From an uncultured Clostridia bacterium (lineage in GTDB: Bacteria > Bacillota > Clostridia > Oscillospirales > CAG-272), in the NCBI GenBank assembly GCA_947626065.1, contig CANQQT010000002.1:76197-140196 (forward strand): 64,000 nt of DNA, in the 5' to 3' direction. Positions 1-64,000 of this stretch are shown piece by piece. A program made the position numbers and the translations under genes. Position 1 is the first letter of the stretch. Each line of letters begins with the position of its first letter. Under the pieces are notes generated by a model. It saw only the letters and a program-made list of their open reading frames with translations. It made no database searches and was not told where the DNA came from.

Positions 1-572
1 ACCTCAATCAGCTCCTCCTCGTTCTCCGCGAAGCCGCCGCCGGTGCCTCCCAGCGTGAAGGCGGGGCGCAGAACGACCGGATAGCCGATGCGGGAGGCGG
101 CCGCCCGCGCTTCCTCAAGAGAATAGGTGATTTCGGAGGGAATGGTCGGCTCGCCTATCGACTGGCAGAGCTCCTTGAAGAGCTCGCGGTCCTCCGCCTG
201 CTCGATGCTCCGACTGCTCGTTCCGAGAAGCTCGACGCCGCATTCCTTAAGAACGCCCTTTCTTTCCAGCTGCATGGCAAGATTCAGCCCGGTCTGCCCG
301 CCGATGCCCGGCACGATGGCGTCGGGCCTTTCGTAGCGAAGAATTTTTGCTATATACTCCAGCGTAAGGGGCTCCATATACACCTTGTCGGCAAGGGAGG
401 TGTCGGTCATGATTGTCGCGGGATTGCTGTTGCAAAGGATGACCTCATAGCCCTCCTCCTTCAACGCCAAAACCGCCTGCGTCCCCGCATAGTCAAATTC
501 CGCCGCCTGTCCGATGACAATGGGGCCGGAGCCGATGATGAGAATTTTTTTCAGATCGCTTCTCTTCGCCAT
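1..572 (-). CDS. carB: carbamoyl-phosphate synthase large subunit, N-terminal portion (gene continues past window start)
   Basis: Minus-strand translation from ATG 572-570 reads [57 protein letters not shown]...[20 protein letters not shown], the canonical CPSase large-chain N-terminus. Absent from the ORF track because it runs off the edge. Confidence 0.85.
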
Positions 573-633
573 TCTCTTTTCCTCTTTCTCTCTTTTGATT
601 TTGAATATTCTTGTTTCGTTTTCTTGTGCCGGT

Positions 634-708
634 TGTGCTGTTTTCGCTTGTGCTATTTGCGCTTGTGCTGTTTGCGCTTGTGCTGTTTGCGCTTGCGCTG
701 TTTTGTTC
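634..708. repeat. tandem repeat, 15-bp unit TGTGCTGTTTGCGCT x5 (degenerate copies continue to ~790)
   Basis: Direct reading: tgtgctgttttcgct / tgtgctatttgcgct / tgtgctgtttgcgct / tgtgctgtttgcgct / tgcgctgttttgttc, in the pyrC-carB intergenic region. It generates the spurious Cys-rich ORFs 514..879 and 624..821. Confidence 0.85.
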
Positions 709-799
709 CTGAACCGGTTATGCTTTCGCCGTTCCGCGCGTGCTATTCCGTGCGTGCTGTTTACATTTGCGCTGTTTATGCTTGCGCCCGGACGGAAGA

Positions 800-2026
800 T
801 TACGCCCTTCCCCGCTTGTAGACCGGTCGGCCCTTGTATACCGTCAGGAGGCAGGTCGCGGAAACCCGACGTCCTATAAAGGGGGTCGCGTGACCTTGGG
901 AGAGGAAGGAAGCGGGATCGACTTCCCTCTCCCCGCTCAGATCCCAGACGGCAAAGCCCCGGTCGGAGCCGATGGAAAAGCGCTTCCGAGGCGCCTCGCT
1001 CATCAGGAAGATCAGTCTTTCAAGGGAAAGATACCCCTTTTTCACCAGCTCTGTATAGAGCATCGGGAAGGAAACCTCCAGCCCCGTCACGCCCATCAGA
1101 CTTTTTTCAAGGCCACAGCTCTTTTCCTCTGCGGAATGAGGGGCGTGGTCAGTGGCAATCATATCGACCGTCCCGTCGAAAAGTCCTTCAAGCAGGGCCT
1201 CGCGATCCTCTCTGCCCCGAAGCGGGGGATTCATTTTGAAGAAGCCGTCCTCGCGCAGATCGTCCTCGCAGAGAAGCAGGTAGTGGGGCGCCGTCTCGCA
1301 GGTGACGTTGACGCCGCTTTTTTTGGCCTCCCGAATCAGCTCCACGCTCTCACGGCAGGAAATGTGGCAGACGTGGTAGGCGCACCCCGTCTCCTCCGCC
1401 AGCTTGAGATCCCGTTCGATCGGTCGCCATTCGCTCTCCGAACAGATTCCCCGGTGACCGTGCGCCTCCGCATAGCGGCCCTTGTGGATATAGCCCCCGG
1501 CAAGCAGGCTGTTGTCCTCGCAGTGGGCGGAAATCGGCTTCCCCAGCGCCGCCGCGCGCTTCATGGCCTCCCGCATTTTTCCGGCGTCCTGCACACCTTT
1601 CCCGTCGTCGGAAAAGCCGCAGACAAAGGGCGCCATGCCCTCCATGTCGGAAAGCTCCTCCCCTTTTTCTCCCACCGTGATCGCCCCGAAGGGGAGCACT
1701 TCTATGCAGGCGTCCCGCCGTATTGGGGCAAGCTCCTCCTCGAGGTGCCCGACCGAATCGGGAACGGGATTCAGATTCGGCATCGCGCAGAGCGCCGTAT
1801 AGCCACCCGCCGCGCCGGCCGCCGTCCCGCTCTTCACCGTCTCCTTATAAGAAAATCCCGGTTCCCGCAAATGTACGTGTACATCGGCAAAACCGGGAAA
1901 AATATAACAGCCCGAAAGATCGGAGAAATCGGAAAAAAGAGAGGGGGCGTCTGTTTCCACGGGAAAATCGCGCGTTTCCCACTTTCCATCCGTATAGACG
2001 GTTCCGCCCTTCAACACAAGCTTCAT
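800..2026 (-). CDS. pyrC: dihydroorotase
   Basis: ORF 800..2092 contains [11 protein letters not shown] and CAMPNLNP, typical dihydroorotase metal-site segments. Start trimmed to MKLVLKGG (ATG 2026), which is preceded by GGGAGAA. Confidence 0.9.
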
Positions 2027-2048
2027 GTCGTTCTCCCTGCGGGACGAT

Positions 2049-2113
2049 AAAAAAGAACCCGCATCGGCAAGGTTCCGCAATTCTTTTCGCACAAAAAGGC
2101 TCCCCTCTCTGCG
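2049..2113 (-). promoter_or_regulatory. putative PyrR-type transcription attenuator upstream of pyrC
   Basis: On the minus strand, CAGAGAGGGGAGCC (rc of 2098-2113) resembles the PyrR-binding loop (..CCAGAGAGGCU..). It is followed by a GGAACC...GGGTTC hairpin plus T6 (rc of 2049-2076) about 20 nt before the start codon. Confidence 0.45.
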
Positions 2114-2548
2114 CGTATTTCCAAAAACCTTGTCGATCTCTCTGTATCGCCCTTAAAGATTTTGTTTTCATTATTATACCACAGGTTGAGGGGAATGTCA
2201 AGGGGACGAAGGAGATTTTTCGGGGGTGCGGCATCGGCAAATTTTCAAAGAAAATACCCGTGCGGCAAAGAAGGGATTTACCGCAGAATACAGGAAGGGG
2301 AGAAAAGCCCTTGCAAAGCTTGAATTGCCCCTCCTGAAAAAAACGCAACAAAAACTTCCCCGACGTTTTGCAAAGTTTGTTGAGTCCTTTTTCCTCCCGC
2401 AAGTTTTTTATTGTTCTGCTGTCGCATTCGCTCATAAAACATTTTTTATTACGGTTTTTGTGCTTCACATTGCTTTACTTATTGACATTTCGGCGACGAT
2501 ATGCTATACTTTTAAAGATATTTTCCGCGAAAAACCGCATATTTAAAG

Positions 2549-3589
2549 ATGAAAGAGGAACAACGAATGCAAGCAATAAGCAAAAACCGCACCTTTCTGA
2601 TGGGAATAGCGATAGCGCTTATCATGTTCTGCCACAATTCTCTGCAAATAAGCCAGCCTTACATAGCGCTCGGTTGGGTTGCGCTTTCAGATATTGCTCA
2701 ATGCGGCGTGGATATTTTTCTGTTTCTCTCAGGCTTCGGCTTGTTTTATTCCTATTCAAAGTCCCCGGAATATCTACCCTTTCTTAAAAAGAGGTTTTTA
2801 AGAATTGTACCTAAATATTTGATCGTAGTCATCCCGTATGCCACTCTCCTTTGCTTATTCAATTTTTGCTCTTTTCACGAAGCTTTAGACAGATATTCTC
2901 TGGTCGGCTTTTTTATAACAGGAAATCGCTCTCAGTGGTTTATCGCGGCCATTCTGGTTCTGTATCTGCTGTTCCCGTTGGTTTATAAGCTTGTTCAAAA
3001 AAACCTTCTATGGATGGGAGCCTCCGTTTTCATCTGGATTTTCTCGATATTGCTGAGGACTCTTTTGCCTTACAGCAATATCGACACGGTCTCCGAAATC
3101 TTCTTTATTCGGATTCCCATTTTTATTATAGGAACAAAATTCGGCCAAATAGCCCTCCGCGGGGAGGGCGACGGGCGGCTTGTTTCTTTCATGAAAACGC
3201 ATAGCGGAATTTTGACTCTCCTCTTTTTTGCGCTTTGCGCCGTGATTCGTTTGTTCGCGTTTGAATATGTGTGGGTTTATCTGCGCCTCGCATTCACACC
3301 TTTATCGCTTGCTTTGTGCTTCTTTCTCTGCAAAATCCGTGAAAAGCTGAATGAAAAAGTCGTTCGTTTCATAACAATGATGGGAGCCATAACTTTAGAA
3401 ATCTACCTGACGCACGAGAAGATACGGGACATTTGCGAGCTTATCTGTGAGAAAATGAAAATCCCCGGCGCATTTTTGCAAAGTCTTGTTGCCAACGTTG
3501 CCGCCATCGTAATGGCCATCGGCTTTTGCTATCTTTTCTCAAAGCTTTATGACAAAATTTTTCACTTGAAAAAACACTCCGTTGCTTAA
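2549..3589 (+). CDS. polytopic membrane acyltransferase (acyltransferase-3/OafA-like family, tentative)
   Basis: 346-aa ORF with many hydrophobic segments. The N-terminal RTFLMGIAIALIMFCHN resembles the acyltransferase-3 signature. Its AT-richer codon usage differs from neighbours. Confidence 0.6.
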   Translation: MKEEQRMQAISKNRTFLMGIAIALIMFCHNSLQISQPYIALGWVALSDIAQCGVDIFLFLSGFGLFYSYSKSPEYLPFLKKRFLRIVPKYLIVVIPYATLLCLFNFCSFHEALDRYSLVGFFITGNRSQWFIAAILVLYLLFPLVYKLVQKNLLWMGASVFIWIFSILLRTLLPYSNIDTVSEIFFIRIPIFIIGTKFGQIALRGEGDGRLVSFMKTHSGILTLLFFALCAVIRLFAFEYVWVYLRLAFTPLSLALCFFLCKIREKLNEKVVRFITMMGAITLEIYLTHEKIRDICELICEKMKIPGAFLQSLVANVAAIVMAIGFCYLFSKLYDKIFHLKKHSVA

Positions 3590-3880
3590 GGCAAAGAGAG
3601 TCGAACCCGTTCCGCTTCACATAGAGCCTTTTCGGCTCTTTCCCGTTCAACCATCGTCCCTTGCACTTAAAAAGTTGAATTCATTTTTTCTGCCTCTTCA
3701 AAAAGAGTTTCAAAAACCAATCTGGGCCTCGGTCGGTGCTTCACCCCCGCCGGGCCCTTTTTTGCCTCCCTCCATTCCCCGTCCATCCACATAAGAACAA
3801 GCGGCTTGACTGACCGCCAAGCCGCTTGCTTCTCTATGTTCCGCCTCCGGCGGGATTTTAGGCCCCCACGGCCCTTTTAT

Positions 3881-5377
3881 TTACGCTTTCTTGAAAAATC
3901 CGTTGATTTTTTCGAGGCTTTCCCTCACGAGGAGGTCGCCGCCCTCGTGGCCGGTATATCCGCTTGAAACATATGCGGAATAATGCCCGCCGCGCTCGGC
4001 CTTTTCGGTGGGAAGATATCCGTATCCTCCGCAAGCAAGCTGAATGATGAAGGTCTGCTTCGCCAAACTTCTTGCGCGGATCCGGTTTCCGTAATCGAGG
4101 AAGAGCTCAAAGGGATTGGTAACAAAGGCGATATCCCCCATCCGGATGCAGTGAATCTCAATCGGGAAGACCTCCCGGCTATACTGCTTTTCGTAGCGAT
4201 TCAGCGTTCCCGCGTGCACGTAAAGCATGGCGGAATCCATATAGTCGACGGTTTTCCCTTCGTTCTCCCGGCAGAATTCACGGAACGCGCGCTCGGCGAT
4301 CTCCGCCTCCTCAGGGCTTACGGTCCGGAGCGGAAGGTTCAGCTTCTCACTGCAATGAATCAGCTCGCACTCGTCGAAATAATCCTCCAGCTCCCCGTAA
4401 ACGTCTATGATCTCCCTGCTGAGGCGGCGTCCGATCTTTTCCGCTCCCTTCACGTCGAACATGGAGGGATCGGCGCGGCGGTCGCGGGGATGCTCCCTTA
4501 CGATGTTCGGGTCGTTGATCGGCGTCTCGGGCTGTACCCAGCGGACAAGATCTCTCGGGCACTGGTCGCCGGCGGCGGAACAGAGGCCGAGAACGTAGAG
4601 CTTATCCGAGAAATGTTCCCGCAGATACTTTTTGGTTTTTCCCCAGTAGTCGGAGGAAACAAAGCTCCTGTGCTCCAGCACCTGCGCGGGACAGGCGACG
4701 TTAGCCACCACGCCGGTCAGATTCTTGTCCTTATCGAAGGTATAGAGAAGCTCGACGCCGGAATCGTTTCCGCCCTCCAGATGGGTAAAGGCCGCGCTGT
4801 CGGCGTCTCCCCACATTTTCGCCGTTCCGTCCGTGAAGCAGACACGGCGGCACATTCCGATCGCCACCCGGCCGAAGCCGCTTGCACAAACGGCGTCGTC
4901 GCGGCTCTCCCACGCTCTTTTGACCGCCTTCGCGATACGGTCGGCAAGGAACGTCAGCGCCTCTTGCGGGCTCATTGCGTCGGAGGAATCGACCAGCGGC
5001 TGGTAAATCATGCCGCTGGGGATGAATTTTTGAAAAATGGTCGCCGCGGAGCCTCCCAGTCCCGCGCAGGAGTTGCCTCTGTCGTAGACGAAGGAGGTGT
5101 GCGAATGCGTGGCGTTGACAATCAGCTTCTCCAGCGGGAAATCGACCTTTCCCTTCAGCCGTTCACGCACTTCGGCGAGCAGGTTATCCTGAACGCTCAC
5201 AAGGTCGCAGGAGCAGATCACCATCTGCTCCCCGCCCGCCTCCACCGCCATGGCCGTGACGGTGATCGGGGTCTCTACGTACTGGGAAATTCTCTCGTAG
5301 AACTGCCCCGCAAGGCCGATTTTTTTATCGGGGGTGATGCTCTCCTCCGCCCATCCGATTTTGATTTTTGCTTTCAT
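3881..5377 (-). CDS. hypothetical hydrolase (neutral/alkaline ceramidase-like N-terminal domain, tentative)
   Basis: 498-aa ORF. The N-terminus MKAKIKIGWAEESITPDKKIGLAGQ resembles ceramidase-like family starts. It is the last gene of the LacI-linked operon. Confidence 0.5.
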   Translation of the reverse strand: MKAKIKIGWAEESITPDKKIGLAGQFYERISQYVETPITVTAMAVEAGGEQMVICSCDLVSVQDNLLAEVRERLKGKVDFPLEKLIVNATHSHTSFVYDRGNSCAGLGGSAATIFQKFIPSGMIYQPLVDSSDAMSPQEALTFLADRIAKAVKRAWESRDDAVCASGFGRVAIGMCRRVCFTDGTAKMWGDADSAAFTHLEGGNDSGVELLYTFDKDKNLTGVVANVACPAQVLEHRSFVSSDYWGKTKKYLREHFSDKLYVLGLCSAAGDQCPRDLVRWVQPETPINDPNIVREHPRDRRADPSMFDVKGAEKIGRRLSREIIDVYGELEDYFDECELIHCSEKLNLPLRTVSPEEAEIAERAFREFCRENEGKTVDYMDSAMLYVHAGTLNRYEKQYSREVFPIEIHCIRMGDIAFVTNPFELFLDYGNRIRARSLAKQTFIIQLACGGYGYLPTEKAERGGHYSAYVSSGYTGHEGGDLLVRESLEKINGFFKKA

Positions 5378-5389
5378 GTCTTTTGCTCC

Positions 5390-6739
5390 TTATCCGAGAA
5401 TCTCAATCCCTAAAATCTTACAGAGATCGGCGAGCTTCCGCGTGTTGTCTCCGTAGGAAATGATATAATGCTGACACATGACCTTCTGGCAGAAATCCTC
5501 GGTATCGTCAAGGTAAATTTTCAGTCCGGGAAGCTGTGGCGCCGGCTGTGTCCAGCCCGCTTCCTCCCAACGGGGAGGCGTTACGCCCTTGCCCTTCACC
5601 ATATGAAGCGCGTATTTTCCGTCGACTACGCAGAGGCGGCAGAGGGTCAACTCGCCGGTTTTCACCTTCGAGACGTTTAAAATTCCCTCGCTCAGCTCGC
5701 CGAAGGCGGCGGGCATCACCGTCGTCTGCCCGTCGGTCACCTCGGCGGGAACGTAATCGGGAACGCCGGCAAGGACGCTGTCCTCAAAGAATTCATAGAA
5801 TTCAAGGTAGGCTCCGCACTGTCCCGTCACGGCCTTCACCATCAGCTGTGTCACGCTTCCGAGGCAGTCGTTTTCCGGAACCGTGCAGACTCCTGCGCAG
5901 TCGGAAAGGAGCATGAAAATCGGAGCCGGCGGGAAGCCGAGCAGCTTCTTCATACCGTCGACGTCCTTCAGGGAAATCGCGCCGTAGCCTCTTTCGTCGA
6001 TCAGCTGTTTGACGGCAAGATAGTACCCCGCCGCCTTCTCCATCCCCTCCCGCTTGGCGGGCTTGAGGAACTTCCAGCCGCTCATGACCTCGTCGACGAC
6101 CTTCGCCTTTTCCTCGGCGGGAATCGCGTCGTACCGCTGTTTCATCTCCAGCATTTCAAAGGTTTCGATCTCCGGCCCGACCACGCGCTTGAGGGAGCTG
6201 CCGTCGTAGAGGGTGCCGTAAAGATTCATATCGCGGTAACCGGCCATGCCGACGCGGGCATGACGCAGAGCCTTCGCCGCCGACGCCGCCGCGACAAAAT
6301 CCGCGACCTCCGCCGTCCGGGAGGGCTTCCCGACGATATCGTACAGATAGACGAAGCGATAGCCGAGATCCGCCATCGTCTTTCTCAGCGCCGAGGTTCC
6401 GGCCTGATCGGCCGTCGTCACAAGCCGCCCCTCCTCGTACCAGCCGCAAAGGCCCCAGAGAACCATCGGGAGGTGCCGGTAATGCTCGGCGATCTTGATG
6501 ACGGCGTGGGTGGGAATCCAGCCCGCCACGCAGAGAACCAGCGCGTCAAACTCCTGCCCCTTCAAGGCGTCGAGACACTTTTTAATATCCTTTTCTTCGT
6601 AATCGTCGGTGACCGGGTAAACGCTTACCAGCTCAACGCCTTCCGCCTCCAAGCCCTTCTTCGCTTCTTCGCATTTTCTGACAATGATTTCGGCCGGGGT
6701 ATTGACCTCGCCGAATCCGACAAATGCCGCTCTGCTCAT
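5390..6739 (-). CDS. L-fucose/L-arabinose isomerase family protein (tentative)
   Basis: 449-aa ORF only 12 bp from the downstream gene. Size and N-terminal Rossmann-like layout resemble sugar isomerases of the FucI/AraA family. The context is a sugar operon. Confidence 0.55.
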   Translation of the reverse strand: MSRAAFVGFGEVNTPAEIIVRKCEEAKKGLEAEGVELVSVYPVTDDYEEKDIKKCLDALKGQEFDALVLCVAGWIPTHAVIKIAEHYRHLPMVLWGLCGWYEEGRLVTTADQAGTSALRKTMADLGYRFVYLYDIVGKPSRTAEVADFVAAASAAKALRHARVGMAGYRDMNLYGTLYDGSSLKRVVGPEIETFEMLEMKQRYDAIPAEEKAKVVDEVMSGWKFLKPAKREGMEKAAGYYLAVKQLIDERGYGAISLKDVDGMKKLLGFPPAPIFMLLSDCAGVCTVPENDCLGSVTQLMVKAVTGQCGAYLEFYEFFEDSVLAGVPDYVPAEVTDGQTTVMPAAFGELSEGILNVSKVKTGELTLCRLCVVDGKYALHMVKGKGVTPPRWEEAGWTQPAPQLPGLKIYLDDTEDFCQKVMCQHYIISYGDNTRKLADLCKILGIEILG

Positions 6740-6763
6740 TCGTACTTCTCCTTTTCTTTTTTC

Positions 6764-7390
6764 TCAGCGCTGCTGCTGGAGCGTATAGTGGACGTCAAAC
6801 GCCTTCTCTTCTTCTGTATACTTGCGCAGTGTGTTGACGACCTCGCCGTTGTTCCACTTCCTATCCTCCACGTCCTCCGTGGTTCCCATCACGGTGACGT
6901 TGAGCTGTCTGTGACGGGCTCTGACCTGATCCCAGTCGACGAAATAAATGTGGGCGAACTCTCCGCCGTCAAGGACGCCGTCCTTGATCGTCATGGTTTC
7001 GCTTCTGCCGAAGAAGACCGAGCGAAGATGGCCGTCGGTATTCAGACTGGTAAAGTCGCCCGGCTCGTTGACGTAACGGCCAAACTGCGTATGAATCGGA
7101 CCGGGATGACGGTACTCGTTCTCCTCCGAAAAATTGGGAACCAGCTTCTGCATGATGTCAAGAAGGTCATGCTGGAGGTACTCAAGGTCGTATTTGTCGA
7201 GGTCGTGCGAGCATTCCTGAATCATCACCGAACAGGTGGTGTGATGGGAGGCGATGCAGACGGTGCCGTTTTTCACCCCCGACGCCTTGACGATTTCGAT
7301 GATTTCCTTCGACACGTCGTGGAAGGTCGGCTTCCAGCCTCTCGACTGAAGCTCCAGTTCTTTCTGATACACTTTGAATTCCATACTCAA
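6764..7390 (-). CDS. YjbQ/UPF0047 family protein
   Basis: GTVCIASHHTTCSVMIQE matches the UPF0047 HTT[AC]S signature. 208 aa, longer than typical family members. Confidence 0.65.
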   Translation of the reverse strand: MSMEFKVYQKELELQSRGWKPTFHDVSKEIIEIVKASGVKNGTVCIASHHTTCSVMIQECSHDLDKYDLEYLQHDLLDIMQKLVPNFSEENEYRHPGPIHTQFGRYVNEPGDFTSLNTDGHLRSVFFGRSETMTIKDGVLDGGEFAHIYFVDWDQVRARHRQLNVTVMGTTEDVEDRKWNNGEVVNTLRKYTEEEKAFDVHYTLQQQR

Positions 7391-7504
7391 TGATTCCTGC
7401 CCCGCCTGCGCGGGGACTTCCTTTCTGTAAATTTGTTTTGAGTATCTATGACTTGCCTCCGTGAAAGCACGGCGGCCAAGACAGCGAATGAAAAGAGGGT
7501 CGGC

Positions 7505-8224
7505 TTATGCCCGGAAGGACACCTGCGGATGAGCCTCGTCCCAGCTCCTTCGGAGCTCATAGAGCATTTCCTCCGCCATGGCCTCGGGATTTTCGTTCCG
7601 GATAATTCCGCTCGTACAGCCCGTCGCCTCGGCGCCCGCCAGAATCACGCGGCGGACGTCCTCGGGAGTGGAAATTCCCGCGCCTTGAAGAACCATGATG
7701 CGCGGATCGATCTCCCTCACCGCTTTGATCGTTTCCTTCACGTAGGAAAGATCGCTTGTCGTCCCGGTTCCGATGAGATCGGTGGGCTCCGCTACAATCA
7801 GATTCGGGTGAAGCGCGGCCACCGCGCGGATTTCCGCCACCGTATCGGCACAGACGATGGAGGCAAGTCCGACCTCGTCGGCCCTCGCTACCGTATCGGC
7901 AATCACCGGAAGCGTCAGCTTCTTCTCGGCGTGATTGAGCATGACGCCGACGGCGCCCGCTTCCTTCACCGATTCCGGGAGAACCGCGCCGAGGCCTCTG
8001 CCCGGGACAAGCGCGTCCATATGCTGTGCATAGACGTGAACCCGCTCGGTGTTTTCGGCGATCAGGCGGATATCCGCATACTGCGGGGTGAGAATGACGT
8101 CAAGGTCGTACTTCTTCGCGATGGCGTCGACCGCCTTCGCCAGGCGGAGAAACCGTTCCCCCCACATATAGCACTTCGGACCGATTTCAAAATACGGCGC
8201 TTTGATGGAATATTTTTCGTACAT
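7505..8224 (-). CDS. triose-phosphate isomerase-like (archaeal-type TIM) protein
   Basis: VMLNHAEKK (compare the NHSE catalytic His segment) and IVAEPTDLIGTGT (compare the AxEPPELIGTG catalytic Glu segment) in a 239-aa ORF. Confidence 0.65.
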   Translation of the reverse strand: MYEKYSIKAPYFEIGPKCYMWGERFLRLAKAVDAIAKKYDLDVILTPQYADIRLIAENTERVHVYAQHMDALVPGRGLGAVLPESVKEAGAVGVMLNHAEKKLTLPVIADTVARADEVGLASIVCADTVAEIRAVAALHPNLIVAEPTDLIGTGTTSDLSYVKETIKAVREIDPRIMVLQGAGISTPEDVRRVILAGAEATGCTSGIIRNENPEAMAEEMLYELRRSWDEAHPQVSFRA

Positions 8225-8241
8225 GATTTTTCTCTCCTGTT

Positions 8242-9645
8242 TTATCTTTCATTGACTCTTCTTGAGTAGTCCAGATATCTGCGGAAGGCCTCCGTGTAAT
8301 CCTGCCCGGTGGGGAGGTAACGCTTCCCTTCCTGAATTTTCTCCGCCGCGTCGGGAACCGAGGGAAAGACCCCGATTCCGACGCCCGCGAAGATCGCGCT
8401 TCCCAGCGTGGCGGTCTCCTTTTTTGTCATCGTCACCACCTCTTTGCCGATGACGTCCGCCTTGATCCCGCACCAGAAGGGGCTCTGCGAGCCGCCGCCG
8501 GAGGAGCGGATCTGCTTGATATCGGTATCGAGGGTGTCGAGGCATTCCTTGAGCATAAAGGCGACGGCTTCCATCACCGCGCGGGCGAAATGCGCCCGGG
8601 TGTGCCGCAGAGAAACGCCGCAGAAGGCCGCAGTGGCGGCGGGATTGCAGACCGGCATCGTCGATCCGCAGAGATGGGGAACGAAGGTGACGCCGTCCGA
8701 CCCGGGAGGAACCTGCGCCGCCTCCCGGTCGAGATCCCGGAAGGAGAGGTCGGCGCAGAAGTTCTCGCGGAACCATTTCAGCGCCAGCCCCGCCGCCGAG
8801 GTCCAGAGAAGGCGGCAATAGCTTCCGTCGTAGTGATAGTGACAGGGGATGATGCTGTCTGCCCGGAAGGGCGGGATCCCTTCACAGGGGGCGAAAACCG
8901 CCAGCGTCGTCCCGGTCATTTCGCTTACCGTCCCGGGCTTCACGGTTCCGCAGCCGACGGCTCCCGCGACCTGATCCATGGCGCCCATGACGAAGGGAAT
9001 CCCTTCGTATTCCCCGACCTTTTCGGTGCTCTTGCGGATTTCGGGGAGCATCTGTCTTGTAATTCCGACGTAATCGAGCATCTCCTCCCACCAGTCGCCC
9101 TTTGTGATGTCAAAATAGAGGGAGGAGGACTGCAGGGTGCCCTCGGTGACGAAACGCCCGGTCAGACGGTAGGCAAGCCAGTCGCCGAGGAGAAAAATTT
9201 TCTTTGTCGCCGCCCAGACCTCCGGCTCGTTTTCCTTCACCCAAAGGAGCTTGCAGGCCGGCCACGCCGCCGCGACCTCCGGCTGTCCGGTTTTGTTGTA
9301 GACGGTCTCCCGCCCGAACGCTCTTTCAATCGCTTCCGCCTGAGCGGCGGCGCGGTTGTCGAGCCAGACGATGGCGGGGCGGAGCGGCCTTCCCTCGCCG
9401 TCGGTGAGAATCATCGTCTCGCACTGTGTGTCAAGGGAAATCGCGTCGGGGCGAATCCCTCCGCAGGCCTCCTTCATGCCGCGAAGCAGGAGCCGCAGAT
9501 ATTCCTCGGCGTCAAATTCCACCCGATCCCCCACCGTGTCGAGGGTATAGTCGACGGTGGCCGAGCCGATTTCGTTCAGGTTTTCGTCGTAGAGCCCCAC
9601 CTTCAGCGAGGTGGTCCCGACGTCGATTCCAAGCAGTCTTTTCAC
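8242..9645 (-). CDS. FGGY-family carbohydrate kinase (xylulokinase-like)
   Basis: N-terminal LLGIDVGTTSLKVGLYD and C-terminal SSGGGSQSPFWCGIKADV actin-fold kinase motifs. Start trimmed to GTG 9645, preceded by GAAAGGA. The upstream ~90 aa of track ORF 8242..9921 are low-complexity. Confidence 0.85.
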   Translation of the reverse strand: MKRLLGIDVGTTSLKVGLYDENLNEIGSATVDYTLDTVGDRVEFDAEEYLRLLLRGMKEACGGIRPDAISLDTQCETMILTDGEGRPLRPAIVWLDNRAAAQAEAIERAFGRETVYNKTGQPEVAAAWPACKLLWVKENEPEVWAATKKIFLLGDWLAYRLTGRFVTEGTLQSSSLYFDITKGDWWEEMLDYVGITRQMLPEIRKSTEKVGEYEGIPFVMGAMDQVAGAVGCGTVKPGTVSEMTGTTLAVFAPCEGIPPFRADSIIPCHYHYDGSYCRLLWTSAAGLALKWFRENFCADLSFRDLDREAAQVPPGSDGVTFVPHLCGSTMPVCNPAATAAFCGVSLRHTRAHFARAVMEAVAFMLKECLDTLDTDIKQIRSSGGGSQSPFWCGIKADVIGKEVVTMTKKETATLGSAIFAGVGIGVFPSVPDAAEKIQEGKRYLPTGQDYTEAFRRYLDYSRRVNER

Positions 9646-9863
9646 GTTAAATTCCTTTCTTTTCGGGGCTGCGAAATTGCTTCCGGGGAGGAGACGGCCC
9701 CTCTCCTCCTTTCCCGCGGCGTCATGTTCCGCGAAGCTCCGCCGGGCGTTCAGCTCGTCCGCGTTTTTTCCGGCGGTATCGGCCCGCGAAGCTTTTCCCC
9801 GCGCCGGTTCTTCCGCCGACTCTTTTTCCTCGCGGAAATTCGCCGCTCTGTTCCGCTTTCGTC

Positions 9864-10862
9864 TCAGACAAGGGGCGTTTTTCGCGGCTCGCCGGTGCTT
9901 TCCCTCAGCGCAAGACTGCACTGCACCTCAATGTGCTTGATGGCCCCCGACTCTCCGCGAAGGCAGCTCTCCATCAGCTTTACCGCCTCGGTACAGATTT
10001 CGTCGCTGTGAAGCACTATCGACGTAAGCCCCGGCTCGATGATTTTGGAAAAGGCGACGTCGTTGATGCCGATGACGGAAAAATCCTTCGGCACCCCGTA
10101 GCCGTACAGCTTCAGCTCGTTGATGACCCCGTAGGCAATTTCGTCGTAAGCGCAGATCAGCGCCGTCGGGAAAAGCCGGTCGGAATCGAGCATCTGCAAA
10201 ACGGCGTTATAGCCGCAGGTTTCAAACCGGAAATCGTTGGTATATACGTAGTCGGCCTCAAGGCCGTGCTCCTTCATAAGCTCGGTGAAAATCTTCGCCT
10301 TCGCCTGCGTTTTTGTCTCCCCGACAAAGCCTATCCGCGAATGCCCGAGGGAGGTGAGGTGACGGATAGCAAGCGTCAGTCCCCCGGCAAAATTGTTGCA
10401 GACCATGTGGCCGGGCAGATCGAGCGGGGTCTGCGTAATGCTGAGGAAGGGAATTGAGCTCCCCTCCATCGGGCATTTCATGCTGAAGGAAACGACTCCG
10501 TCGACAAAATCGCTCTGCAAAACCGACTGCGTCACCCGGTCGATCTCGTCGGGTTCAAAGCCGGTGACGTAAATCCGCCCGTCGGCGTTGATGCCGTCGA
10601 GGGCGCGGATCAGCATGGTGGCCTGCTGGGCATAGTTCAGACTGATGATTTCCGGGACGAGAATCGCTATATACGGCCTGTAAAAGCGGCTGTTTGTCCG
10701 CTTTTCCTTCTTCTGGTCGTAATAGCCGTTTTCCGTCGCGATGCGGCGAATCTTCTTCGCCGTCTCCTCGCTGATTTCAAGGCTGCCCGCCAGCGCCTTC
10801 GAGACAGAGGACTGCGAAACGCCGGCAAGCTGTGCGATTTTTCGGTGCGTGATTCTTCCCAT
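9864..10862 (-). CDS. LacI-family transcriptional regulator
   Basis: HTH segment ITHRKIAQLAGVSQSSVSKALAG followed by a sugar-binding-fold C-terminus. ATG 10862 is preceded by AGGAGG. Confidence 0.9.
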   Translation of the reverse strand: MGRITHRKIAQLAGVSQSSVSKALAGSLEISEETAKKIRRIATENGYYDQKKEKRTNSRFYRPYIAILVPEIISLNYAQQATMLIRALDGINADGRIYVTGFEPDEIDRVTQSVLQSDFVDGVVSFSMKCPMEGSSIPFLSITQTPLDLPGHMVCNNFAGGLTLAIRHLTSLGHSRIGFVGETKTQAKAKIFTELMKEHGLEADYVYTNDFRFETCGYNAVLQMLDSDRLFPTALICAYDEIAYGVINELKLYGYGVPKDFSVIGINDVAFSKIIEPGLTSIVLHSDEICTEAVKLMESCLRGESGAIKHIEVQCSLALRESTGEPRKTPLV

Positions 10863-10947
10863 CGTTCCTTTCTTCCTCCTTCCGAAGGGGCCCTCTCCCC
10901 TGCCGACTACCGGTTCCCCGGTTTCCCAACTTCCCGGCTTCCCCTGC

Positions 10948-10976
10948 ATTTTATCATATCCGAAAGAGCTTGTCAA
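10948..10976 (-). promoter_or_regulatory. sigma70-type promoter of the LacI/sugar operon
   Basis: Minus strand reads TTGACA (10976-10971), a 17-nt spacer, then TAAAAT (10953-10948), ~85 nt upstream of the lacI-family start. Confidence 0.55.
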
Positions 10977-10987
10977 CAGGGAAAGCA

Positions 10988-11002
10988 GCGAATATTATTC
11001 GC
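10988..11002. promoter_or_regulatory. 15-bp perfect palindrome GCGAATA-T-TATTCGC (candidate operator)
   Basis: Read directly. It sits 12 nt upstream of the -35. A half-degenerate second copy, CGAATATTATTC, lies at 11122-11133. Confidence 0.45.
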
Positions 11003-11270
11003 TCGCGTGTAAAAAAGAAGATTTCCCATTCTGCCCGGCGTTTTTGCCGCATTTTTTCTGCAGGAGAAGGGCTAAAAGGAGAAAATCACCCGGATTTTTG
11101 CCCTTTTTATCCTCGTGTCGACGAATATTATTCTTTCGCCCCTTCCCGGCAAAAAAGCCGCCCGGCGAAATTCTCACCGAAGCGGCTTTATGCTTTTCCT
11201 GTTGGGCTTTCCTTTGCAGGCACGGGCGGCGGGTTTACAGACGCGGGTTAAGAGGCATTTTTATAGAAAT

Positions 11271-11420
11271 GTTCTTGAAACACGCTTGCTGGCTCGTTCT
11301 TACCGACACGTTCTTGCCAACGCGGCTTACAGACACGTTCTTGCTGATGCGCTCTTGCCAACACGTTCTTATCGACGCGTTCTTGCTGATGCGCTCTTGC
11401 CGACTCGTTCTTACAGAAAC
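11271..11420. repeat. tandem repeat, ~11 units of 14 bp (consensus GYTCTTRCCRAYRC)
   Basis: Units read directly, e.g. gttcttaccgacac, gttcttgccaacgc, gttcttgctgatgc, gctcttgccaacac, gttcttatcgacgc. A 42-bp super-unit occurs twice (11337-11378 and 11379-11420). Confidence 0.85.
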
Positions 11421-11487
11421 GGTTTAACGTGTTTTTCTTATCGATCCGTTTTCCCGGCGCTTTTGTCCTTTAAAGGGACACCCGGCG

Positions 11488-12312
11488 TCAGATCTCGTCG
11501 GTATCCTCCGCCGCCTCTGCGCGGTCGATTTCAGCGTCCTCCGAAAGGGCGTCCCCCGCATGGTACTCCGGGAGGGACTCGTCGAACCGCGCCCTCTTCT
11601 GAATCTTGTTCTTCGGATAGGGCCTGTATTCCTTCGGCGCCTCGGAGGTCTTTACCGGGGAGGTTCTTCTTTCCCCTTCGTAATAGATGACCACGCGACG
11701 ATTGTTATCGGCCCCCGTGGAGCTGGTGGTCACTCCCGCGATGTTCTGCACCTCGGAGTGAATGATTCTTCTCTCATAGGGATTCATCGGCTCAAGCGTA
11801 ATGTTCTTGCGGTATTTCAGCGCCTTCTCCGCCATCCGTCTTGCCAGACGGCGCAGGGTTTCCTCCCGCTTGGCACGGTAATCCCCGACGTCGAGGGCGA
11901 TTCTTGTATACTCCTCTTCCGTCTCCGCCGCGTGACGGTTGGCGGCAAGATTGGCCAGATACTGGAGCGCGTCGAGCGTCTCCCCGTGGTGTCCGATCAG
12001 GACGCTTGCGTCCTCACCGGTGACGCGGATCAGATACTCCCGCTTCCCACCGGGAAGGCCGGAGACGGCGGCCTCCGCCTGAATGCCCATATCACTGATG
12101 ACGGTCTTGATGAAGGAAAGCGCCGTCATCTCCGGGGAGGAGGTCAGAACGACCCTTACGCGGGCCGGGGTCTCCCCAAAGCCGAGGAAGCCCTTTTTCG
12201 GCGCCTCCAGCACCTCATAGGTGACGGAGGAAGCCGACGCGCCGAGCTGTTCGGCTCCGGCGGCGACCGCCGCTTCAACGGTTTTTCCGGTTACGGTAAC
12301 TTCCTGTTTCAA
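11488..12312 (-). CDS. jag: Jag/KhpB RNA-binding protein (Jag_N, KH, R3H)
   Basis: 274-aa ORF directly downstream of yidC. N-terminus TVTGKTVEAAVAAGAEQLG, and the C-terminal half carries LEPMNPYERRIIHSEVQ (R3H). Confidence 0.88.
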   Translation of the reverse strand: MKQEVTVTGKTVEAAVAAGAEQLGASASSVTYEVLEAPKKGFLGFGETPARVRVVLTSSPEMTALSFIKTVISDMGIQAEAAVSGLPGGKREYLIRVTGEDASVLIGHHGETLDALQYLANLAANRHAAETEEEYTRIALDVGDYRAKREETLRRLARRMAEKALKYRKNITLEPMNPYERRIIHSEVQNIAGVTTSSTGADNNRRVVIYYEGERRTSPVKTSEAPKEYRPYPKNKIQKRARFDESLPEYHAGDALSEDAEIDRAEAAEDTDEI

Positions 12313-12324
12313 AATATCACTTCC

Positions 12325-13551
12325 TTAATCTTTCGGTTCGGATTCACCGGAGTCCCCGTTTTCGGTCTCCGTCTCCTCCGCCCCGTCGTTCGTTTCGTTC
12401 GGTTTGTCCGATTCGTCCTTCAGCGCGGCGGGCGGAAGCAGTGAAGAGGGCTTTCCCGGAGCGCTTTGCTCCTGCTCCTCCGTTCCGTCAAGGTCGATCC
12501 GATGCGCGGCGCCGGACTTCTTTTTCGTATTCTTCTTGGGCTGACGAATTCCCTTGTTCATCTCCCGCTCCACGGCCTTGTATTCCTCTTCCGTAAAGGT
12601 CGGGTAGGGATAGATCAGCTTCAGAATGAACTGCTGCAAGGTAGAAAAAATGTTCTGGTAAATCCAGTACACGGCGACGACCGCCGGCACCTGGAAAGCG
12701 AACACGGTACTGATGAGGGGCGTCACATAGTCCATCATCTTCATCGAAAGCGCCGCGTCCGGCGCCCCTTCCGTCTGGGGCGGCTGGTACATGAACTTTC
12801 TTGAAAGCTTCATGCTTCCAAGGGTAAAGATGAAGGTGAGAAGCGGAAGCACCCAAAGCCAGTCAAAGTGGCTCAGACTCGGAACCTGGGAGAGGTCAAA
12901 CTTTTCGCCGACAAGGTGAAAGTTAGGCAGATCCCGGTCGGTAAAGTTGCTTCCGAGCATCTTTTCGCCGTGGAATTTCTCCACGCCGTTCACCCGAAGG
13001 ACATTCACCATGTCAATGTCATAGACAAACCGGTTTTTGGTTTCCCCTTTGTCCTCAAGGTCCTTTTTCATACTGTCAAGCGCATTTACCGTCCGGGAGG
13101 GAAGGCCCTCCGTCGTCAGCTCCCCGTCCTTGTAGAGCTCCGCCATTTCAATCGCGATGTTGTTGACGTTGTCCTTGGAAATGTGGCTCACGTAGCGCAG
13201 AGGGCTGTTGACGACCGAAAACAGCGCGAAGACGATAATCAGCTGGAGAATCATCGGCAGACAGCCGCTGGCGGGATTGAATTTTTCGTCCTGATACAGC
13301 TTTAAGATTTCCTGCTGCATCTTCTGCTGCGTCACCTTGTCGGTACGGCCCGCATAGCGCTTGCGGATGGCCATCTCCTTCGGGCGGAGCCTTGCCTGAT
13401 GAACCATGTTCTTCTGCTGCTTGATGCCGAGCGGGAAAAGAATCAGCTTCATAACCAGGGCGAAAAACAGCAACGCCACGGCATAATTCGGGACTAACCG
13501 ATAGCACAGGTCAATCACATAGCCTATCGGTACCCGGATGATATCTAACAT
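12325..13551 (-). CDS. yidC: membrane protein insertase YidC/SpoIIIJ
   Basis: N-terminal LLFFALVMKLILFPLGIKQQKNM and multi-TM layout. Conserved position between yidD/rnpA and jag. Confidence 0.9.
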   Translation of the reverse strand: MLDIIRVPIGYVIDLCYRLVPNYAVALLFFALVMKLILFPLGIKQQKNMVHQARLRPKEMAIRKRYAGRTDKVTQQKMQQEILKLYQDEKFNPASGCLPMILQLIIVFALFSVVNSPLRYVSHISKDNVNNIAIEMAELYKDGELTTEGLPSRTVNALDSMKKDLEDKGETKNRFVYDIDMVNVLRVNGVEKFHGEKMLGSNFTDRDLPNFHLVGEKFDLSQVPSLSHFDWLWVLPLLTFIFTLGSMKLSRKFMYQPPQTEGAPDAALSMKMMDYVTPLISTVFAFQVPAVVAVYWIYQNIFSTLQQFILKLIYPYPTFTEEEYKAVEREMNKGIRQPKKNTKKKSGAAHRIDLDGTEEQEQSAPGKPSSLLPPAALKDESDKPNETNDGAEETETENGDSGESEPKD

Positions 13552-13673
13552 TTCTTATCCGTTTCCCTGTTTCGCTCCGGGGAACCCGTTGCTCAGGGAA
13601 ATTCCTTTCCTTTCCGTTTGAAGTCCTCTGAATTGACTTCTTTCGCGGCCTTCCATTCCTGCCTGTCCCGCCG

Positions 13674-13901
13674 TCATCTACGGGATTCCCTTTTCGGGAC
13701 CGGGTCGAAGCCGCCCCGACCGAACGGATTGCAGCGCAAAACGCGCCATAAAGCGAGGGCAAGCCCGCGAAACACTCCCCATTCCCGAATCGCCTCGACC
13801 GCATACTGCGAGCAGGTCGGATAGAACCGGCAACAGGGCCTTTTCAGCGGGGAAATCAATTTTTGGTACAGCTGGATCAACCCGATGGCAATCCTTTTCA
13901 T
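13674..13901 (-). CDS. yidD: membrane protein insertion efficiency factor YidD
   Basis: MKRIAIGLIQLYQKLISPLKRPCCRFYPTCSQYAVEAI is the YidD signature. Start trimmed from 13961 to ATG 13901. Confidence 0.9.
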   Translation of the reverse strand: MKRIAIGLIQLYQKLISPLKRPCCRFYPTCSQYAVEAIREWGVFRGLALALWRVLRCNPFGRGGFDPVPKRESRR

Positions 13902-14051
13902 CCGGTCAATCGCCCCCTTTTTTCGCCGTCCAAAACGGCGGACCCGTAAGGTCCGCCGCATTCCGATAACCGAACCGGTCGGAAAAGCCTCCGTCTTTGC
14001 GCGAAGGATCGCTTTCCCGCGCCGGGCCGCGCTTCTTGCGGCCTCGGCCCC

Positions 14052-14426
14052 TCAAAGGAAGAGGTCGAGCTTTCCGAAGGCAAGGGCAAGGTCCCGCCTC
14101 ACCTCCGCGTAAGAAGCGCCTACGGCGCGTCCCCGCGCCGCGATCACGATCAGGTTCCCGGTTTTCAGCCGATGCTCCGCCACCACCGAACGGTAGGCCG
14201 CCCGCATCACCCGCTTACAGCGGTTCCGCACGACGGCGTTGCCCAGCTTGACGCCGACCGAAAAGCCGATCCGATTGAGATATTCCTTACGGGGATTCTC
14301 CTTTTTCAGCCTGGCGGCCTTATAGTCGCGAAGCCTGTAAACGCAGACGGTAGGGGCGGCGAAACGCTCCCCCTTACTGTAGGCCTTTACAAAAAGGTGA
14401 TTCTCCCTTATCGCAAATTCCTTCAC
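14052..14426 (-). CDS. rnpA: ribonuclease P protein component
   Basis: 124-aa basic protein with GFSVGVKLGNAVVRNRCKRVMR (RNR motif region), located downstream of rpmH. Confidence 0.9.
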   Translation of the reverse strand: MKEFAIRENHLFVKAYSKGERFAAPTVCVYRLRDYKAARLKKENPRKEYLNRIGFSVGVKLGNAVVRNRCKRVMRAAYRSVVAEHRLKTGNLIVIAARGRAVGASYAEVRRDLALAFGKLDLFL

Positions 14427-14465
14427 AAAAAACCTCTCGACCGTGAGAGAATCCGGCGGAAGCGC

Positions 14466-14606
14466 TCAGTGCGTGAGTCTGGCTCTGCCCTTTGCGCGTC
14501 TTCTCTTCAGGACCTTTCTGCCGTTTGCCGTGCTCATTCTCTTCATAAAGCCGTGCTCTTTGGATCTTTGAAGCTTTTTAGGCTGGTATGTCCGAACCAC
14601 ATCCAT
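14466..14606 (-). CDS. rpmH: 50S ribosomal protein L34
   Basis: Not in the ORF track (46 aa). Minus-strand translation gives [46 protein letters not shown]. An AAGGAG ribosome-binding site precedes ATG 14606. Confidence 0.92.
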
Positions 14607-14644
14607 CACTCCTTTTCTTTGGGGTTTTTATGACGTTACTATAT

Positions 14645-14674
14645 ATTATACACGCTTTTTCCTCGGCTTGTCAA
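14645..14674 (-). promoter_or_regulatory. sigma70-type promoter of rpmH-rnpA operon
   Basis: Minus strand reads TTGACA (14674-14669), an 18-nt spacer, then TATAAT (14650-14645). Confidence 0.6.
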
Positions 14675-14792
14675 GTGTTTTTTCGGATTTCCGGCATTTT
14701 TTCGGAAAATATCCGGGGAAAACGCCCTTTCGCAAGGGAAAATCCGAAAAATGCGGAGGGAAAGCCGGGTGCGCGGGAGAAAACGCCCGCTT

Positions 14793-15326
14793 TTATCCCT
14801 CCCCCGGCGTCCCGCCTGTCCCCTGCCCGAGGGACGCGCTCCTCAGCCATACCTCCGACTCCTCCCGCGTCCGGAAAACCGTAATTTCCTTTTCGGGAAA
14901 TTCTTCAAGAAGCCGGTAGATTTCGGGAAGCTGTTTTTCCGGGAACTCCTCGATCCAACGCCGGAATTCCCCGTCGAACGCCTCCTCCACCCACGGCATA
15001 TCCTCCCGCACGGTCCCGACCCGCGAAGCGACCCCCGCAAGGCAGACCTGCCGCGGATAGTCAAGGAGGAAGACGGCCTCACAGCTTTCTATCCGAGGCC
15101 GTAGCGTCCGCTGATAGTTCCCGTCGATGATCCAGCACTCCTCGGCGAGAATTGCGGCGAGCCGCCGGTCAAATTCCTCCCTTGATACCGTGGTTTTGTC
15201 GGGCTTGTGCCAGATTCTGTCGAGATAATAGAGCGGAAGGCCGGTTTTGTCCCGAAGCGCCCTTGCAAAGGTGCTTTTGCCCGCGCCGGGGGAGCCGATG
15301 ACCACCGCCCGCCGGAAGGAAATCAT
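14793..15326 (-). CDS. P-loop NTPase (adenylate-kinase/topology-modulation FlaR-like)
   Basis: Walker A VVIGSPGAGKSTFARAL at the N-terminus; 177 aa. Confidence 0.7.
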   Translation of the reverse strand: MISFRRAVVIGSPGAGKSTFARALRDKTGLPLYYLDRIWHKPDKTTVSREEFDRRLAAILAEECWIIDGNYQRTLRPRIESCEAVFLLDYPRQVCLAGVASRVGTVREDMPWVEEAFDGEFRRWIEEFPEKQLPEIYRLLEEFPEKEITVFRTREESEVWLRSASLGQGTGGTPGEG

Positions 15327-15514
15327 CTTTCCCCGACCCCGAGAAGCGCCGCAGGGTCCTCAAGATAGATCGAGACCTCCCCGCACTTCGGGCAGACCGC
15401 GACCTTCGGCTTCGCGGCGACGCGGCCCTTTTCCCCACGGATGACGATGCCGTATCCGGAGGTGATTTTGTAATTTTCCCGCATTTCTTCTCCACAGCGA
15501 ATGCATTTGCGCAT
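15323..15514 (-). CDS. small zinc-ribbon protein
   Basis: 63 aa with CIRCG...CPKCG (CxxC x2). Its stop overlaps the start of the downstream P-loop gene (ATGA-type coupling). Confidence 0.55.
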   Translation of the reverse strand: MRKCIRCGEEMRENYKITSGYGIVIRGEKGRVAAKPKVAVCPKCGEVSIYLEDPAALLGVGER

Positions 15515-15536
15515 GACGGTTTCTCCTTTCGGTTTT

Positions 15537-16163
15537 TTACTTCCCGTCGGGGAAGCTGGTAAAGGCCTCGCGCTCCATTACGGGCAGGCCGTGCGCCTCC
15601 CGTTCCGCCGCGACGGCGCGGATGAGGAAGGCCATATTCCTCGCCAGATTGCGCAGGGTTTGAAGCCCCTCGGCGTCCTTTTTCACGTCCGCCGCCGTGA
15701 AGCCGTGAACCTGATTCCAATAGGTGGAGGAGGCCACCGGCATCCCGCTGATGGTGAAATATTTGTTCAACACGTCGAAGGAGGCGGTATTCCCGCCGCG
15801 ACGGCAGGACACGACCGCCGCGCCGACCTTCATCTGCTTGGAAAAGGGGGTGCTGTAGAAGAGCCTGTCGAGGAAGGAAAGAAGCGTCCCGTTCGGGGAG
15901 CCGTAGTAGACGGGACTGCCGATGACAAGGCCATCCGCCTCCTTCAGCTTCGGCGCCGTTTCGTTGACGAGGTCGTCAAAGACGCATTCTCCGAGCTCCT
16001 CGCACCGGTTGCAGGAAGCGCACCCCCGGATAGCGCGAGAGCCGACCGGAAGGAGCTCCGTCTCCATCCCCTCAGCCTCGAAAACGGAAATCATTTCCGC
16101 AAGGGCGGTCGCCGTGCAGCCGTCGTTTCGCGGACTGCCGTTCAATAACAGAATTTTCGCCAT
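15537..16163 (-). CDS. flavodoxin-like fold FMN reductase / iron-sulfur flavoprotein family
   Basis: MAKILLLNGSPRNDGCT...GSPVYYGSPNG, the typical NADPH-dependent FMN reductase pattern, plus a Cys cluster CASCNRCEELGEC. Confidence 0.8.
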   Translation of the reverse strand: MAKILLLNGSPRNDGCTATALAEMISVFEAEGMETELLPVGSRAIRGCASCNRCEELGECVFDDLVNETAPKLKEADGLVIGSPVYYGSPNGTLLSFLDRLFYSTPFSKQMKVGAAVVSCRRGGNTASFDVLNKYFTISGMPVASSTYWNQVHGFTAADVKKDAEGLQTLRNLARNMAFLIRAVAAEREAHGLPVMEREAFTSFPDGK

Positions 16164-16227
16164 GTCGCCAATCTCCTTTACCGATGAATTTTAAAATTTT
16201 CACGCCGGATCGCGCACGGAACGGTAT

Positions 16228-17508
16228 TCACGCCCGCGCCGCGGCCATCCGTTTTCTTCCTTTATATATATAGACCCCCGCCGCGAGGACAAAATCGAGG
16301 AGAAGGAGAAGATACAGGCCAGATTCGAGCCCGCTTTTCAGCTCCACCGCGTCGCGGATTCCCTCCCGTGTGATCACCGTAATCGGCGCTCCGTCCTCGG
16401 AGGTATGGGAAAATTCGATGGAATAGTAAAAGTGGGGATTGTAATAATAGCTACAAACCGCCTCTCCCCGGCTGTTCAAAATTTCCCCGTATTCTCTGTA
16501 CGGCGCGTCCTCGATTCCTTCCTCCCCGATAAGAACCTCGTAAGAAAGGTCGTCCCGCCGCTCGTCGCACTCCCTTTCCACAAATTCCTTGAACTCCGCC
16601 GGGGAGGGAAAAACCTTCCGTTTGGCAAAAGAATCGGTGGGAAGGCAATTGAGCAGGAAAATGCCGACGCCGATGACCAGCGCCGCGCCGACCGAAATCG
16701 CCGCCGTTTTCCTCAAAAGGCTCCTCTGCCGCTCCAGCGCCTGCTTTTCCGCCTCGTTATAAATCAAAAGTCCCGAACGAATCAGAATTTTGCGGACGGC
16801 AAGCAGATAAACGAGGCCAAAAAAGAGAAACGCCAGAAAGGAAAACAAAAGCCCGTACCTCAGCCAGCCCGGGAAGGTGAGGCCGAAATTGGCCCCGTCG
16901 ACGACGACCGCGGGAGGAAGGCAGAAGGCGACCGACAGAAGATTGAAAAAAGTCACCCCTACCGCCGTTTTCACGGCGCCGGTAGTCGCCTTACCCATCG
17001 GCTCCGCATAATCGCCCGTCTCCTCGTCGGTGGGGAGAACGGCGTTTCTTGCGAAGCAAATCTGACAGATTTCACTCGCCGCCGCGAAGGCCGCCGCCAA
17101 AGCAAAGGCGATCAGCCCCTCGGAAAAGGCGAGATCCGCGACGAGCGCGGAGAGAAGCCCGCCCACCGTCAGCCCGACCGACAAAAGCGTCAAATTGTGA
17201 TATTTTCGGATTCGGCTACGGAGCAAGGCTTTGACCTGCCTGTCGGCCTTGGCCTTCGGCTTTTCGGAATTTTCTTCCCCTGCAAAATCCCGGGGACTGC
17301 TTCTCTCTCCCCGAAGAAGCTCGTCGCAGGTCACGCCGAACATTTCGGCGAGCGCGGGAATGAGGGAAAGATCCGGGGCGCATTCGTCGCGCTCCCAGCG
17401 GCTCACCGCCTTGTTCGATACGTTCAGCCGGTCGGCGACCTCCTGCTGTGTGAGTCCGCTCGCCCTGCGAAGCGCGGAAAGAAACTGTCCGATAGAATTC
17501 TTTGGCAT
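16228..17508 (-). CDS. XRE-family HTH protein with multi-pass membrane domain
   Basis: MPKNSIGQFLSALRRASGLTQQEVADRLNVSNKAVSRWERDE (HTH_3) followed by several hydrophobic helices. Start trimmed from 17757 to ATG 17508, preceded by GGGAGG. Confidence 0.8.
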   Translation of the reverse strand: MPKNSIGQFLSALRRASGLTQQEVADRLNVSNKAVSRWERDECAPDLSLIPALAEMFGVTCDELLRGERSSPRDFAGEENSEKPKAKADRQVKALLRSRIRKYHNLTLLSVGLTVGGLLSALVADLAFSEGLIAFALAAAFAAASEICQICFARNAVLPTDEETGDYAEPMGKATTGAVKTAVGVTFFNLLSVAFCLPPAVVVDGANFGLTFPGWLRYGLLFSFLAFLFFGLVYLLAVRKILIRSGLLIYNEAEKQALERQRSLLRKTAAISVGAALVIGVGIFLLNCLPTDSFAKRKVFPSPAEFKEFVERECDERRDDLSYEVLIGEEGIEDAPYREYGEILNSRGEAVCSYYYNPHFYYSIEFSHTSEDGAPITVITREGIRDAVELKSGLESGLYLLLLLDFVLAAGVYIYKGRKRMAAARA

Positions 17509-17659
17509 AAGAATGACCTCCCTGTCACCGTTGTGACTCCATTCTACAAAAAAGGGCGTGGGAATTCCAGCCCGTAAACCGAAAATGTGTCTCGCAAACC
17601 GGGAATTTCGTCGTTTGGGGAGGCAAAAGGCAAGCTCGTCTTCTTGGCTCCGCCCGCAG

Positions 17660-18166
17660 TTACTCCCCGTCCCCGGGGGCGGCGCCGTCCTCCTCCACCC
17701 AAACATCAATTTCTTCCCTTGCCGGTGGCTCGAAAAGGGCGTTTCCCTTCGCCTCAAGTCCGCTGTCTACCGGATAGGCAAGGGTCTTCCCCTCCGCCAC
17801 CTCCCGGTTTCTCTTTCGGATACGGGAAAGCCGCCGCGCCTCGCTTACCGCAAGAAAATGAAGCTCGCAGAGAATCCCCCGGCTTTCGTAGAACTGCCGC
17901 GCCTCTTCCCTTCCCGCCTTCGTCCAAAAGCCCCAGTCAAGCACGACGCTGACGCCCGATGAAAGAATCCGAAGGGAAAGGGCATAGAGAAAACGCCTTG
18001 TCTTTTCGGAAAGCTCCTCGTGCCGGTCGCCGCAAAAGGGTCCGAAAAGGGTCAGCATCAGCTCATCCGCCGAGAGAAGGACGGCTCCTTCCCTCTTGCA
18101 GAGCGCCTCGGCATAAAAGGTCTTCCCACTGCCGATTTTCCCACAAAGCAAAATCGCCTTTGACAT
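17660..18166 (-). CDS. P-loop ATPase/kinase (AAA_33/zeta-toxin-like fold)
   Basis: Walker A LLCGKIGSGKTFYAE; 168 aa. Confidence 0.65.
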   Translation of the reverse strand: MSKAILLCGKIGSGKTFYAEALCKREGAVLLSADELMLTLFGPFCGDRHEELSEKTRRFLYALSLRILSSGVSVVLDWGFWTKAGREEARQFYESRGILCELHFLAVSEARRLSRIRKRNREVAEGKTLAYPVDSGLEAKGNALFEPPAREEIDVWVEEDGAAPGDGE

Positions 18167-18178
18167 ATTTCCGCCCCT

Positions 18179-18994
18179 TTAAAAGGGAATAAAGGTCCCG
18201 AACAGGGAAAGAACCGTTGTAAGACTGTAAACCCTGTAGAGTCCCTTCCGCAGATCGGAAACCGGCGTGCGGAACTCGAAGCTGTTCTCCCCGGTAATCC
18301 TCCCTCCGAACCGGTCGAAATAGGGCTGCGCCTCCTTTGCATAGTCGGAAAGATAATCGTAATGATACAGGAAGCATTCAAGAACGCTGCCTTCAATTCC
18401 CGGGACGCTCGAGTCGGTAATCACAATTTCGTCGCCTTCCCTTCTCAGAAGAAGGCCTCCCGTCGTCGAGGTCTCGGGGTTCGGGTAGGAAAAGGGATGC
18501 CGGAGACGCAGACTCCCGTCCGGCCTCTCCCTCGCCCGGAGGCCTTCGTTTACCATATTCAAAAATGCGTCGGGGTCAAAGGGCTCCGCCTCTCCCTCCC
18601 GTTCATAAAATTCCGAAGGGCACATCCCATTCAGAGGGCAATCGAGCCTTTTGTAGAAGAGATCCGCGTTGGCAATCGTCACAAGCCTTCCGAGATAAGC
18701 GTAAAAATGAACGTCCTGCGGAAGCCCCGCGTATACCCGCTGATTTTCCCCCGAATAGGCAAGCCCCGGCGCATTCCATTCCTCACGCGGCAGGCGGCTG
18801 CGAAGAGCGGCGACGGCGGAGCCGTCGTCGTGAATCACATAAAAGCCCTCATGGGGACTGGCCACAACAAGCTTTAGCGTGAGCCCGTCCCCGAAAAAGT
18901 CCGGCACTGTCAGGTAAAGTCGGTTGTTCTCATAGGTCTTTTCTACGTTTCCGTGCAATATTTCCATAAAGTCGTCTTTGTTCATGGGATTCAT
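18179..18994 (-). CDS. hypothetical protein
   Basis: 271-aa ORF with coding-like composition, 12 bp upstream of the P-loop gene. No motif recognised. Confidence 0.6.
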   Translation of the reverse strand: MNPMNKDDFMEILHGNVEKTYENNRLYLTVPDFFGDGLTLKLVVASPHEGFYVIHDDGSAVAALRSRLPREEWNAPGLAYSGENQRVYAGLPQDVHFYAYLGRLVTIANADLFYKRLDCPLNGMCPSEFYEREGEAEPFDPDAFLNMVNEGLRARERPDGSLRLRHPFSYPNPETSTTGGLLLRREGDEIVITDSSVPGIEGSVLECFLYHYDYLSDYAKEAQPYFDRFGGRITGENSFEFRTPVSDLRKGLYRVYSLTTVLSLFGTFIPF

Positions 18995-19288
18995 AGAGGC
19001 CTCCTTTTGCGCACCTGTATCGGCTTTCCCGCATGGCGCACCCGTTTTTCAGTCTGCCGGGAAGCTCCCCGGCGGAGGAATTTTTTCTATCTATTATTAT
19101 ATCTTCCCGCCGCCCCTTTGTCAATAGGAAAACGAAACGCGACGCCCCTTCCAACGCAAAAAGCCGCCCGCCGGGCCCTCCGCACCCCCGCACACCGCAT
19201 GAGCCTCCGGAGCCCCGTCATTTTGCAAGATAATTTTCCCCAAAGCTCCTCTGAATTTGACGTTTTTCTCAAATTTTTATTTTGCATC

Positions 19289-19317
19289 TTGACAAATCGA
19301 GCAACATATTATATCAT
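19289..19317 (+). promoter_or_regulatory. sigma70-type promoter upstream of the first TIR gene
   Basis: TTGACA (19289-19294), a 17-nt spacer, then TATCAT (19312-19317), 62 nt before ATG 19380. Confidence 0.5.
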
Positions 19318-19379
19318 TATGATGGAAGCGAATTCATTAAGCAAATAGAACGAAAAAAATCATCGGAGGAACACGAAAA

Positions 19380-21527
19380 ATGGCAACCTACAAATGCAAA
19401 ATGTGCGGCGCAAATCTGACTCTTTCGGAGGGCGCTACCGTAACGCAGTGCGAATACTGCGGCTCTCAGCAGACCGTCCCGGCGGCCAACGACGAAAAGA
19501 AAATGATTCAGTTCTCCCGGGCAAACCAGCTTCGCCTCAAGTGCGAATTCGATAAGGCGGCGGGGATTTACGAATCGATCGTAGCCGACTTTCCCGAGGA
19601 GCCGGAGGCCTATTGGGGGCTTGTTCTCTGCAAATACGGCATTGAATACGTAGACGACCCCAAGACGCACAAGAGAATTCCCACCTGTCACCGCACCTCC
19701 GTCGAGAACGTAACCGAGGACGCCGACTACCGCAAGGCTCTGGAATACGCCGATCCGGTGGCGAAAATCCTCTATCAGGAGGAGGCCGTGCAGATTGAGG
19801 CGCTCTGCCGGAGCATTCTCGAGGTATCGGGGAAGGAAGAGCCCTTCGATATTTTCATCTGCTACAAGGAGACCGACGAAAACGGCGACCGGACGCTCGA
19901 CAGCGTGATTGCGCAGGAGGTCTACGACGCGCTGACCGAGAAGGGCTACCGCGTCTTCTTCTCGCGGATTACGCTGGAAAACAAACTGGGGACGCAATAC
20001 GAGCCCTACATTTTCGCCGCGCTGAACAGCGCCAAGGTCATGCTTGCTTTCGGCACCGATCCCGACTATTTCAACGCCGTCTGGGTCAAGAACGAATGGA
20101 GCCGCTTCTTACAGCTGATTTCCAAGGGGGAAAAGAAAACCCTGATTCCCTGCTACAAGGACATCGACCCCTCCGAAATGCCGAAGGAATTTGCCCGTTT
20201 GCAGTCACAGGATTTAGGCAAGCTCGGCGCGACACAGGATCTGCTCCGCGGAATCGAAAAGCTCCTTTCCAAGGGGAAGAAGGAGACGACCACCGAGCGC
20301 GTGATCGTGCGGGAGTCGTCTCCCCAGTCCGCGACAGTGGAGTCGCTGATTACACGGGCTTTCATGTTCCTTGAGGACAGAAAATGGGATGAGGCGACCG
20401 ACTACTGCAACCGGGTGCTGGACATCAATCCAGAGGAAGCAAGGGCTTACGTGGGACTGTTGATGGCGGATAATAAGAAAAGAAAGCAGGGAGAATTAAA
20501 AAGCCTGGAACAGCCGTTTGACAACGATCCCAACTATCGTAAAATTCTTACTTACGGAGACACCGCCTTGGCGCAAACGTTTAAAGATTATATAAAATTC
20601 ATCAAGGATCGGAACGAGGAGAACAGGAAAAGCAAAATCTATAGCGAAGCATTGAATTTGATGAACACTGGGGAAACACAGGACGATTTTCAAAGAGCCG
20701 CTGAACTGTTTCTGTCTATTCCCGGATATAAGGACGCGGACGTGCTTTGCATAAGCGCACCTTATAAATATGCAAAGGAGTTGATTAAACGCAGCAAACA
20801 AAAATTCAACAGTCTAACCGAGGACAAAGAACTGAACAAGATTCTTCAAGAATGCGGCGCCGTTTTTTCAACAATTCAGCAACTTCCGAAGCGGAAAGAC
20901 TCGGAAACGGTTATTTCAGATTTGAAACAGATAATAAGCTGGGGCAGAAATTACCTTTTAAAGAGAAACTCTATGAAAGAGCCAGTAAGCGAATTAAATA
21001 GTGAACAATCTTCTGCAGGAAAAAGACAATGTAAATTTGGCGGAAAGTTTAAAGTGGCCGTTGTATGTAGTGCAATTGCATTTCCTATAGCTTCTTTTGC
21101 CTCTTTTGCTATTTTATCTACAGCTACCGACAAAACCGAGGTGTTGTCGGCACTTTATACCGCTATAGCTGCATTGGTTATACTTGTAATCTTTCTTATT
21201 AGGTTTTTTCGTGTCTTTTTTCACAATCGTATGAGCAAAAAAAAGTACATAAAACTTGACCAAAAATTTATCCTGCTCTGTAAAGACTTCGAGTATTTGT
21301 TAAAAATCGATTCCTATTACGGTTTACAGTCTCTCTATTTGGAGCGTGGAAAGTTCGACTATAAGAACATTAATGGGCTTAAGAGTTCTTTGGCAGATTA
21401 CGCCCACAGTTTGATCTCCGAAAAGAATTATCTGAAAGCCTATGATATTCTTTTGGGAATAAACAAAAAAGAAGCAGAAAATCTATTTATCGACCACTAC
21501 CAAGACTTTATCCCCGGATTAAGCTGA
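19380..21527 (+). CDS. Zn-ribbon / TIR / TPR-like transmembrane protein (TIR paralog 1)
   Basis: N-terminal CKMCG...CEYCG ribbon. TIR core FDIFICYKETDENGDRTLDSVIAQEVYDALTEKGYRVFFSR...AVWVKNEWSRF. Two hydrophobic helices near aa 560-610. The 5' ~1.1 kb is GC-rich and the rest is AT-rich. Confidence 0.85.
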   Translation: MATYKCKMCGANLTLSEGATVTQCEYCGSQQTVPAANDEKKMIQFSRANQLRLKCEFDKAAGIYESIVADFPEEPEAYWGLVLCKYGIEYVDDPKTHKRIPTCHRTSVENVTEDADYRKALEYADPVAKILYQEEAVQIEALCRSILEVSGKEEPFDIFICYKETDENGDRTLDSVIAQEVYDALTEKGYRVFFSRITLENKLGTQYEPYIFAALNSAKVMLAFGTDPDYFNAVWVKNEWSRFLQLISKGEKKTLIPCYKDIDPSEMPKEFARLQSQDLGKLGATQDLLRGIEKLLSKGKKETTTERVIVRESSPQSATVESLITRAFMFLEDRKWDEATDYCNRVLDINPEEARAYVGLLMADNKKRKQGELKSLEQPFDNDPNYRKILTYGDTALAQTFKDYIKFIKDRNEENRKSKIYSEALNLMNTGETQDDFQRAAELFLSIPGYKDADVLCISAPYKYAKELIKRSKQKFNSLTEDKELNKILQECGAVFSTIQQLPKRKDSETVISDLKQIISWGRNYLLKRNSMKEPVSELNSEQSSAGKRQCKFGGKFKVAVVCSAIAFPIASFASFAILSTATDKTEVLSALYTAIAALVILVIFLIRFFRVFFHNRMSKKKYIKLDQKFILLCKDFEYLLKIDSYYGLQSLYLERGKFDYKNINGLKSSLADYAHSLISEKNYLKAYDILLGINKKEAENLFIDHYQDFIPGLS

Positions 21528-21592
21528 CGTAACCTCAAGGAAAAACTTATGAAGAAAAAAATTCAAAAGGAAACAAAACAAGGTGATGAACA

Positions 21593-21847
21593 TTGACATA
21601 CAAAGACGAAAACCGCCCCGAATATATCCGCCGCCTGACGGAGGAGCTCCCGGTTTTGCGGGCAAGGCTTCGTCTCTCGCAGGATGAGCTGGCCCGGGGC
21701 GTCGGGATTTCCCGGCAGACCCTTTCGCTCATCGAAACCGGCAAGCAGTCCATGTCGTGGGTAACCTTCATGGCCATGATTGCCTTCTTCGGCAACAATT
21801 CCAAAACCCGACGGGATCTTATCTCTTTGGGCCTTCTGAAATCCTGA
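21593..21847 (+). CDS. XRE-family HTH transcriptional regulator
   Basis: LSQDELARGVGISRQTLSLIETGKQ helix-turn-helix. TTG start 21593 lies 6 nt after AAGGTGA. Confidence 0.75.
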   Translation: MTYKDENRPEYIRRLTEELPVLRARLRLSQDELARGVGISRQTLSLIETGKQSMSWVTFMAMIAFFGNNSKTRRDLISLGLLKS

Positions 21848-21869
21848 TTCTATATAAGGAGAATTTACC

Positions 21870-23780
21870 ATGGGAAAATTTGCAATTGAGTGCCCCAAAT
21901 GCGGCAGCATCAACACTGCCTCCACCTTCATCTTCGCCAAAAAGGTCATCCGTTGCGGCACCTGCGGCGAGGAAATCAACATCAAGCAGTCCCGGCTGAC
22001 CTCCAAGATCTGCCCCCACTGCGGAAAGGTCTTTGTCTGCGATCAGGCCAAGGCCGCCGGGAAGAAATGCCCCTCCTGCGGAGAGCCGGTCGAGCTCTCC
22101 CAGATGGCGACCGCCCAGTACAAAATGACCGCCGTCAACTGTCCCCAATGCGCCTGCTCCATCGAGGTGGACAAAACAAAGGATACCTTTATCTGCCCGA
22201 TCTGCGATTACGAGCTTGACGTAAAAAAGGAGCTTGCCAAGGCGGAGCTTGTGAAGGATACCGGAATCAGCGTGATTCAGTACGAAGGGGACAACTCCAC
22301 CTTCGTCTGGAAGCACCTCATTGAGGACTTCAATTTAGGCTCCCAGCTGATTGTCCACGAGTCACAGGAAGCGATTTTCTTCCTCAACGGTGAGGCGCTG
22401 GACACCTTCGGCCCCGGCCGCCACACGCTGGAAACCGAGAACATTCCGATTCTCAAAAAGATCTACTCCCTCCCGACCGGCAAGCAGACGCCTTTTCACG
22501 CCGAGGTCTATTTCATCAACAAGGCCGTAAAAATGGGAATGAAGTGGGGCACCGATTCCCGTGTCCGCTTCATCGACCCGATCACCGGCATTCCCCTTGA
22601 CATCGGCGCGTCGGGAGAACTGAATCTCCAAGTGGCCGACGGAAAGAAGCTACTCATCAAGCTGGTCGGCACCACCGGAGGGCTTACCACACAAGATATT
22701 CTTGACCAGAGGATTCTGCCCACCGACGATCTCTCCGACCGGAGAACTCTGGACCGGGAAATTCTGGGCCCCAAAGTTCTGGAGAAGGATGTTCTATCCG
22801 ACTCCGGTCGAAAAAAGCCGGGCCGAGATGTTCTGTCCGACACCAACGGCAACGCCCTGACGGTATTCCTCCGCGGCTTCTTCCGTGCGCCTCTGATGAC
22901 CGAGATCAAGTCCTATCTTGCCGCCGTTATCCGGGAGGAAAAGATCAACATCCTCGAAATCGACGAGCATATGAGCCGCCTGTCGGAGATTCTCTGTCAG
23001 AAGATTTCCCCGAGGTTTGAGGAATACGGTCTGACGATTCCTCAATTTTACATCACCAACATTTCCCTCCCCGAGGACGACCCGAACTTCAAGAACATCA
23101 AGGCCCTGATTTCAAAAGCCTATCTCGACGTCAAGGCCGAAGAGGTTCTCACCAGCGTGGCGGAGGCGGCCAAGAAGCGCAAGGTTGTTGAGGCACAGAC
23201 AGCGGCGGAGCTCGACGTCATCCGCGCACAGGGCGAAGCCGAGGCCGCCAAGGCCAAGGGGCTTGCGGAGGCCGAGGTCATGCAGGCCAAGGGATACACC
23301 GGAAAGGACGTTCTGTCCGCCGACGTGCAGAAGGCATGGGCGGAAGGCGTCGGCAACATGGGGAGCGGCGGCTCCGGAGGCGGCGGGCTCGCCTCGGATC
23401 TTATCGGCATGATGGCCGGGATGAAGATGGCGGGAACCGTGCTTGACCAGATGAACGGCTCGATTCCGGGTGCGGGGACTTTCGCCGGCGCTTCGGCGGC
23501 TCCTGCGGTAGCGGCGGGAGCGACGACCGCGGCGGGAGCTTCCGGAACATGGACCTGCTCCTGCGGGGAGACGGGAAACGTCGGAAAATTCTGCATGAGC
23601 TGCGGCAAGCCCAAGGCCGAGACCTGGGACTGCCCTTCCTGCGGCCACAAGGGCAACAAGGGAAGGTTCTGCGAGGAATGCGGCGCCCCGAAGCCCGAGA
23701 GCTGGGATTGCCCCGCCTGCGGATCCAAGGAAAACAAGGGAAAATTCTGCGCTGAATGCGGCGCGAAAAAGCCTGAATAA
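21870..23780 (+). CDS. SPFH/Band-7 (YdjI-like) protein flanked by multiple zinc ribbons
   Basis: Three N-terminal CxxC...CxxC ribbons. SPFH-like core VIQYEGDNSTFVWKHLIEDFNLGSQLIVHESQEAIFFLNGEALDTFGPGRH. Gly/Ala-rich linker. Three C-terminal repeats of W-x-C-x2-CG-x4-GKFC-x2-CG. Confidence 0.8.
   Translation: MGKFAIECPKCGSINTASTFIFAKKVIRCGTCGEEINIKQSRLTSKICPHCGKVFVCDQAKAAGKKCPSCGEPVELSQMATAQYKMTAVNCPQCACSIEVDKTKDTFICPICDYELDVKKELAKAELVKDTGISVIQYEGDNSTFVWKHLIEDFNLGSQLIVHESQEAIFFLNGEALDTFGPGRHTLETENIPILKKIYSLPTGKQTPFHAEVYFINKAVKMGMKWGTDSRVRFIDPITGIPLDIGASGELNLQVADGKKLLIKLVGTTGGLTTQDILDQRILPTDDLSDRRTLDREILGPKVLEKDVLSDSGRKKPGRDVLSDTNGNALTVFLRGFFRAPLMTEIKSYLAAVIREEKINILEIDEHMSRLSEILCQKISPRFEEYGLTIPQFYITNISLPEDDPNFKNIKALISKAYLDVKAEEVLTSVAEAAKKRKVVEAQTAAELDVIRAQGEAEAAKAKGLAEAEVMQAKGYTGKDVLSADVQKAWAEGVGNMGSGGSGGGGLASDLIGMMAGMKMAGTVLDQMNGSIPGAGTFAGASAAPAVAAGATTAAGASGTWTCSCGETGNVGKFCMSCGKPKAETWDCPSCGHKGNKGRFCEECGAPKPESWDCPACGSKENKGKFCAECGAKKPE
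22695..22845 (+). repeat. in-frame 15-bp (5-aa) periodic repeat inside the SPFH gene
   Basis: DNA units such as gttctatccgactcc and gttctgtccgacacc. The peptide is ILDQR ILPTD DLSDR RTLDR EILGP KVLEK DVLSD ... DVLSD. The unit resembles the 14-bp intergenic repeat at 11271-11420. Confidence 0.6.
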
Positions 23781-23791
23781 GGAGGCACACG

Positions 23792-24496
23792 ATGATGAAA
23801 ATTTCGAAAAAGACAAAAATGATGACGGCCATCGGCGCGGTGATCTTTGCCGTCTACAACATTATCTTCTGGCTTCTCTGCGGATTCACCGGCCACCGGG
23901 CCACCTTCTGGATTTCGTGGGGCTTTATGATGGTTTCCTTCTGCGCACTGGCCGTCAGCTACACGCTTCTCGGTCAGCGTCGGCTTCTTCTGCGCGACTG
24001 GCTGTTCGGCTTCCCGATTGTGAAGCACAGCACCATTTACATCCTCGCGGAAGTTCTCTTATCCACCGTTTTTGTCATCCTTGAGAAGAAAATCTCCTGG
24101 CAGCTTGCCTTCTCGGTACAGATTCTCCTCTTCGCCGTCTATCTGGTCTTCGCCATCTCCTGCTTTTTGGCGAAAGCCACCATCGACGACGTGCACACCC
24201 GGGTCGCCGACAAGACCCGTTTCATCAAGCTCCTTCGCGCCGACGTGGAAATGCTCGTTGAAAAGTGCACGGATCCCGGACTGAAGCCGAAGCTCGGAGC
24301 GCTTGCCGAGGCCGTGCGATACAGCGATCCCATGAGCGACGAATCGCTTTTTGAACTTGAAAAGGAGCTTGCGCTCACCGTTTCCAATTGCGATCAAGCG
24401 ATCACAGACGCCCGCTACGAGGAGGCGGCACAGCTCTGCGAAAAGGCTTCCCTGCTTCTCAAAGAGAGAAACAAGAAATGTAAAGCTCTGAAGTAA
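23792..24496 (+). CDS. 4-TM membrane protein with C-terminal helical domain (hypothetical)
   Basis: 234-aa ORF 11 bp after the SPFH stop, preceded by AAGGAGG. Four hydrophobic helices, then a charged helical tail. Confidence 0.7.
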   Translation: MMKISKKTKMMTAIGAVIFAVYNIIFWLLCGFTGHRATFWISWGFMMVSFCALAVSYTLLGQRRLLLRDWLFGFPIVKHSTIYILAEVLLSTVFVILEKKISWQLAFSVQILLFAVYLVFAISCFLAKATIDDVHTRVADKTRFIKLLRADVEMLVEKCTDPGLKPKLGALAEAVRYSDPMSDESLFELEKELALTVSNCDQAITDARYEEAAQLCEKASLLLKERNKKCKALK

Positions 24497-24512
24497 AAGG
24501 AGGAGAAATTTC

Positions 24513-27356
24513 ATGGCCTTATTCAAATGCAAGATGTGCGGCGGGGCCCTTGAGACCGAAGCCTCCTCTTCGGTGGCGGTCTGCCCCTACTGCGGCACCA
24601 AGCAAACCCTTCCGCGTCTGGACAGCGACCGCAGGGAAAACCTCTACGACCGGGCGAACCATCAGCGCAGAAACAACGACTTCGACAAGGCGGCGGCCAT
24701 CTACGAACAGATTCTCAACGAGGACGGAAGCGACGCCGAGGCCTACTGGTCACTGGTACTCTGCCGGTACGGCGTGGAGTATGTGGAGGATCCCGCCACA
24801 CACAAGCGGATCCCCACCGTCAACCGGACGCAATTCACCTCCATTTACGCGGACGAAGACTACAAATCCGCCGTCAAATACGCGGATCCTCTGCAAAGGG
24901 AGATCTACGAGGCCGAAGCGAAGGCTATTGACGAGATTCAGAAGGGCATTCTTGAAATTTCAAAAAAGGAAGATCCCTTTGATATCTTCATCTGCTACAA
25001 GGAGACCGACGAAAACGGAAAACGCACCCGCGATTCGGTTTACGCCAACGAAATCTATCAGCAGCTCACGCAGGAGGGCTATCGGGTTTTCTATTCCCAC
25101 GTCACCATGAGCGGCCGCACCGACGCATATGAACCGTATATCTTTTCCGCTCTGAACAGCGCGAAGCTGATGATTGTCGTCGCCACCAATCTGAAATACG
25201 TCAATTCTCCGTGGGTCAAAAACGAATGGAGCCGCTTTCACGGCCTGATGAAAAAGGACAAAAACCGTGTGATGTACGTTTCCTATCGGGATCTTGACCC
25301 CTATGAGCTGCCCCCGGAGCTGTCCTATCTGAACCTGCTCGATCTGTCGGGGCTCGGCTTTATGCAGGATCTTGTCCGAAACGTCAAAAAGCAGTTTGGA
25401 AGCACTCCCGCGCCCACTGGAGCGACGGCCGCCCCCGCCGCCGCTTCCGGCGCGTCCAACCTGTCCGCACTCTTGAAGCGCGTGACGATTTTCCTTGAGG
25501 ACGGCGACTGGAAAAGCGCCGACGAATACTGTGAAAAGGTTCTGGACGTCGATCCCGAAAACGCGCAGGCCTATCTCGGAAAGCTGATGGCGGAGGTGAA
25601 GGTTCGGCGCCGGGAAGAGCTTGAAAATTGCCCGAAACCGTTTGACGAAAGCGGAAACTACCAAAAGGTTCTGCGCTATGCCAAGGACGACCTCGGCACG
25701 CTTCTGAGCGGATATGTTAAAACAATCAAAGACCGAAACGAAGCGGCCCGTCTGGAGGCCGCCTACAACGAGGCGTCGGCGGCCATGGACTCGGCAAAGG
25801 ACGAAAACGATTTCCGCCATACCCGCATGCTTTTCCTCGGCATCTCCGAGTATAAGGACGCAAGCGAGAAGGCGGAAGAATGCGCCACCAAGGCGGAAAA
25901 CACACGCAAAGAGGCCATCTACGCCGAAGCGTCAGAGATTCTTTCCGCGGCAAGAGACGAGGGAATATTCCAACACGCCCGCGAGCTTTTCCTCAGCATC
26001 CCCGCGTATAAGGACGCGGACGAAAAGGCGGAAGAATGTGCCGTCAAGGCGGAAGCCGCACGCAAGCAGGCGATTTATTCCAATGCTCTCAAAAAGATGT
26101 CGGCATGGAACGTCAAGGAACAGACCCTCCGCGACGCCGCCGCTGAATTTCAAAAAATTCCCGGCTATAAGGACGCCGACGAAAAAGCGGAAGCCTGTCT
26201 TGACGAGGCGGAAACGCTTCGATTGAAGGCCGAAGAAGCGGAAAGAAAAAGGCGGCAGGAAATCGAGGAAGCCCAAAGGAAGCAGGAAGAGCTACGGCTG
26301 CGCACCGAGAAAAAAGAACGTCAAAAGAAACGGATGAAAATGATCGGTCGGATAACCGCAGCTCTTGTCGTTGTCGCCGTCCTTGTCACGGGGGGATTCC
26401 TCCTTGCGAATAAATTCTGGATTATCCCGTCCGGGAAATACAACCGCGCCCTGTCGCTTATGAAGGACGGGGACTATGCTTCCGCGCTGGATATTCTTCA
26501 GGATCTGGACTTCAAGGACAGTCAGGATCAGCGCTACAACTGCGCTGTCAAGCTGCTTGAGCAAAAGGATTACGACCGGGCGATCGCCGCCTTTGCGTCC
26601 ATGCCGGATTACAAGGACTGCGCCGAGAAGCTTCTGCTCGCCAAATACCAGAAGGCCGTTTCGCTTCAATCGAGCGGGAATTATAAAGAGGCTCTTGCCG
26701 TTTTTCGGGAGCTGGACGATTACTCGGACAGCGCCGATCGGCGCTCCGCCATTGTGGGAGAGCACCGCGAATTGGCGGAGGTCGGTGATCGCCTCGTTTT
26801 CGGAAGCTATGAGCAGGACGGAAATTCCGATAACGGCACAGAAGAAATTCTTTGGTACGTTCTCGCCAAGGAGGAGGAAAAGCTGTATCTGATCAGCGAA
26901 TACATCCTTGACTATCGGCCCTATCAGGAAAAATCCTCCGGGTATCATTACGATTGGAAGGACTGTTCCCTCCGCAAATGGCTGAACGAAACCTTCTACA
27001 ACGCGGCCTTTTCGCCGGAGGAGCAGGCGTTGATTGTTCCCACAACGGTCTCCGTCCGTGGAAACAGCGACAAAACAACTGAGAATGTTTTCCTGCTGGG
27101 CTTTGACGAATTGGATTACCTTCCTCGCACGGAGGATCCCATCTTTAATTACCCCGACGTCTTCTCTACGCCATATGCGCAGAGTCTTGGCGCACAGAAT
27201 GACGGCCGCGTGAAATGGTGGTTGCGCGACGACAGTTCCGGCGGCGGGGCTCTCTACATTTATTCGTTATTAACCAACACAGCAGGGGACAGTTGGAGTT
27301 ACGAAAACCTCGGCGTCCGTCCGGTGCTGTGGCTCGACGCGTCCCGAGGGTCGTAA
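24513..27356 (+). CDS. Zn-ribbon / TIR / TPR / coiled-coil / TM / DUF6273-like protein (TIR paralog 2)
   Basis: CKMCG...CPYCG ribbon. TIR core FDIFICYKETDENGKRTRDSVYANEIYQQLTQEGYRVFYSH...SPWVKNEWSRF. Three ~45-aa repeats (F-L-x-I-x-x-YKDA-x-EKAEEC). One TM helix (ITAALVVVAVLVTGGFLL). C-terminal WWLRD...GVRPVLWL domain. Confidence 0.88.
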   Translation: MALFKCKMCGGALETEASSSVAVCPYCGTKQTLPRLDSDRRENLYDRANHQRRNNDFDKAAAIYEQILNEDGSDAEAYWSLVLCRYGVEYVEDPATHKRIPTVNRTQFTSIYADEDYKSAVKYADPLQREIYEAEAKAIDEIQKGILEISKKEDPFDIFICYKETDENGKRTRDSVYANEIYQQLTQEGYRVFYSHVTMSGRTDAYEPYIFSALNSAKLMIVVATNLKYVNSPWVKNEWSRFHGLMKKDKNRVMYVSYRDLDPYELPPELSYLNLLDLSGLGFMQDLVRNVKKQFGSTPAPTGATAAPAAASGASNLSALLKRVTIFLEDGDWKSADEYCEKVLDVDPENAQAYLGKLMAEVKVRRREELENCPKPFDESGNYQKVLRYAKDDLGTLLSGYVKTIKDRNEAARLEAAYNEASAAMDSAKDENDFRHTRMLFLGISEYKDASEKAEECATKAENTRKEAIYAEASEILSAARDEGIFQHARELFLSIPAYKDADEKAEECAVKAEAARKQAIYSNALKKMSAWNVKEQTLRDAAAEFQKIPGYKDADEKAEACLDEAETLRLKAEEAERKRRQEIEEAQRKQEELRLRTEKKERQKKRMKMIGRITAALVVVAVLVTGGFLLANKFWIIPSGKYNRALSLMKDGDYASALDILQDLDFKDSQDQRYNCAVKLLEQKDYDRAIAAFASMPDYKDCAEKLLLAKYQKAVSLQSSGNYKEALAVFRELDDYSDSADRRSAIVGEHRELAEVGDRLVFGSYEQDGNSDNGTEEILWYVLAKEEEKLYLISEYILDYRPYQEKSSGYHYDWKDCSLRKWLNETFYNAAFSPEEQALIVPTTVSVRGNSDKTTENVFLLGFDELDYLPRTEDPIFNYPDVFSTPYAQSLGAQNDGRVKWWLRDDSSGGGALYIYSLLTNTAGDSWSYENLGVRPVLWLDASRGS

Positions 27357-27448
27357 AGGCGAAGAATTTTGGCCCTTTGTCCCGTGCCGTGGGAGAAGCA
27401 GGAAGTGTAAAGCCATAAATAAGACCGTGGGGGAGTCCTCTCCCCGCG

Positions 27449-27478
27449 AAAAAGCCCCGCCTTCCGGCAGGGCTTTTT
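27449..27478. terminator. bidirectional rho-independent terminator between convergent genes
   Basis: AAAAA-GCCCcGCC-TTCC-GGCaGGGC-TTTTT hairpin flanked by an A-run and a T-run. It lies between the TIR paralog 2 stop (27356) and the RyR gene stop (27530). Confidence 0.7.
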
Positions 27479-27529
27479 CGATGGCTTCCTCCGCGCTTAC
27501 AAAGCCGCGCGGCGTTTTCCCGAAAGCTC

Positions 27530-27817
27530 TTATTTCTTCTCAATCCGATACCCGAGCGCAATCACCAGCTTCAAAGTATTGAGCGCCGTCTTGCGGTCGT
27601 ATTCCTTTTCGGTATCCGGAAGGGCTTCATACGGGACAAGGCAGGGCGTCTGCTTCTTCGCATCGTCCCGCTTTTCCCCGTAGGTCCAGCCCTCCGCAAC
27701 TCTTCCCTCCGCCCAGACGTCGTGAACGTTTTCCGCAATCTTTTCGGTCAGCTCAAGAAGGTCGTCGGGGAGCTCGATCCCGTCGGTGTCCAGCGGCTTC
27801 GGAACGTACTTTTTCAT
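27530..27817 (-). CDS. RyR-domain protein (stand-alone)
   Basis: 95 aa. IAENVHDVWAEGRVAEGWTYGEKRDDAKKQTPCLVPYEALPDTEKEYDRKTA fits the RyR-domain pattern (H-x2-W...GW-x-YG...hP-x-LVPaxxLPxxEKxxDR). Confidence 0.75.
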   Translation of the reverse strand: MKKYVPKPLDTDGIELPDDLLELTEKIAENVHDVWAEGRVAEGWTYGEKRDDAKKQTPCLVPYEALPDTEKEYDRKTALNTLKLVIALGYRIEKK

Positions 27818-27910
27818 TGCATTTTCTCCTTTTTCGCAGAAATTTCGGCTTTTGCGGCATAGTCCGCTATATAGTCAATATATGCCGCTTCGCGGGCCGC
27901 GCTCCGGGTC

Positions 27911-30028
27911 TTATGAATCTTTTTTCTTTTCATGAGAATCCAGATTTTTCCACGCTTTCAGATCGTTGTGCTGTTTGGCGATATCGTTTCTGTTCGGGGA
28001 ATACCGGTACCCAAGCGTTCTCATATACATATTCCATCGCATATGCTCCGACACGGCCTCTCTTGCACAATCTTCACACGTGCATCCCGCCGGGTGGTCG
28101 GGCTTCCCCTCCCCGCTATCCGATGCAAGATACTTCTTTGCCTCGGCAAGTAGCTCCTCATGCGTTGCTCTCGCGACAGACGATTTTCTGTAGTATTCGT
28201 AATCCATATACCCCTTCGTTTTCTCAATAATCGACTCCCCGAGGGCCTTTGTATCCTCCGACCCCCTGTCCTTTTGGGTCACCGCATCCCTTCTTGTCCA
28301 ATCGAGATGATACCGCAGAGCCTTATCCTCGATTTTCTTCTCTTCGCGAATCCTGTCGTAGGAATATTGATAGCCGAGATTGCCTATAAAGTCAATTCCG
28401 AGGGGCTCCCCGCGATAATTGACGATCCCTCTGCCCTGATTGCAGGTCAGGTTGGCGGCCTTTCTGTCGTCGTAAACGACGGAATAGATCAACGGCTTCT
28501 TCGGCTTCTTCGATGAGTCGGCGTCCCCGGCGCTCGAGCAGAGCCTTTCAAACAGGGTGCGGAGCATCACGGCGGCGTCTATGTTTTTGTCGTCTTCCCC
28601 CAAGGCGACAAACGCAATCCGCGTCCTGCGCAGTCGTTCGCCCGTCTCATTCTCCGCCTCAAACAGTCGGTCAAAATCGGAGGAAAAGCAATCCACTCCG
28701 TCAAAGAACCGGATATCGTAGCAGGAATCTCCTTTCACATCCTTCACAAAGCTCCGAACCTCGTAACCGGAAGCTTCGTCCTTCTCCCCCGCGCGATTCC
28801 TTGGTTCCGTATCGGTGATGATTTCCGGCCATTCCTGCCCCAGTCTTTTCAGCAGATTCTTTTTGCCGCCCTTTTCCTCAAAGGACGCGTCAAAGACGTT
28901 GACCTCCACCTTATATCCGAAAAACTGAAACGTCGACAGCGCCTGCTTCAAAAATTCCTTCCCGTAGCTACCCATTCCGAGAATCGTGAAGGAAAACCTC
29001 CTCTCCGCATTGTCCTCAAAGGCGGCGTCCACGGTTTCTGTCCGCTTGAGCACCTGCTGTACCAGCATCTCTACGCAATCGATTCTTCGGAGGTAGAAGC
29101 CGGAATCGACTGTCTTCTCGCTGTAGAGCTTTTCTTCCAAAAACACCCACGGGTTTTCCTTGATGCTTGCCTCCAGCGTTTTATCCAGTGTGTATTTTCC
29201 CTTGTCCAGAGAATCGAGAATATACCCCGCGCTCGGCTTATTGGAAAAGACGAAAATCGCGATAGGACGGATTGCGCAGTCGTTTTTGTACTCCTCCGTC
29301 AGCTTGATCGCCTGTTCCATGTTTTCGGATTCGTCTTTTCCAATCAGGAAGAACTCCACCCGGTCTTCTTTGGCCTTGACGTTGACCCGGGTGATATCCT
29401 TTTTCAGCAGAATGGCATTGACGTCATGCGCTCTTAACCGGAGCTCATAGTCCTCCTCCTCGTCCCTCTCGAAAACGTCGGTAAAAACGATGACCGGCTT
29501 TTTTATTTCTTTGTCTTTTTTGATGCTTTCCGCCATCGTGATCGACATTTCGTTCAGTTCGGAAAAAATATAGAAGGGCCTCTTTTTCTTCCACGAGAAC
29601 AAAAACTCATTTCTTGCGTTTTTGAAGAGGGAAAGAACGTTGCTGAAGGTAAGAAGCGGCGCCAGAACGTACAGCAGGGCCGCGTAGAGCGAAAAGAGAA
29701 TATGCGGAAGCTCCCCGACCCCCGCGACGGCATTCCGGACGGCGTCAAATTCCCCGTCGAGGATGAACACGCGGAGGGCGTGGTGTACAGAAATCAGAAA
29801 CGGCCTCGCCACCGCGAAGGAGTCCCCGAAATCGTATCCCACATAATAAACCGGGACAAAGACAAAAACCGTCGCGGCAAAGACCCCGAGGGTAAAAATA
29901 TGAAGCGCGGAAAGCACTCTTTTCCCGCGTTCCTTTCCTTTGTAGGCTTTTCTTGCAAGAAAACCGGCCGCAATCAGAACGGCAAATGAAAGCAGACCGA
30001 ATACGGTATATAATACATTCTCTTTCAT
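27911..30028 (-). CDS. membrane protein with Rossmann-like (GxGxxG) modules and C-terminal RyR-like domain
   Basis: N-terminal ~5 hydrophobic helices. FTILGMGSYGKEFLKQAL dinucleotide-fold motif. C-terminal VSEHMRWNMYMRTLGYRYSPNRNDIAKQHNDLKAWKNLDSHEKKKD is RyR-like. Start set to ATG 30028 (GGAGAAAATT upstream) rather than the TTG at 30079. Confidence 0.7.
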   Translation of the reverse strand: MKENVLYTVFGLLSFAVLIAAGFLARKAYKGKERGKRVLSALHIFTLGVFAATVFVFVPVYYVGYDFGDSFAVARPFLISVHHALRVFILDGEFDAVRNAVAGVGELPHILFSLYAALLYVLAPLLTFSNVLSLFKNARNEFLFSWKKKRPFYIFSELNEMSITMAESIKKDKEIKKPVIVFTDVFERDEEEDYELRLRAHDVNAILLKKDITRVNVKAKEDRVEFFLIGKDESENMEQAIKLTEEYKNDCAIRPIAIFVFSNKPSAGYILDSLDKGKYTLDKTLEASIKENPWVFLEEKLYSEKTVDSGFYLRRIDCVEMLVQQVLKRTETVDAAFEDNAERRFSFTILGMGSYGKEFLKQALSTFQFFGYKVEVNVFDASFEEKGGKKNLLKRLGQEWPEIITDTEPRNRAGEKDEASGYEVRSFVKDVKGDSCYDIRFFDGVDCFSSDFDRLFEAENETGERLRRTRIAFVALGEDDKNIDAAVMLRTLFERLCSSAGDADSSKKPKKPLIYSVVYDDRKAANLTCNQGRGIVNYRGEPLGIDFIGNLGYQYSYDRIREEKKIEDKALRYHLDWTRRDAVTQKDRGSEDTKALGESIIEKTKGYMDYEYYRKSSVARATHEELLAEAKKYLASDSGEGKPDHPAGCTCEDCAREAVSEHMRWNMYMRTLGYRYSPNRNDIAKQHNDLKAWKNLDSHEKKKDS

Positions 30029-30085
30029 AATTTTCTCCACTGAGGCGGACGCCGTCCCGTTACGTACGGCGTCCGCCAACCGCTC

Positions 30086-33000
30086 TTACAGATTTGGATC
30101 CCCGTTTTTGCTTTCCTGAAAAACTTCCGCAATTTCTTCCCCGGTGAGATGATTTTCCGACAGCAGTCTTTCGACCAGCTTATCGATGGAGGCTCTGTTC
30201 TCCTCAATCAGCCGGGCGGCCTTGCCCATTTCTTCCGAAAGAATCGCGTTCACCGCCCGCCGAACCTCTCCGGCAAGCTCCCCCGTCGCCGCCTCCTGCG
30301 GCCCTATCACGGCGAGGCCGATCGTCTCATCCATTCCGTAAGAACAGATGAGCTGCCGGGCCATCTCGGTCGCGGAGGCAAGGTCGCCGCTCGCGCCTGT
30401 GGACAGCCCTTCCCTTTCCCCGTAGTAAACGAGCTCCGCGGCGCGGCCTCCGAGGGAGGTTCTTATTCTGGAAAGCAGCTCGTCCTTTGTATAGATCGCC
30501 TTCCCTTCGTTGTCCCCGTGCTGCATATACCCGCCGTGATTGCCTCTTGCGACAACCGTGACGTAGGAGGGCGTTTCCCCGCTCTGCCAGCAGAGGAAGG
30601 CGTGTCCCGCCTCGTGTCTTGCGACTCTTTCAAGCTGAGAGGGAGCCCAGCTTTTCACCTCGCCGCCGATGAAGGTTTCAAACGCCTCCTCAAAGACGGC
30701 GTCGGTCACCTTGAGGTTTCCGTCCCGGATGGCGGTACGGAGCGAGAGCTCGATCACCGATTCAAGCTCCGCCAGACTCATGCCCGTCGACCGAACGGCG
30801 ATGCTGGCGATTTTATCCTCCGAGAGCTCAAAGGCCGCCCTCTCCGAAAGCTTTCCGCGAATATACCGCACTCTCTCGTCCCGCGTGGGCAGGTCTATGT
30901 ACACCCTTCGGTCAAAGCGGCGCAGCAGCGCGGGATCCAGACTTTTCTCCCCTCCCGGCTCAATGTCGAAATTTGTCGCCGCAAGCACGAAGACGGGGCG
31001 GGCGGTGTCGGTCTTGAACCCGTCCATTTCGGTAAGAAAGGCGGTAAGCGTCGCTTCCGTTCCTCCGGAAAGCTCCCCGCCCCTTCTTTCCTTGGCGATG
31101 GCGTCAATTTCATCGACAAACAAAATGGCCGGGGCGTATTTTCTCGCGGTGCGGAAGAGCTCATGAACCTTGTCGGGGCCCTCTCCCACGAACTTTTTTA
31201 AGAACTGATTCCCCTCCGCGGTGATGAAGGTCACGTCGGATTCGCTCGCCATCGCCTTGGCAAGCATGGTTTTCCCGGTTCCGGGAGGGCCGTACAGAAG
31301 GACTCCCTTCGGCGCGCTGACGCCGGTTCCCATATACTTTTTGGGATCCTTCAGGTATTCGACAAAATACCGCAGCTCCTTTTTCGCGTCCTCGGCGCCG
31401 ATCACCTGATCGAAGCGGACGTCGGGCCTTGAGATGCTACTGAGGATGTTTTTGGAATCCTCCGCCTCGATGGCGACGGTCATTTCAAAGTCAAACAGCT
31501 TGATTTCCGCCGTTTGGCCCTTGTTCTTGATCCGCTGTGCGGTTTCAAAGGTAACCAGCTTGTTGGCCTTCGCCAGCGTCTCCATGCTCCTCTGCTGATG
31601 AAGCTTTTCGTTCACCGCTTCAATCTCTTTTGCAAAGCCTTCCCGGCCCTTGGTGAGCGTAATGACCCCCCGAACACCCTGCCGGAGGAAGGAGAGCTGC
31701 TCTTCATACGCCAACTCTTTCTCCTGTAGCTGCAACAGATAGATCGGAACGTCGGAATGCGCCCCACGCATATACCAGAAGAAATCCCTTGCGTCAGACT
31801 CCACGTCCTCAATATTGAGGTATTTGAGCTCCCCGCGTTGACCGTAGGTGGGATCGATGAGAAGGTAGCTCACCCCGTTTTCGCGGAGGGCCTTTTTGGC
31901 ATCCTCCACCGTTCCTGCATAAAGGAACCGCGTGCCCGGCTCCTTTTGAACGCACTGCTCATAGACCGGCCGGGAGGAGAAGACAAGAACTTCCTGCGTA
32001 TCCTGCTTCTCAAAAAGCCCATACAGCTCCTTATTCTCTCTGGGAAGCTCCACACGGATGTCTATCTTTTCGAGCTTTTCCACGCCGGCGTTTGATTTTC
32101 TTGACTCAAGCAGACGGAAAAGCTCAAACAGCTCGTCGTCGAAGAAGGCCTCCGCCCGGCTCCGTACCGTTCTTGCGTCGGCGGCGCCGCCCTCCGCAAA
32201 GAGAAGCGCCGTGTATACCTTCTCGTCAATATCGACCTTGATTCCAATCTCCTTCTCAAAGTTCGAGGCGTGTCTTTTCACCTCCCGCCGTGCGATTTCG
32301 CAGAGGTTATGCGCGGTGATATGATTGAACATCACCACATTTCCGGAAGCAAAGCGGGAGCAAATCGCGGCGGGAAAATAGGGAGTCCCCGTCGCCGGAT
32401 TGACGTCGTTCTGAAGAGCCTTCAAAATGACCTTTCTCGTCACGCCGGAAAGATCCGTCGTTTCCGCGCTCTCATAAAGCTGTTTCCCGGCGTTGGTGGT
32501 GAAAATGATGATGGCGTCCTTAAAGGAAACCTCTTTATCGGTAAAATTATCGCGCAGTCTTCCGGCATCCAGCATCTGTAGGAACAGATGAATGACGTTG
32601 AGGTGCGCCTTTTCGATTTCGTCGAAGAGAACGACGCAGTGAGGATGCTTGGCCACAAAGGAGGTTACGTTGCCCTCCTTGGCGTTCTTGTAGACGTTAT
32701 CCGCGCCGCAGAACTCAATATCCGCCTCTTTGTTGGAATACTCGCTCATGTCAAAGCGCATGAACGGCAGTCCCAAAAGCGCCGCCGCCTCTTCCGCCAA
32801 AAAGGTTTTTCCCACGCCGGGAGGGCCCGCGAAGAGGAAGGTAGCGCGGGGCCGCTTTCTGTTTACGTCGGTAAGCGCCAAAAGCTCCGCCTGAAAATAT
32901 CCCGCCGTGAAGACGCTGACCGCGTTATCCTGACCGAACACCGACGACAGAAGCGCGTCCTGTATGCCGGTGACCCTTCTCGTCAGCTTGGCAACCGCGG

Positions 33001-33586
33001 TTTTCGGATCCTCCTCCGGCTCCTCGTCCGGCTTTTTGTCATCCTCAGCGCCGCCCGCGCTGTCCGTGTCGCCGTCAAAAATGGCCTTTGAAATATCCTC
33101 CACTGGGATTCCTTCTACGCCGGTTTCCCCCGTGTCGCCGATTTCTTCGATGTCGTCGACACCGCCCTCGGCGGCCCTTCTCGCCTTGAGGAGAAAGCCC
33201 GCGATATTTTCATTCGGATCCCTGAAAATACTTTCCAGAAGCGCGTCCGCCGTCAGGCAATCGCTTTTTTTCTTTTGGGCGGCCTCTCTGGCCTCAAACA
33301 TATGCTTCTGAAAATACAGGGCGTCCATATACGAGGGGAGGCGCAGCGTCTCGAGGTACTCCATCGCATAGGCTCTGACGCTGGAAAGATCCCGAATTTT
33401 TGAGGAAAGGAGCGTTTTCATTGCCCTTCCTTCCTCTCCCAGCTCGCTCTCCTTCGCCTCCGTCACAAAATCAATGACGGCGACAAGATACCGTTCCGCC
33501 GTCACGGTCTTCTTTTGATCTTCGGTCAAATTCTCTGCATACTCGATCAGATCGTCGAGCAGATCGCTGTTTTTTACTTCTGCCAT
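30086..33586 (-). CDS. soluble Clp_N-like / ClpB-D2-type AAA+ / FtsH-type AAA+ / M41 metalloprotease fusion
   Basis: VFGQDNAV...FLFAGPPGVGKTFLAEE...VVLFDEIEKAH (Clp D2-type). Then LLYGPPGTGKTMLAKA...ILFVDEIDAI...LLRRFDRRVYIDLP (FtsH-type). Then HEAGHAF (HExxH of M41). No TM helices seen. Start trimmed to ATG 33586 after GAGGAGAGG. Confidence 0.88.
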   Translation of the reverse strand: MAEVKNSDLLDDLIEYAENLTEDQKKTVTAERYLVAVIDFVTEAKESELGEEGRAMKTLLSSKIRDLSSVRAYAMEYLETLRLPSYMDALYFQKHMFEAREAAQKKKSDCLTADALLESIFRDPNENIAGFLLKARRAAEGGVDDIEEIGDTGETGVEGIPVEDISKAIFDGDTDSAGGAEDDKKPDEEPEEDPKTAVAKLTRRVTGIQDALLSSVFGQDNAVSVFTAGYFQAELLALTDVNRKRPRATFLFAGPPGVGKTFLAEEAAALLGLPFMRFDMSEYSNKEADIEFCGADNVYKNAKEGNVTSFVAKHPHCVVLFDEIEKAHLNVIHLFLQMLDAGRLRDNFTDKEVSFKDAIIIFTTNAGKQLYESAETTDLSGVTRKVILKALQNDVNPATGTPYFPAAICSRFASGNVVMFNHITAHNLCEIARREVKRHASNFEKEIGIKVDIDEKVYTALLFAEGGAADARTVRSRAEAFFDDELFELFRLLESRKSNAGVEKLEKIDIRVELPRENKELYGLFEKQDTQEVLVFSSRPVYEQCVQKEPGTRFLYAGTVEDAKKALRENGVSYLLIDPTYGQRGELKYLNIEDVESDARDFFWYMRGAHSDVPIYLLQLQEKELAYEEQLSFLRQGVRGVITLTKGREGFAKEIEAVNEKLHQQRSMETLAKANKLVTFETAQRIKNKGQTAEIKLFDFEMTVAIEAEDSKNILSSISRPDVRFDQVIGAEDAKKELRYFVEYLKDPKKYMGTGVSAPKGVLLYGPPGTGKTMLAKAMASESDVTFITAEGNQFLKKFVGEGPDKVHELFRTARKYAPAILFVDEIDAIAKERRGGELSGGTEATLTAFLTEMDGFKTDTARPVFVLAATNFDIEPGGEKSLDPALLRRFDRRVYIDLPTRDERVRYIRGKLSERAAFELSEDKIASIAVRSTGMSLAELESVIELSLRTAIRDGNLKVTDAVFEEAFETFIGGEVKSWAPSQLERVARHEAGHAFLCWQSGETPSYVTVVARGNHGGYMQHGDNEGKAIYTKDELLSRIRTSLGGRAAELVYYGEREGLSTGASGDLASATEMARQLICSYGMDETIGLAVIGPQEAATGELAGEVRRAVNAILSEEMGKAARLIEENRASIDKLVERLLSENHLTGEEIAEVFQESKNGDPNL

Positions 33587-33676
33587 TTTCCTCTCCTCTT
33601 TCCCATGGATAGCCGCCCCTTGTCCTGACGGTTCTTCCGGGGACTTCCCGTGCTTTCGCCGCACTTTCTTTTCTCG

Positions 33677-34468
33677 TTATCGGTAAAATTGATCCGCGTA
33701 CTCCCAATAGTATTCCTGAAGGGTTTCGTCAAGATAGCCTAAACCCTCTTCCTGAAGCTCCTCAGGGATTCCGAAATACGCCTCCGCGATGGCGCCCGCC
33801 ATGGCCGCCTGCGTGTCGGCGTCGCCCCCGAGAGAAACGGCACAACGGACGGCGTCCTCATAATCCTCCGCTTCAAGAAAGCATTCGATCGCCTGTGGAA
33901 CGCTTCCCTGACAGGTGACGTCGAACCGGTATCCCTCCCGGATTTCGTCGAGGGTAAAGTCAAGGTCATAGTATTTCTCTTCTATATACTGCTTGATTTC
34001 CTCTTTGCTGGAACCGGTTCTGGCAAGGAAAACGGCGGCCGCGACGGCCTGCGCACCCTTTATGCCCTCCGGGTGATTGTGCGTCACCTCCGCGCTCCAT
34101 TTGGCGAGCTCCTCCACGTCGTCAAGCTCGTCCACTGCGTAGGCAACCGGCGAGACGCGCATGGCGGAGCCGTTGCCGAAGCTGTTGTACGCCCCCATGC
34201 TGTCGCTCATCAACCACCGATAAAACATTCCCCCGTAGCCGGCGTCGCTGTAAATCCTTCCGAGCTCCCTCATCTTTTCGACGAGCTTTCTTTTGAACTC
34301 CTCCTCTTGGCTACAGTCCGCCTCTATACACGCGCACCCCACGGCGATCGTCATAATGCTGTCGTCGGTGGGTCTGCTATGAGAGGAAAAGAAAGGAAAA
34401 TCCTTTGTCTTATCCGAACCGATTTCATAGACGGAACCTACGATATCCCCGATAATTGCTCCCAACAT
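33677..34468 (-). CDS. ADP-ribosylglycohydrolase family protein
   Basis: MLGAIIGDIVGSVYE...PTDDSIMT...GNGSAMRVSPVA...GGDADTQAAMAGAIAEA are classic ARH/DraG-family motifs. Confidence 0.88.
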   Translation of the reverse strand: MLGAIIGDIVGSVYEIGSDKTKDFPFFSSHSRPTDDSIMTIAVGCACIEADCSQEEEFKRKLVEKMRELGRIYSDAGYGGMFYRWLMSDSMGAYNSFGNGSAMRVSPVAYAVDELDDVEELAKWSAEVTHNHPEGIKGAQAVAAAVFLARTGSSKEEIKQYIEEKYYDLDFTLDEIREGYRFDVTCQGSVPQAIECFLEAEDYEDAVRCAVSLGGDADTQAAMAGAIAEAYFGIPEELQEEGLGYLDETLQEYYWEYADQFYR

Positions 34469-34599
34469 TTTTCTATTCTCCCTGTCTAGGCCGCCCTTCC
34501 GGCGACCGGTATTTTTTCATGGTTTTTTTGGATCGAGCGGCCCTGACCGCTCCGGAAAAGAGGGAAGCGCTTCCCGCGTTTCCCTTTTCTCCCTCGTTT

Positions 34600-36786
34600 T
34601 TACCGCAAATACGGAAGCAACCGGCTCCGGAATTCGCTCATTTTCACGATTTCCCTCTGCCTCAGCTGCCCCGGCAACCTTCCCTTGTCCCCGACAATAT
34701 CGTCGGCCAACAGCAGAACCAAATTGCCCTTTTTGCGCCCTTCCCGGATTTCGTTATTGAACGTGCTCCATTCGTCCTTCACCCACGCGGTTTTCAGATA
34801 GTCGGGATTCGACCCGATCAGAACCATGTGGCGGGAACGGTCGAGCGCTTCAAAAATCATCTCCTCATATTCGCTTTCGCCGAGGCGTGGGAGGGTTTCC
34901 TTTGAGTAGAAAACCTCCTTTCCGCTCTGCGTCAGATAGTCGTAAACCTTCTTCGCGAGAATTTCGTCCTCCGACTTGAACGACAGAAAGACGTCGTATT
35001 CCCCCGACCTTGGCAGGGCCTGTCCCAGATAAATCTTAAGCGCCTCGCCGACGAGGGAATTTTCCCCCGGCACGGCCTCCCCGTCAAGGGCGCTCAGCTC
35101 CGCGATACGGCTTATGCATTTGTCGGCGATTTCGCCCTTCAGGCCCATGTGCTTGCAATAATTCAACACCCGCTCATACCCGAGAATCAGATCCGACCGG
35201 CTCCCGCTCGGCGGCGGATCCTTCAAAATATCCTCAAACAGGGCGATGGCGGCCTCTCCGTGCTCGGCGATCTTGCTCTCCTTGGCCTCCTGCCCGCTCG
35301 CCTCTTTTTCGGTTCCTCTTTCGTTGGTTTCTACTGTATACCGTGCGTTTTCAAACCGGGAAAGAAGATCCTCAAGGCGAGAGGAGTCCTTCGCCTCCGC
35401 GCCGTCGGAGGAAAGCGTGTCGAAGCCTGTCAGCTTTTTCCTTGCAAGCTCCCGGACGGCATCGGCGTCCATCCCCAGATATGCACAGCAGATAGCGAAC
35501 TGATCCAGCAAAACCTCGCCGCTGTCCCCGCCGTCAAGAAGATTCAGCGCCTCCACCGACCGCTCCAGAGCCTCTTCATACCTCTTCATGTCCAGAAGAA
35601 TGCTGATCCACTTGATGCGGGAAAGCCTGCACACCTCAGCGTCAAGGAAGGCGCCCCGGGAAACGGCAAAAACCTCCTCGCAGAGGGCGAGATGGGCCTC
35701 CTGCCACTGCCTTGCCTGATCGTACATTTTCAGGCAGAGGTAGTTTTCCACCTTTTTGGAAAAGGCCTTAAGCTCCGTCTCCGCAGAGAGGAGCTTGCTT
35801 ATTTTTCCCGCCAGCTTATCGGCGGCGGCTTCGATGTCCCCGTTTTCCACAAGCTCACAGCTCAGAGCCGCGATTCGGCTTCCGACCTCGGAGGCGCTGT
35901 CAAGCTTCACCCCATCCTCAAAGACGGGGAAAAGAAGCGTTCCGTTCTTTTCTGCGCTCTCAAGGGCAAACAGCGTCTCCCTCATCACCTCCGCGCTGTT
36001 CAGCGCGTTGTCCGTAATGACGGGAACGACTATTTTGGCGTTCTGTATGGCGCTTGTCATCGCCTTGTCCCAATCGGCGGACGCGGCCGGCTGCCTATCG
36101 TCGAAAACCGAGATTCCCTTCTCCGAAAGCGCGCGGCAAATGGAGGAATGGAGTGCGGCGTCCTTCTTTGCGCAGGAGACGAACACCTCCGCATACCGCA
36201 GCTCCTTCTCCTTATTCAGGGCATAGTCGTTTATAATGCTTTCATACTGCTTGTATAAGCTCCGATAATCAAACAGCGACCCTTCGCCTCCGTAGACCAC
36301 CACGCGGTCAAAGGCGGACGAATACTTTAGATAGCTCTGCTTCACGTCGCGCCCGGTCTCAAAGCGAACCCTTGCTTCCTCCTCGGTGATGTTGTCCAGT
36401 CTTGCGATGATGCCCCTCAGCGTCTCGTCGTCTATGTAGGCATAAACCAGACAGACCTTGTCCGCATATACGCGCTTGATTTCGGCGAGGAAGGAGATGT
36501 CCTTTGTCGACAACGTGAGCAGACTGTTGACCTTATCGCAAACCGCGTCGGAGATTTGCTGCTGATTGAAGCCGACCCGGATGCCTCCCACCTCATAGCG
36601 GAACAGGGAGTCGGTGTTTTCTGTAAACTCCTCCTCCGACACATACTTGCGGGTACCGTATTTGGTTGTCAGCCGGGGCGCTACGGCATAGTTGTATTTC
36701 TCTACAATCTGAAAGCCTGCGTTTTTAAAATAATCGCGGCTGTTTTGCCCCATTTCCGCAATGGCTCCGTAAAGTATCAATAACAT
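34600..36786 (-). CDS. guanylate-kinase-like (degenerate P-loop) / TIR-like / helical / TIR protein
   Basis: C-terminal TIR YDVFLSFKSEDEILAKKVYDYLTQSGKEVFYSK...TAWVKDEWSTF. Central TIR-like EVFVSCAKKDAALHSSICRALSEKGISVFDD. The N-terminal ~190 aa resemble guanylate kinase (YVSEEEFTENTDSLFRYEVGGIRVGF) but have GAIAEMGQNS where the Walker A motif would be. Start trimmed to ATG 36786 after GGGAGGG. Confidence 0.8.
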   Translation of the reverse strand: MLLILYGAIAEMGQNSRDYFKNAGFQIVEKYNYAVAPRLTTKYGTRKYVSEEEFTENTDSLFRYEVGGIRVGFNQQQISDAVCDKVNSLLTLSTKDISFLAEIKRVYADKVCLVYAYIDDETLRGIIARLDNITEEEARVRFETGRDVKQSYLKYSSAFDRVVVYGGEGSLFDYRSLYKQYESIINDYALNKEKELRYAEVFVSCAKKDAALHSSICRALSEKGISVFDDRQPAASADWDKAMTSAIQNAKIVVPVITDNALNSAEVMRETLFALESAEKNGTLLFPVFEDGVKLDSASEVGSRIAALSCELVENGDIEAAADKLAGKISKLLSAETELKAFSKKVENYLCLKMYDQARQWQEAHLALCEEVFAVSRGAFLDAEVCRLSRIKWISILLDMKRYEEALERSVEALNLLDGGDSGEVLLDQFAICCAYLGMDADAVRELARKKLTGFDTLSSDGAEAKDSSRLEDLLSRFENARYTVETNERGTEKEASGQEAKESKIAEHGEAAIALFEDILKDPPPSGSRSDLILGYERVLNYCKHMGLKGEIADKCISRIAELSALDGEAVPGENSLVGEALKIYLGQALPRSGEYDVFLSFKSEDEILAKKVYDYLTQSGKEVFYSKETLPRLGESEYEEMIFEALDRSRHMVLIGSNPDYLKTAWVKDEWSTFNNEIREGRKKGNLVLLLADDIVGDKGRLPGQLRQREIVKMSEFRSRLLPYLR

Positions 36787-36816
36787 CCTTGTCCCTCCCG
36801 GAACATTTCCTACGCA

Positions 36817-36928
36817 AGCGGATTTCTCCACACGCGGATTTTTCCGCACGCGGATTTCTCCGCAAGCGGGTTTCTCCGCACGCGGATTTCTCCACACGCG
36901 GATTTCTCCGCACGCGGATTTCTCCGCC
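36817..36928. repeat. tandem repeat, 7 units of 16 bp (CGCGGATTTCTCCGCA)
   Basis: Units read directly at 36817, 36833, 36849, 36865, 36881, 36897 and 36913. The array starts 31 bp upstream of the TIR gene start and creates the false N-terminal extension of ORF 34600..36897. Confidence 0.9.
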
Positions 36929-36971
36929 TATTCGCGTCCATCCGCCGAAAAACGGGGAATGACCGCAAGCG

Positions 36972-37436
36972 TCATTCTTCCCTCATCAAAAGCGAAGCCG
37001 CCCTTTCGATATGCCTCTCTTCCAGCCCTCGGCCAATCAGCGGATCGGTTTTCACCGTATAAGGATCCAGCTCCTGCCAGCCGAACTTCTGGTCGTCGAA
37101 AATCACGAAGGCCTCCGTTTCGGGGTGCCTTGTCAGCCAGTCCTTGACTTCCTTGTATCTCTCCTTGCCGAGCTCCTTTGTTCTGTCCCAGAGACGGAGT
37201 CCCTTCCGGCGAAAGGTTTCCTCAAGCGCCCGACCGACCTCGTCGGTCTCCTTCCCCTCCGGATCCCAGTGGCGCCGCCACGTGCTTGTCAGCACAAGGT
37301 TGGCCCCCGTCCGATCCGTCAGCTTTTTCAGCAGCTCAAGCCGGCTTTCGTCGATGTTTCCGTCCTCCGATCCCCGCGAAGCGTCGTACCGACGGGAATT
37401 GAGAACGCCGTCGATATCCAGAAAAATGATTTTCAC
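36972..37436 (-). CDS. HAD-superfamily phosphatase (small, cap-less; polynucleotide-phosphatase-like)
   Basis: MKIIFLDIDGVLNS (DxDG nucleophile motif), LTSTWR (motif II) and VIFDD (motif IV); 154 aa. Confidence 0.75.
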   Translation of the reverse strand: MKIIFLDIDGVLNSRRYDASRGSEDGNIDESRLELLKKLTDRTGANLVLTSTWRRHWDPEGKETDEVGRALEETFRRKGLRLWDRTKELGKERYKEVKDWLTRHPETEAFVIFDDQKFGWQELDPYTVKTDPLIGRGLEERHIERAASLLMREE

Positions 37437-37552
37437 GTCTTGCTCACCACCTTTCCGGTCGGCAAAGGGACGGGGCCTTCCCCGTCCTTCGCCGATTCCA
37501 ATCGCCGCGCCTCCCGGCGCCGTTGTCTTTTCCTCTATATCCTTCCGGACAA

Positions 37553-38431
37553 TTACTTGTATTTAAACGTGAGCGTGAGCGTCCAAAGATTCTTGTCATA
37601 TCTACGCGAATAGGAATTCCCCAAAATTTTCCTGTTCGCTTTGGACGCCGCCCGCACAACCTCATAGCCGTCCTGTCCCACGGCAATCAGCTGATTAAAG
37701 GCTTTCTCGAAGACCTCCTTGCTTTTACACTTAAAGGTAACCTCCTTTTTCCCGGACTTTGCCGCCGCCTGCGCCATCACGTTGACAATATCGCCGGCGC
37801 CGGAGGACTCATAGGCAAAGATTCCTCTGTCGGGCTTGCTTTCCGGCTTGGTCACGTTCTTTCCGATCGCCAGATAGGTGATGCGCGGAGTCGAATTGTT
37901 GGGCATAACGGTGGAGGCATAGGAGGTCAGCTTGGAATTCAGCTCCCCCTCGGATACGATACCTCCCGAGGAGCTTTGAAATTCTCCGTCGGTAATCACC
38001 ACAAGCCAATACTGCGTATTGACGTCGGGATCCTGAACGGATGCCAGCTTGTTGAAGGCGATATCCAGAGCGTTATACGGGGTATTGCTCGCCGCAGTAT
38101 GCTTCCGGATGGAATCGACCGAGGACTGTATCGCCGAAGCGGACAAATCAATCCCGGGCGGGTTGAGGTTCGGATTCTTCTCCGCCTCGCTCATATAGGT
38201 GATATAGAGCTGATCGTCGCTGTTCAGCAATCCGCAGAAGGCTTGCATGGCATAGCTTGCATAGGCCCAGTTGGACGACCCGTAATTCTTCATGCTTTCG
38301 GAGTCGTCATAGACTACGGAAACAATTTTCCGGATATACAAAGAATCTGCGGCGACAGTCATCGGGATATACGCCGCAAAGACACTGCCAAAGAGAACGA
38401 CCGCTAGCAATGCCGCCAGTAGCCTTTTCAT
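37553..38431 (-). CDS. signal-anchored von Willebrand factor A (vWA) domain protein
   Basis: MKRLLAALLAVVLFGSVFAA signal/anchor, then the MIDAS motif VVYDDSESM (DxSxS) and VVITDGE. Start trimmed to ATG 38431 after GAAGGAGG. Confidence 0.8.
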   Translation of the reverse strand: MKRLLAALLAVVLFGSVFAAYIPMTVAADSLYIRKIVSVVYDDSESMKNYGSSNWAYASYAMQAFCGLLNSDDQLYITYMSEAEKNPNLNPPGIDLSASAIQSSVDSIRKHTAASNTPYNALDIAFNKLASVQDPDVNTQYWLVVITDGEFQSSSGGIVSEGELNSKLTSYASTVMPNNSTPRITYLAIGKNVTKPESKPDRGIFAYESSGAGDIVNVMAQAAAKSGKKEVTFKCKSKEVFEKAFNQLIAVGQDGYEVVRAASKANRKILGNSYSRRYDKNLWTLTLTFKYK

Positions 38432-38589
38432 CTTGTTCCTCCTTCGATGTCGCCTGTTTGCGGCGGCGCGGCCCTTTTCGGGGAAATTTCTGAACACCGG
38501 ATTCCTCCGGTTTCCCCATCCCGGGCCCTCTCCGCCCTGCTTTCGTATGACAGCAAGCCCCGGACGCGGTGCCGGAGCTTGCTGATAAG

Positions 38590-39066
38590 CTATTTACGAT
38601 TGGCTATGAAATCACCGACGGTGAGCACGCCCTTGCAAATCGCAAGAAATTTATCGTTAAAGGCGTCAACCGTCGCGCAGGAGCAATCGATCATATAATG
38701 GAACAGGCCGTCTCCGATTTTGCTTTCCCGGAAGGACGCCGTCATTCTGAAGACAATCGCTCCGGTAGAAATGTTATAGTCAAAGCTGCCGTCCGCGAGA
38801 CGGTTGGTGGCCACGCAGGTGGCAATCGCCAGATCCATGCGTTTGTCCTCCGGAACGGCAAAGGGGAGCTTGGAGAAGAGGCGAAGAAGCTGACGATCGG
38901 AATCTATGGCGAGGACAAACTCCATCGGGATATCCTCTCCCGAGACGCTAAACGTTACGACCAGATCTTCCCCGCGCTTCTGATACTTCCAATTTCTTCT
39001 GTCCAGTGCGGCACACAAGTCCCCATACACCGCTTGGGCGCGAGCCGTTTCCTTTGCATCAGCCAT
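38590..39066 (-). CDS. YbjN-domain protein (paralog b)
   Basis: 158 aa. The overall pattern (AVYGDLCAALDRRNWKYQK...FDYNISTGAIVFRMT) resembles the YbjN / T3SS-chaperone-like family. Paralogous to the upstream gene. Confidence 0.65.
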   Translation of the reverse strand: MADAKETARAQAVYGDLCAALDRRNWKYQKRGEDLVVTFSVSGEDIPMEFVLAIDSDRQLLRLFSKLPFAVPEDKRMDLAIATCVATNRLADGSFDYNISTGAIVFRMTASFRESKIGDGLFHYMIDCSCATVDAFNDKFLAICKGVLTVGDFIANRK

Positions 39067-39079
39067 GATCTTATCCTCC

Positions 39080-39559
39080 TCAGTTCTTTGTTTCGCTTTC
39101 GATAAATTTATCGATGCCTATCAAGCCCTTGCCAAGCATCAGGAATTTATCGTTGTAGTTATCAATCGTCTGGCAGGAGCATATCACCATATAAAAGACA
39201 AGCTCCTTGCTGATTTCGCTCTCAATGAAACTGCTGGTCAGGCGGAAATACATCTGCCCGTTGGTGACGTCATAATCAAAGCTACCGTCTACCATTTCGT
39301 CGTTGACCACGCTGACTGCGATGGCTACGTCGAGCCGCTTGTCTTCGGGAATGACAAAGGGAAGACGGGAAAGCAGAATAATCAGCTGCCGCCCGGCGTC
39401 AACCACAACGGAGAGCTCAATGGGGAGATCCTCGCCCTGCGCGCTGCAGTCGATGCGGAGCTTTTCCGAATCTTTCTTATAATGCCATTCGTTGTCGTCC
39501 AGTGCGTCACACAAAGTTTTATAAACCGTTTGCGCCCGTGCCATTTTTTCGTCTGCCAT
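39080..39559 (-). CDS. YbjN-domain protein (paralog a)
   Basis: 159 aa, clearly homologous to 38590..39066 (TVYKTLCDALDDNEWHYKK...FDYDVTNGQMYFRLT). The two genes are 13 bp apart. Confidence 0.65.
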   Translation of the reverse strand: MADEKMARAQTVYKTLCDALDDNEWHYKKDSEKLRIDCSAQGEDLPIELSVVVDAGRQLIILLSRLPFVIPEDKRLDVAIAVSVVNDEMVDGSFDYDVTNGQMYFRLTSSFIESEISKELVFYMVICSCQTIDNYNDKFLMLGKGLIGIDKFIESETKN

Positions 39560-39781
39560 ATCTTTTTTCTCCCTGATTCCATATTTTCATCGCTTGCGCG
39601 ATAAATTCTTCTCAGCGGCCGAGACAGCCAAGGAAAAATTGCCTTCACACCCGAATTCGTAATATGCGCAACGCCAAAAAACAGGTAAAAATTCATCGGT
39701 CGGCCTCAAACCGCCCCTTCAAGCCTCCCGTTTTAACGGAAAGAACCTCTTTTACCCGCTATTTTAAATTAAACATAGCGC

Positions 39782-39810
39782 ATTATAACACATTTTGAAA
39801 CAAAGGTCAA
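39782..39810 (-). promoter_or_regulatory. strong sigma70-type promoter (extended -10) heading the YbjN...RyR gene string
   Basis: Minus strand reads TTGACC (39810-39805), a 17-nt spacer ending TGT, then TATAAT (39787-39782). About 220 nt of leader precede ATG 39559. Confidence 0.65.
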
Positions 39811-40309
39811 GGCGTTTTTCGACAAATTTTTGAATATTGTTCTGACTTTTTCGTTTAAATTATTCATTTTAATTTGTTATCGTTCTTTTTTCACCTTTTA
39901 CAGGCATTTTGCGGCATCAATTGGCCATGTTCCCCCAGTAATGCTCCCCCCCTTGGGCAAAGAATCCTTTTATCATCAAAGCAAGACGTCCTTCGCACGT
40001 CTGCCCTCCGCTATTCCAGCCATACTTTTTTAATATGCCTGTCCTCGCCTTTTTCCGCTCTTTTTCCATCATCCCTACGGTAACCGAACTCCGCCCGTTT
40101 TTTCGTAAAAATATAGGTTCATTCCACACACTTTTGCAAAAAATCCTTGACAGTACCTTATATCGGCATGAAATCGTTTGACAAAGCGAATTTGGAGTCA
40201 TCCTATACATTTTTGCGAAAAAATTTAACAGAACCCCTTACGTTCTACTTAATGCAATCAACTTTTCTTTTTGCCCTAGCGCCTTTGATTAAAAAAATCA
40301 TGTGAATTG

Positions 40310-43300
40310 TCAAATTGAATTGGCCGACATTACAACATCTATCAAATTTTGCTTTTCTCGTTCGTAGTCGTTTATCCATGCTGTAGGATATATTCTATAT
40401 ATATTCCACCCATATTTTTGAGTAAGAACCTGCTCCGTCAGCCTCGTATACTCCCGCACGCTGTCAAAATCCGTGCGTCGCGGGTCATCCACTATGATAC
40501 CCAGAGCATAGCAGCCGTCTTCGTTCGCTTTGCGTATACCTATATTAATTTTACATTCAGAGCGGCCAATTTCCGTATCGTAAGCGACACCGATTTCATC
40601 AAGAACCCTGCATATATCTGTGACGAACGGATTATATGTTTCCCCGCTAACGACTTTTTGGACTCTCGTGAACATCTGTGCGTACTCAAGAAAATTGCAT
40701 AGCATTTGCGCCCCTGCTTTGTTCTCGCTTGGAGCAGAACTGGTTTTCATTGCCATGTTTAACTCAGACGATTTCAATGTGGAGACAACGATCATTCTGT
40801 GCTTGGCTCGTGTCACAGCGACATTTATTCTTTTCATGCCCGAGAGCAAACGAATACGCCCCAGATAAGGAAGCGTAAACTTCCCATGGCTATCCGGGCT
40901 GTAGCATATACTAATTATAGTAATATCCCGTTCATCGCCTTGCACCGTATCTAAATTGCAAAATATAAGCGGTTCTTCTTCATGCATTTTTTCCCACTGC
41001 TCAATCGCTGCTTTTTTGTCGGCTCTTTGTTTAAAAACCTCCCAACGCGACTCTATCTCATACGCCTGTGCATTGCTAAAAGCCACCACGCCGATGGAGA
41101 ACGCCTTGCGTTCAGGATGAGTCATTTCTTCATATATCAGCTCCACAATCCGATCTGCTTCGCCGGAGTTTATGTGTGCCCCGTTCTTGCCTGCGACATA
41201 GCACGTGGAAGGCGTATATTGCACGGGCACATAGTCTATTCCGTCATTAGGATTTCTCTTTGCTGAAGGAAAACTAATGAGATTATACTCCATTTCCTTG
41301 TTAGAAAACGCTATCAATGCCTCATCGCAGCTCCTATAGTGCCATGCCAACGAAATGGATGCATCACCTAATGCTTTGTCAGCGGAGGCAAGCAAAGAGT
41401 TTTCAATATTTGCTTCTTCTTCAAAGTACTGCTCATCATCGTCCTGCATATTTTCTCCTGCTCTAAAGAAGTCGCAAGGAGGCAACTGTTTGCTATCACC
41501 CGCAATAATAATTTGCTTTCCTCTTACAATTGACGCAAGAGCATCCTCTGTAAAAATTTGCGAAGCCTCATCAAAAATAACCAAATCAAATTGCAAACTC
41601 ACATCAATATATTGACTCACATTCAAAGGCGACATCATAAAACAAGGTCTTATGTGTTTTATGTACTCCCAATTCTCCAGTATTGTTTGTTTGATTGAGT
41701 AGTTTGTCTTTGATTGAAGCTTGGGGTACTCGCCTTTTGCGCCATTAGCTTTGCCGGATGCCGCACGCCGCAAATACATATTAAGCGTTTCATACAGGCG
41801 TTTCGCTCCTGTATTCAGCATACGCTTATCTGCCTCGGCATAGCTTTCCATAAGCTTTTCATGTTCCGCTCTTGAGAAATCCCGTATACAATCAAGATGG
41901 TTTGTATCAATGAATTCCTTTACAATCTGTTGATAATAAGATCGAAATAAGCGCGCATTTGCTGTTTCGAAATCGCTTTCGTTACTGTCAATCAACTCAT
42001 CAAGAACAGATCTCCAGCCCGCCTGCTCTATTTTTTCCACTATCATCACCAAACGATACCAATCAGCAAGCATTGCTTGATGATGGATAATGGCCTCAGA
42101 TAAAGAAGTATATGCAAGAAAATACTTGCGCGGGGACTCCATAAAAGCGCCAAATTGATTTCCTAACGACTGTTCATCCGAAAGTGCTTTTGTAAGCAGC
42201 CCTTCTAACGTTTGCAAATGATTGATTGTCCCCGAATATTGTAACGGAGCGAAACGCAGAGACCAATCTGTAACACACCTCAAATCCAATATTTGATTAT
42301 TATGCTCGAATAGGATTGACAAGACAGCATTTAACGATTTGATCAAGTCGTCCCAATCGGCTTCGCTTTCCGGTTCATATCCTAATATCTCAAGGTCTTC
42401 ACTTTCTTGTCGTTCGTTACGCGATTTTAATTGCAAATACTCTCTATATTGTTCCAATTGTTTCAAAGCATTACTGGTTGATTTATAATTGTGTTTATGG
42501 GGAGGCGTATTAAAGCACGCAAGAACCGCTGCTTTCCATTCCTTGTACTTTTTACCATGCCTCATAAAAGCGCTCTGGTATTCTTCTGACTCAATTTTTG
42601 CCTGTTTTATGTCAAGAGCACAATATTTTATGTAATCAATCGCAGACGAATATTCTTTCCCTTCGTGGTTCTTTAATCTTGTTATTGTTTTTTTTCTTGC
42701 TTTCGCCAATTTTAAAATGTCATTTATTTTCCTTTCGCTGGGATTATTGAGAATTTCTCCCACAATTTTTTCCGACAGCTTCGGCATCTGTGACCAAAGG
42801 TGGAGCATCTTCTCACACACTTGCATATCAGAGAAGTGATATCCAACCTTCCAACCATCGTTCGCTAAATCAGAAACCACCTTTGTTATTGTGTCGTACA
42901 CGGCCTTATATTCAGAAGCAATTTTCAACAACGTGGAACCGGAATCCCCTTTACACCCATATAAGGGGTGCTTTCTATAGTCAAGCACACTGCCGCAGAC
43001 TTTAATAGCGGTATAATATTGACGAATCAAGTCACGTAACTCCGTGAACTCTACGCTGTCCTTGGGGATTTTCGGTGTTTCATTTAGCGCTTTGAATGCA
43101 GAAAATTGTGCCATATCCTGCAATAGCCTCAAATAGTTGCGATCCCCATACTCTCCGCGGATTTGCTCCATGAACTTTTTTATTTGCTCGTATCGATGTT
43201 CCTCATCCGCAATTAGTTGATCGTCATAACCCCCAACAGGAGTATAGCTCACCAAGCATCTATTAAGCTCCGCAACAAAAGGATTCCGGCTCACCGCTCC

Positions 43301-45109
43301 GCTTCGCTTTTTAAAAGAGCCAAAATCAAGAATAAAGTCAGTGAGCTTTTTGTCGCCCCCAACATTGCATTTTAACAAGTTGTCAATAATAACCGATCTT
43401 GCCGAGGTTTTTTCCGTAACAAACAAAACCGTTTTTCCCTCGCCAAGCGCAGAAGATATAATATTTGTTATTGTTTGACTTTTTCCGGATCCGGGAGGGC
43501 CCTGTAAGATAAACGACCTCCCCTCTTGTGAAGCTTTAATCACTTCTTCCTGTGATGAATCCGCATCTAACAACACATATTTTGTTTTATGCCTTTGTTG
43601 GAGAGAGGGAACAGAAATCTCAACATTTTCATCGCCACACAAGCGTCTGATAATCGGATGCCGCAAATATATGTCCTGATTGGTTTCAATATCATGTTGT
43701 AATTGCAGTTTTTGATAATGAAACAAGCCAATACCCAGTCCAGGATCAATTTCCCAGTCCTTGGTGATTTCAAAAATTCTATCCCCGCCGTTTTTGAAGG
43801 TTTGTTCAATTAAAGAGAAGTACACGCCTATGTTTTTTACGTCAAGCGATGGCAATACTATGGAACATGTTTGGGAATAGGCAGCAAGCATTTGTATCAG
43901 GGTCTTGTTTACCTCGAAAGTCGATTCTGCCGACGGATCCACCTCAAAATAATATTGTCCTTTTGCCTTATCTGTTCCCAAATTAACCGGGCATAATAAA
44001 ATCGGAGAATTATAAACTGTGCCGTTTGTATCTTTCCATTTTAAAAAACCGCACGCAAGATATAAAACATGCAGCCCGAAATTCCGTTCCATGTTTTTGG
44101 CTTTGTTTAAAATGGTTCTTGCGGCCTCGTTGGTACTCCCCTCGTTTACAACACTAACCAATTCATCTGAAGCATAACTTTTTAATGCACTCTGTGATAT
44201 AATTGGCGAAGATTCCAAATCAATGGCTTTTTTGCATTTTGGGCAGATAAGTGCCGACTTTTTCAACTCGTCTATCGTGAGTTTTTTTCCGCAAGAGCAG
44301 ATATACGCATCATTAGGCAAGCACATCAGTCTTTCCTTCAGCGGCATCATGCTCTTTCTATTATGAGTATTGCCCGCATCACATATCGGACACTCAGAAG
44401 CCAATTGCGTTTTTTTTGCGCCAAAATCATAGGACTGGAATTCCACGCGCCCACACAATTTGCATTTGTAAATCATCTGGGGGTGAAGCTTGCTCCACCC
44501 CGTGATATACATTCTTGAGTTTTTTTTGCTGATTTGTCGCATGGTCGTCAGAGTATCTCCGCTGAGCAACCCTATAGTCGCATTTTTTACAGGACGAAAA
44601 TGCACAAGTTGATTTGTACGCGAAAAATCGAGCAATCGCAAGCCAAATTTCTTTAATTGCTTTTTTTGCTGATCAGCCTCCTCCAGTACGGAGACCGTAC
44701 TATCAAAATTTATCAGTTCATTCTCATCAAAAGATTCACAGTCCGAATCGTCAATCGCCACGTTGAAAAAAACTGCTGCGGCCAAGCATATGGCAAAAAG
44801 ATAAGCCGAAAATCGATATTCATCTATCCGAACAGTAAACGAGAGCAAGCTTGCAAGCTCATATAACTCCCCACTGCCCCCTGTGAATTTTTGTTCCTGA
44901 ACAAACTTTGCCAATATTTTATAGGCAGGCGCCAATAGCTGCACCAATACTTTTCCATATCCGTATGACGTGCTTTGACGCAAATAGTCCCCAATAATTG
45001 AAGACGATCGATCATACCAATCCGGAACACTGACGTTCATTGTTCTTACTTTTTCACAATAAACTCGAAATTCTTTTTTATCCATTGCAAAAGCTTTTAG
45101 ACCTCGCAC
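40310..45109 (-). CDS. Zn-ribbon/DUF4011 + SF1 (Upf1/Dna2-like) helicase + C-terminal REase-like/DUF3320 protein
   Basis: LQGPPGSGKSQTI (Walker A), VIFDEASQ (Walker B), IIAGDSKQLPP, NVAVTRAKHRM. N-terminal CKLCG..CPICD and CSCG..CPKCK ribbons and LHVLYLACGFLKW (DUF4011-like). C-terminal GRSECKINIGI...ALGIIVDD...YGWNIYRIYPTAW (PD-(D/E)xK-like). 1599 aa. The start is uncertain (GTG 45109 or ATG 45085). Confidence 0.88.
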   Translation of the reverse strand: MRGLKAFAMDKKEFRVYCEKVRTMNVSVPDWYDRSSSIIGDYLRQSTSYGYGKVLVQLLAPAYKILAKFVQEQKFTGGSGELYELASLLSFTVRIDEYRFSAYLFAICLAAAVFFNVAIDDSDCESFDENELINFDSTVSVLEEADQQKKQLKKFGLRLLDFSRTNQLVHFRPVKNATIGLLSGDTLTTMRQISKKNSRMYITGWSKLHPQMIYKCKLCGRVEFQSYDFGAKKTQLASECPICDAGNTHNRKSMMPLKERLMCLPNDAYICSCGKKLTIDELKKSALICPKCKKAIDLESSPIISQSALKSYASDELVSVVNEGSTNEAARTILNKAKNMERNFGLHVLYLACGFLKWKDTNGTVYNSPILLCPVNLGTDKAKGQYYFEVDPSAESTFEVNKTLIQMLAAYSQTCSIVLPSLDVKNIGVYFSLIEQTFKNGGDRIFEITKDWEIDPGLGIGLFHYQKLQLQHDIETNQDIYLRHPIIRRLCGDENVEISVPSLQQRHKTKYVLLDADSSQEEVIKASQEGRSFILQGPPGSGKSQTITNIISSALGEGKTVLFVTEKTSARSVIIDNLLKCNVGGDKKLTDFILDFGSFKKRSGAVSRNPFVAELNRCLVSYTPVGGYDDQLIADEEHRYEQIKKFMEQIRGEYGDRNYLRLLQDMAQFSAFKALNETPKIPKDSVEFTELRDLIRQYYTAIKVCGSVLDYRKHPLYGCKGDSGSTLLKIASEYKAVYDTITKVVSDLANDGWKVGYHFSDMQVCEKMLHLWSQMPKLSEKIVGEILNNPSERKINDILKLAKARKKTITRLKNHEGKEYSSAIDYIKYCALDIKQAKIESEEYQSAFMRHGKKYKEWKAAVLACFNTPPHKHNYKSTSNALKQLEQYREYLQLKSRNERQESEDLEILGYEPESEADWDDLIKSLNAVLSILFEHNNQILDLRCVTDWSLRFAPLQYSGTINHLQTLEGLLTKALSDEQSLGNQFGAFMESPRKYFLAYTSLSEAIIHHQAMLADWYRLVMIVEKIEQAGWRSVLDELIDSNESDFETANARLFRSYYQQIVKEFIDTNHLDCIRDFSRAEHEKLMESYAEADKRMLNTGAKRLYETLNMYLRRAASGKANGAKGEYPKLQSKTNYSIKQTILENWEYIKHIRPCFMMSPLNVSQYIDVSLQFDLVIFDEASQIFTEDALASIVRGKQIIIAGDSKQLPPCDFFRAGENMQDDDEQYFEEEANIENSLLASADKALGDASISLAWHYRSCDEALIAFSNKEMEYNLISFPSAKRNPNDGIDYVPVQYTPSTCYVAGKNGAHINSGEADRIVELIYEEMTHPERKAFSIGVVAFSNAQAYEIESRWEVFKQRADKKAAIEQWEKMHEEEPLIFCNLDTVQGDERDITIISICYSPDSHGKFTLPYLGRIRLLSGMKRINVAVTRAKHRMIVVSTLKSSELNMAMKTSSAPSENKAGAQMLCNFLEYAQMFTRVQKVVSGETYNPFVTDICRVLDEIGVAYDTEIGRSECKINIGIRKANEDGCYALGIIVDDPRRTDFDSVREYTRLTEQVLTQKYGWNIYRIYPTAWINDYEREKQNLIDVVMSANSI

Positions 45110-45124
45110 TTAATAAAATGCCAA

Positions 45125-46405
45125 TTAACTTTTCGACCCTTTCGCCACAAAGTCGGGGGAACCGCCTATGCCAGTCTCGTCTTTCGATTGATGTGAACGG
45201 GAAAAGGAGGAAAAACCGTCTAGGCCAGTACCATTTTCAGATGAAGATGCCCGTGGTTTAAATTCAGAAAGTTTATCAAAATCAACAGGCGCCGGTTTTG
45301 GCTTTGGAGGAACGGGGGAGGTAGCGCCGCTCGTGTTACTCGTTCCTTGCCCTTTTTGGGATCCTCCGTTAAGAATGTCATCTAAAACGCTTACCCACTC
45401 ATCTGGAGTGGGTCTACTTTTAAATTCCGTGAGTGGATTCTTAAACGCCTGTCTAAACCGCTCCTTTAATCTGTTGTCAAGCCCATTCCAAATTTTTATA
45501 ACCGTGTTCAGCTCGCCACGCTTTTTTTGTTGTTTGGGCTTTGAAGCGTCGGCGTCTTTGTAAAGATCATCTATATTATTGCGACGATCCTTTTCATCAA
45601 AAATAAATACCGACCAAGCCTCATCTATATCATCTTCGTCCGCAAGTTCTTTAACGCCGAACATGTCTTGACATGCGGGGGAAGAATACATGATCTTTCC
45701 ATGATAGGGCGATGGCAAAAGGTTATTTATCAATATGCGGAAAATTAAATTTGCCAAAGCATATGCATCCGCATTCTTTCCTGCCTTCGCATATCCAAAA
45801 GCAACCTCCGGCGCCATAAAGAATCCGGTTCCTAACACAAACGAAAGCCCGTCTTGTTGTATTTCTTGATCGCTGGCAACGTTTTCGCAATCAACGACAT
45901 ACAGCCAACCGGTTTTGCTGTCAAACATAAAATTTCCCCAATTGATATCCGTATAACATCCGCCAAGTTTATTTATGATTTCAATAGACAGAGCGATCTG
46001 TCTTGCAAGCCCAAGCTTCTCCTCCAGAGGCATTTTCTGAATAATCCCGTTATTCTCGTTGATCATGTAATTCAGCGTTTGACCACCGGCAAGTTCCATG
46101 ATGTATAATGTTTCTCCTTTGTATGAACACGAGGAAAGAGGAAATGCATGATTAATATTATACCCTCTTGCCAGATTATCCGCTCTTTGGCTGGTGTTCT
46201 CATCGATGAGTATACGTATATTTTTGCGCTTCATCTCTCTCCTTCCTTCGTTTTCATCAACAAGAACCTTCATGGCGTAGCATTGATTATCGGTCAAATT
46301 TTTGACTTTATAAACCGCTCCTTGCCCACCCGCGCCAATCGGCGAAATTATTTCATAGGTAATTTTATTCTCAAAGGTTATCCGGGTTCCCGCTGCAAAG
46401 TCCAT
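45125..46405 (-). CDS. Ser/Thr protein kinase with low-complexity C-terminal tail
   Basis: GAGGQGAVYKV (G-loop), YAMKV (VAIK-like), YTDINWGNFMF (catalytic loop D..N), FMAPEV (APE). AGAGGTG ribosome-binding site. Confidence 0.88.
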   Translation of the reverse strand: MDFAAGTRITFENKITYEIISPIGAGGQGAVYKVKNLTDNQCYAMKVLVDENEGRREMKRKNIRILIDENTSQRADNLARGYNINHAFPLSSCSYKGETLYIMELAGGQTLNYMINENNGIIQKMPLEEKLGLARQIALSIEIINKLGGCYTDINWGNFMFDSKTGWLYVVDCENVASDQEIQQDGLSFVLGTGFFMAPEVAFGYAKAGKNADAYALANLIFRILINNLLPSPYHGKIMYSSPACQDMFGVKELADEDDIDEAWSVFIFDEKDRRNNIDDLYKDADASKPKQQKKRGELNTVIKIWNGLDNRLKERFRQAFKNPLTEFKSRPTPDEWVSVLDDILNGGSQKGQGTSNTSGATSPVPPKPKPAPVDFDKLSEFKPRASSSENGTGLDGFSSFSRSHQSKDETGIGGSPDFVAKGSKS

Positions 46406-46435
46406 AACATAGCACCTCTTTTTTCAAAATTATTT

Positions 46436-48139
46436 TTAACGGATATGCACATACGCAATTGAACTATCGTCGCCACTGCCAAAATTTGTTTCGTTATAAT
46501 CGGAGCATTTTTGAGCTATTTGTTCGAGCTTTTGGCATCGCTCATCAAACGAAAGCTCCGAAATATCTTGAACGAACGCGTCAACAGACCCCACCGTTTC
46601 CCCTACAGCATTTGTTACTCCATCGGAAGAAATAAAGATATCACTCACTTCATGAAAACCAAAGAACGATAGCTGCAAGGCGGTCGAATCATTTTTTAAA
46701 TGCGGCACGGTCAACACTTCATGTCTCAGTACGCCGGAGATTCCGTCGTTCAGAAGGAATCCTCCGCTTGCCCCCGTATTTGTTGCGCGCCGCTTTTTAA
46801 CATAAAAACTACCGTCTCCAAGGGCACCGCAGACAATAAACTTTGCGCACCCGAAAGCAAACTGCAAGGTTGTGGAAAACGCGCTCACATCGACATCTTC
46901 AGTACGCTTAAATTCCTGCGAATTGCGAATTGCTTCTTCCCATTCTTTGTAGAAATCATTGACCAACAAAAATTTTATGTAATACATCAAATCCGCATAT
47001 TCGCTATCCGAAATTTTTTTATAGCCGAATGCTCTCTTCTTGTCAACAATTAATTTATGATTCGTTAAAAACGTTTCGATGCACTTTGACAAACATAGAG
47101 TCGCTTCTTTTGACCCTAATGCAGAATGAATACAGCTTCCCACGCCATCCGCGACAGCAACAAACCAATTATCCTCATCGTATTTTTTTATTAAGGAATA
47201 ATCTTCGCACCCGTTGTGCCCGGGCTTATCCAATCTTCCTTCATAAGATACGGCAAACAATTGAGCGCGATCGCAGGTTTCCTTTCGTGAAGCTTCACGT
47301 ACAAGAAAACTTTTGCTGCGGAATTTTTTCAAAGTATCTTCCCAATAACCAATGTTGAAAGATCCGTAATTTTTAGTAAATACAAGCCATATGAGTTCAA
47401 AAATTTTAGCGCTGCCGACGCCGTTCAAATTTCCCATCGCCGCTTGAATGTTCTCTCTTTTTTGTTCGCGTAAAATTTTATCGACCGTTTTTTCAAGTTC
47501 CGATGCAACGCCTCTTCCGCGAATGTCTTTGACAACCCTTATCATGTTTCCGGCTTCGCATTCAAATCTTCCCATTGGCGTTTTATCATAATCAGCAAAT
47601 GCATTTTTCCACACGTCCTGTGGATATTTGCCGCCGGACATGATATAGAAAAGCAAATATGCCAAGAGATAATTATTGCTATCCGACACGAAGGAAGGGA
47701 TATCTTGATATTTAAATTCCTTCATAAATGGTAGCTTTTCATAAAAAATTTGGTTGTTTAACTGCGGAAAAATATTTTCTTCGTTCTCATTCAAATAATC
47801 GCATACCCGCAAAGCCAAGATTATCCGCTGATCATAACCCGTTTCCTCCAAACAAACATCTGTTTCCCTCTCTGAAATATCGGCCGCATCGCTTTTCTCC
47901 TCATCGCAAAGTCCCGCTTGCGCAGACGCCTCCCCTTCGCGAAGCTTGATCTCTTGCAAAACAGCAACGTCGCTTTTCAATGGTACTTCTACTTTTGAAG
48001 CTTTTTGTTCTTCTTTATGCATATTAACCGGTGCTTTCTCTGTGTTTTCCATTCTATATACCTCATTAGAAGCTGACAATAAAAGGGTTATGAGAAGAGC
48101 CATTATGCCGAAAAGCATCTTCCAACTGCCCCAACACAC
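46436..48139 (-). CDS. PP2C-family Ser/Thr phosphatase with ~290-aa unknown N-terminal region
   Basis: CEDYSL, VAVADGVGS, SSDGVTN and GSGDDSSIA are PP2C metal-site motifs in the C-terminal half. The start is ambiguous: TTG 48139, ATG 48118 (gives a hydrophobic anchor MLFGIMALLITLLL), or ATG 48052 (best ribosome-binding site, GAGGT). Confidence 0.85.
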   Translation of the reverse strand: MCWGSWKMLFGIMALLITLLLSASNEVYRMENTEKAPVNMHKEEQKASKVEVPLKSDVAVLQEIKLREGEASAQAGLCDEEKSDAADISERETDVCLEETGYDQRIILALRVCDYLNENEENIFPQLNNQIFYEKLPFMKEFKYQDIPSFVSDSNNYLLAYLLFYIMSGGKYPQDVWKNAFADYDKTPMGRFECEAGNMIRVVKDIRGRGVASELEKTVDKILREQKRENIQAAMGNLNGVGSAKIFELIWLVFTKNYGSFNIGYWEDTLKKFRSKSFLVREASRKETCDRAQLFAVSYEGRLDKPGHNGCEDYSLIKKYDEDNWFVAVADGVGSCIHSALGSKEATLCLSKCIETFLTNHKLIVDKKRAFGYKKISDSEYADLMYYIKFLLVNDFYKEWEEAIRNSQEFKRTEDVDVSAFSTTLQFAFGCAKFIVCGALGDGSFYVKKRRATNTGASGGFLLNDGISGVLRHEVLTVPHLKNDSTALQLSFFGFHEVSDIFISSDGVTNAVGETVGSVDAFVQDISELSFDERCQKLEQIAQKCSDYNETNFGSGDDSSIAYVHIR

Positions 48140-48245
48140 AACTGTATGATGATAAATCTATCAAAAACAGGTAGCTCGAACGCAAACCCACTATAAAGAA
48201 CAGGGAGAATCGCAGAACGACTCTCCCCACTCCACGTTAAATTAC

Positions 48246-48893
48246 TTAGCCAACCGAAAGATTAAGCGTAGCCGATTTGAGAATATTGATAAAATTCTCC
48301 GTATATTGATCAGAGCAATCATAGTACGCCGAAATACCTTTGCCCTCCATTTTAGCCGAAACTTTCCCAAATTTTTTAAGAGAATTACGGCCTTCTTCGT
48401 TGACATTCATTCCGATAGCGACGCGAAGAGCACGGCGGAAGGCTTCCACTTCTTTGCTACCGCCTTTTACAGCGCATTCCATAACCTCATCAAATGTCGG
48501 ATTGGTACCGTTGGGCTCACCGTCCGAAATTAAAATGATGGCAGGAGGTAAGGCGTCGGGATCTTTATCCCCTCGGGCACCACCTTGAATATCCTGGATA
48601 ACAGCCTGAATTGCCGCCCCGGTAGGAGTCCCACCAGCAAATGACTCCGCGGTTAAAGGTGCCCACTGTTGGGACAAGCTTTCCAAATCAGTCTCCGGAA
48701 TAATCACCTTTATGGTATCGGCACCGGCAAAGCCCAAAACCTCAAACTTGATCTTCATATTGGCGTCTTTATCGCGGATGATATCTGGTACGACCTTTTT
48801 CATAACCTCCTCCATGGCGGTATTAACTGCATCACCCCGCTTTCCATACATCGAGCCCGAGCAATCGATCAAAAAATACACTGTCTTGTTCAT
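48246..48893 (-). CDS. TerY-like vWA protein, paralog 1
   Basis: MNKTVYFLIDCSGSMYGKRGDAVN (DxSxS MIDAS) and ILISDGEPNG; 215 aa, the size and layout of TerY. Confidence 0.88.
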   Translation of the reverse strand: MNKTVYFLIDCSGSMYGKRGDAVNTAMEEVMKKVVPDIIRDKDANMKIKFEVLGFAGADTIKVIIPETDLESLSQQWAPLTAESFAGGTPTGAAIQAVIQDIQGGARGDKDPDALPPAIILISDGEPNGTNPTFDEVMECAVKGGSKEVEAFRRALRVAIGMNVNEEGRNSLKKFGKVSAKMEGKGISAYYDCSDQYTENFINILKSATLNLSVG

Positions 48894-48955
48894 AATTTTT
48901 TCTCCTTAAGATTTTAGGCGTCTCCGCCTTAATTTACAATTTAATTTTTAAACGA
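48853..48955. repeat. 103-bp perfect direct repeat, copy A (first 41 nt of vWA paralog 1 plus 62 nt of 5' leader)
   Basis: Read base by base and identical to 49747-49849: gagcccgagcaatcgatcaaaaaatacactgtcttgttcataattttttctccttaagattttaggcgtctccgccttaatttacaatttaatttttaaacga. Confidence 0.9.
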
Positions 48956-49036
48956 TGCAAAAATGCATCTTAATCGCAAGCACCCGTTTACCAGTCCGTA
49001 AAACTCGGATGAAACGAAGGCGGATCTATGATTTCG

Positions 49037-49139
49037 CACATTGAGTCACGAAGCGCATCCGATTGCGCAGGGAGATCGTAGTATGCCGAAAGTCCAAAAT
49101 TCTCCATTGCTTTGGGAATCCTTCCATTTTTTAAGAGAG
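49037..49139 (-). pseudogene. degenerate duplicate of the 3' coding end of a TerY-like vWA gene
   Basis: cacattgagtcacgaagcgcatccgattgcgcagggagatcgtagtatgccgaaag...ttttttaagagag aligns with 49156-49278 inside paralog 2. The paralog 2 stop codon (49131-49133) falls inside this duplicate. Confidence 0.6.
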
Positions 49140-49787
49140 CGGAAGTATAACTCGGCACATTAACTCAAAAAGCGCATCTGATTCAAAAAGCGCATCTGAT
49201 TGCGCGGGAAAATCATAGTATGCCGAAAAGCCACATTCCTCCATTACTTTTGAAATCCTTCCAAATTTTTTAAGAGAGTTGTAGCCTTTTTCGTCGACAT
49301 TTATTCCAATAGCAACACGGTCTGCGCGGCGGAAGCTAATCACTTCTTTGATACTGCCTTTTACTGCGCATTCCATAACCTCGTCATATGTTGGATTGCT
49401 GCCAGTGTGTTCCCCGGACGAAATCAAAATAATGAAAGGAGGTAAGGCGTCGGGGTCTATATCTCCGTGCAAACCGCATTCAATATCCTCGATAACCGCT
49501 TGAATTGCCCGTCCGGTAGGAGCCCCACCGGCAAATGACTCATCAGACAAACGGTACCATCTTTGAGGGAAGCTGTCCAAATCAAATTTCGGAATTATCA
49601 CCTTTACGGAATCGGCGCCAGCAAAGCCCAAGACCACAAACTGAATCTTCAAATCGGAAAGTTTCTCCGCTAGGATTTCCGGCACGACCGTTCTCATGAC
49701 CTCTTCCATTAGGGCATTAACCACATCTCCGCGCTTCCCGCGCATTGAGCCCGAGCAATCGATCAAAAAATACACTGTCTTGTTCAT
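49131..49787 (-). CDS. TerY-like vWA protein, paralog 2 (remodelled C-terminus)
   Basis: MNKTVYFLIDCSGSMRGKRGDVVN and ILISSGEHTG. The C-terminus SDALFESDALFELMCRVILPLS arises from a 16-bp internal duplication and read-through into duplicated sequence. Confidence 0.82.
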   Translation of the reverse strand: MNKTVYFLIDCSGSMRGKRGDVVNALMEEVMRTVVPEILAEKLSDLKIQFVVLGFAGADSVKVIIPKFDLDSFPQRWYRLSDESFAGGAPTGRAIQAVIEDIECGLHGDIDPDALPPFIILISSGEHTGSNPTYDEVMECAVKGSIKEVISFRRADRVAIGINVDEKGYNSLKKFGRISKVMEECGFSAYYDFPAQSDALFESDALFELMCRVILPLS

Positions 49788-49849
49788 AATTTTTTCTCCT
49801 TAAGATTTTAGGCGTCTCCGCCTTAATTTACAATTTAATTTTTAAACGA
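49747..49849. repeat. 103-bp perfect direct repeat, copy B (start of vWA paralog 2 plus leader)
   Basis: Identical to 48853-48955. Confidence 0.9.
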
Positions 49850-49897
49850 CAGCAAAAACCTCTTATTCACGATCCTCAGTCTGCCAACACGTCAAAC

Positions 49898-50551
49898 TCA
49901 ATACGGCGAAATGGGGCAAATGAGAGGCACTATGATGTGTGCCATCGATTCAAAAAGCGCCTCTGATTGCGCGGGAAAATCATAGTATGCCGAAAAGCCA
50001 CGTTCCTCCATTACTTTTGAAAGCCTTCCAAATTTCTTAAGAGAATTACGACCTTCTTCGCTGACATTCATTCCGATAGCAACACGAATAGCTCTGCGGA
50101 ATTGGGGTACTTCTTTGCTACCACCTTTTACAGCGCATTCCATAACCTCATCATATGTTGGATTGGTACCGGTGGGTTCCCCATCCGAAATTAAGATAAT
50201 GACAGGAGGTAAGGCGTCGGGGTCTATATCCCCGCGCACGCCGCCTTCAATATCCTGGATAACAGCCTGAATTGCCGCCCCGGTAGGAGCACCGCCGACA
50301 AACACATCGCCGGATATAGGCTTCCACAGCAAGGGGAACTCTTCCACAGAAGCCCGGACTTGCTCCTTTATGGTTCTGTCACCGGAAAAACCCCACACTT
50401 TAAACTTGACATTCAAATCGGGATTTTTCTGTTCAAGGATTTCCGGCACAACTCTTTTCACGACTCCATCCATTAGGGCATTAACCGCTTCTCCACGCCC
50501 CCCGCACATTGCGTCAGAGCAATCAATCAAAAAATAAACGGGTTTGTTCAT
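49898..50551 (-). CDS. TerY-like vWA protein, paralog 3
   Basis: MNKPVYFLIDCSDAMCGGRGEAVN (MIDAS variant DxSxA) and ILISDGEPTG; 217 aa. AAGGAGG ribosome-binding site. Confidence 0.85.
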   Translation of the reverse strand: MNKPVYFLIDCSDAMCGGRGEAVNALMDGVVKRVVPEILEQKNPDLNVKFKVWGFSGDRTIKEQVRASVEEFPLLWKPISGDVFVGGAPTGAAIQAVIQDIEGGVRGDIDPDALPPVIILISDGEPTGTNPTYDEVMECAVKGGSKEVPQFRRAIRVAIGMNVSEEGRNSLKKFGRLSKVMEERGFSAYYDFPAQSEALFESMAHIIVPLICPISPY

Positions 50552-50571
50552 AAGGCTTGTCCTCCTTTGTA

Positions 50572-50615
50572 TTTTGCATGGTAGGGTACTTCTGTCTGAA
50601 TTCTACCATGCAAAA
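50572..50615 (-). promoter_or_regulatory. 13-bp perfect inverted repeat (hairpin or operator) in the 5' leader of vWA paralog 3
   Basis: ttttgcatggtag (50572-50584) and ctaccatgcaaaa (50603-50615) are exact reverse complements separated by 18 nt. They lie between the promoter and the ribosome-binding site. Confidence 0.6.
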
Positions 50616-50670
50616 CGGATTTTAAGGTTCTTATTGGCGCAATCTGTCCATTTATTTGCTTCTGTAGCTC

Positions 50671-50699
50671 ATTATAACACATTAAAATCAAAAAATCAA
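50671..50699 (-). promoter_or_regulatory. strong sigma70-type promoter (extended -10) for the vWA-PP2C-kinase-helicase genes
   Basis: Minus strand reads TTGATT (50699-50694), a 17-nt spacer ending TGT, then TATAAT (50676-50671). Confidence 0.6.
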
Positions 50700-50774
50700 G
50701 CACTTATTGCGCTTTTTTTAAAAAATTTGCAATCTTTTAGGATCTATTGTCTGTTTTGGACATCTTTTGGCGGA

Positions 50775-50962
50775 TATCCCCCCCGTAACACCGGCCAACA
50801 AGCTACGGGGCGAGAACCCAAAGATGGGGCCCTCGGCACGGGAGCTCTTGCAGTATCGCTCTCTCCAGTTGCCGAAGGCCCCGCCAAACGTTGTGTGCGT
50901 CGCCAATCGCTCCCCCTTATTCTGTGCTTCTCCAAGGCATGGAACTCGTCGGGGGGGGGATA
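50775..50962. ncRNA. candidate structured RNA: GC-rich ~190-nt element closed by a 10-bp helix (strand undetermined)
   Basis: TATCCCCCCC (50775-50784) pairs with GGGGGGGATA (50953-50962). An internal 12-bp helix joins 50826-50837 and 50871-50882 (one mismatch) and encloses the hairpin 50840-50845/50858-50863. A further pairing joins 50794-50803 and 50926-50938. No protein-like ORF is present. Confidence 0.3.
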
Positions 50963-51269
50963 AAGTGTGCGCTAAAATCAGGCATTCGAATACTATTTTC
51001 TGCAAATTTTTATCATGGAATCTACTTTTTTGGACCGTCTGCCAGAGGACTTCCGGCGTGTGCATTTCTCAGAACGAGACATTCGCCCGCCGTGCCATTG
51101 ATCGCTTTCGGATGGAGCTGACCATCCTTGTCCGCTTGACACTTGGGGAATTCATCGCATTCATAATGCGCGACGGATATCTCGCTCAGAAAGCCTTTAA
51201 GCAAAAATTGACCGCCGGTAGACGCCTCCCGGCGGTACATAACCGCCATCTGCAAACGGCCATTGCACT

Positions 51270-52304
51270 TTACGGGATTTGATTTTCCAGATACTCAAAG
51301 CATGTTTTCCATTCAGAATATGTGGTGCGGCATCCTATATCCTCATGCAATCCATTTACAAAAGTCTGAATCATGCATTCTTGGATCTGTATAGGAAGTG
51401 CGTTCCATTTTTGGGTCTGAATGAAATAGTCTTCATTTTTTTCAACGGCGTATACGGCATTTCGTTTGTCCGTAGGATGAAAGGCAAACAGCGCCTCAGA
51501 GCCGTATATTATCGGCGCAGCGTCGTCGACCGTCAAATCATTGTCGGTCATATAGCGCTCGGTGGCGGGACCGTCCATGGGATAGGAACCGATGAAAAGC
51601 CGGAAGAAAAAGGTTGCAATGGAAAAATAATCGGACAACCGGTTTTGTTTCCCCGTTATGTAAACCTCCGGAGCAGTATAACCTGTTTTCCCGAGGAGAA
51701 AAAGGGGCTCATCATACCTCACAACACAGATATCATCGGCGTCAACGATAAAAAAGTCTCCGTCGTCCGGGTTAATATATACCTTGTCCTCGTTGAGGTC
51801 ATTGTAGCGCAAGCCCGCCAGGTTAAGCACCTCAAATAACTCCGCAAAATTTTTGCAAAACTTATACAAAATCTTCGCGTCCGGATAATCCTCAGGATGA
51901 TTGATGATCTGTCTCGCCGGCTTATATTTGTCCGAGTCGATTTTATTCATGATGTAGCCAAATCCGCCGCTATTAAGCTCAACCAAATCAAGCGGAAGGG
52001 CATAAAAATGCAGCCAAAGCTTTTCATTCATGTGATGGTTTTCAAGCGAGTCGATCCACACCATGATATTTCTAATATTTCTTTTAATGGTTTCATGACG
52101 GACGCGAAGGTCCGGCGTTGTCACATATTCCCTGAACCAATACGAGTTGCTGTCGCCGTCTTTCGTGGCGTGGAACATTGCGGCAGCGCCGCCGGCGTCC
52201 CGCTTTTCGCCGATAACGTATTCTTTTCCGGAGACCGATCGAACACGGCGGCCGATCATTTGGCCTGATTCGTCAAGTACAGGTGTAAAATCTTCAGGTT
52301 TCAT
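51270..52304 (-). CDS. divergent protein-kinase-fold protein
   Basis: LRYNDLNEDKVYI (catalytic-loop-like D-x4-N region), FIVDADDI (DFG-like) and GYTAPEVY (APE motif); 344 aa. Confidence 0.75.
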   Translation of the reverse strand: MKPEDFTPVLDESGQMIGRRVRSVSGKEYVIGEKRDAGGAAAMFHATKDGDSNSYWFREYVTTPDLRVRHETIKRNIRNIMVWIDSLENHHMNEKLWLHFYALPLDLVELNSGGFGYIMNKIDSDKYKPARQIINHPEDYPDAKILYKFCKNFAELFEVLNLAGLRYNDLNEDKVYINPDDGDFFIVDADDICVVRYDEPLFLLGKTGYTAPEVYITGKQNRLSDYFSIATFFFRLFIGSYPMDGPATERYMTDNDLTVDDAAPIIYGSEALFAFHPTDKRNAVYAVEKNEDYFIQTQKWNALPIQIQECMIQTFVNGLHEDIGCRTTYSEWKTCFEYLENQIP

Positions 52305-52336
52305 ACGATTCCTTCTTCCTTTTTTATTTTAAAATG

Positions 52337-52365
52337 ATTATATCATATAAAAAAGCAAGCCGCAA
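52337..52365 (-). promoter_or_regulatory. sigma70-type promoter (extended -10) upstream of the kinase-like gene
   Basis: Minus strand reads TTGCGG (52365-52360), a 17-nt spacer ending TGA, then TATAAT (52342-52337). Confidence 0.5.
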
Positions 52366-53071
52366 TTCTTTTTCGATTTTTTTCAAATTTTTGCAATAAT
52401 TTTTGATATTCTACTTGCAATGCAACATGATCATTTTGAGTTATTTGTCCTTTTCTTCTGCCTTTTTAGTGAAGTTACTTAAACTTTAAACAATATCGCC
52501 GGAATGCTTTGGCCCTTTTTCCCGCTTTTGATGCATCAATGATTGCGACAAACCCTTTGCACCGGAAGCACCCTTTGGCATCGTTTCGCTTTCCCACCGC
52601 CTTTTTTCTGTTCGAAAAAGCCGTGTGCGCACGCACTTTTGTCGAATGCCGTTTTGAAAATTGTAAATTTTCCGGCACATATTCTTTACCTGTCTTGACA
52701 AAGCGGAGCGAAAGAAATACAATATACTCGCGAGTTACCAAATCAAGGAGCCGGGACAAAAGGGGCGTCAAGGCGACGAAGAAGACAGAAGGTGTAGGGA
52801 TGCAACCGAGCTGCCGGATAAGGAAGCGATTCGAGCGTATCGGGCGGAAGCGGAGGCTCCTTTATGAATTTAACTTTTTCTTCCGGACAAAAAGAAAGCC
52901 GGAGGCAAGTACGTCTCGACCTTCGGCAAGGTAAAACGAATCGACGATTATGAACGTGTTATTCAATTTACGGACAGAAACTCCGTTCCTATGGACGATA
53001 TTCTTGCGCTGGACGGTGAGGTATTCGATATCCTGAAACAAGACGCGGAAGACATATAAAGGAGAAACGAA

Positions 53072-53782
53072 ATGGTACGCACAGTTAAAATGGACGATCA
53101 AACATGGTGCTTTGAGGAGGACGGCGTCCGCTTTTTCCTGCTGACGGGGAGCGACCGCGCCCTGCTCATCGACAGCGGAATGCAGACCCGCAACGCAAAG
53201 GAGCTGGCAGAGGCGCTCACCGATCGACCCCTGTCCCTGCTCAATACCCACGCCGACCCCGACCATATCGGCAGCAATGGCGAGTTTGACGAATTTTACA
53301 TGAGTCCCGCCGAATGCGTCAACTTCTACGGCAAGCAAAAGCGCAATGGAGAGATTCTTCCGGTTTGGGACGGAGATGTGATCGACCTCGGAGGGCGTCC
53401 GCTTCGCGTAATCGCCCTCCCCGGTCATACGCCGGGCAGTATCGCTCTGCTGGACGAGGCAAATCGTCGGCTCTTTTCCGGCGACCCGGTGCAGGACGGC
53501 AGAATCTTTATGTTCGGCGAATGCCGGGAAATGCACGCTTACATACGCAGTCTGCGGCGGCTGGAAGGGCTGACGGGGCTGTTTGACGAAATCTATCCCT
53601 CCCACGGAAGCTGTCCGGTATCGCCCGCGTTGATTCCGCGGCTCATCACGGCGGCGGAGGAAATCCTTGCGGGCAGGGCCAAGGGAACGCAGGAGAATAT
53701 TTTCGGCCAGTCCATCACCGTCTATGACGTGGGCGTTGCCACGTTTTTGTGCGACCGAAAGGACGGGGAGAGTAAAGCATGA
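53072..53782 (+). CDS. MBL-fold metallo-hydrolase
   Basis: LLNTHADPDHIGSNGEF (HxHxDH variant) and ALPGHTPGSIALLD; 236 aa. AAAGGAGA ribosome-binding site. Confidence 0.85.
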   Translation: MVRTVKMDDQTWCFEEDGVRFFLLTGSDRALLIDSGMQTRNAKELAEALTDRPLSLLNTHADPDHIGSNGEFDEFYMSPAECVNFYGKQKRNGEILPVWDGDVIDLGGRPLRVIALPGHTPGSIALLDEANRRLFSGDPVQDGRIFMFGECREMHAYIRSLRRLEGLTGLFDEIYPSHGSCPVSPALIPRLITAAEEILAGRAKGTQENIFGQSITVYDVGVATFLCDRKDGESKA

Positions 53783-54735
53783 CGGTGTCGTGTATTTTTG
53801 ACGATGTTTCCGAGCGGGATATGGATATGCTGATCGTGGAGGAAATGGTTTCAAACGCCGGCTTTCGAAAGCTCTTCCTTGATAAAATCGGCATTTCGGA
53901 CGCCGACATTTTGTCCGTGGAGCTGTCTAAAACCGATCCTGCTCTCGGAGAGTCCGATATCACGGTGACGCTTGTGGCGGGCGGCAAACGAATCGGCCTT
54001 TTGATCGAGGACAAGGTGGACGCCATCGCCATGCCGGAGCAAGCGGCGCGATATACGCTGCGGGGAGAGCGTGGCGTTTCGGACGGCCTATACAATGAAT
54101 TTTCTGTATTCATCGCCGCACCGCAGAAGTATCTTTCCGAAAATCACGAGGCGGCAAAATATCCGAACCGCGTTTCCTATGAGGAAATGCTCGCCTATTT
54201 TCAAAGTGCGGATGGCAGGCGAAACGAATTCCAGGCGCAGAAAGTCTCTCAGGCGATCAAAAAACAGAAAACCGGCTATCAGGTCAGGGAGGATACAGCG
54301 GTCACGGAATTTTGGCGTAGGTACGCGGAGTTTCAAAAGGCCGAGTTCCCGGACGTGTGGTTTCTCTATTCCGATGGGATAAAGGGAGCGAACGCCACAT
54401 GGCCGCGCTTTCATACCGTGGTCAAAGGGCTGTTCTTCTATCACAAATCGGAATTCGGCTGTGTCGATCTGACCTTTGAAGGCTGCGCGGAGCGAATTGG
54501 TGAGATCGAGTTGCTTCTTCAAAGTACGGTGGACGATTATTTGAAGCAGGGCTTTACGGTTCAAAGGACGGGAAAGGCCGCCGCAATAAGGCTTTCTGTT
54601 CCTGTTCTGGATTTTCATTTGCCGTTTGATGCGCAAAGCGAAAAGATTCGAGAATGCTTCACGGAGATTCGTCGGATGAACAACCTTGTCAAAGCGTTTG
54701 ATCCGGCCGATGTTTCTGCGTTGCTGACCGGCTGA
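53779..54735 (+). CDS. PD-(D/E)xK nuclease-superfamily protein (tentative)
   Basis: GESDITV...LLIEDKVDA gives a D...E-x-K arrangement. The start overlaps the MBL stop (ATGA). 318 aa. Confidence 0.6.
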   Translation: MTVSCIFDDVSERDMDMLIVEEMVSNAGFRKLFLDKIGISDADILSVELSKTDPALGESDITVTLVAGGKRIGLLIEDKVDAIAMPEQAARYTLRGERGVSDGLYNEFSVFIAAPQKYLSENHEAAKYPNRVSYEEMLAYFQSADGRRNEFQAQKVSQAIKKQKTGYQVREDTAVTEFWRRYAEFQKAEFPDVWFLYSDGIKGANATWPRFHTVVKGLFFYHKSEFGCVDLTFEGCAERIGEIELLLQSTVDDYLKQGFTVQRTGKAAAIRLSVPVLDFHLPFDAQSEKIRECFTEIRRMNNLVKAFDPADVSALLTG

Positions 54736-54771
54736 CCTTCAGCGATTTTCAATTTATATATAATTCCATAG

Positions 54772-54797
54772 AGGCGTCGTAATGCGGCGCCTTTTTT
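54772..54797 (+). terminator. rho-independent terminator
   Basis: AGGCGTCG-TAATG-CGGCGCCT 8-bp stem (one G.U pair) followed by TTTTT, 37 nt after the stop at 54735. Confidence 0.65.
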
Positions 54798-55079
54798 CTT
54801 GAAATATTTGAATTCCGCCGAGTCGGGAAAATCCGAGCACAGCAAGGATCCGAAGGCATCGGCAGGTATTTGGAATACAATATTTTCCCTCGCTTCGCTC
54901 AGGTGACAATCAGTCGCACATCGTTCCGTTTGAATATTTCGTGGAAATCGAGTAGTACGAAGGCGCGACAACGCAAAGGGTTATACATATAGTCAAATTT
55001 TATGAATCTTTTCTTTTCTCTTGACATTATTTCCACCGAGGTGTAAAATATCGGCAAAGAAAACATTTTGGAGGTACTT

Positions 55080-56165
55080 ATGTCCGATTTTCAAAACAAC
55101 AATCTACTCGTAGGTCTTTCCAATTTGAGCGATTTCGTAACCCGTTCGGTCTGCCCGGAGAATCCGACCGGGGAAAAAGGAAAGGGCGGCATGGCAACAG
55201 AGGGAACCGGCGCCAACTGCGCCTCCGCCCTCGGTCAGGGCTGGAAGATTTCTCCCAGTTATGTTCTTCCCTCCAAAACCATGAAGGTTATTGCCGACGT
55301 GCGCGGGGAGGGATCCATCCGGCACATTTGGCTGACGCCGACCGGCAATTTCCGCTTTGCCATCCTGAGAATTTACTGGGACGACAGCGCGATCCCCTCG
55401 GTGGAATGTCCTCTCTGCGACTTTTTCGCCGCCTCGCAGATTCCGAAATCCGGCGCTACCCAATTTCATCAGGTTTCCTCCCTTGCGGTCTGCGTCAATC
55501 CCCGTTACGGCATGAACTGCTACTGGAATATGCCCTTCCGCAAGGGATTCCGCGTCACGGTTGAAAATCTTGCCGACAGCGACATGGTTCTCTACTATCA
55601 GATCGACTACGTCCTCGGAAAGCAACCGGAGCAGGCCGGCTATTTCCACGCGCAGTTCCGCCGCCAAAATCCCGTTCCCTATAAAGAGGTTTACACGATT
55701 TTGGACGGTGTTCGTGGCAAGGGACAATATGTGGGAACCTATCTCCTCTGGGGATCGAACAACAGCGGCTGGTGGGGAGAAGGCGAGATAAAATTCTATC
55801 TCGACGGCGACCGGGAGTTTCCGACCATCTGCGGAACCGGTACCGAAGATTATTTCTGCGGTGCATACAACTTTGACGACAACGGCTACAAGGACTTCTC
55901 CACGCCCTATTCCGGCATGGCGATGATCCGCCCCGACGGGCTCTATTGCTCGCAGTCCCGTTTCTCGATGTATCGCTGGCACATAACCGACCCGATCTAT
56001 TTCAGTACCGACCTCAAGGTTACCATCCAAGCGCTCGGCTGGCGGGGCGGTCACAAATATCTGCCTCTACAAGACGATATTTCCTCGGTCGCTTTCTGGT
56101 ATCAGGACAAGCCGGCAACCGAAATGCTACCGCTTCCCGACCGCGATTACCTCGAAATCGTATGA
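55080..56165 (+). CDS. DUF2961 / glycoside hydrolase family 172-like protein
   Basis: GEGSIRHIWLTP...ILRIYWDD...CPLCDFFA...GTGTEDYFCGAYNF is the typical DUF2961 pattern. Start set to ATG 55080 after GGAGG. Confidence 0.8.
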   Translation: MSDFQNNNLLVGLSNLSDFVTRSVCPENPTGEKGKGGMATEGTGANCASALGQGWKISPSYVLPSKTMKVIADVRGEGSIRHIWLTPTGNFRFAILRIYWDDSAIPSVECPLCDFFAASQIPKSGATQFHQVSSLAVCVNPRYGMNCYWNMPFRKGFRVTVENLADSDMVLYYQIDYVLGKQPEQAGYFHAQFRRQNPVPYKEVYTILDGVRGKGQYVGTYLLWGSNNSGWWGEGEIKFYLDGDREFPTICGTGTEDYFCGAYNFDDNGYKDFSTPYSGMAMIRPDGLYCSQSRFSMYRWHITDPIYFSTDLKVTIQALGWRGGHKYLPLQDDISSVAFWYQDKPATEMLPLPDRDYLEIV

Positions 56166-56258
56166 CCGGCCTCCGGAGCCGCTGTGTGTTCGGCTTCCGC
56201 TTCGGTCGCAGAGCAAAGCAACATATCATGCATTTATAGAGTTCAGGAGGTGATTGGT

Positions 56259-56501
56259 ATGTCGTTAGGTAAAGGATATTTGGCAACGCTTCAAGGGAAA
56301 AAGGTTACTTTTCGGGTGGTGGATTCCTTTCCGGATCTCAAAGTCCAGTTTGTCAATTCGTTTCCGGATTATAAAGTGAAGGTCGCGACGAATGCGTCCT
56401 TTAGCACAGAGAGGATAAAGATTCAGGTTGTTACGTCTTTTCCCGACGTGACGCTGCAGAAAGTGACCGCGTTTGGAGATTTTGAGGCGTATTTCGAGTG
56501 A
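56259..56501 (+). CDS. small repeat protein with four (S/A)F(P/G)D motifs
   Basis: MSLGKGY... contains VDSFPDLKVQFVNSFPDYKVKV...VVTSFPDVTLQKVTAFGDFEAYFE. AGGAGG precedes ATG 56259. The track ORF 56184..56501 starts too early. Confidence 0.6.
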   Translation: MSLGKGYLATLQGKKVTFRVVDSFPDLKVQFVNSFPDYKVKVATNASFSTERIKIQVVTSFPDVTLQKVTAFGDFEAYFE

Positions 56502-57291
56502 AATAGGACACCCTCGTGGGGGAAGCTCCGGACGGTCTGCAAAAAAATTCAAAAAGCGCAAAATTCACCGCAAAAAATTCGGTGGGGAGAGGCAAGCCTC
56601 TCCCCGCCGCGGTTTTATATACCTTTGAATTGGTTGACAAGCCGTTATGCTCTACTTTTTTAAGGATACGAGCCTATTCCGAGAACGTAGAATTTGCCTT
56701 TGGGAGAGTATCGCGGATCGATTTTAAGAAAACGTATGCTTACCATTTAACCGTTCTGTGTTGATTCATTATTTGAATTTAATTCGCATAATTTCTTCTT
56801 CCTTAAGTGATAGGAATGCAAATCGAATGCACCATAAGCCCAACAACAAAAAAGCCATATAATAGTATCTTTTTTTCGATCAGATTAATAAGCGCTTATT
56901 CTGCCGCATCTGAATTAGTGGGCCAAGCAACGATTGTTTTATAGAGTTTTTTGTCAGCAGTTTGAAAAACAAGCGTTTGTTTCTTTTCATCCCCTGCAGT
57001 TTGTTTGCTCAATTTCTGACTTTGATTTACTATCATAATCTTTTGGGATGTGCTCTACACCGTCTCGGTTGTTTATAGATAAAGAAAGTTATTACCATAT
57101 CGTCTCCTTTGTCCGTTTTTAAACCAAACAGATGCTCTAGTCTGCCTTTTGTGTTGGCCCTAATTATACTCTTCATTTTTGTTTTTTTACTTCGCTATTT
57201 GTTGTATTTTAAACCTTTGTATCACTAATTTTGGGGATCAAAAAGAATTATTGATTTCGATCACGAATCAAATATATCATTATCACAAACA

Positions 57292-57870
57292 TTATATTTT
57301 TTTTCGCAAGACAGCCTCGCCATTTTTCATACTGAGCAATTTAAACCCATTTGCCGTATATAATTGTAGTGCGCTGTCAAAATCGGTGCAAATCATAGCA
57401 CCCTCGTGTGGGTAAACTTCTATAAATGAATATCCCTCCACCTTGGATAGCCTGCAAACCGAGTCAAGAAGCGCAGAACCTACCTCAAAAAAACTCTTTT
57501 TTCTTACTACTTTCAAGCAAACAATCGATTTAATTTTCTCTTTTTCAGGTTTTTTTGAGATATGCCGCGCAAGAAAGACGTAGTTCGCTTTGTCGTCACA
57601 ATTGCACCATCCTACGGGAAACTTGCCTTCATACGCAAGATAACCATGTATTTTATCTGCATGGATCATTTCAACTGCGACTTCACGTGAAATTTGAGAA
57701 AGCTGTGCTATGTTATTTTTTACAGGCTCAATAATTCTCGTATCAATTTCTTCTTGTGTCATGTTCCATTGTGTGCAATAGCACACAACACTACTACCTG
57801 AACTATCCTGATCAAAAATGCGAAAATAATCTTCTAACCGTGATTTATCAAAACCAACCACACAATACAT
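57292..57870 (-). CDS. GNAT-like N-acetyltransferase (tentative)
   Basis: 192-aa ORF in an AT-rich patch. The C-terminal half (FEVGSALLDSVCRLSKVEGYSFIEVY...LYTANGFK) resembles the acetyl-CoA-binding core of GNATs. Confidence 0.5.
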   Translation of the reverse strand: MYCVVGFDKSRLEDYFRIFDQDSSGSSVVCYCTQWNMTQEEIDTRIIEPVKNNIAQLSQISREVAVEMIHADKIHGYLAYEGKFPVGWCNCDDKANYVFLARHISKKPEKEKIKSIVCLKVVRKKSFFEVGSALLDSVCRLSKVEGYSFIEVYPHEGAMICTDFDSALQLYTANGFKLLSMKNGEAVLRKKI

Positions 57871-57879
57871 AACCTTATC

Positions 57880-58290
57880 TTATCTCCTACTATATGTAAA
57901 CATTCCAATGCATGAACCATTATAACTCAATATAACATTTAAATAATTATGCGAGTTATTTATTGATACAGAATAGTTCTCACTACGCGTGCAGCTATTT
58001 CCGTCGGGGGAATAACTGAATCCATATTTTGAGCTAATATCCTTCATACAGTCATCAACCGTATTATAATCATAACAACTCCAAGATGCCATCATCGGCA
58101 TAAGCTCAGGCGTAAATTCCCCAGTTGTAGCCGTGGCTTTCCCGGCTACCATTTTTTCCTCCCCTGTGGCTATCGAAATGGCCTCTTCAATAGTGGCAAC
58201 ATTCAAGTAAGCTCCGGGGATGACAAGAAGACTGCAAAGTGTAAGGATTACAATAATGCCTCTTTTGCTAGTCTTTGTAACACTCTTCAT
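57880..58290 (-). CDS. small secreted protein (hypothetical)
   Basis: 136 aa with an N-terminal signal-like IIVILTLCSLLVIPGAY. It lies 9 bp upstream of the GNAT-like gene. Confidence 0.55.
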   Translation of the reverse strand: MKSVTKTSKRGIIVILTLCSLLVIPGAYLNVATIEEAISIATGEEKMVAGKATATTGEFTPELMPMMASWSCYDYNTVDDCMKDISSKYGFSYSPDGNSCTRSENYSVSINNSHNYLNVILSYNGSCIGMFTYSRR

Positions 58291-58860
58291 ATTCGTTTTC
58301 CTTTCAGTTTTGTAATTAATTGCTCTGTTTGTATTTTCTTGTTATGCAATGCTTTTTTAATTAAAAATCCCTCAATAGGCATCACCTCTTTAAAACAGAT
58401 TTCTCTAGGCATACTTCCATTCCAAAAGCACTTTAATTATAATAAAGCGCTTTCAGAATTCAAGCAACACGAGCAATGAAAAAAGATAGTCACAGATAAC
58501 GTCATGTTATTTTTGTATAGCAATTTTGTCGTAGATTTGATTACAATCTTTGAGCAAATAAATCTCATTTTGCCAGTCAATGCGACTTTAATTTATGGTT
58601 TGCGGATCACACATACCATAAACAAATGTGCGCAACGTTAGGCAGAGGTTTGCCGTTGGCGTACGCTCCACTCCCGGTATTCTACCGGCGATAGACCAAC
58701 GGATTGAATGTGCTGATCCGAATGCGGTTGTAGTAAACGAAAATGTACCGAAGATGATCGTGTTTTCATCTGCCACTTGTCAGTTTGCACACCGCTATGT
58801 GATAGATTTTCTCCTCATTTATGGTCGCCCAAACTTTTTTTGAAATTATCGCTCCCCTCC

Positions 58861-58889
58861 TTGACAAATCTAAAATTCTGTGCTAAAAT
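58861..58889 (+). promoter_or_regulatory. sigma70-type promoter (extended -10) of the DUF3793-flavodoxin-regulator operon
   Basis: TTGACA (58861-58866), a 17-nt spacer ending TGC, then TAAAAT (58884-58889). Confidence 0.65.
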
Positions 58890-58896
58890 AATTGTG

Positions 58897-58912
58897 GTTA
58901 GCAATGGCTAAT
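58897..58912. promoter_or_regulatory. 16-bp palindromic operator candidate GTTAGC-AATG-GCTAAT
   Basis: Read directly. It overlaps the predicted transcription start, 8 nt after the -10. Confidence 0.55.
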
Positions 58913-58951
58913 TTATGCGAGGGCCGAAAGGCTCATTATTTTGGGACAGCG

Positions 58952-58967
58952 GTTAGTCAATGCTAAC
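58952..58967. promoter_or_regulatory. 16-bp palindromic operator candidate GTTAGT-CAAT-GCTAAC
   Basis: Read directly, in the 5' leader 22 nt before ATG 58989. Confidence 0.55.
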
Positions 58968-58988
58968 TAACGCAGAAAGGAAATCAGA

Positions 58989-59540
58989 ATGTCTGAGGAG
59001 CTTTTAGTGCGCCACTGTTCTCCCACGCTGGCGGGAATGAAAACCGGCAGCCTCTTTACCTGTTCCTACAAAGGCGAAGACGAAATGCGCGACGCTTTGC
59101 GGCGGTTTAACCGAATGCTTGGGAAAAAGGGGCTACGGCTGCTTCCTCTGCGATACCGGGACGGACGGGCGCTTATCTATGTGTATCGTCCGAAAAAGTT
59201 GTTTTGCGACCTGCAGCACACTACGGCTTGCGAGTTGCTGCGCACTTGCGGTTACTGCACGGAAACACCGGAACGCTGCATTGTTCACTTGATAAAGCGG
59301 CTGTCGGAAGGAGAGGATTTTCCCCATGAGATCGGCTGCTTCCTCGGTTATCCGCCGGAGGATGTGTGCGGATTCATCGAAAACAAAGCGCAGGGGTGTA
59401 AATGCGTCGGCTGTTGGAAGGTTTACGGGGATGCGAAAGCGGCGCAGCTGCTCTTTGCAAAGTATCGAAAATGCACGGAAATCTATACCGAGCAGCTTGC
59501 CAAAGGAAAGTCTATCGAACGGCTCACCGTAGCCGGTTGA
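58989..59540 (+). CDS. DUF3793-family protein
   Basis: LVRHCSPTLAGMKTGSLF...FPHEIGCFLGYPPEDVCGFI...CWKVYGD matches the DUF3793 pattern as I recall it. Confidence 0.7.
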   Translation: MSEELLVRHCSPTLAGMKTGSLFTCSYKGEDEMRDALRRFNRMLGKKGLRLLPLRYRDGRALIYVYRPKKLFCDLQHTTACELLRTCGYCTETPERCIVHLIKRLSEGEDFPHEIGCFLGYPPEDVCGFIENKAQGCKCVGCWKVYGDAKAAQLLFAKYRKCTEIYTEQLAKGKSIERLTVAG

Positions 59541-59572
59541 TATAAAAAAGAAAACAGAAAGGGTTACTTATC

Positions 59573-59995
59573 ATGAGTAAAATTGCGATTGTTTATTGGA
59601 GCGGCACCGGGAATACCGAGGCGATGGCGGGAGCCGTAGCGGAGGGTGTAAAAAGCGCCGGTGCGGAAGCGAAGGTCATTCCCGCGGCGGATTTCAGCGC
59701 CGCCCGCATGGAGGACTTTGACGCTGTGGCTTTCGGCTGCCCCGCTATGGGAGCGGAAGAATTGGAGGATAGCGAGTTTTTGCCGATGTTTGAAAGCTGC
59801 GAGTCCGGTCTTTCCGGCAAAAAGATCGCGCTGTTCGGCTCCTACGGCTGGGGAGACGGCGAATGGATGCGCAGTTGGGAGCAGCGGTGCAAAAACGATG
59901 GCGCAGTCCTTGCCTGCGACGCCGTGATTTGCAACGAGGCGCCGGATGACGAGGCCGTGGCCGCCTGCAAAGCTCTCGGCGCAGCGCTTGTGTAG
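59573..59995 (+). CDS. short-chain flavodoxin
   Basis: MSKIAIVYWSGTGNTEAMA (FMN phosphate loop) and LFGSYGWGDGEWM; 140 aa. Confidence 0.9.
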   Translation: MSKIAIVYWSGTGNTEAMAGAVAEGVKSAGAEAKVIPAADFSAARMEDFDAVAFGCPAMGAEELEDSEFLPMFESCESGLSGKKIALFGSYGWGDGEWMRSWEQRCKNDGAVLACDAVICNEAPDDEAVAACKALGAALV

Positions 59996-60024
59996 GAAAC
60001 TTTTCGGAAAGGGAGGGAATATCG

Positions 60025-60861
60025 ATGTCGGAAGCAGCGGACGTGTTATGGCTGCGGGTGCTTTTGTGCTTTCAAAGTAAGGATACCAAAATGCAGACCG
60101 TCACGGGGATCGCCCACACACTGAATGAGAAAAAATATACCGTCTCCCGCATCCTGATCGCCATGGAAAAGGACGGGCTGCTGGATCGCTGCGATGAACG
60201 CAGCCCGAAGCTGACCGAAAAGGGTCAGGCGGAGATGGAACGCTATGCAGAACGTGTTCGAGTCGCTCTGAACCATCTGTTGTATGAGGGCGTCAATATC
60301 GAGAGCGCAAAACAGGATGCCATGCGTTGGGCGCTGTATAATTCGGAGGATACCGACAGGGTTCTCCGCAATTCGGATGAAATTTACCGTGTCAAATACG
60401 AGCTGCGAGGGAAAAAGACTATCAGCGGCAGCGAGCTTTTCAAAATGTTTGGCGACGGCGTGTATACCTTTCCCTTTACCTTTTACCGGGTCAAGGCAAA
60501 GAACGGCGAGCTGGTTTCCATGGCGGACGACGCTTTTGAACACCCTTGTTTTCTGACTGTTCGGAACGGAATCGGGACGATTCAACTGCACGCTGTTTCC
60601 ATGACGGGGATCTCCGCTTCCACCGGAAAAATGATGAGCGGGAAAATCCAAACCATGAAATATTGGGACCACGGAGAATACATCGGCGCGGAGAGCCGGG
60701 GCGATGTACTTTCCTTTCCGGCGGCGCCCATGAAGTTCAAAAATATGGGTGCAAACTTGCAACAAACTCTCGACGGAACGCTGTTTATGAAGATGAAATG
60801 CTCGGTTGGCGTGCTTCATATGCCGGAAGCGGAGGCCGTTTTCACGATGAAAATTCAATAA
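60025..60861 (+). CDS. DtxR/MntR-like winged-helix regulator with unrecognised C-terminal domain (tentative)
   Basis: The N-terminal ~90 aa (TVTGIAHTLNEKKYTVSRILIAMEKDGLLDR...LTEKGQAEMERYAERVRVALNHLL) resemble the DtxR-family DNA-binding and dimerisation helices. GGGAGGG ribosome-binding site. Confidence 0.5.
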   Translation: MSEAADVLWLRVLLCFQSKDTKMQTVTGIAHTLNEKKYTVSRILIAMEKDGLLDRCDERSPKLTEKGQAEMERYAERVRVALNHLLYEGVNIESAKQDAMRWALYNSEDTDRVLRNSDEIYRVKYELRGKKTISGSELFKMFGDGVYTFPFTFYRVKAKNGELVSMADDAFEHPCFLTVRNGIGTIQLHAVSMTGISASTGKMMSGKIQTMKYWDHGEYIGAESRGDVLSFPAAPMKFKNMGANLQQTLDGTLFMKMKCSVGVLHMPEAEAVFTMKIQ

Positions 60862-60902
60862 GCGGATTGTGAAATTGGTTAAAACGCCGAAAATAAAAAG
60901 AA

Positions 60903-60922
60903 TTGTTGCAAAGGTGCTACAA
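60903..60922. promoter_or_regulatory. 20-bp near-palindrome TTGTTGCA-AAGG-TGCTACAA
   Basis: Read directly. It differs by one mismatch from the perfect copy at 60991-61010. Confidence 0.45.
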
Positions 60923-60990
60923 AACAAAATCCCGCATTTATGGGCTTTTCCCCGGATCGACCTCTCAAAAATGCCCGATTTCAGGCCGTT

Positions 60991-61010
60991 TTGTAGCATG
61001 GCTGCTACAA
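60991..61010. promoter_or_regulatory. 20-bp perfect palindrome TTGTAGCA-TGGC-TGCTACAA
   Basis: Read directly. It lies just upstream of a TGcTATAAT extended -10 element (61039-61047). An extra half-site TGCTACAA lies at 61141-61148. Confidence 0.5.
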
Positions 61011-61123
61011 ACCCGCTATGGAAAAAATCAAAGAAAAATGCTATAATAAATATGCCAAAGGGAAAAATCCGATTGGCAGATGCCCCGGTCGAAAGCGGCG
61101 CGGGGCAAAAAATAAGGGCATGG

Positions 61124-61139
61124 GTTAGCCGTAGCTAAC
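61124..61139. promoter_or_regulatory. 16-bp palindromic operator candidate GTTAGC-CGTA-GCTAAC
   Basis: Perfect palindrome arms, same family as 58897, 58952 and 61301. Located in the leader of the NEAT-like gene. Confidence 0.55.
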
Positions 61140-61300
61140 TTGCTACAACCCGTAAAAAGAAGGTTATCGCTTATTCCTCAAAGCGTATGGATATCGGTTG
61201 AGTGAGCGAACAGCTTCCCCAACCGACCAGGAGAAAACAGAACAGGAGGCGAGGAACCGATTAGACAGGCCGGAGAGACGGTCAAATTTCAAGCCTGCGT

Positions 61301-61316
61301 GTTAGCTTTGGCTAAC
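61301..61316. promoter_or_regulatory. 16-bp palindromic operator candidate GTTAGC-TTTG-GCTAAC
   Basis: Perfect palindrome arms, 38 nt before ATG 61354. Confidence 0.55.
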
Positions 61317-61353
61317 CCGCTCCACAGAACGAAATACAAACAGGAGGTATTTT

Positions 61354-63933
61354 ATGATGATCACACAAAAATCGGGCTGGCTGAAACGTAGCCTGTCCGT
61401 ACTACTGGCGCTTGTTATGTGCATGAGCATGATCAGCGTCACGGCATTTGCAGAGGAGGAAACGAATGAAACACCGCTCCCCAAAGGGTATTTCCGCATT
61501 ACAAAAATGGATGCGCCGGTGGAAGATGGCGTTTATTATGCAAAAGTAAATCTGATGCACGCAACGGATGAAAAATACTCTATGGGAAACGCGGCGTTAC
61601 GCGGCAGCGACAGCTATCTGACAAATAATCCCGGCGACACCGATTATTGCGCTATGGTCGTCGTGAAGGACGGAAAAGCCACCGCGCTTTTGGAGTTCAT
61701 GCCCATGGGATATTTGTCGTTTTACGGCTTTATGATGGAGCTGGAGGCGGTCGACGCCTCGGCACTTTCACGATGGGGCGCAGTTGATGACAAATACGCC
61801 ACTTACACGCCAGCTATGGTACTTGCCAAACATTTGACCGTGGACGGAGAACCCGTTTATGACAGCTTTAACGATCCGGACTCGGAGTATGTATTCGACG
61901 GCACCGATCCCGACAAGCATAAGCGTCCCGCCGGATTCGGCCACAGCGAAGATCGTCTGGTAAATATCGCAAATCAGCCGTATTCTCACATTTTTGCGTT
62001 GGATGTTACACCGGTTTTTATCGACTTTAATGGCGATGGAAGCGACAAACCCACAAAGCCCGAAGAATTTACACAGGATAATGCGGCGTATGTCCATGTT
62101 TTTGTCCCGGTCATGTTCTCCATATCGCCCTCATCCGGCGACCAGAACGCACGAGCGCAGGTGGATTGGACGAGTCTTGAAAAAATCGAGAACCCGGAGG
62201 AAAATCTGCAATATCGACTTTACACCGCCATGCAGATCAAACAGTCCGACGGAAATTATACAAAAGCGTCTTATGATGCGTTGCAAACGGCGATTACTAA
62301 CGTACAGACAGCGCTATCCAATATTTGGCCGCAGCAGCAGTTGGAAGTAACTCCCGGATTCCCGCCGCAGCCCAAGCTGAATTATAGCATTCCGGAGACG
62401 GCTCCGCTGTTGGAAGAATTGAATGCGGCTATCGATGGACTTGAAAGGCTCGGCAATAAAGAGGCGCTCGAAGCACGGATCGCCGAAGCAAAAGAGGTTG
62501 ATGAATCCCTTTACACCGCTGAAAGCTATGCGAATTTCAAAGGAAAGCTGGATGCCGCCATTGCTGTGCAGCAAGACCTCGATGCAGGAGAGGCAAAAAT
62601 TGCGCAGGCAGAAAGCGACTTAAAAAGTGTTATGGATGCGCTGGAGTATAAACCGGCCGATTACAGCAAGGTGGATGAGGCACTGGCAACCGTACCGGAG
62701 AATCTGTCGGTCTACACCAACGAAACAGCACAAGCGGTCAGGGATGCCGTTGCCGCAGTGGTGCGAGGAAAGAACATTACGGAACAAGATTCTGTTGACG
62801 GGATGGCGCAGGCCATTCGTGACGCCGTAAGCAAGCTTAAAAAGAAACCGTCCGGCGTACTCGATAAAACGAATCTGGAGGACGGCGTCTATTCTGTGTA
62901 CGGCGAGATGATCAAGGTCAACCGGCAGGAAAAATCCATGAGCAACGACGCCATTCATCATACGATCAAGCTGACCGTGAAAGACGGAAAATATACCCTT
63001 ACAATGCAGTTCCATGGAATTTCGTATTTGAACCGGTTTGGGTATCTGGCAAAGCTGTCTTACTATGAAGATGGATATATCTACGGAACCTATGGTAAAA
63101 TCGAAGGTTCCTGTACTGCTGCAACCGTTCTTTCTACCCAGAAAAACGCCGACGGCAGCGATGTGATTGACGAGTTCAACCGCGCAGGCGGTTCCTCGCA
63201 AGGCGTTCTCTATCCCGACGAACTGGAGTTTCCGCTGGTCAGTCAGGCCCTCGCCGATTCCGACGGCTATATACCGCTACACGTGTTTGTCCCAGTTATG
63301 GAGGATATTTCTGAGGGTACCGGCGATCAGGATGTATTGTTAAAATTGGATTGGAGCACATTAGCGAAAACAACCGATGACGATCCTGTTTTCACGCCTG
63401 AAAAACCTGCGGAGCAGTCGCCCGCCGTAGACTTTACCGACAGTACCACCGGCGTGAAGGTTCACGCAGACAAAGGCGTACTGCCGGAAGGCACAAAGGT
63501 TGTTGTGACTGCCGTGAAAAACGGTACGGCCTATGACAATGCGGAAAAGGCGCTTTCCGAAATCGGCGGAAAATTTGCTCTATATGATGTGAAATTTGTA
63601 GATGCGGATGGGAATGAAGTCACTCCTAACGGTACGTTCACTGTGTACTATCCCATCGCCTCCGATACAGATTCCTCCAAGCTGGAAGTTTACCGAATCA
63701 ATGCGGATGGCACAAGAATAAAGGTAAATGGCAGCGTAGAGCCCGGCTATTACAAAATCACCGCTCGTACTGCCGCAAACACAGCGTTGGTAGAGGTCGG
63801 CAGCACAATGCAGTCCCCGCAGACCGGTGACAATAGTCATCTTGCCGTATGGATGCTGTTAATGCTCGCTTCCGGCGCCGCGCTGATCGTTCTGACGCTT
63901 GGCCGGAAACGCAGAAGCTATATGGGAGAATAA
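61354..63933 (+). CDS. sortase-anchored surface protein with two NEAT-like domains
   Basis: Signal peptide (LSVLLALVMCMSMISVTAFA). NEAT-like segments EKYSMGNAAL...VVVKDGKATALLEF and EKSMSNDAIHHTIKLTVKDGKYTLTMQF. C-terminal SPQTG, a hydrophobic helix and RKRRS (sorting signal). Confidence 0.75.
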   Translation: MMITQKSGWLKRSLSVLLALVMCMSMISVTAFAEEETNETPLPKGYFRITKMDAPVEDGVYYAKVNLMHATDEKYSMGNAALRGSDSYLTNNPGDTDYCAMVVVKDGKATALLEFMPMGYLSFYGFMMELEAVDASALSRWGAVDDKYATYTPAMVLAKHLTVDGEPVYDSFNDPDSEYVFDGTDPDKHKRPAGFGHSEDRLVNIANQPYSHIFALDVTPVFIDFNGDGSDKPTKPEEFTQDNAAYVHVFVPVMFSISPSSGDQNARAQVDWTSLEKIENPEENLQYRLYTAMQIKQSDGNYTKASYDALQTAITNVQTALSNIWPQQQLEVTPGFPPQPKLNYSIPETAPLLEELNAAIDGLERLGNKEALEARIAEAKEVDESLYTAESYANFKGKLDAAIAVQQDLDAGEAKIAQAESDLKSVMDALEYKPADYSKVDEALATVPENLSVYTNETAQAVRDAVAAVVRGKNITEQDSVDGMAQAIRDAVSKLKKKPSGVLDKTNLEDGVYSVYGEMIKVNRQEKSMSNDAIHHTIKLTVKDGKYTLTMQFHGISYLNRFGYLAKLSYYEDGYIYGTYGKIEGSCTAATVLSTQKNADGSDVIDEFNRAGGSSQGVLYPDELEFPLVSQALADSDGYIPLHVFVPVMEDISEGTGDQDVLLKLDWSTLAKTTDDDPVFTPEKPAEQSPAVDFTDSTTGVKVHADKGVLPEGTKVVVTAVKNGTAYDNAEKALSEIGGKFALYDVKFVDADGNEVTPNGTFTVYYPIASDTDSSKLEVYRINADGTRIKVNGSVEPGYYKITARTAANTALVEVGSTMQSPQTGDNSHLAVWMLLMLASGAALIVLTLGRKRRSYMGE

Positions 63934-63935
63934 CG

Positions 63936-64000
63936 ATGATGAAACATACCGCAAAGAAACTCATTCATGCGCTGTGCGGTATGGCGGCGATGCTCGTCCT
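63936..64000 (+). CDS. start of a secreted/membrane protein (continues beyond window)
   Basis: ATG 63936 lies 2 nt after the previous stop and is preceded by GGGAGAA. It encodes MMKHTAKKLIHALCGMAAMLV (signal-like). Confidence 0.5.
   Translation, partial: MMKHTAKKLIHALCGMAAMLV

Follow-up and report, generated by a model that had tools for sequence, protein, structure and literature searches.

The GC-rich block at 50775-50962 of the window (by which we mean the whole 64-kb stretch of DNA that was analysed) is probably filler without a function, sitting at a recombination junction within a defence island. The original prediction had offered two readings of it, as a regulatory or guide-like RNA of the island or as a relic of foreign or chromosomal DNA, and it is the relic that fits: the 718-bp gap containing the block starts at the truncated end of a TerY-P-type kinase gene, the 3′ third of which is missing; the gap appears to drift, and has gained insertions and deletions that are not multiples of three. 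While the relic reading agrees with this evidence, BLAST did not identify a source sequence for the GC-rich DNA in any collection searched, so that the capture of a fragment is something that we infer.

The window belongs to a 2.4-Mb draft genome in 105 contigs with a GC content of 56.5%, which falls to 40-47% over the island, extending from about 39 kb to about 53 kb. On the minus strand, the island reads as a 344-aa gene (52304-51270), the 718-bp gap, three vWA genes, a PP2C phosphatase, a Ser/Thr kinase, and a 1599-aa DUF4011/SF1 helicase with an MTES_1575 nuclease domain. The vWA x3 - PP2C - kinase - DUF4011/MTES_1575 helicase-nuclease cassette spans 40310-50551. The features discussed below are collected in Table 1.

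Table 1. Features in and around the gap, in window coordinates
Feature	Coordinates	Strand	Basis or remarks
vWA paralog 3, first gene of the cassette	49898..50551	-	Pfam, PADLOC, NCBIfam
Gap, non-coding, 718 bp (vWA paralog 3 start at 50551 to kinase stop at 51270)	50552..51269		Read as the junction of two defence modules
Predicted sigma-70-type promoter of the vWA operon (TTGATT, 17 nt, TG-TATAAT)	50671..50699	-	Promoter scan
Longer imperfect inverted repeat, AT-rich left arm, starting with AAAAATTTGCA and running into the C-run	50721..50774		Alignment score
171-aa ORF, called as a protein in the public record	50767..51282	+	Protein collection: only from this genome
GC-rich block (the finding itself; ~62% GC; non-coding, single-copy)	50775..50962		Composition, Rfam, protein-family and homolog searches
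Closing inverted repeat, left arm TATCCCCCCC	50775..50784		C7 run at 50778-50784
Central hairpin, 13-nt arms (12/13 paired) around the 6-bp inner hairpin	50826..50882		Predicted folds and inverted-repeat scan
Closing inverted repeat, right arm GGGGGGGATA	50953..50962		G9 run at 50951-50959
Longer imperfect inverted repeat, AT-rich right arm, ending with TGCAAATTTTT	50963..51011		Inverted-repeat scan, alignment score
Terminator-like hairpin ACCGCCGGGAG/CTACCGGCGGT (11-nt arms, 4-nt loop), then CAATTTTTG	51203..51236	-	Inverted-repeat scan and reading
Truncated TerY-P-type Ser/Thr kinase gene, 344 aa	51270..52304	-	Homolog comparison

Composition, folding and strain variation of the block

Measured in 100-nt windows, GC content reaches 0.59-0.63 across 50750-50949, as compared with 0.25-0.41 on the left flank and 0.43-0.50 on the right, in full agreement with the earlier description of a GC-rich block in the 718-bp gap. 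The 10-bp helix said to close the block corresponds to a perfect 10-nt inverted repeat formed by TATCCCCCCC (50775-50784) and GGGGGGGATA (50953-50962), the central helix was recovered with 12 of 13 positions paired between GGGGCCCTCGGCA (50826-50838) and TGCCGAAGGCCCC (50870-50882), and the inner 6-bp hairpin is present in both predicted folds, on the plus as well as on the minus strand. A fourth pairing, drawn between 50794-50803 and 50926-50938, did not hold up: it is weak (4+3 bp by eye) and is missing from the minimum-energy folds. Homopolymer runs of at least seven C or G are rare, numbering about 94 in the 2.4-Mb genome, and therefore complementary C and G runs 170 nt apart are unlikely to be a product of chance; the other ATC5+...G5+AT pairs in the genome are all found in ordinary coding DNA.

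The overall fold of the block, nevertheless, does not appear exceptional. Its z-score against dinucleotide shuffles is -2.0 for the plus strand and -2.1 for the minus strand, and 14% (plus) and 6.6% (minus) of 1304 GC-matched random 198-nt windows from the same genome fold at least as well. The cmscan-type comparison with Rfam that had been proposed as a check matched no family in a search extended to E = 10; the only hit overlapping the block was to RAGATH-8 (9.8 bits against a gathering score of 86.7, E = 6.3), and the search as a whole gave nothing but noise (E = 3.6-7.6). Promoter scanning predicted no promoter that would transcribe the block as its own unit, and no promoter or terminator at its ends on either strand. 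No intrinsic terminator was detected by the scan within 50775-50962 on either strand, nor does a T-run follow the closing or the central stem. The stretch is absent from the RNA runs that were searched, while DNA runs labelled rabbit gut metagenome do contain it.

A second rabbit-gut study (runs X3, X5 and X10) supplied contigs of a sister strain, which shows the same arrangement at ~98% identity. The block differs from that of the sister strain by four substitutions (50785 G>A, 50883, 50898 and 50948 G>A) and by three indels, namely a reduction of C7 to C6, one C added after 50911, and the loss of 5 nt at 50956 in the G run, so that the runs measure C6 versus C7 and G4-5 versus G9, as read from assembled contigs of one study and one close variant, in which homopolymer lengths may be misassembled. 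Over the whole gap there are 15 substitutions (2.1%) and four indels (-1, +1, -5, +1), and the only indel listed for the adjacent kinase gene is +3. Block, gap and flanks have all diverged by 2.1%, as has the 2.1-kb contig as a whole; from these comparisons, the gap appears to drift at the rate of the relaxed kinase gene described below. When the sister-strain changes are applied to the window sequence, all reading frames of the gap are scrambled, and the predicted fold of the plus strand loses its closing helix (-67.4 versus -80.8 kcal/mol). The central hairpin (57 nt) is identical in all three variants seen, and hence is uninformative on covariation; these variants are 98-99% identical, with changes that lie next to the helices or away from them. 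No homologs of the block were found in the genome, in its relatives, or in plasmid, phage, viral and metagenome searches.

The regulatory or guide-like RNA of the original prediction is thus left unsupported, given the absence of an Rfam match, the seemingly ordinary stability, the lack of a promoter of its own, and the shorter closing helix of the sister strain. Such an RNA could be a 3′-UTR or read-through element of the kinase stub, or else an independent small RNA that regulates or guides the defence cassette, and the existence of nested helices, the z-scores of about -2 on both strands, the invariance of the 57-nt central hairpin in three variants, and the intergenic site directly upstream of the defence operon would all be in line with it. 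Yet no Rfam family was matched down to E = 10, 7-14% of the GC-matched random windows fold equally well, neither strand has a predicted promoter or terminator at the ends, the strand itself is not assignable, the block accumulates substitutions at the rate of its flanks while its closing helix has been shortened in the sister strain, related cassettes offer no counterpart, and none of the RNA runs searched contains the stretch. We consider an RNA of either kind very improbable.

Coding potential and the search for related sequences

The block has no coding capacity. The earlier statement that all six frames look non-protein-like is correct in substance, in that no homolog was found and the frames are shifted in the sister strain, but it does not hold to the letter, as four of the six frames are open across the block and a 171-aa ORF has been called there. 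A phmmer comparison of this ORF with 1.84 billion representative proteins matched only the ORF itself, and the public record probably contains a spurious, or false, gene call. Searches of the gap ORFs against Pfam, PHROGs, PADLOC and NCBIfam gave no family match, and an 88-aa stretch of a minus-strand frame yielded one chance-level match in 301 genomes of the family. No homology was found in any frame, and no frame is kept between strains across the four indels given above.

Descent of the block from a decayed fragment of a protein-coding gene, contributed by a higher-GC donor, would agree with the four open frames, with the codon-like periodicity of GC content at 51040-51269 (0.57/0.44/0.62 by codon position), and with a 271-nt contig from another organism in which 30 of 35 nt (86%) are identical to 50822-50856 and the flanks are open in the same frame. 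The block proper, however, shows no codon periodicity (0.61/0.55/0.65), its plus-strand ORF has no homolog among the 1.84 billion representatives, no frame matches a family, tblastx against its own genome came back empty, and the minus-strand 88-aa stretch found nothing in the 301 genomes beyond the chance-level match; we regard this origin as unlikely. The 35-nt match, which reads MGPSARELLQY in frame, was rejected as a lead to a coding origin, being near chance (estimated expectation 0.05-0.5) and unsupported by protein search.

At the DNA level, the block is present as a single copy in its own genome according to blastn, short-word blastn and tblastx, and the gap as a whole finds no other match there with blastn and tblastx. 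Its core was found neither in 60 relatives, 400 further genomes of the order and 300 related genomes (~760) nor, by DNA searches, in plasmid and phage records, and none of its exact 22- and 25-mers occurs in the genome, viral and metagenome collections. The recurrence beside vWA, kinase and PP2C genes, for which a BLASTN search had been suggested, was not observed: there is neither a second copy nor a counterpart near related cassettes.

A degenerate pattern derived from the central hairpin retrieved 23 loci. They were rejected, since each is either coding DNA or an unrelated hairpin of the GC-rich terminator type (GGGGCCTTCGGCCCC), and their resemblance to the block ends with the 12-mers searched for. 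Separately, we noted tandem GC-rich hairpins composed of GGGGCCTTCGGCCCC and a longer second hairpin, bracketed by poly-G/poly-C, at loci L025 and L029 (both Candidatus Pelethousia gallinarum), L034 and L035. One genome carries them at two loci or more. Their sequences are not related to that of the block, and they have the look of a small repeat family or of terminators that work in both directions. Another metagenome contig (JACLAC010024054.1; L045, ~100-300) carries a palindrome with GC-rich arms of ~100 nt and a short AT-rich centre, which might mark a hairpin end or a replication origin, or might result from faulty assembly.

The truncated kinase gene and the junction

The TerY-P triad, made up of vWA, PP2C phosphatase and kinase proteins, occurs in association with restriction-like systems and has proved to work as an anti-phage module; its kinase is fused at the C-terminus to a zinc ribbon or an OB-fold (PMC11090510). 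The 344-aa kinase bordering the gap has 26 homologs in a large protein collection, all of them 383-551 aa in length; the more similar of these, with 52-57% identity across 94-99% of the query, measure 459-504 aa. At best, identity is 57% over 99% of the query, and the homologs run on for another ~140 aa: they align from residue 1 to ~340, and then continue into a CxxC...CxxC zinc ribbon, a proline-rich linker, and a domain of ~100 aa. The window protein ends four codons past the aligned kinase part, without the zinc ribbon, the linker and the C-terminal domain, and the gene at 51270-52304 thus encodes neither of the C-terminal modules, zinc ribbon or OB-fold, that mark a TerY-P kinase. Because its homologs carry the published architecture of kinase plus zinc ribbon while the window protein stops early, it represents a truncated TerY-P kinase, and no trace of the missing C-terminus was found in the gap by tblastn.

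The homologous loci have the order vWA - PP2C - kinase - two unknown genes - HSP70-like, with the next gene located within ~30 bp of the kinase. As they carry further genes of the module after the kinase, the 51270-52304 stub is all that is left of a different module; and, with the kinase truncated, its C-terminus absent from the gap, and genes of homologous loci spaced only ~30 bp apart, the gap must begin at a rearrangement breakpoint. Full-length homologs of the truncated kinase were also seen on three metagenome contigs (L009, L010 and L011) within a conserved gene string, Transglut_core - VirD4/TraG-like ATPase - two unknown genes - Tox-HNH-HHH - vWA (x1-2) - PP2C - kinase-ZnR - two unknown genes (~440 aa) - HSP70/MreB-like, which has the appearance of a TerY-P module within a larger conflict system that is possibly linked to secretion.

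The stub keeps its own promoter and ribosome-binding site, and the terminator-like hairpin lies 35 nt past its stop codon; in the sister strain, this hairpin has acquired one substitution in each arm (51215 and 51229), both of which disrupt pairing and weaken it. Between the strains, 22 codons of the truncated kinase have changed, 17 of them non-synonymously and 5 synonymously. Judging from these counts, the gene appears to be under relaxed (or diversifying) selection, and its divergence of 2-3% would be close to the neutral yardstick. The recognition of the kinase-like gene as a truncated TerY-P kinase under apparently relaxed constraint changes the reading of the island.

On the other side of the gap, the cassette consisting of vWA (x1-3), PP2C (567-904 aa), kinase and DUF4011/MTES_1575 genes recurs in several gut assemblies, and the related cassettes L012-L016 preserve the gene order. 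Its helicase gives large matches to PDC-S37 and Hhe of PADLOC and to ProA and Hhe of NCBIfam, all below curated cut-offs; since the scores are far under those of NCBIfam, the protein is a relative of NCBIfam ProA and Hhe and a member of neither. Related cassettes contain one to two vWA genes, and their upstream neighbours vary from an HTH gene to radical-SAM genes and unrelated ORFs. No similarity was found between the gap and the DNA upstream of the related cassettes in L012-L016, and this combination of varied neighbours, none resembling the gap, indicates that the gap joins two modules of separate origin. The promoter of the vWA operon is situated downstream of the GC-rich block on the coding strand.

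Taken as filler, the block could have formed in the following way. A TerY-P-type module would have lost everything after codon ~340 of its kinase gene, so that the surviving stub (51270-52304) came to abut ~580 bp of unrelated DNA (51269 down to ~50700), beyond which lies the promoter of the independently mobile cassette of three vWA genes, PP2C, kinase and DUF4011 helicase-nuclease. The GC-rich 190 bp, as a part of this unrelated DNA, were probably captured from a higher-GC source outside the collections searched, presumably in the same event that truncated the kinase, and would be devoid of function. The helices would then be inherited or chance palindromes, supplemented by two slippage-prone homopolymer runs, in a block that may now be drifting neutrally.

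Several short sequences near the promoters deserve mention on their own account. The leader of vWA paralog 3 contains a perfect 13-nt inverted repeat, TTTTGCATGGTAG / CTACCATGCAAAA, at 50572-50615; the sister strain has the same left arm, and the nearest change (50595 T>C) affects the loop. The word ATTGCAAA(A/T)TTT, found at 50721-50733, 51001-51011 and 52382-52394, occurs ~20 nt upstream of the -35 boxes of the vWA-operon and truncated-kinase promoters, and a similar word, ATTGCAATC, is positioned just upstream of the promoter of a related cassette (L013, ~3315-3330); on sequence grounds, ATTGCAAA(A/T)TTT is a possible shared operator or UP-like element. Of 400 genomes of the order, more than 25 contain an exact or near-exact match to the AT-rich 19-mer TTTCTGCAAATTTTTATCA (50997-51015), which resembles the consensus of the CodY box, AATTTTCWGAAAATT, at 13 of 15 positions. 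This 19-mer could be a widespread regulatory word, or simply a chance product of AT-rich DNA.

The longer inverted repeat and comparison with known systems

The closing repeat extends weakly into the AT-rich flanks as a longer, imperfect one. Its outer ends, AAAAATTTGCA (50721-50731) and TGCAAATTTTT (51001-51011), are 100% complementary over 11 nt and lie 43 nt outward of the C run and 38 nt outward of the G run, respectively, with patchy similarity in between, making up a palindromic unit of ~290 bp. Alignment of the entire arms (50721-50784 and 50953-51011) gives a score of 36, in comparison with 15.9 +/- 3.0 for shuffled sequences (maximum 26), and only 6 of 6330 windows of the same geometry elsewhere in the 64-kb window reach it; once the homopolymer block is removed, the score of the arms drops to 27, which is only moderately unusual for a background of 18 +/- 3.8. 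The longer repeat suggests a discrete palindromic unit, and not a random fragment.

A second peculiarity was provided by run X9, which comes from another study and bears another organism label. It holds a 166-nt contig that matches 50798-50957 with a single change (99% identity) at a contig depth of 2.8, and nothing else from 59 kb of the window. The contig may represent the core in another genomic context, or, equally, X9 may be a very-low-coverage sample of the same species, which surfaced because this stretch was used for the search. Since the isolated contig hints at a shared or mobile core, we also entertained the idea that the 160-190-nt core is a discrete palindromic element that moves horizontally, or else the gene of a small structured RNA, 99% identical between unrelated gut bacteria, which has landed upstream of the TerY-P/helicase operon, and we view it as improbable.

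The same observations bear on a mobile origin of the whole palindrome, in the form of a vestigial or solo MITE-like element of ~50721-51011 with a GC-rich core, inserted upstream of the vWA promoter. It would be endowed with terminal inverted repeats (10 nt perfect, ~64 nt imperfect, the extension being moderately significant), in which the perfect 11-nt and 10-nt blocks have matching spacing (43 versus 38 nt); the composition of its core is foreign to the island, and the X9 run possesses the core only, at 99% identity. Nevertheless, the unit exists in one copy in the genome and is lacking from the ~760 related genomes and from public collections, no target-site duplication could be seen on reading the flanks, no partner transposase was identified, the arms alone rise to only 27 against 18 +/- 3.8, and X9 may be a low-coverage sample of the same species. 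An element of this kind is, in our opinion, a rather unlikely explanation.

A DNA-level switch would have to tune the vWA promoter either as an inverton, by inversion between AAAAATTTGCA and TGCAAATTTTT, or through variation in the length of the C and G runs. The perfect 11-bp inverted repeat does bracket ~290 bp and starts ~20 bp upstream of the -35 box, and the homopolymer runs do differ between strains (C7 versus C6, G9 versus G4-5), but no promoter is predicted within the segment in either orientation, as would be needed for an inverton, no invertase was noticed beside it, and the homopolymer runs lie 80-260 bp from the promoter and not inside it. Joints with a change of strand were not found in runs X1, X3, X5 and X9-X12, as represented by assembled contigs, which drop minority forms. 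A switch thus appears most improbable.

Returning to filler DNA, counting against it are the complementary C7 and G9 runs, 170 nt apart and unlikely by chance, the longer inverted repeat, the X9 contig, and the fact that a donor was not found. As found, the block matters little in itself, and serves to illustrate that defence islands are built of cassettes and stubs, with junction DNA of odd composition that may resemble structured RNA. If it were a mobile or RNA element, it would constitute a new small element tied to the defence cassettes of gut Clostridia.

Among known systems, the terminator hairpins of gut Clostridia of the GGGGCCTTCGGCCCC type (L025, L029, L034 and L035) have the arm words GGGGCCYTCGGC / GCCGARGGCCCC in common with the block and are surrounded by poly-G/poly-C runs, but there is no homology past the 12-mers of the search pattern, and the arms of the block pair across 31 nt without a T-run on either strand. 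Retron msr-msd RNA resembles it in being a unit of ~190 nt with flanking inverted repeats and a stable internal hairpin in a defence island; in contrast to retrons, however, the block has no reverse transcriptase next to it or anywhere in the genome, and a retron or group II intron remnant was ruled out on the grounds that RVT_1 (PF00078), which does match control genomes, found nothing in the whole genome. MITEs and small palindromic repeats include the Correia, RUP and ERIC/IRU types. The block is similar to them in its size of ~190-290 bp, its terminal inverted repeats, its long hairpin, and its intergenic position by a promoter, whereas their defining multicopy spread is absent: there is one copy here, with no target-site duplication or related transposase seen. 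From the debris expected at defence-island junctions, the block differs in having a GC content sharply above both of its neighbours and symmetrical ends (C7/G9 and the weak longer repeat), which plain debris need not have; in agreement with such debris, it lies between a truncated TerY-P-type kinase and an intact mobile cassette, is non-coding and without homologs, and has accumulated indels, along with substitutions at the rate of its neighbour.
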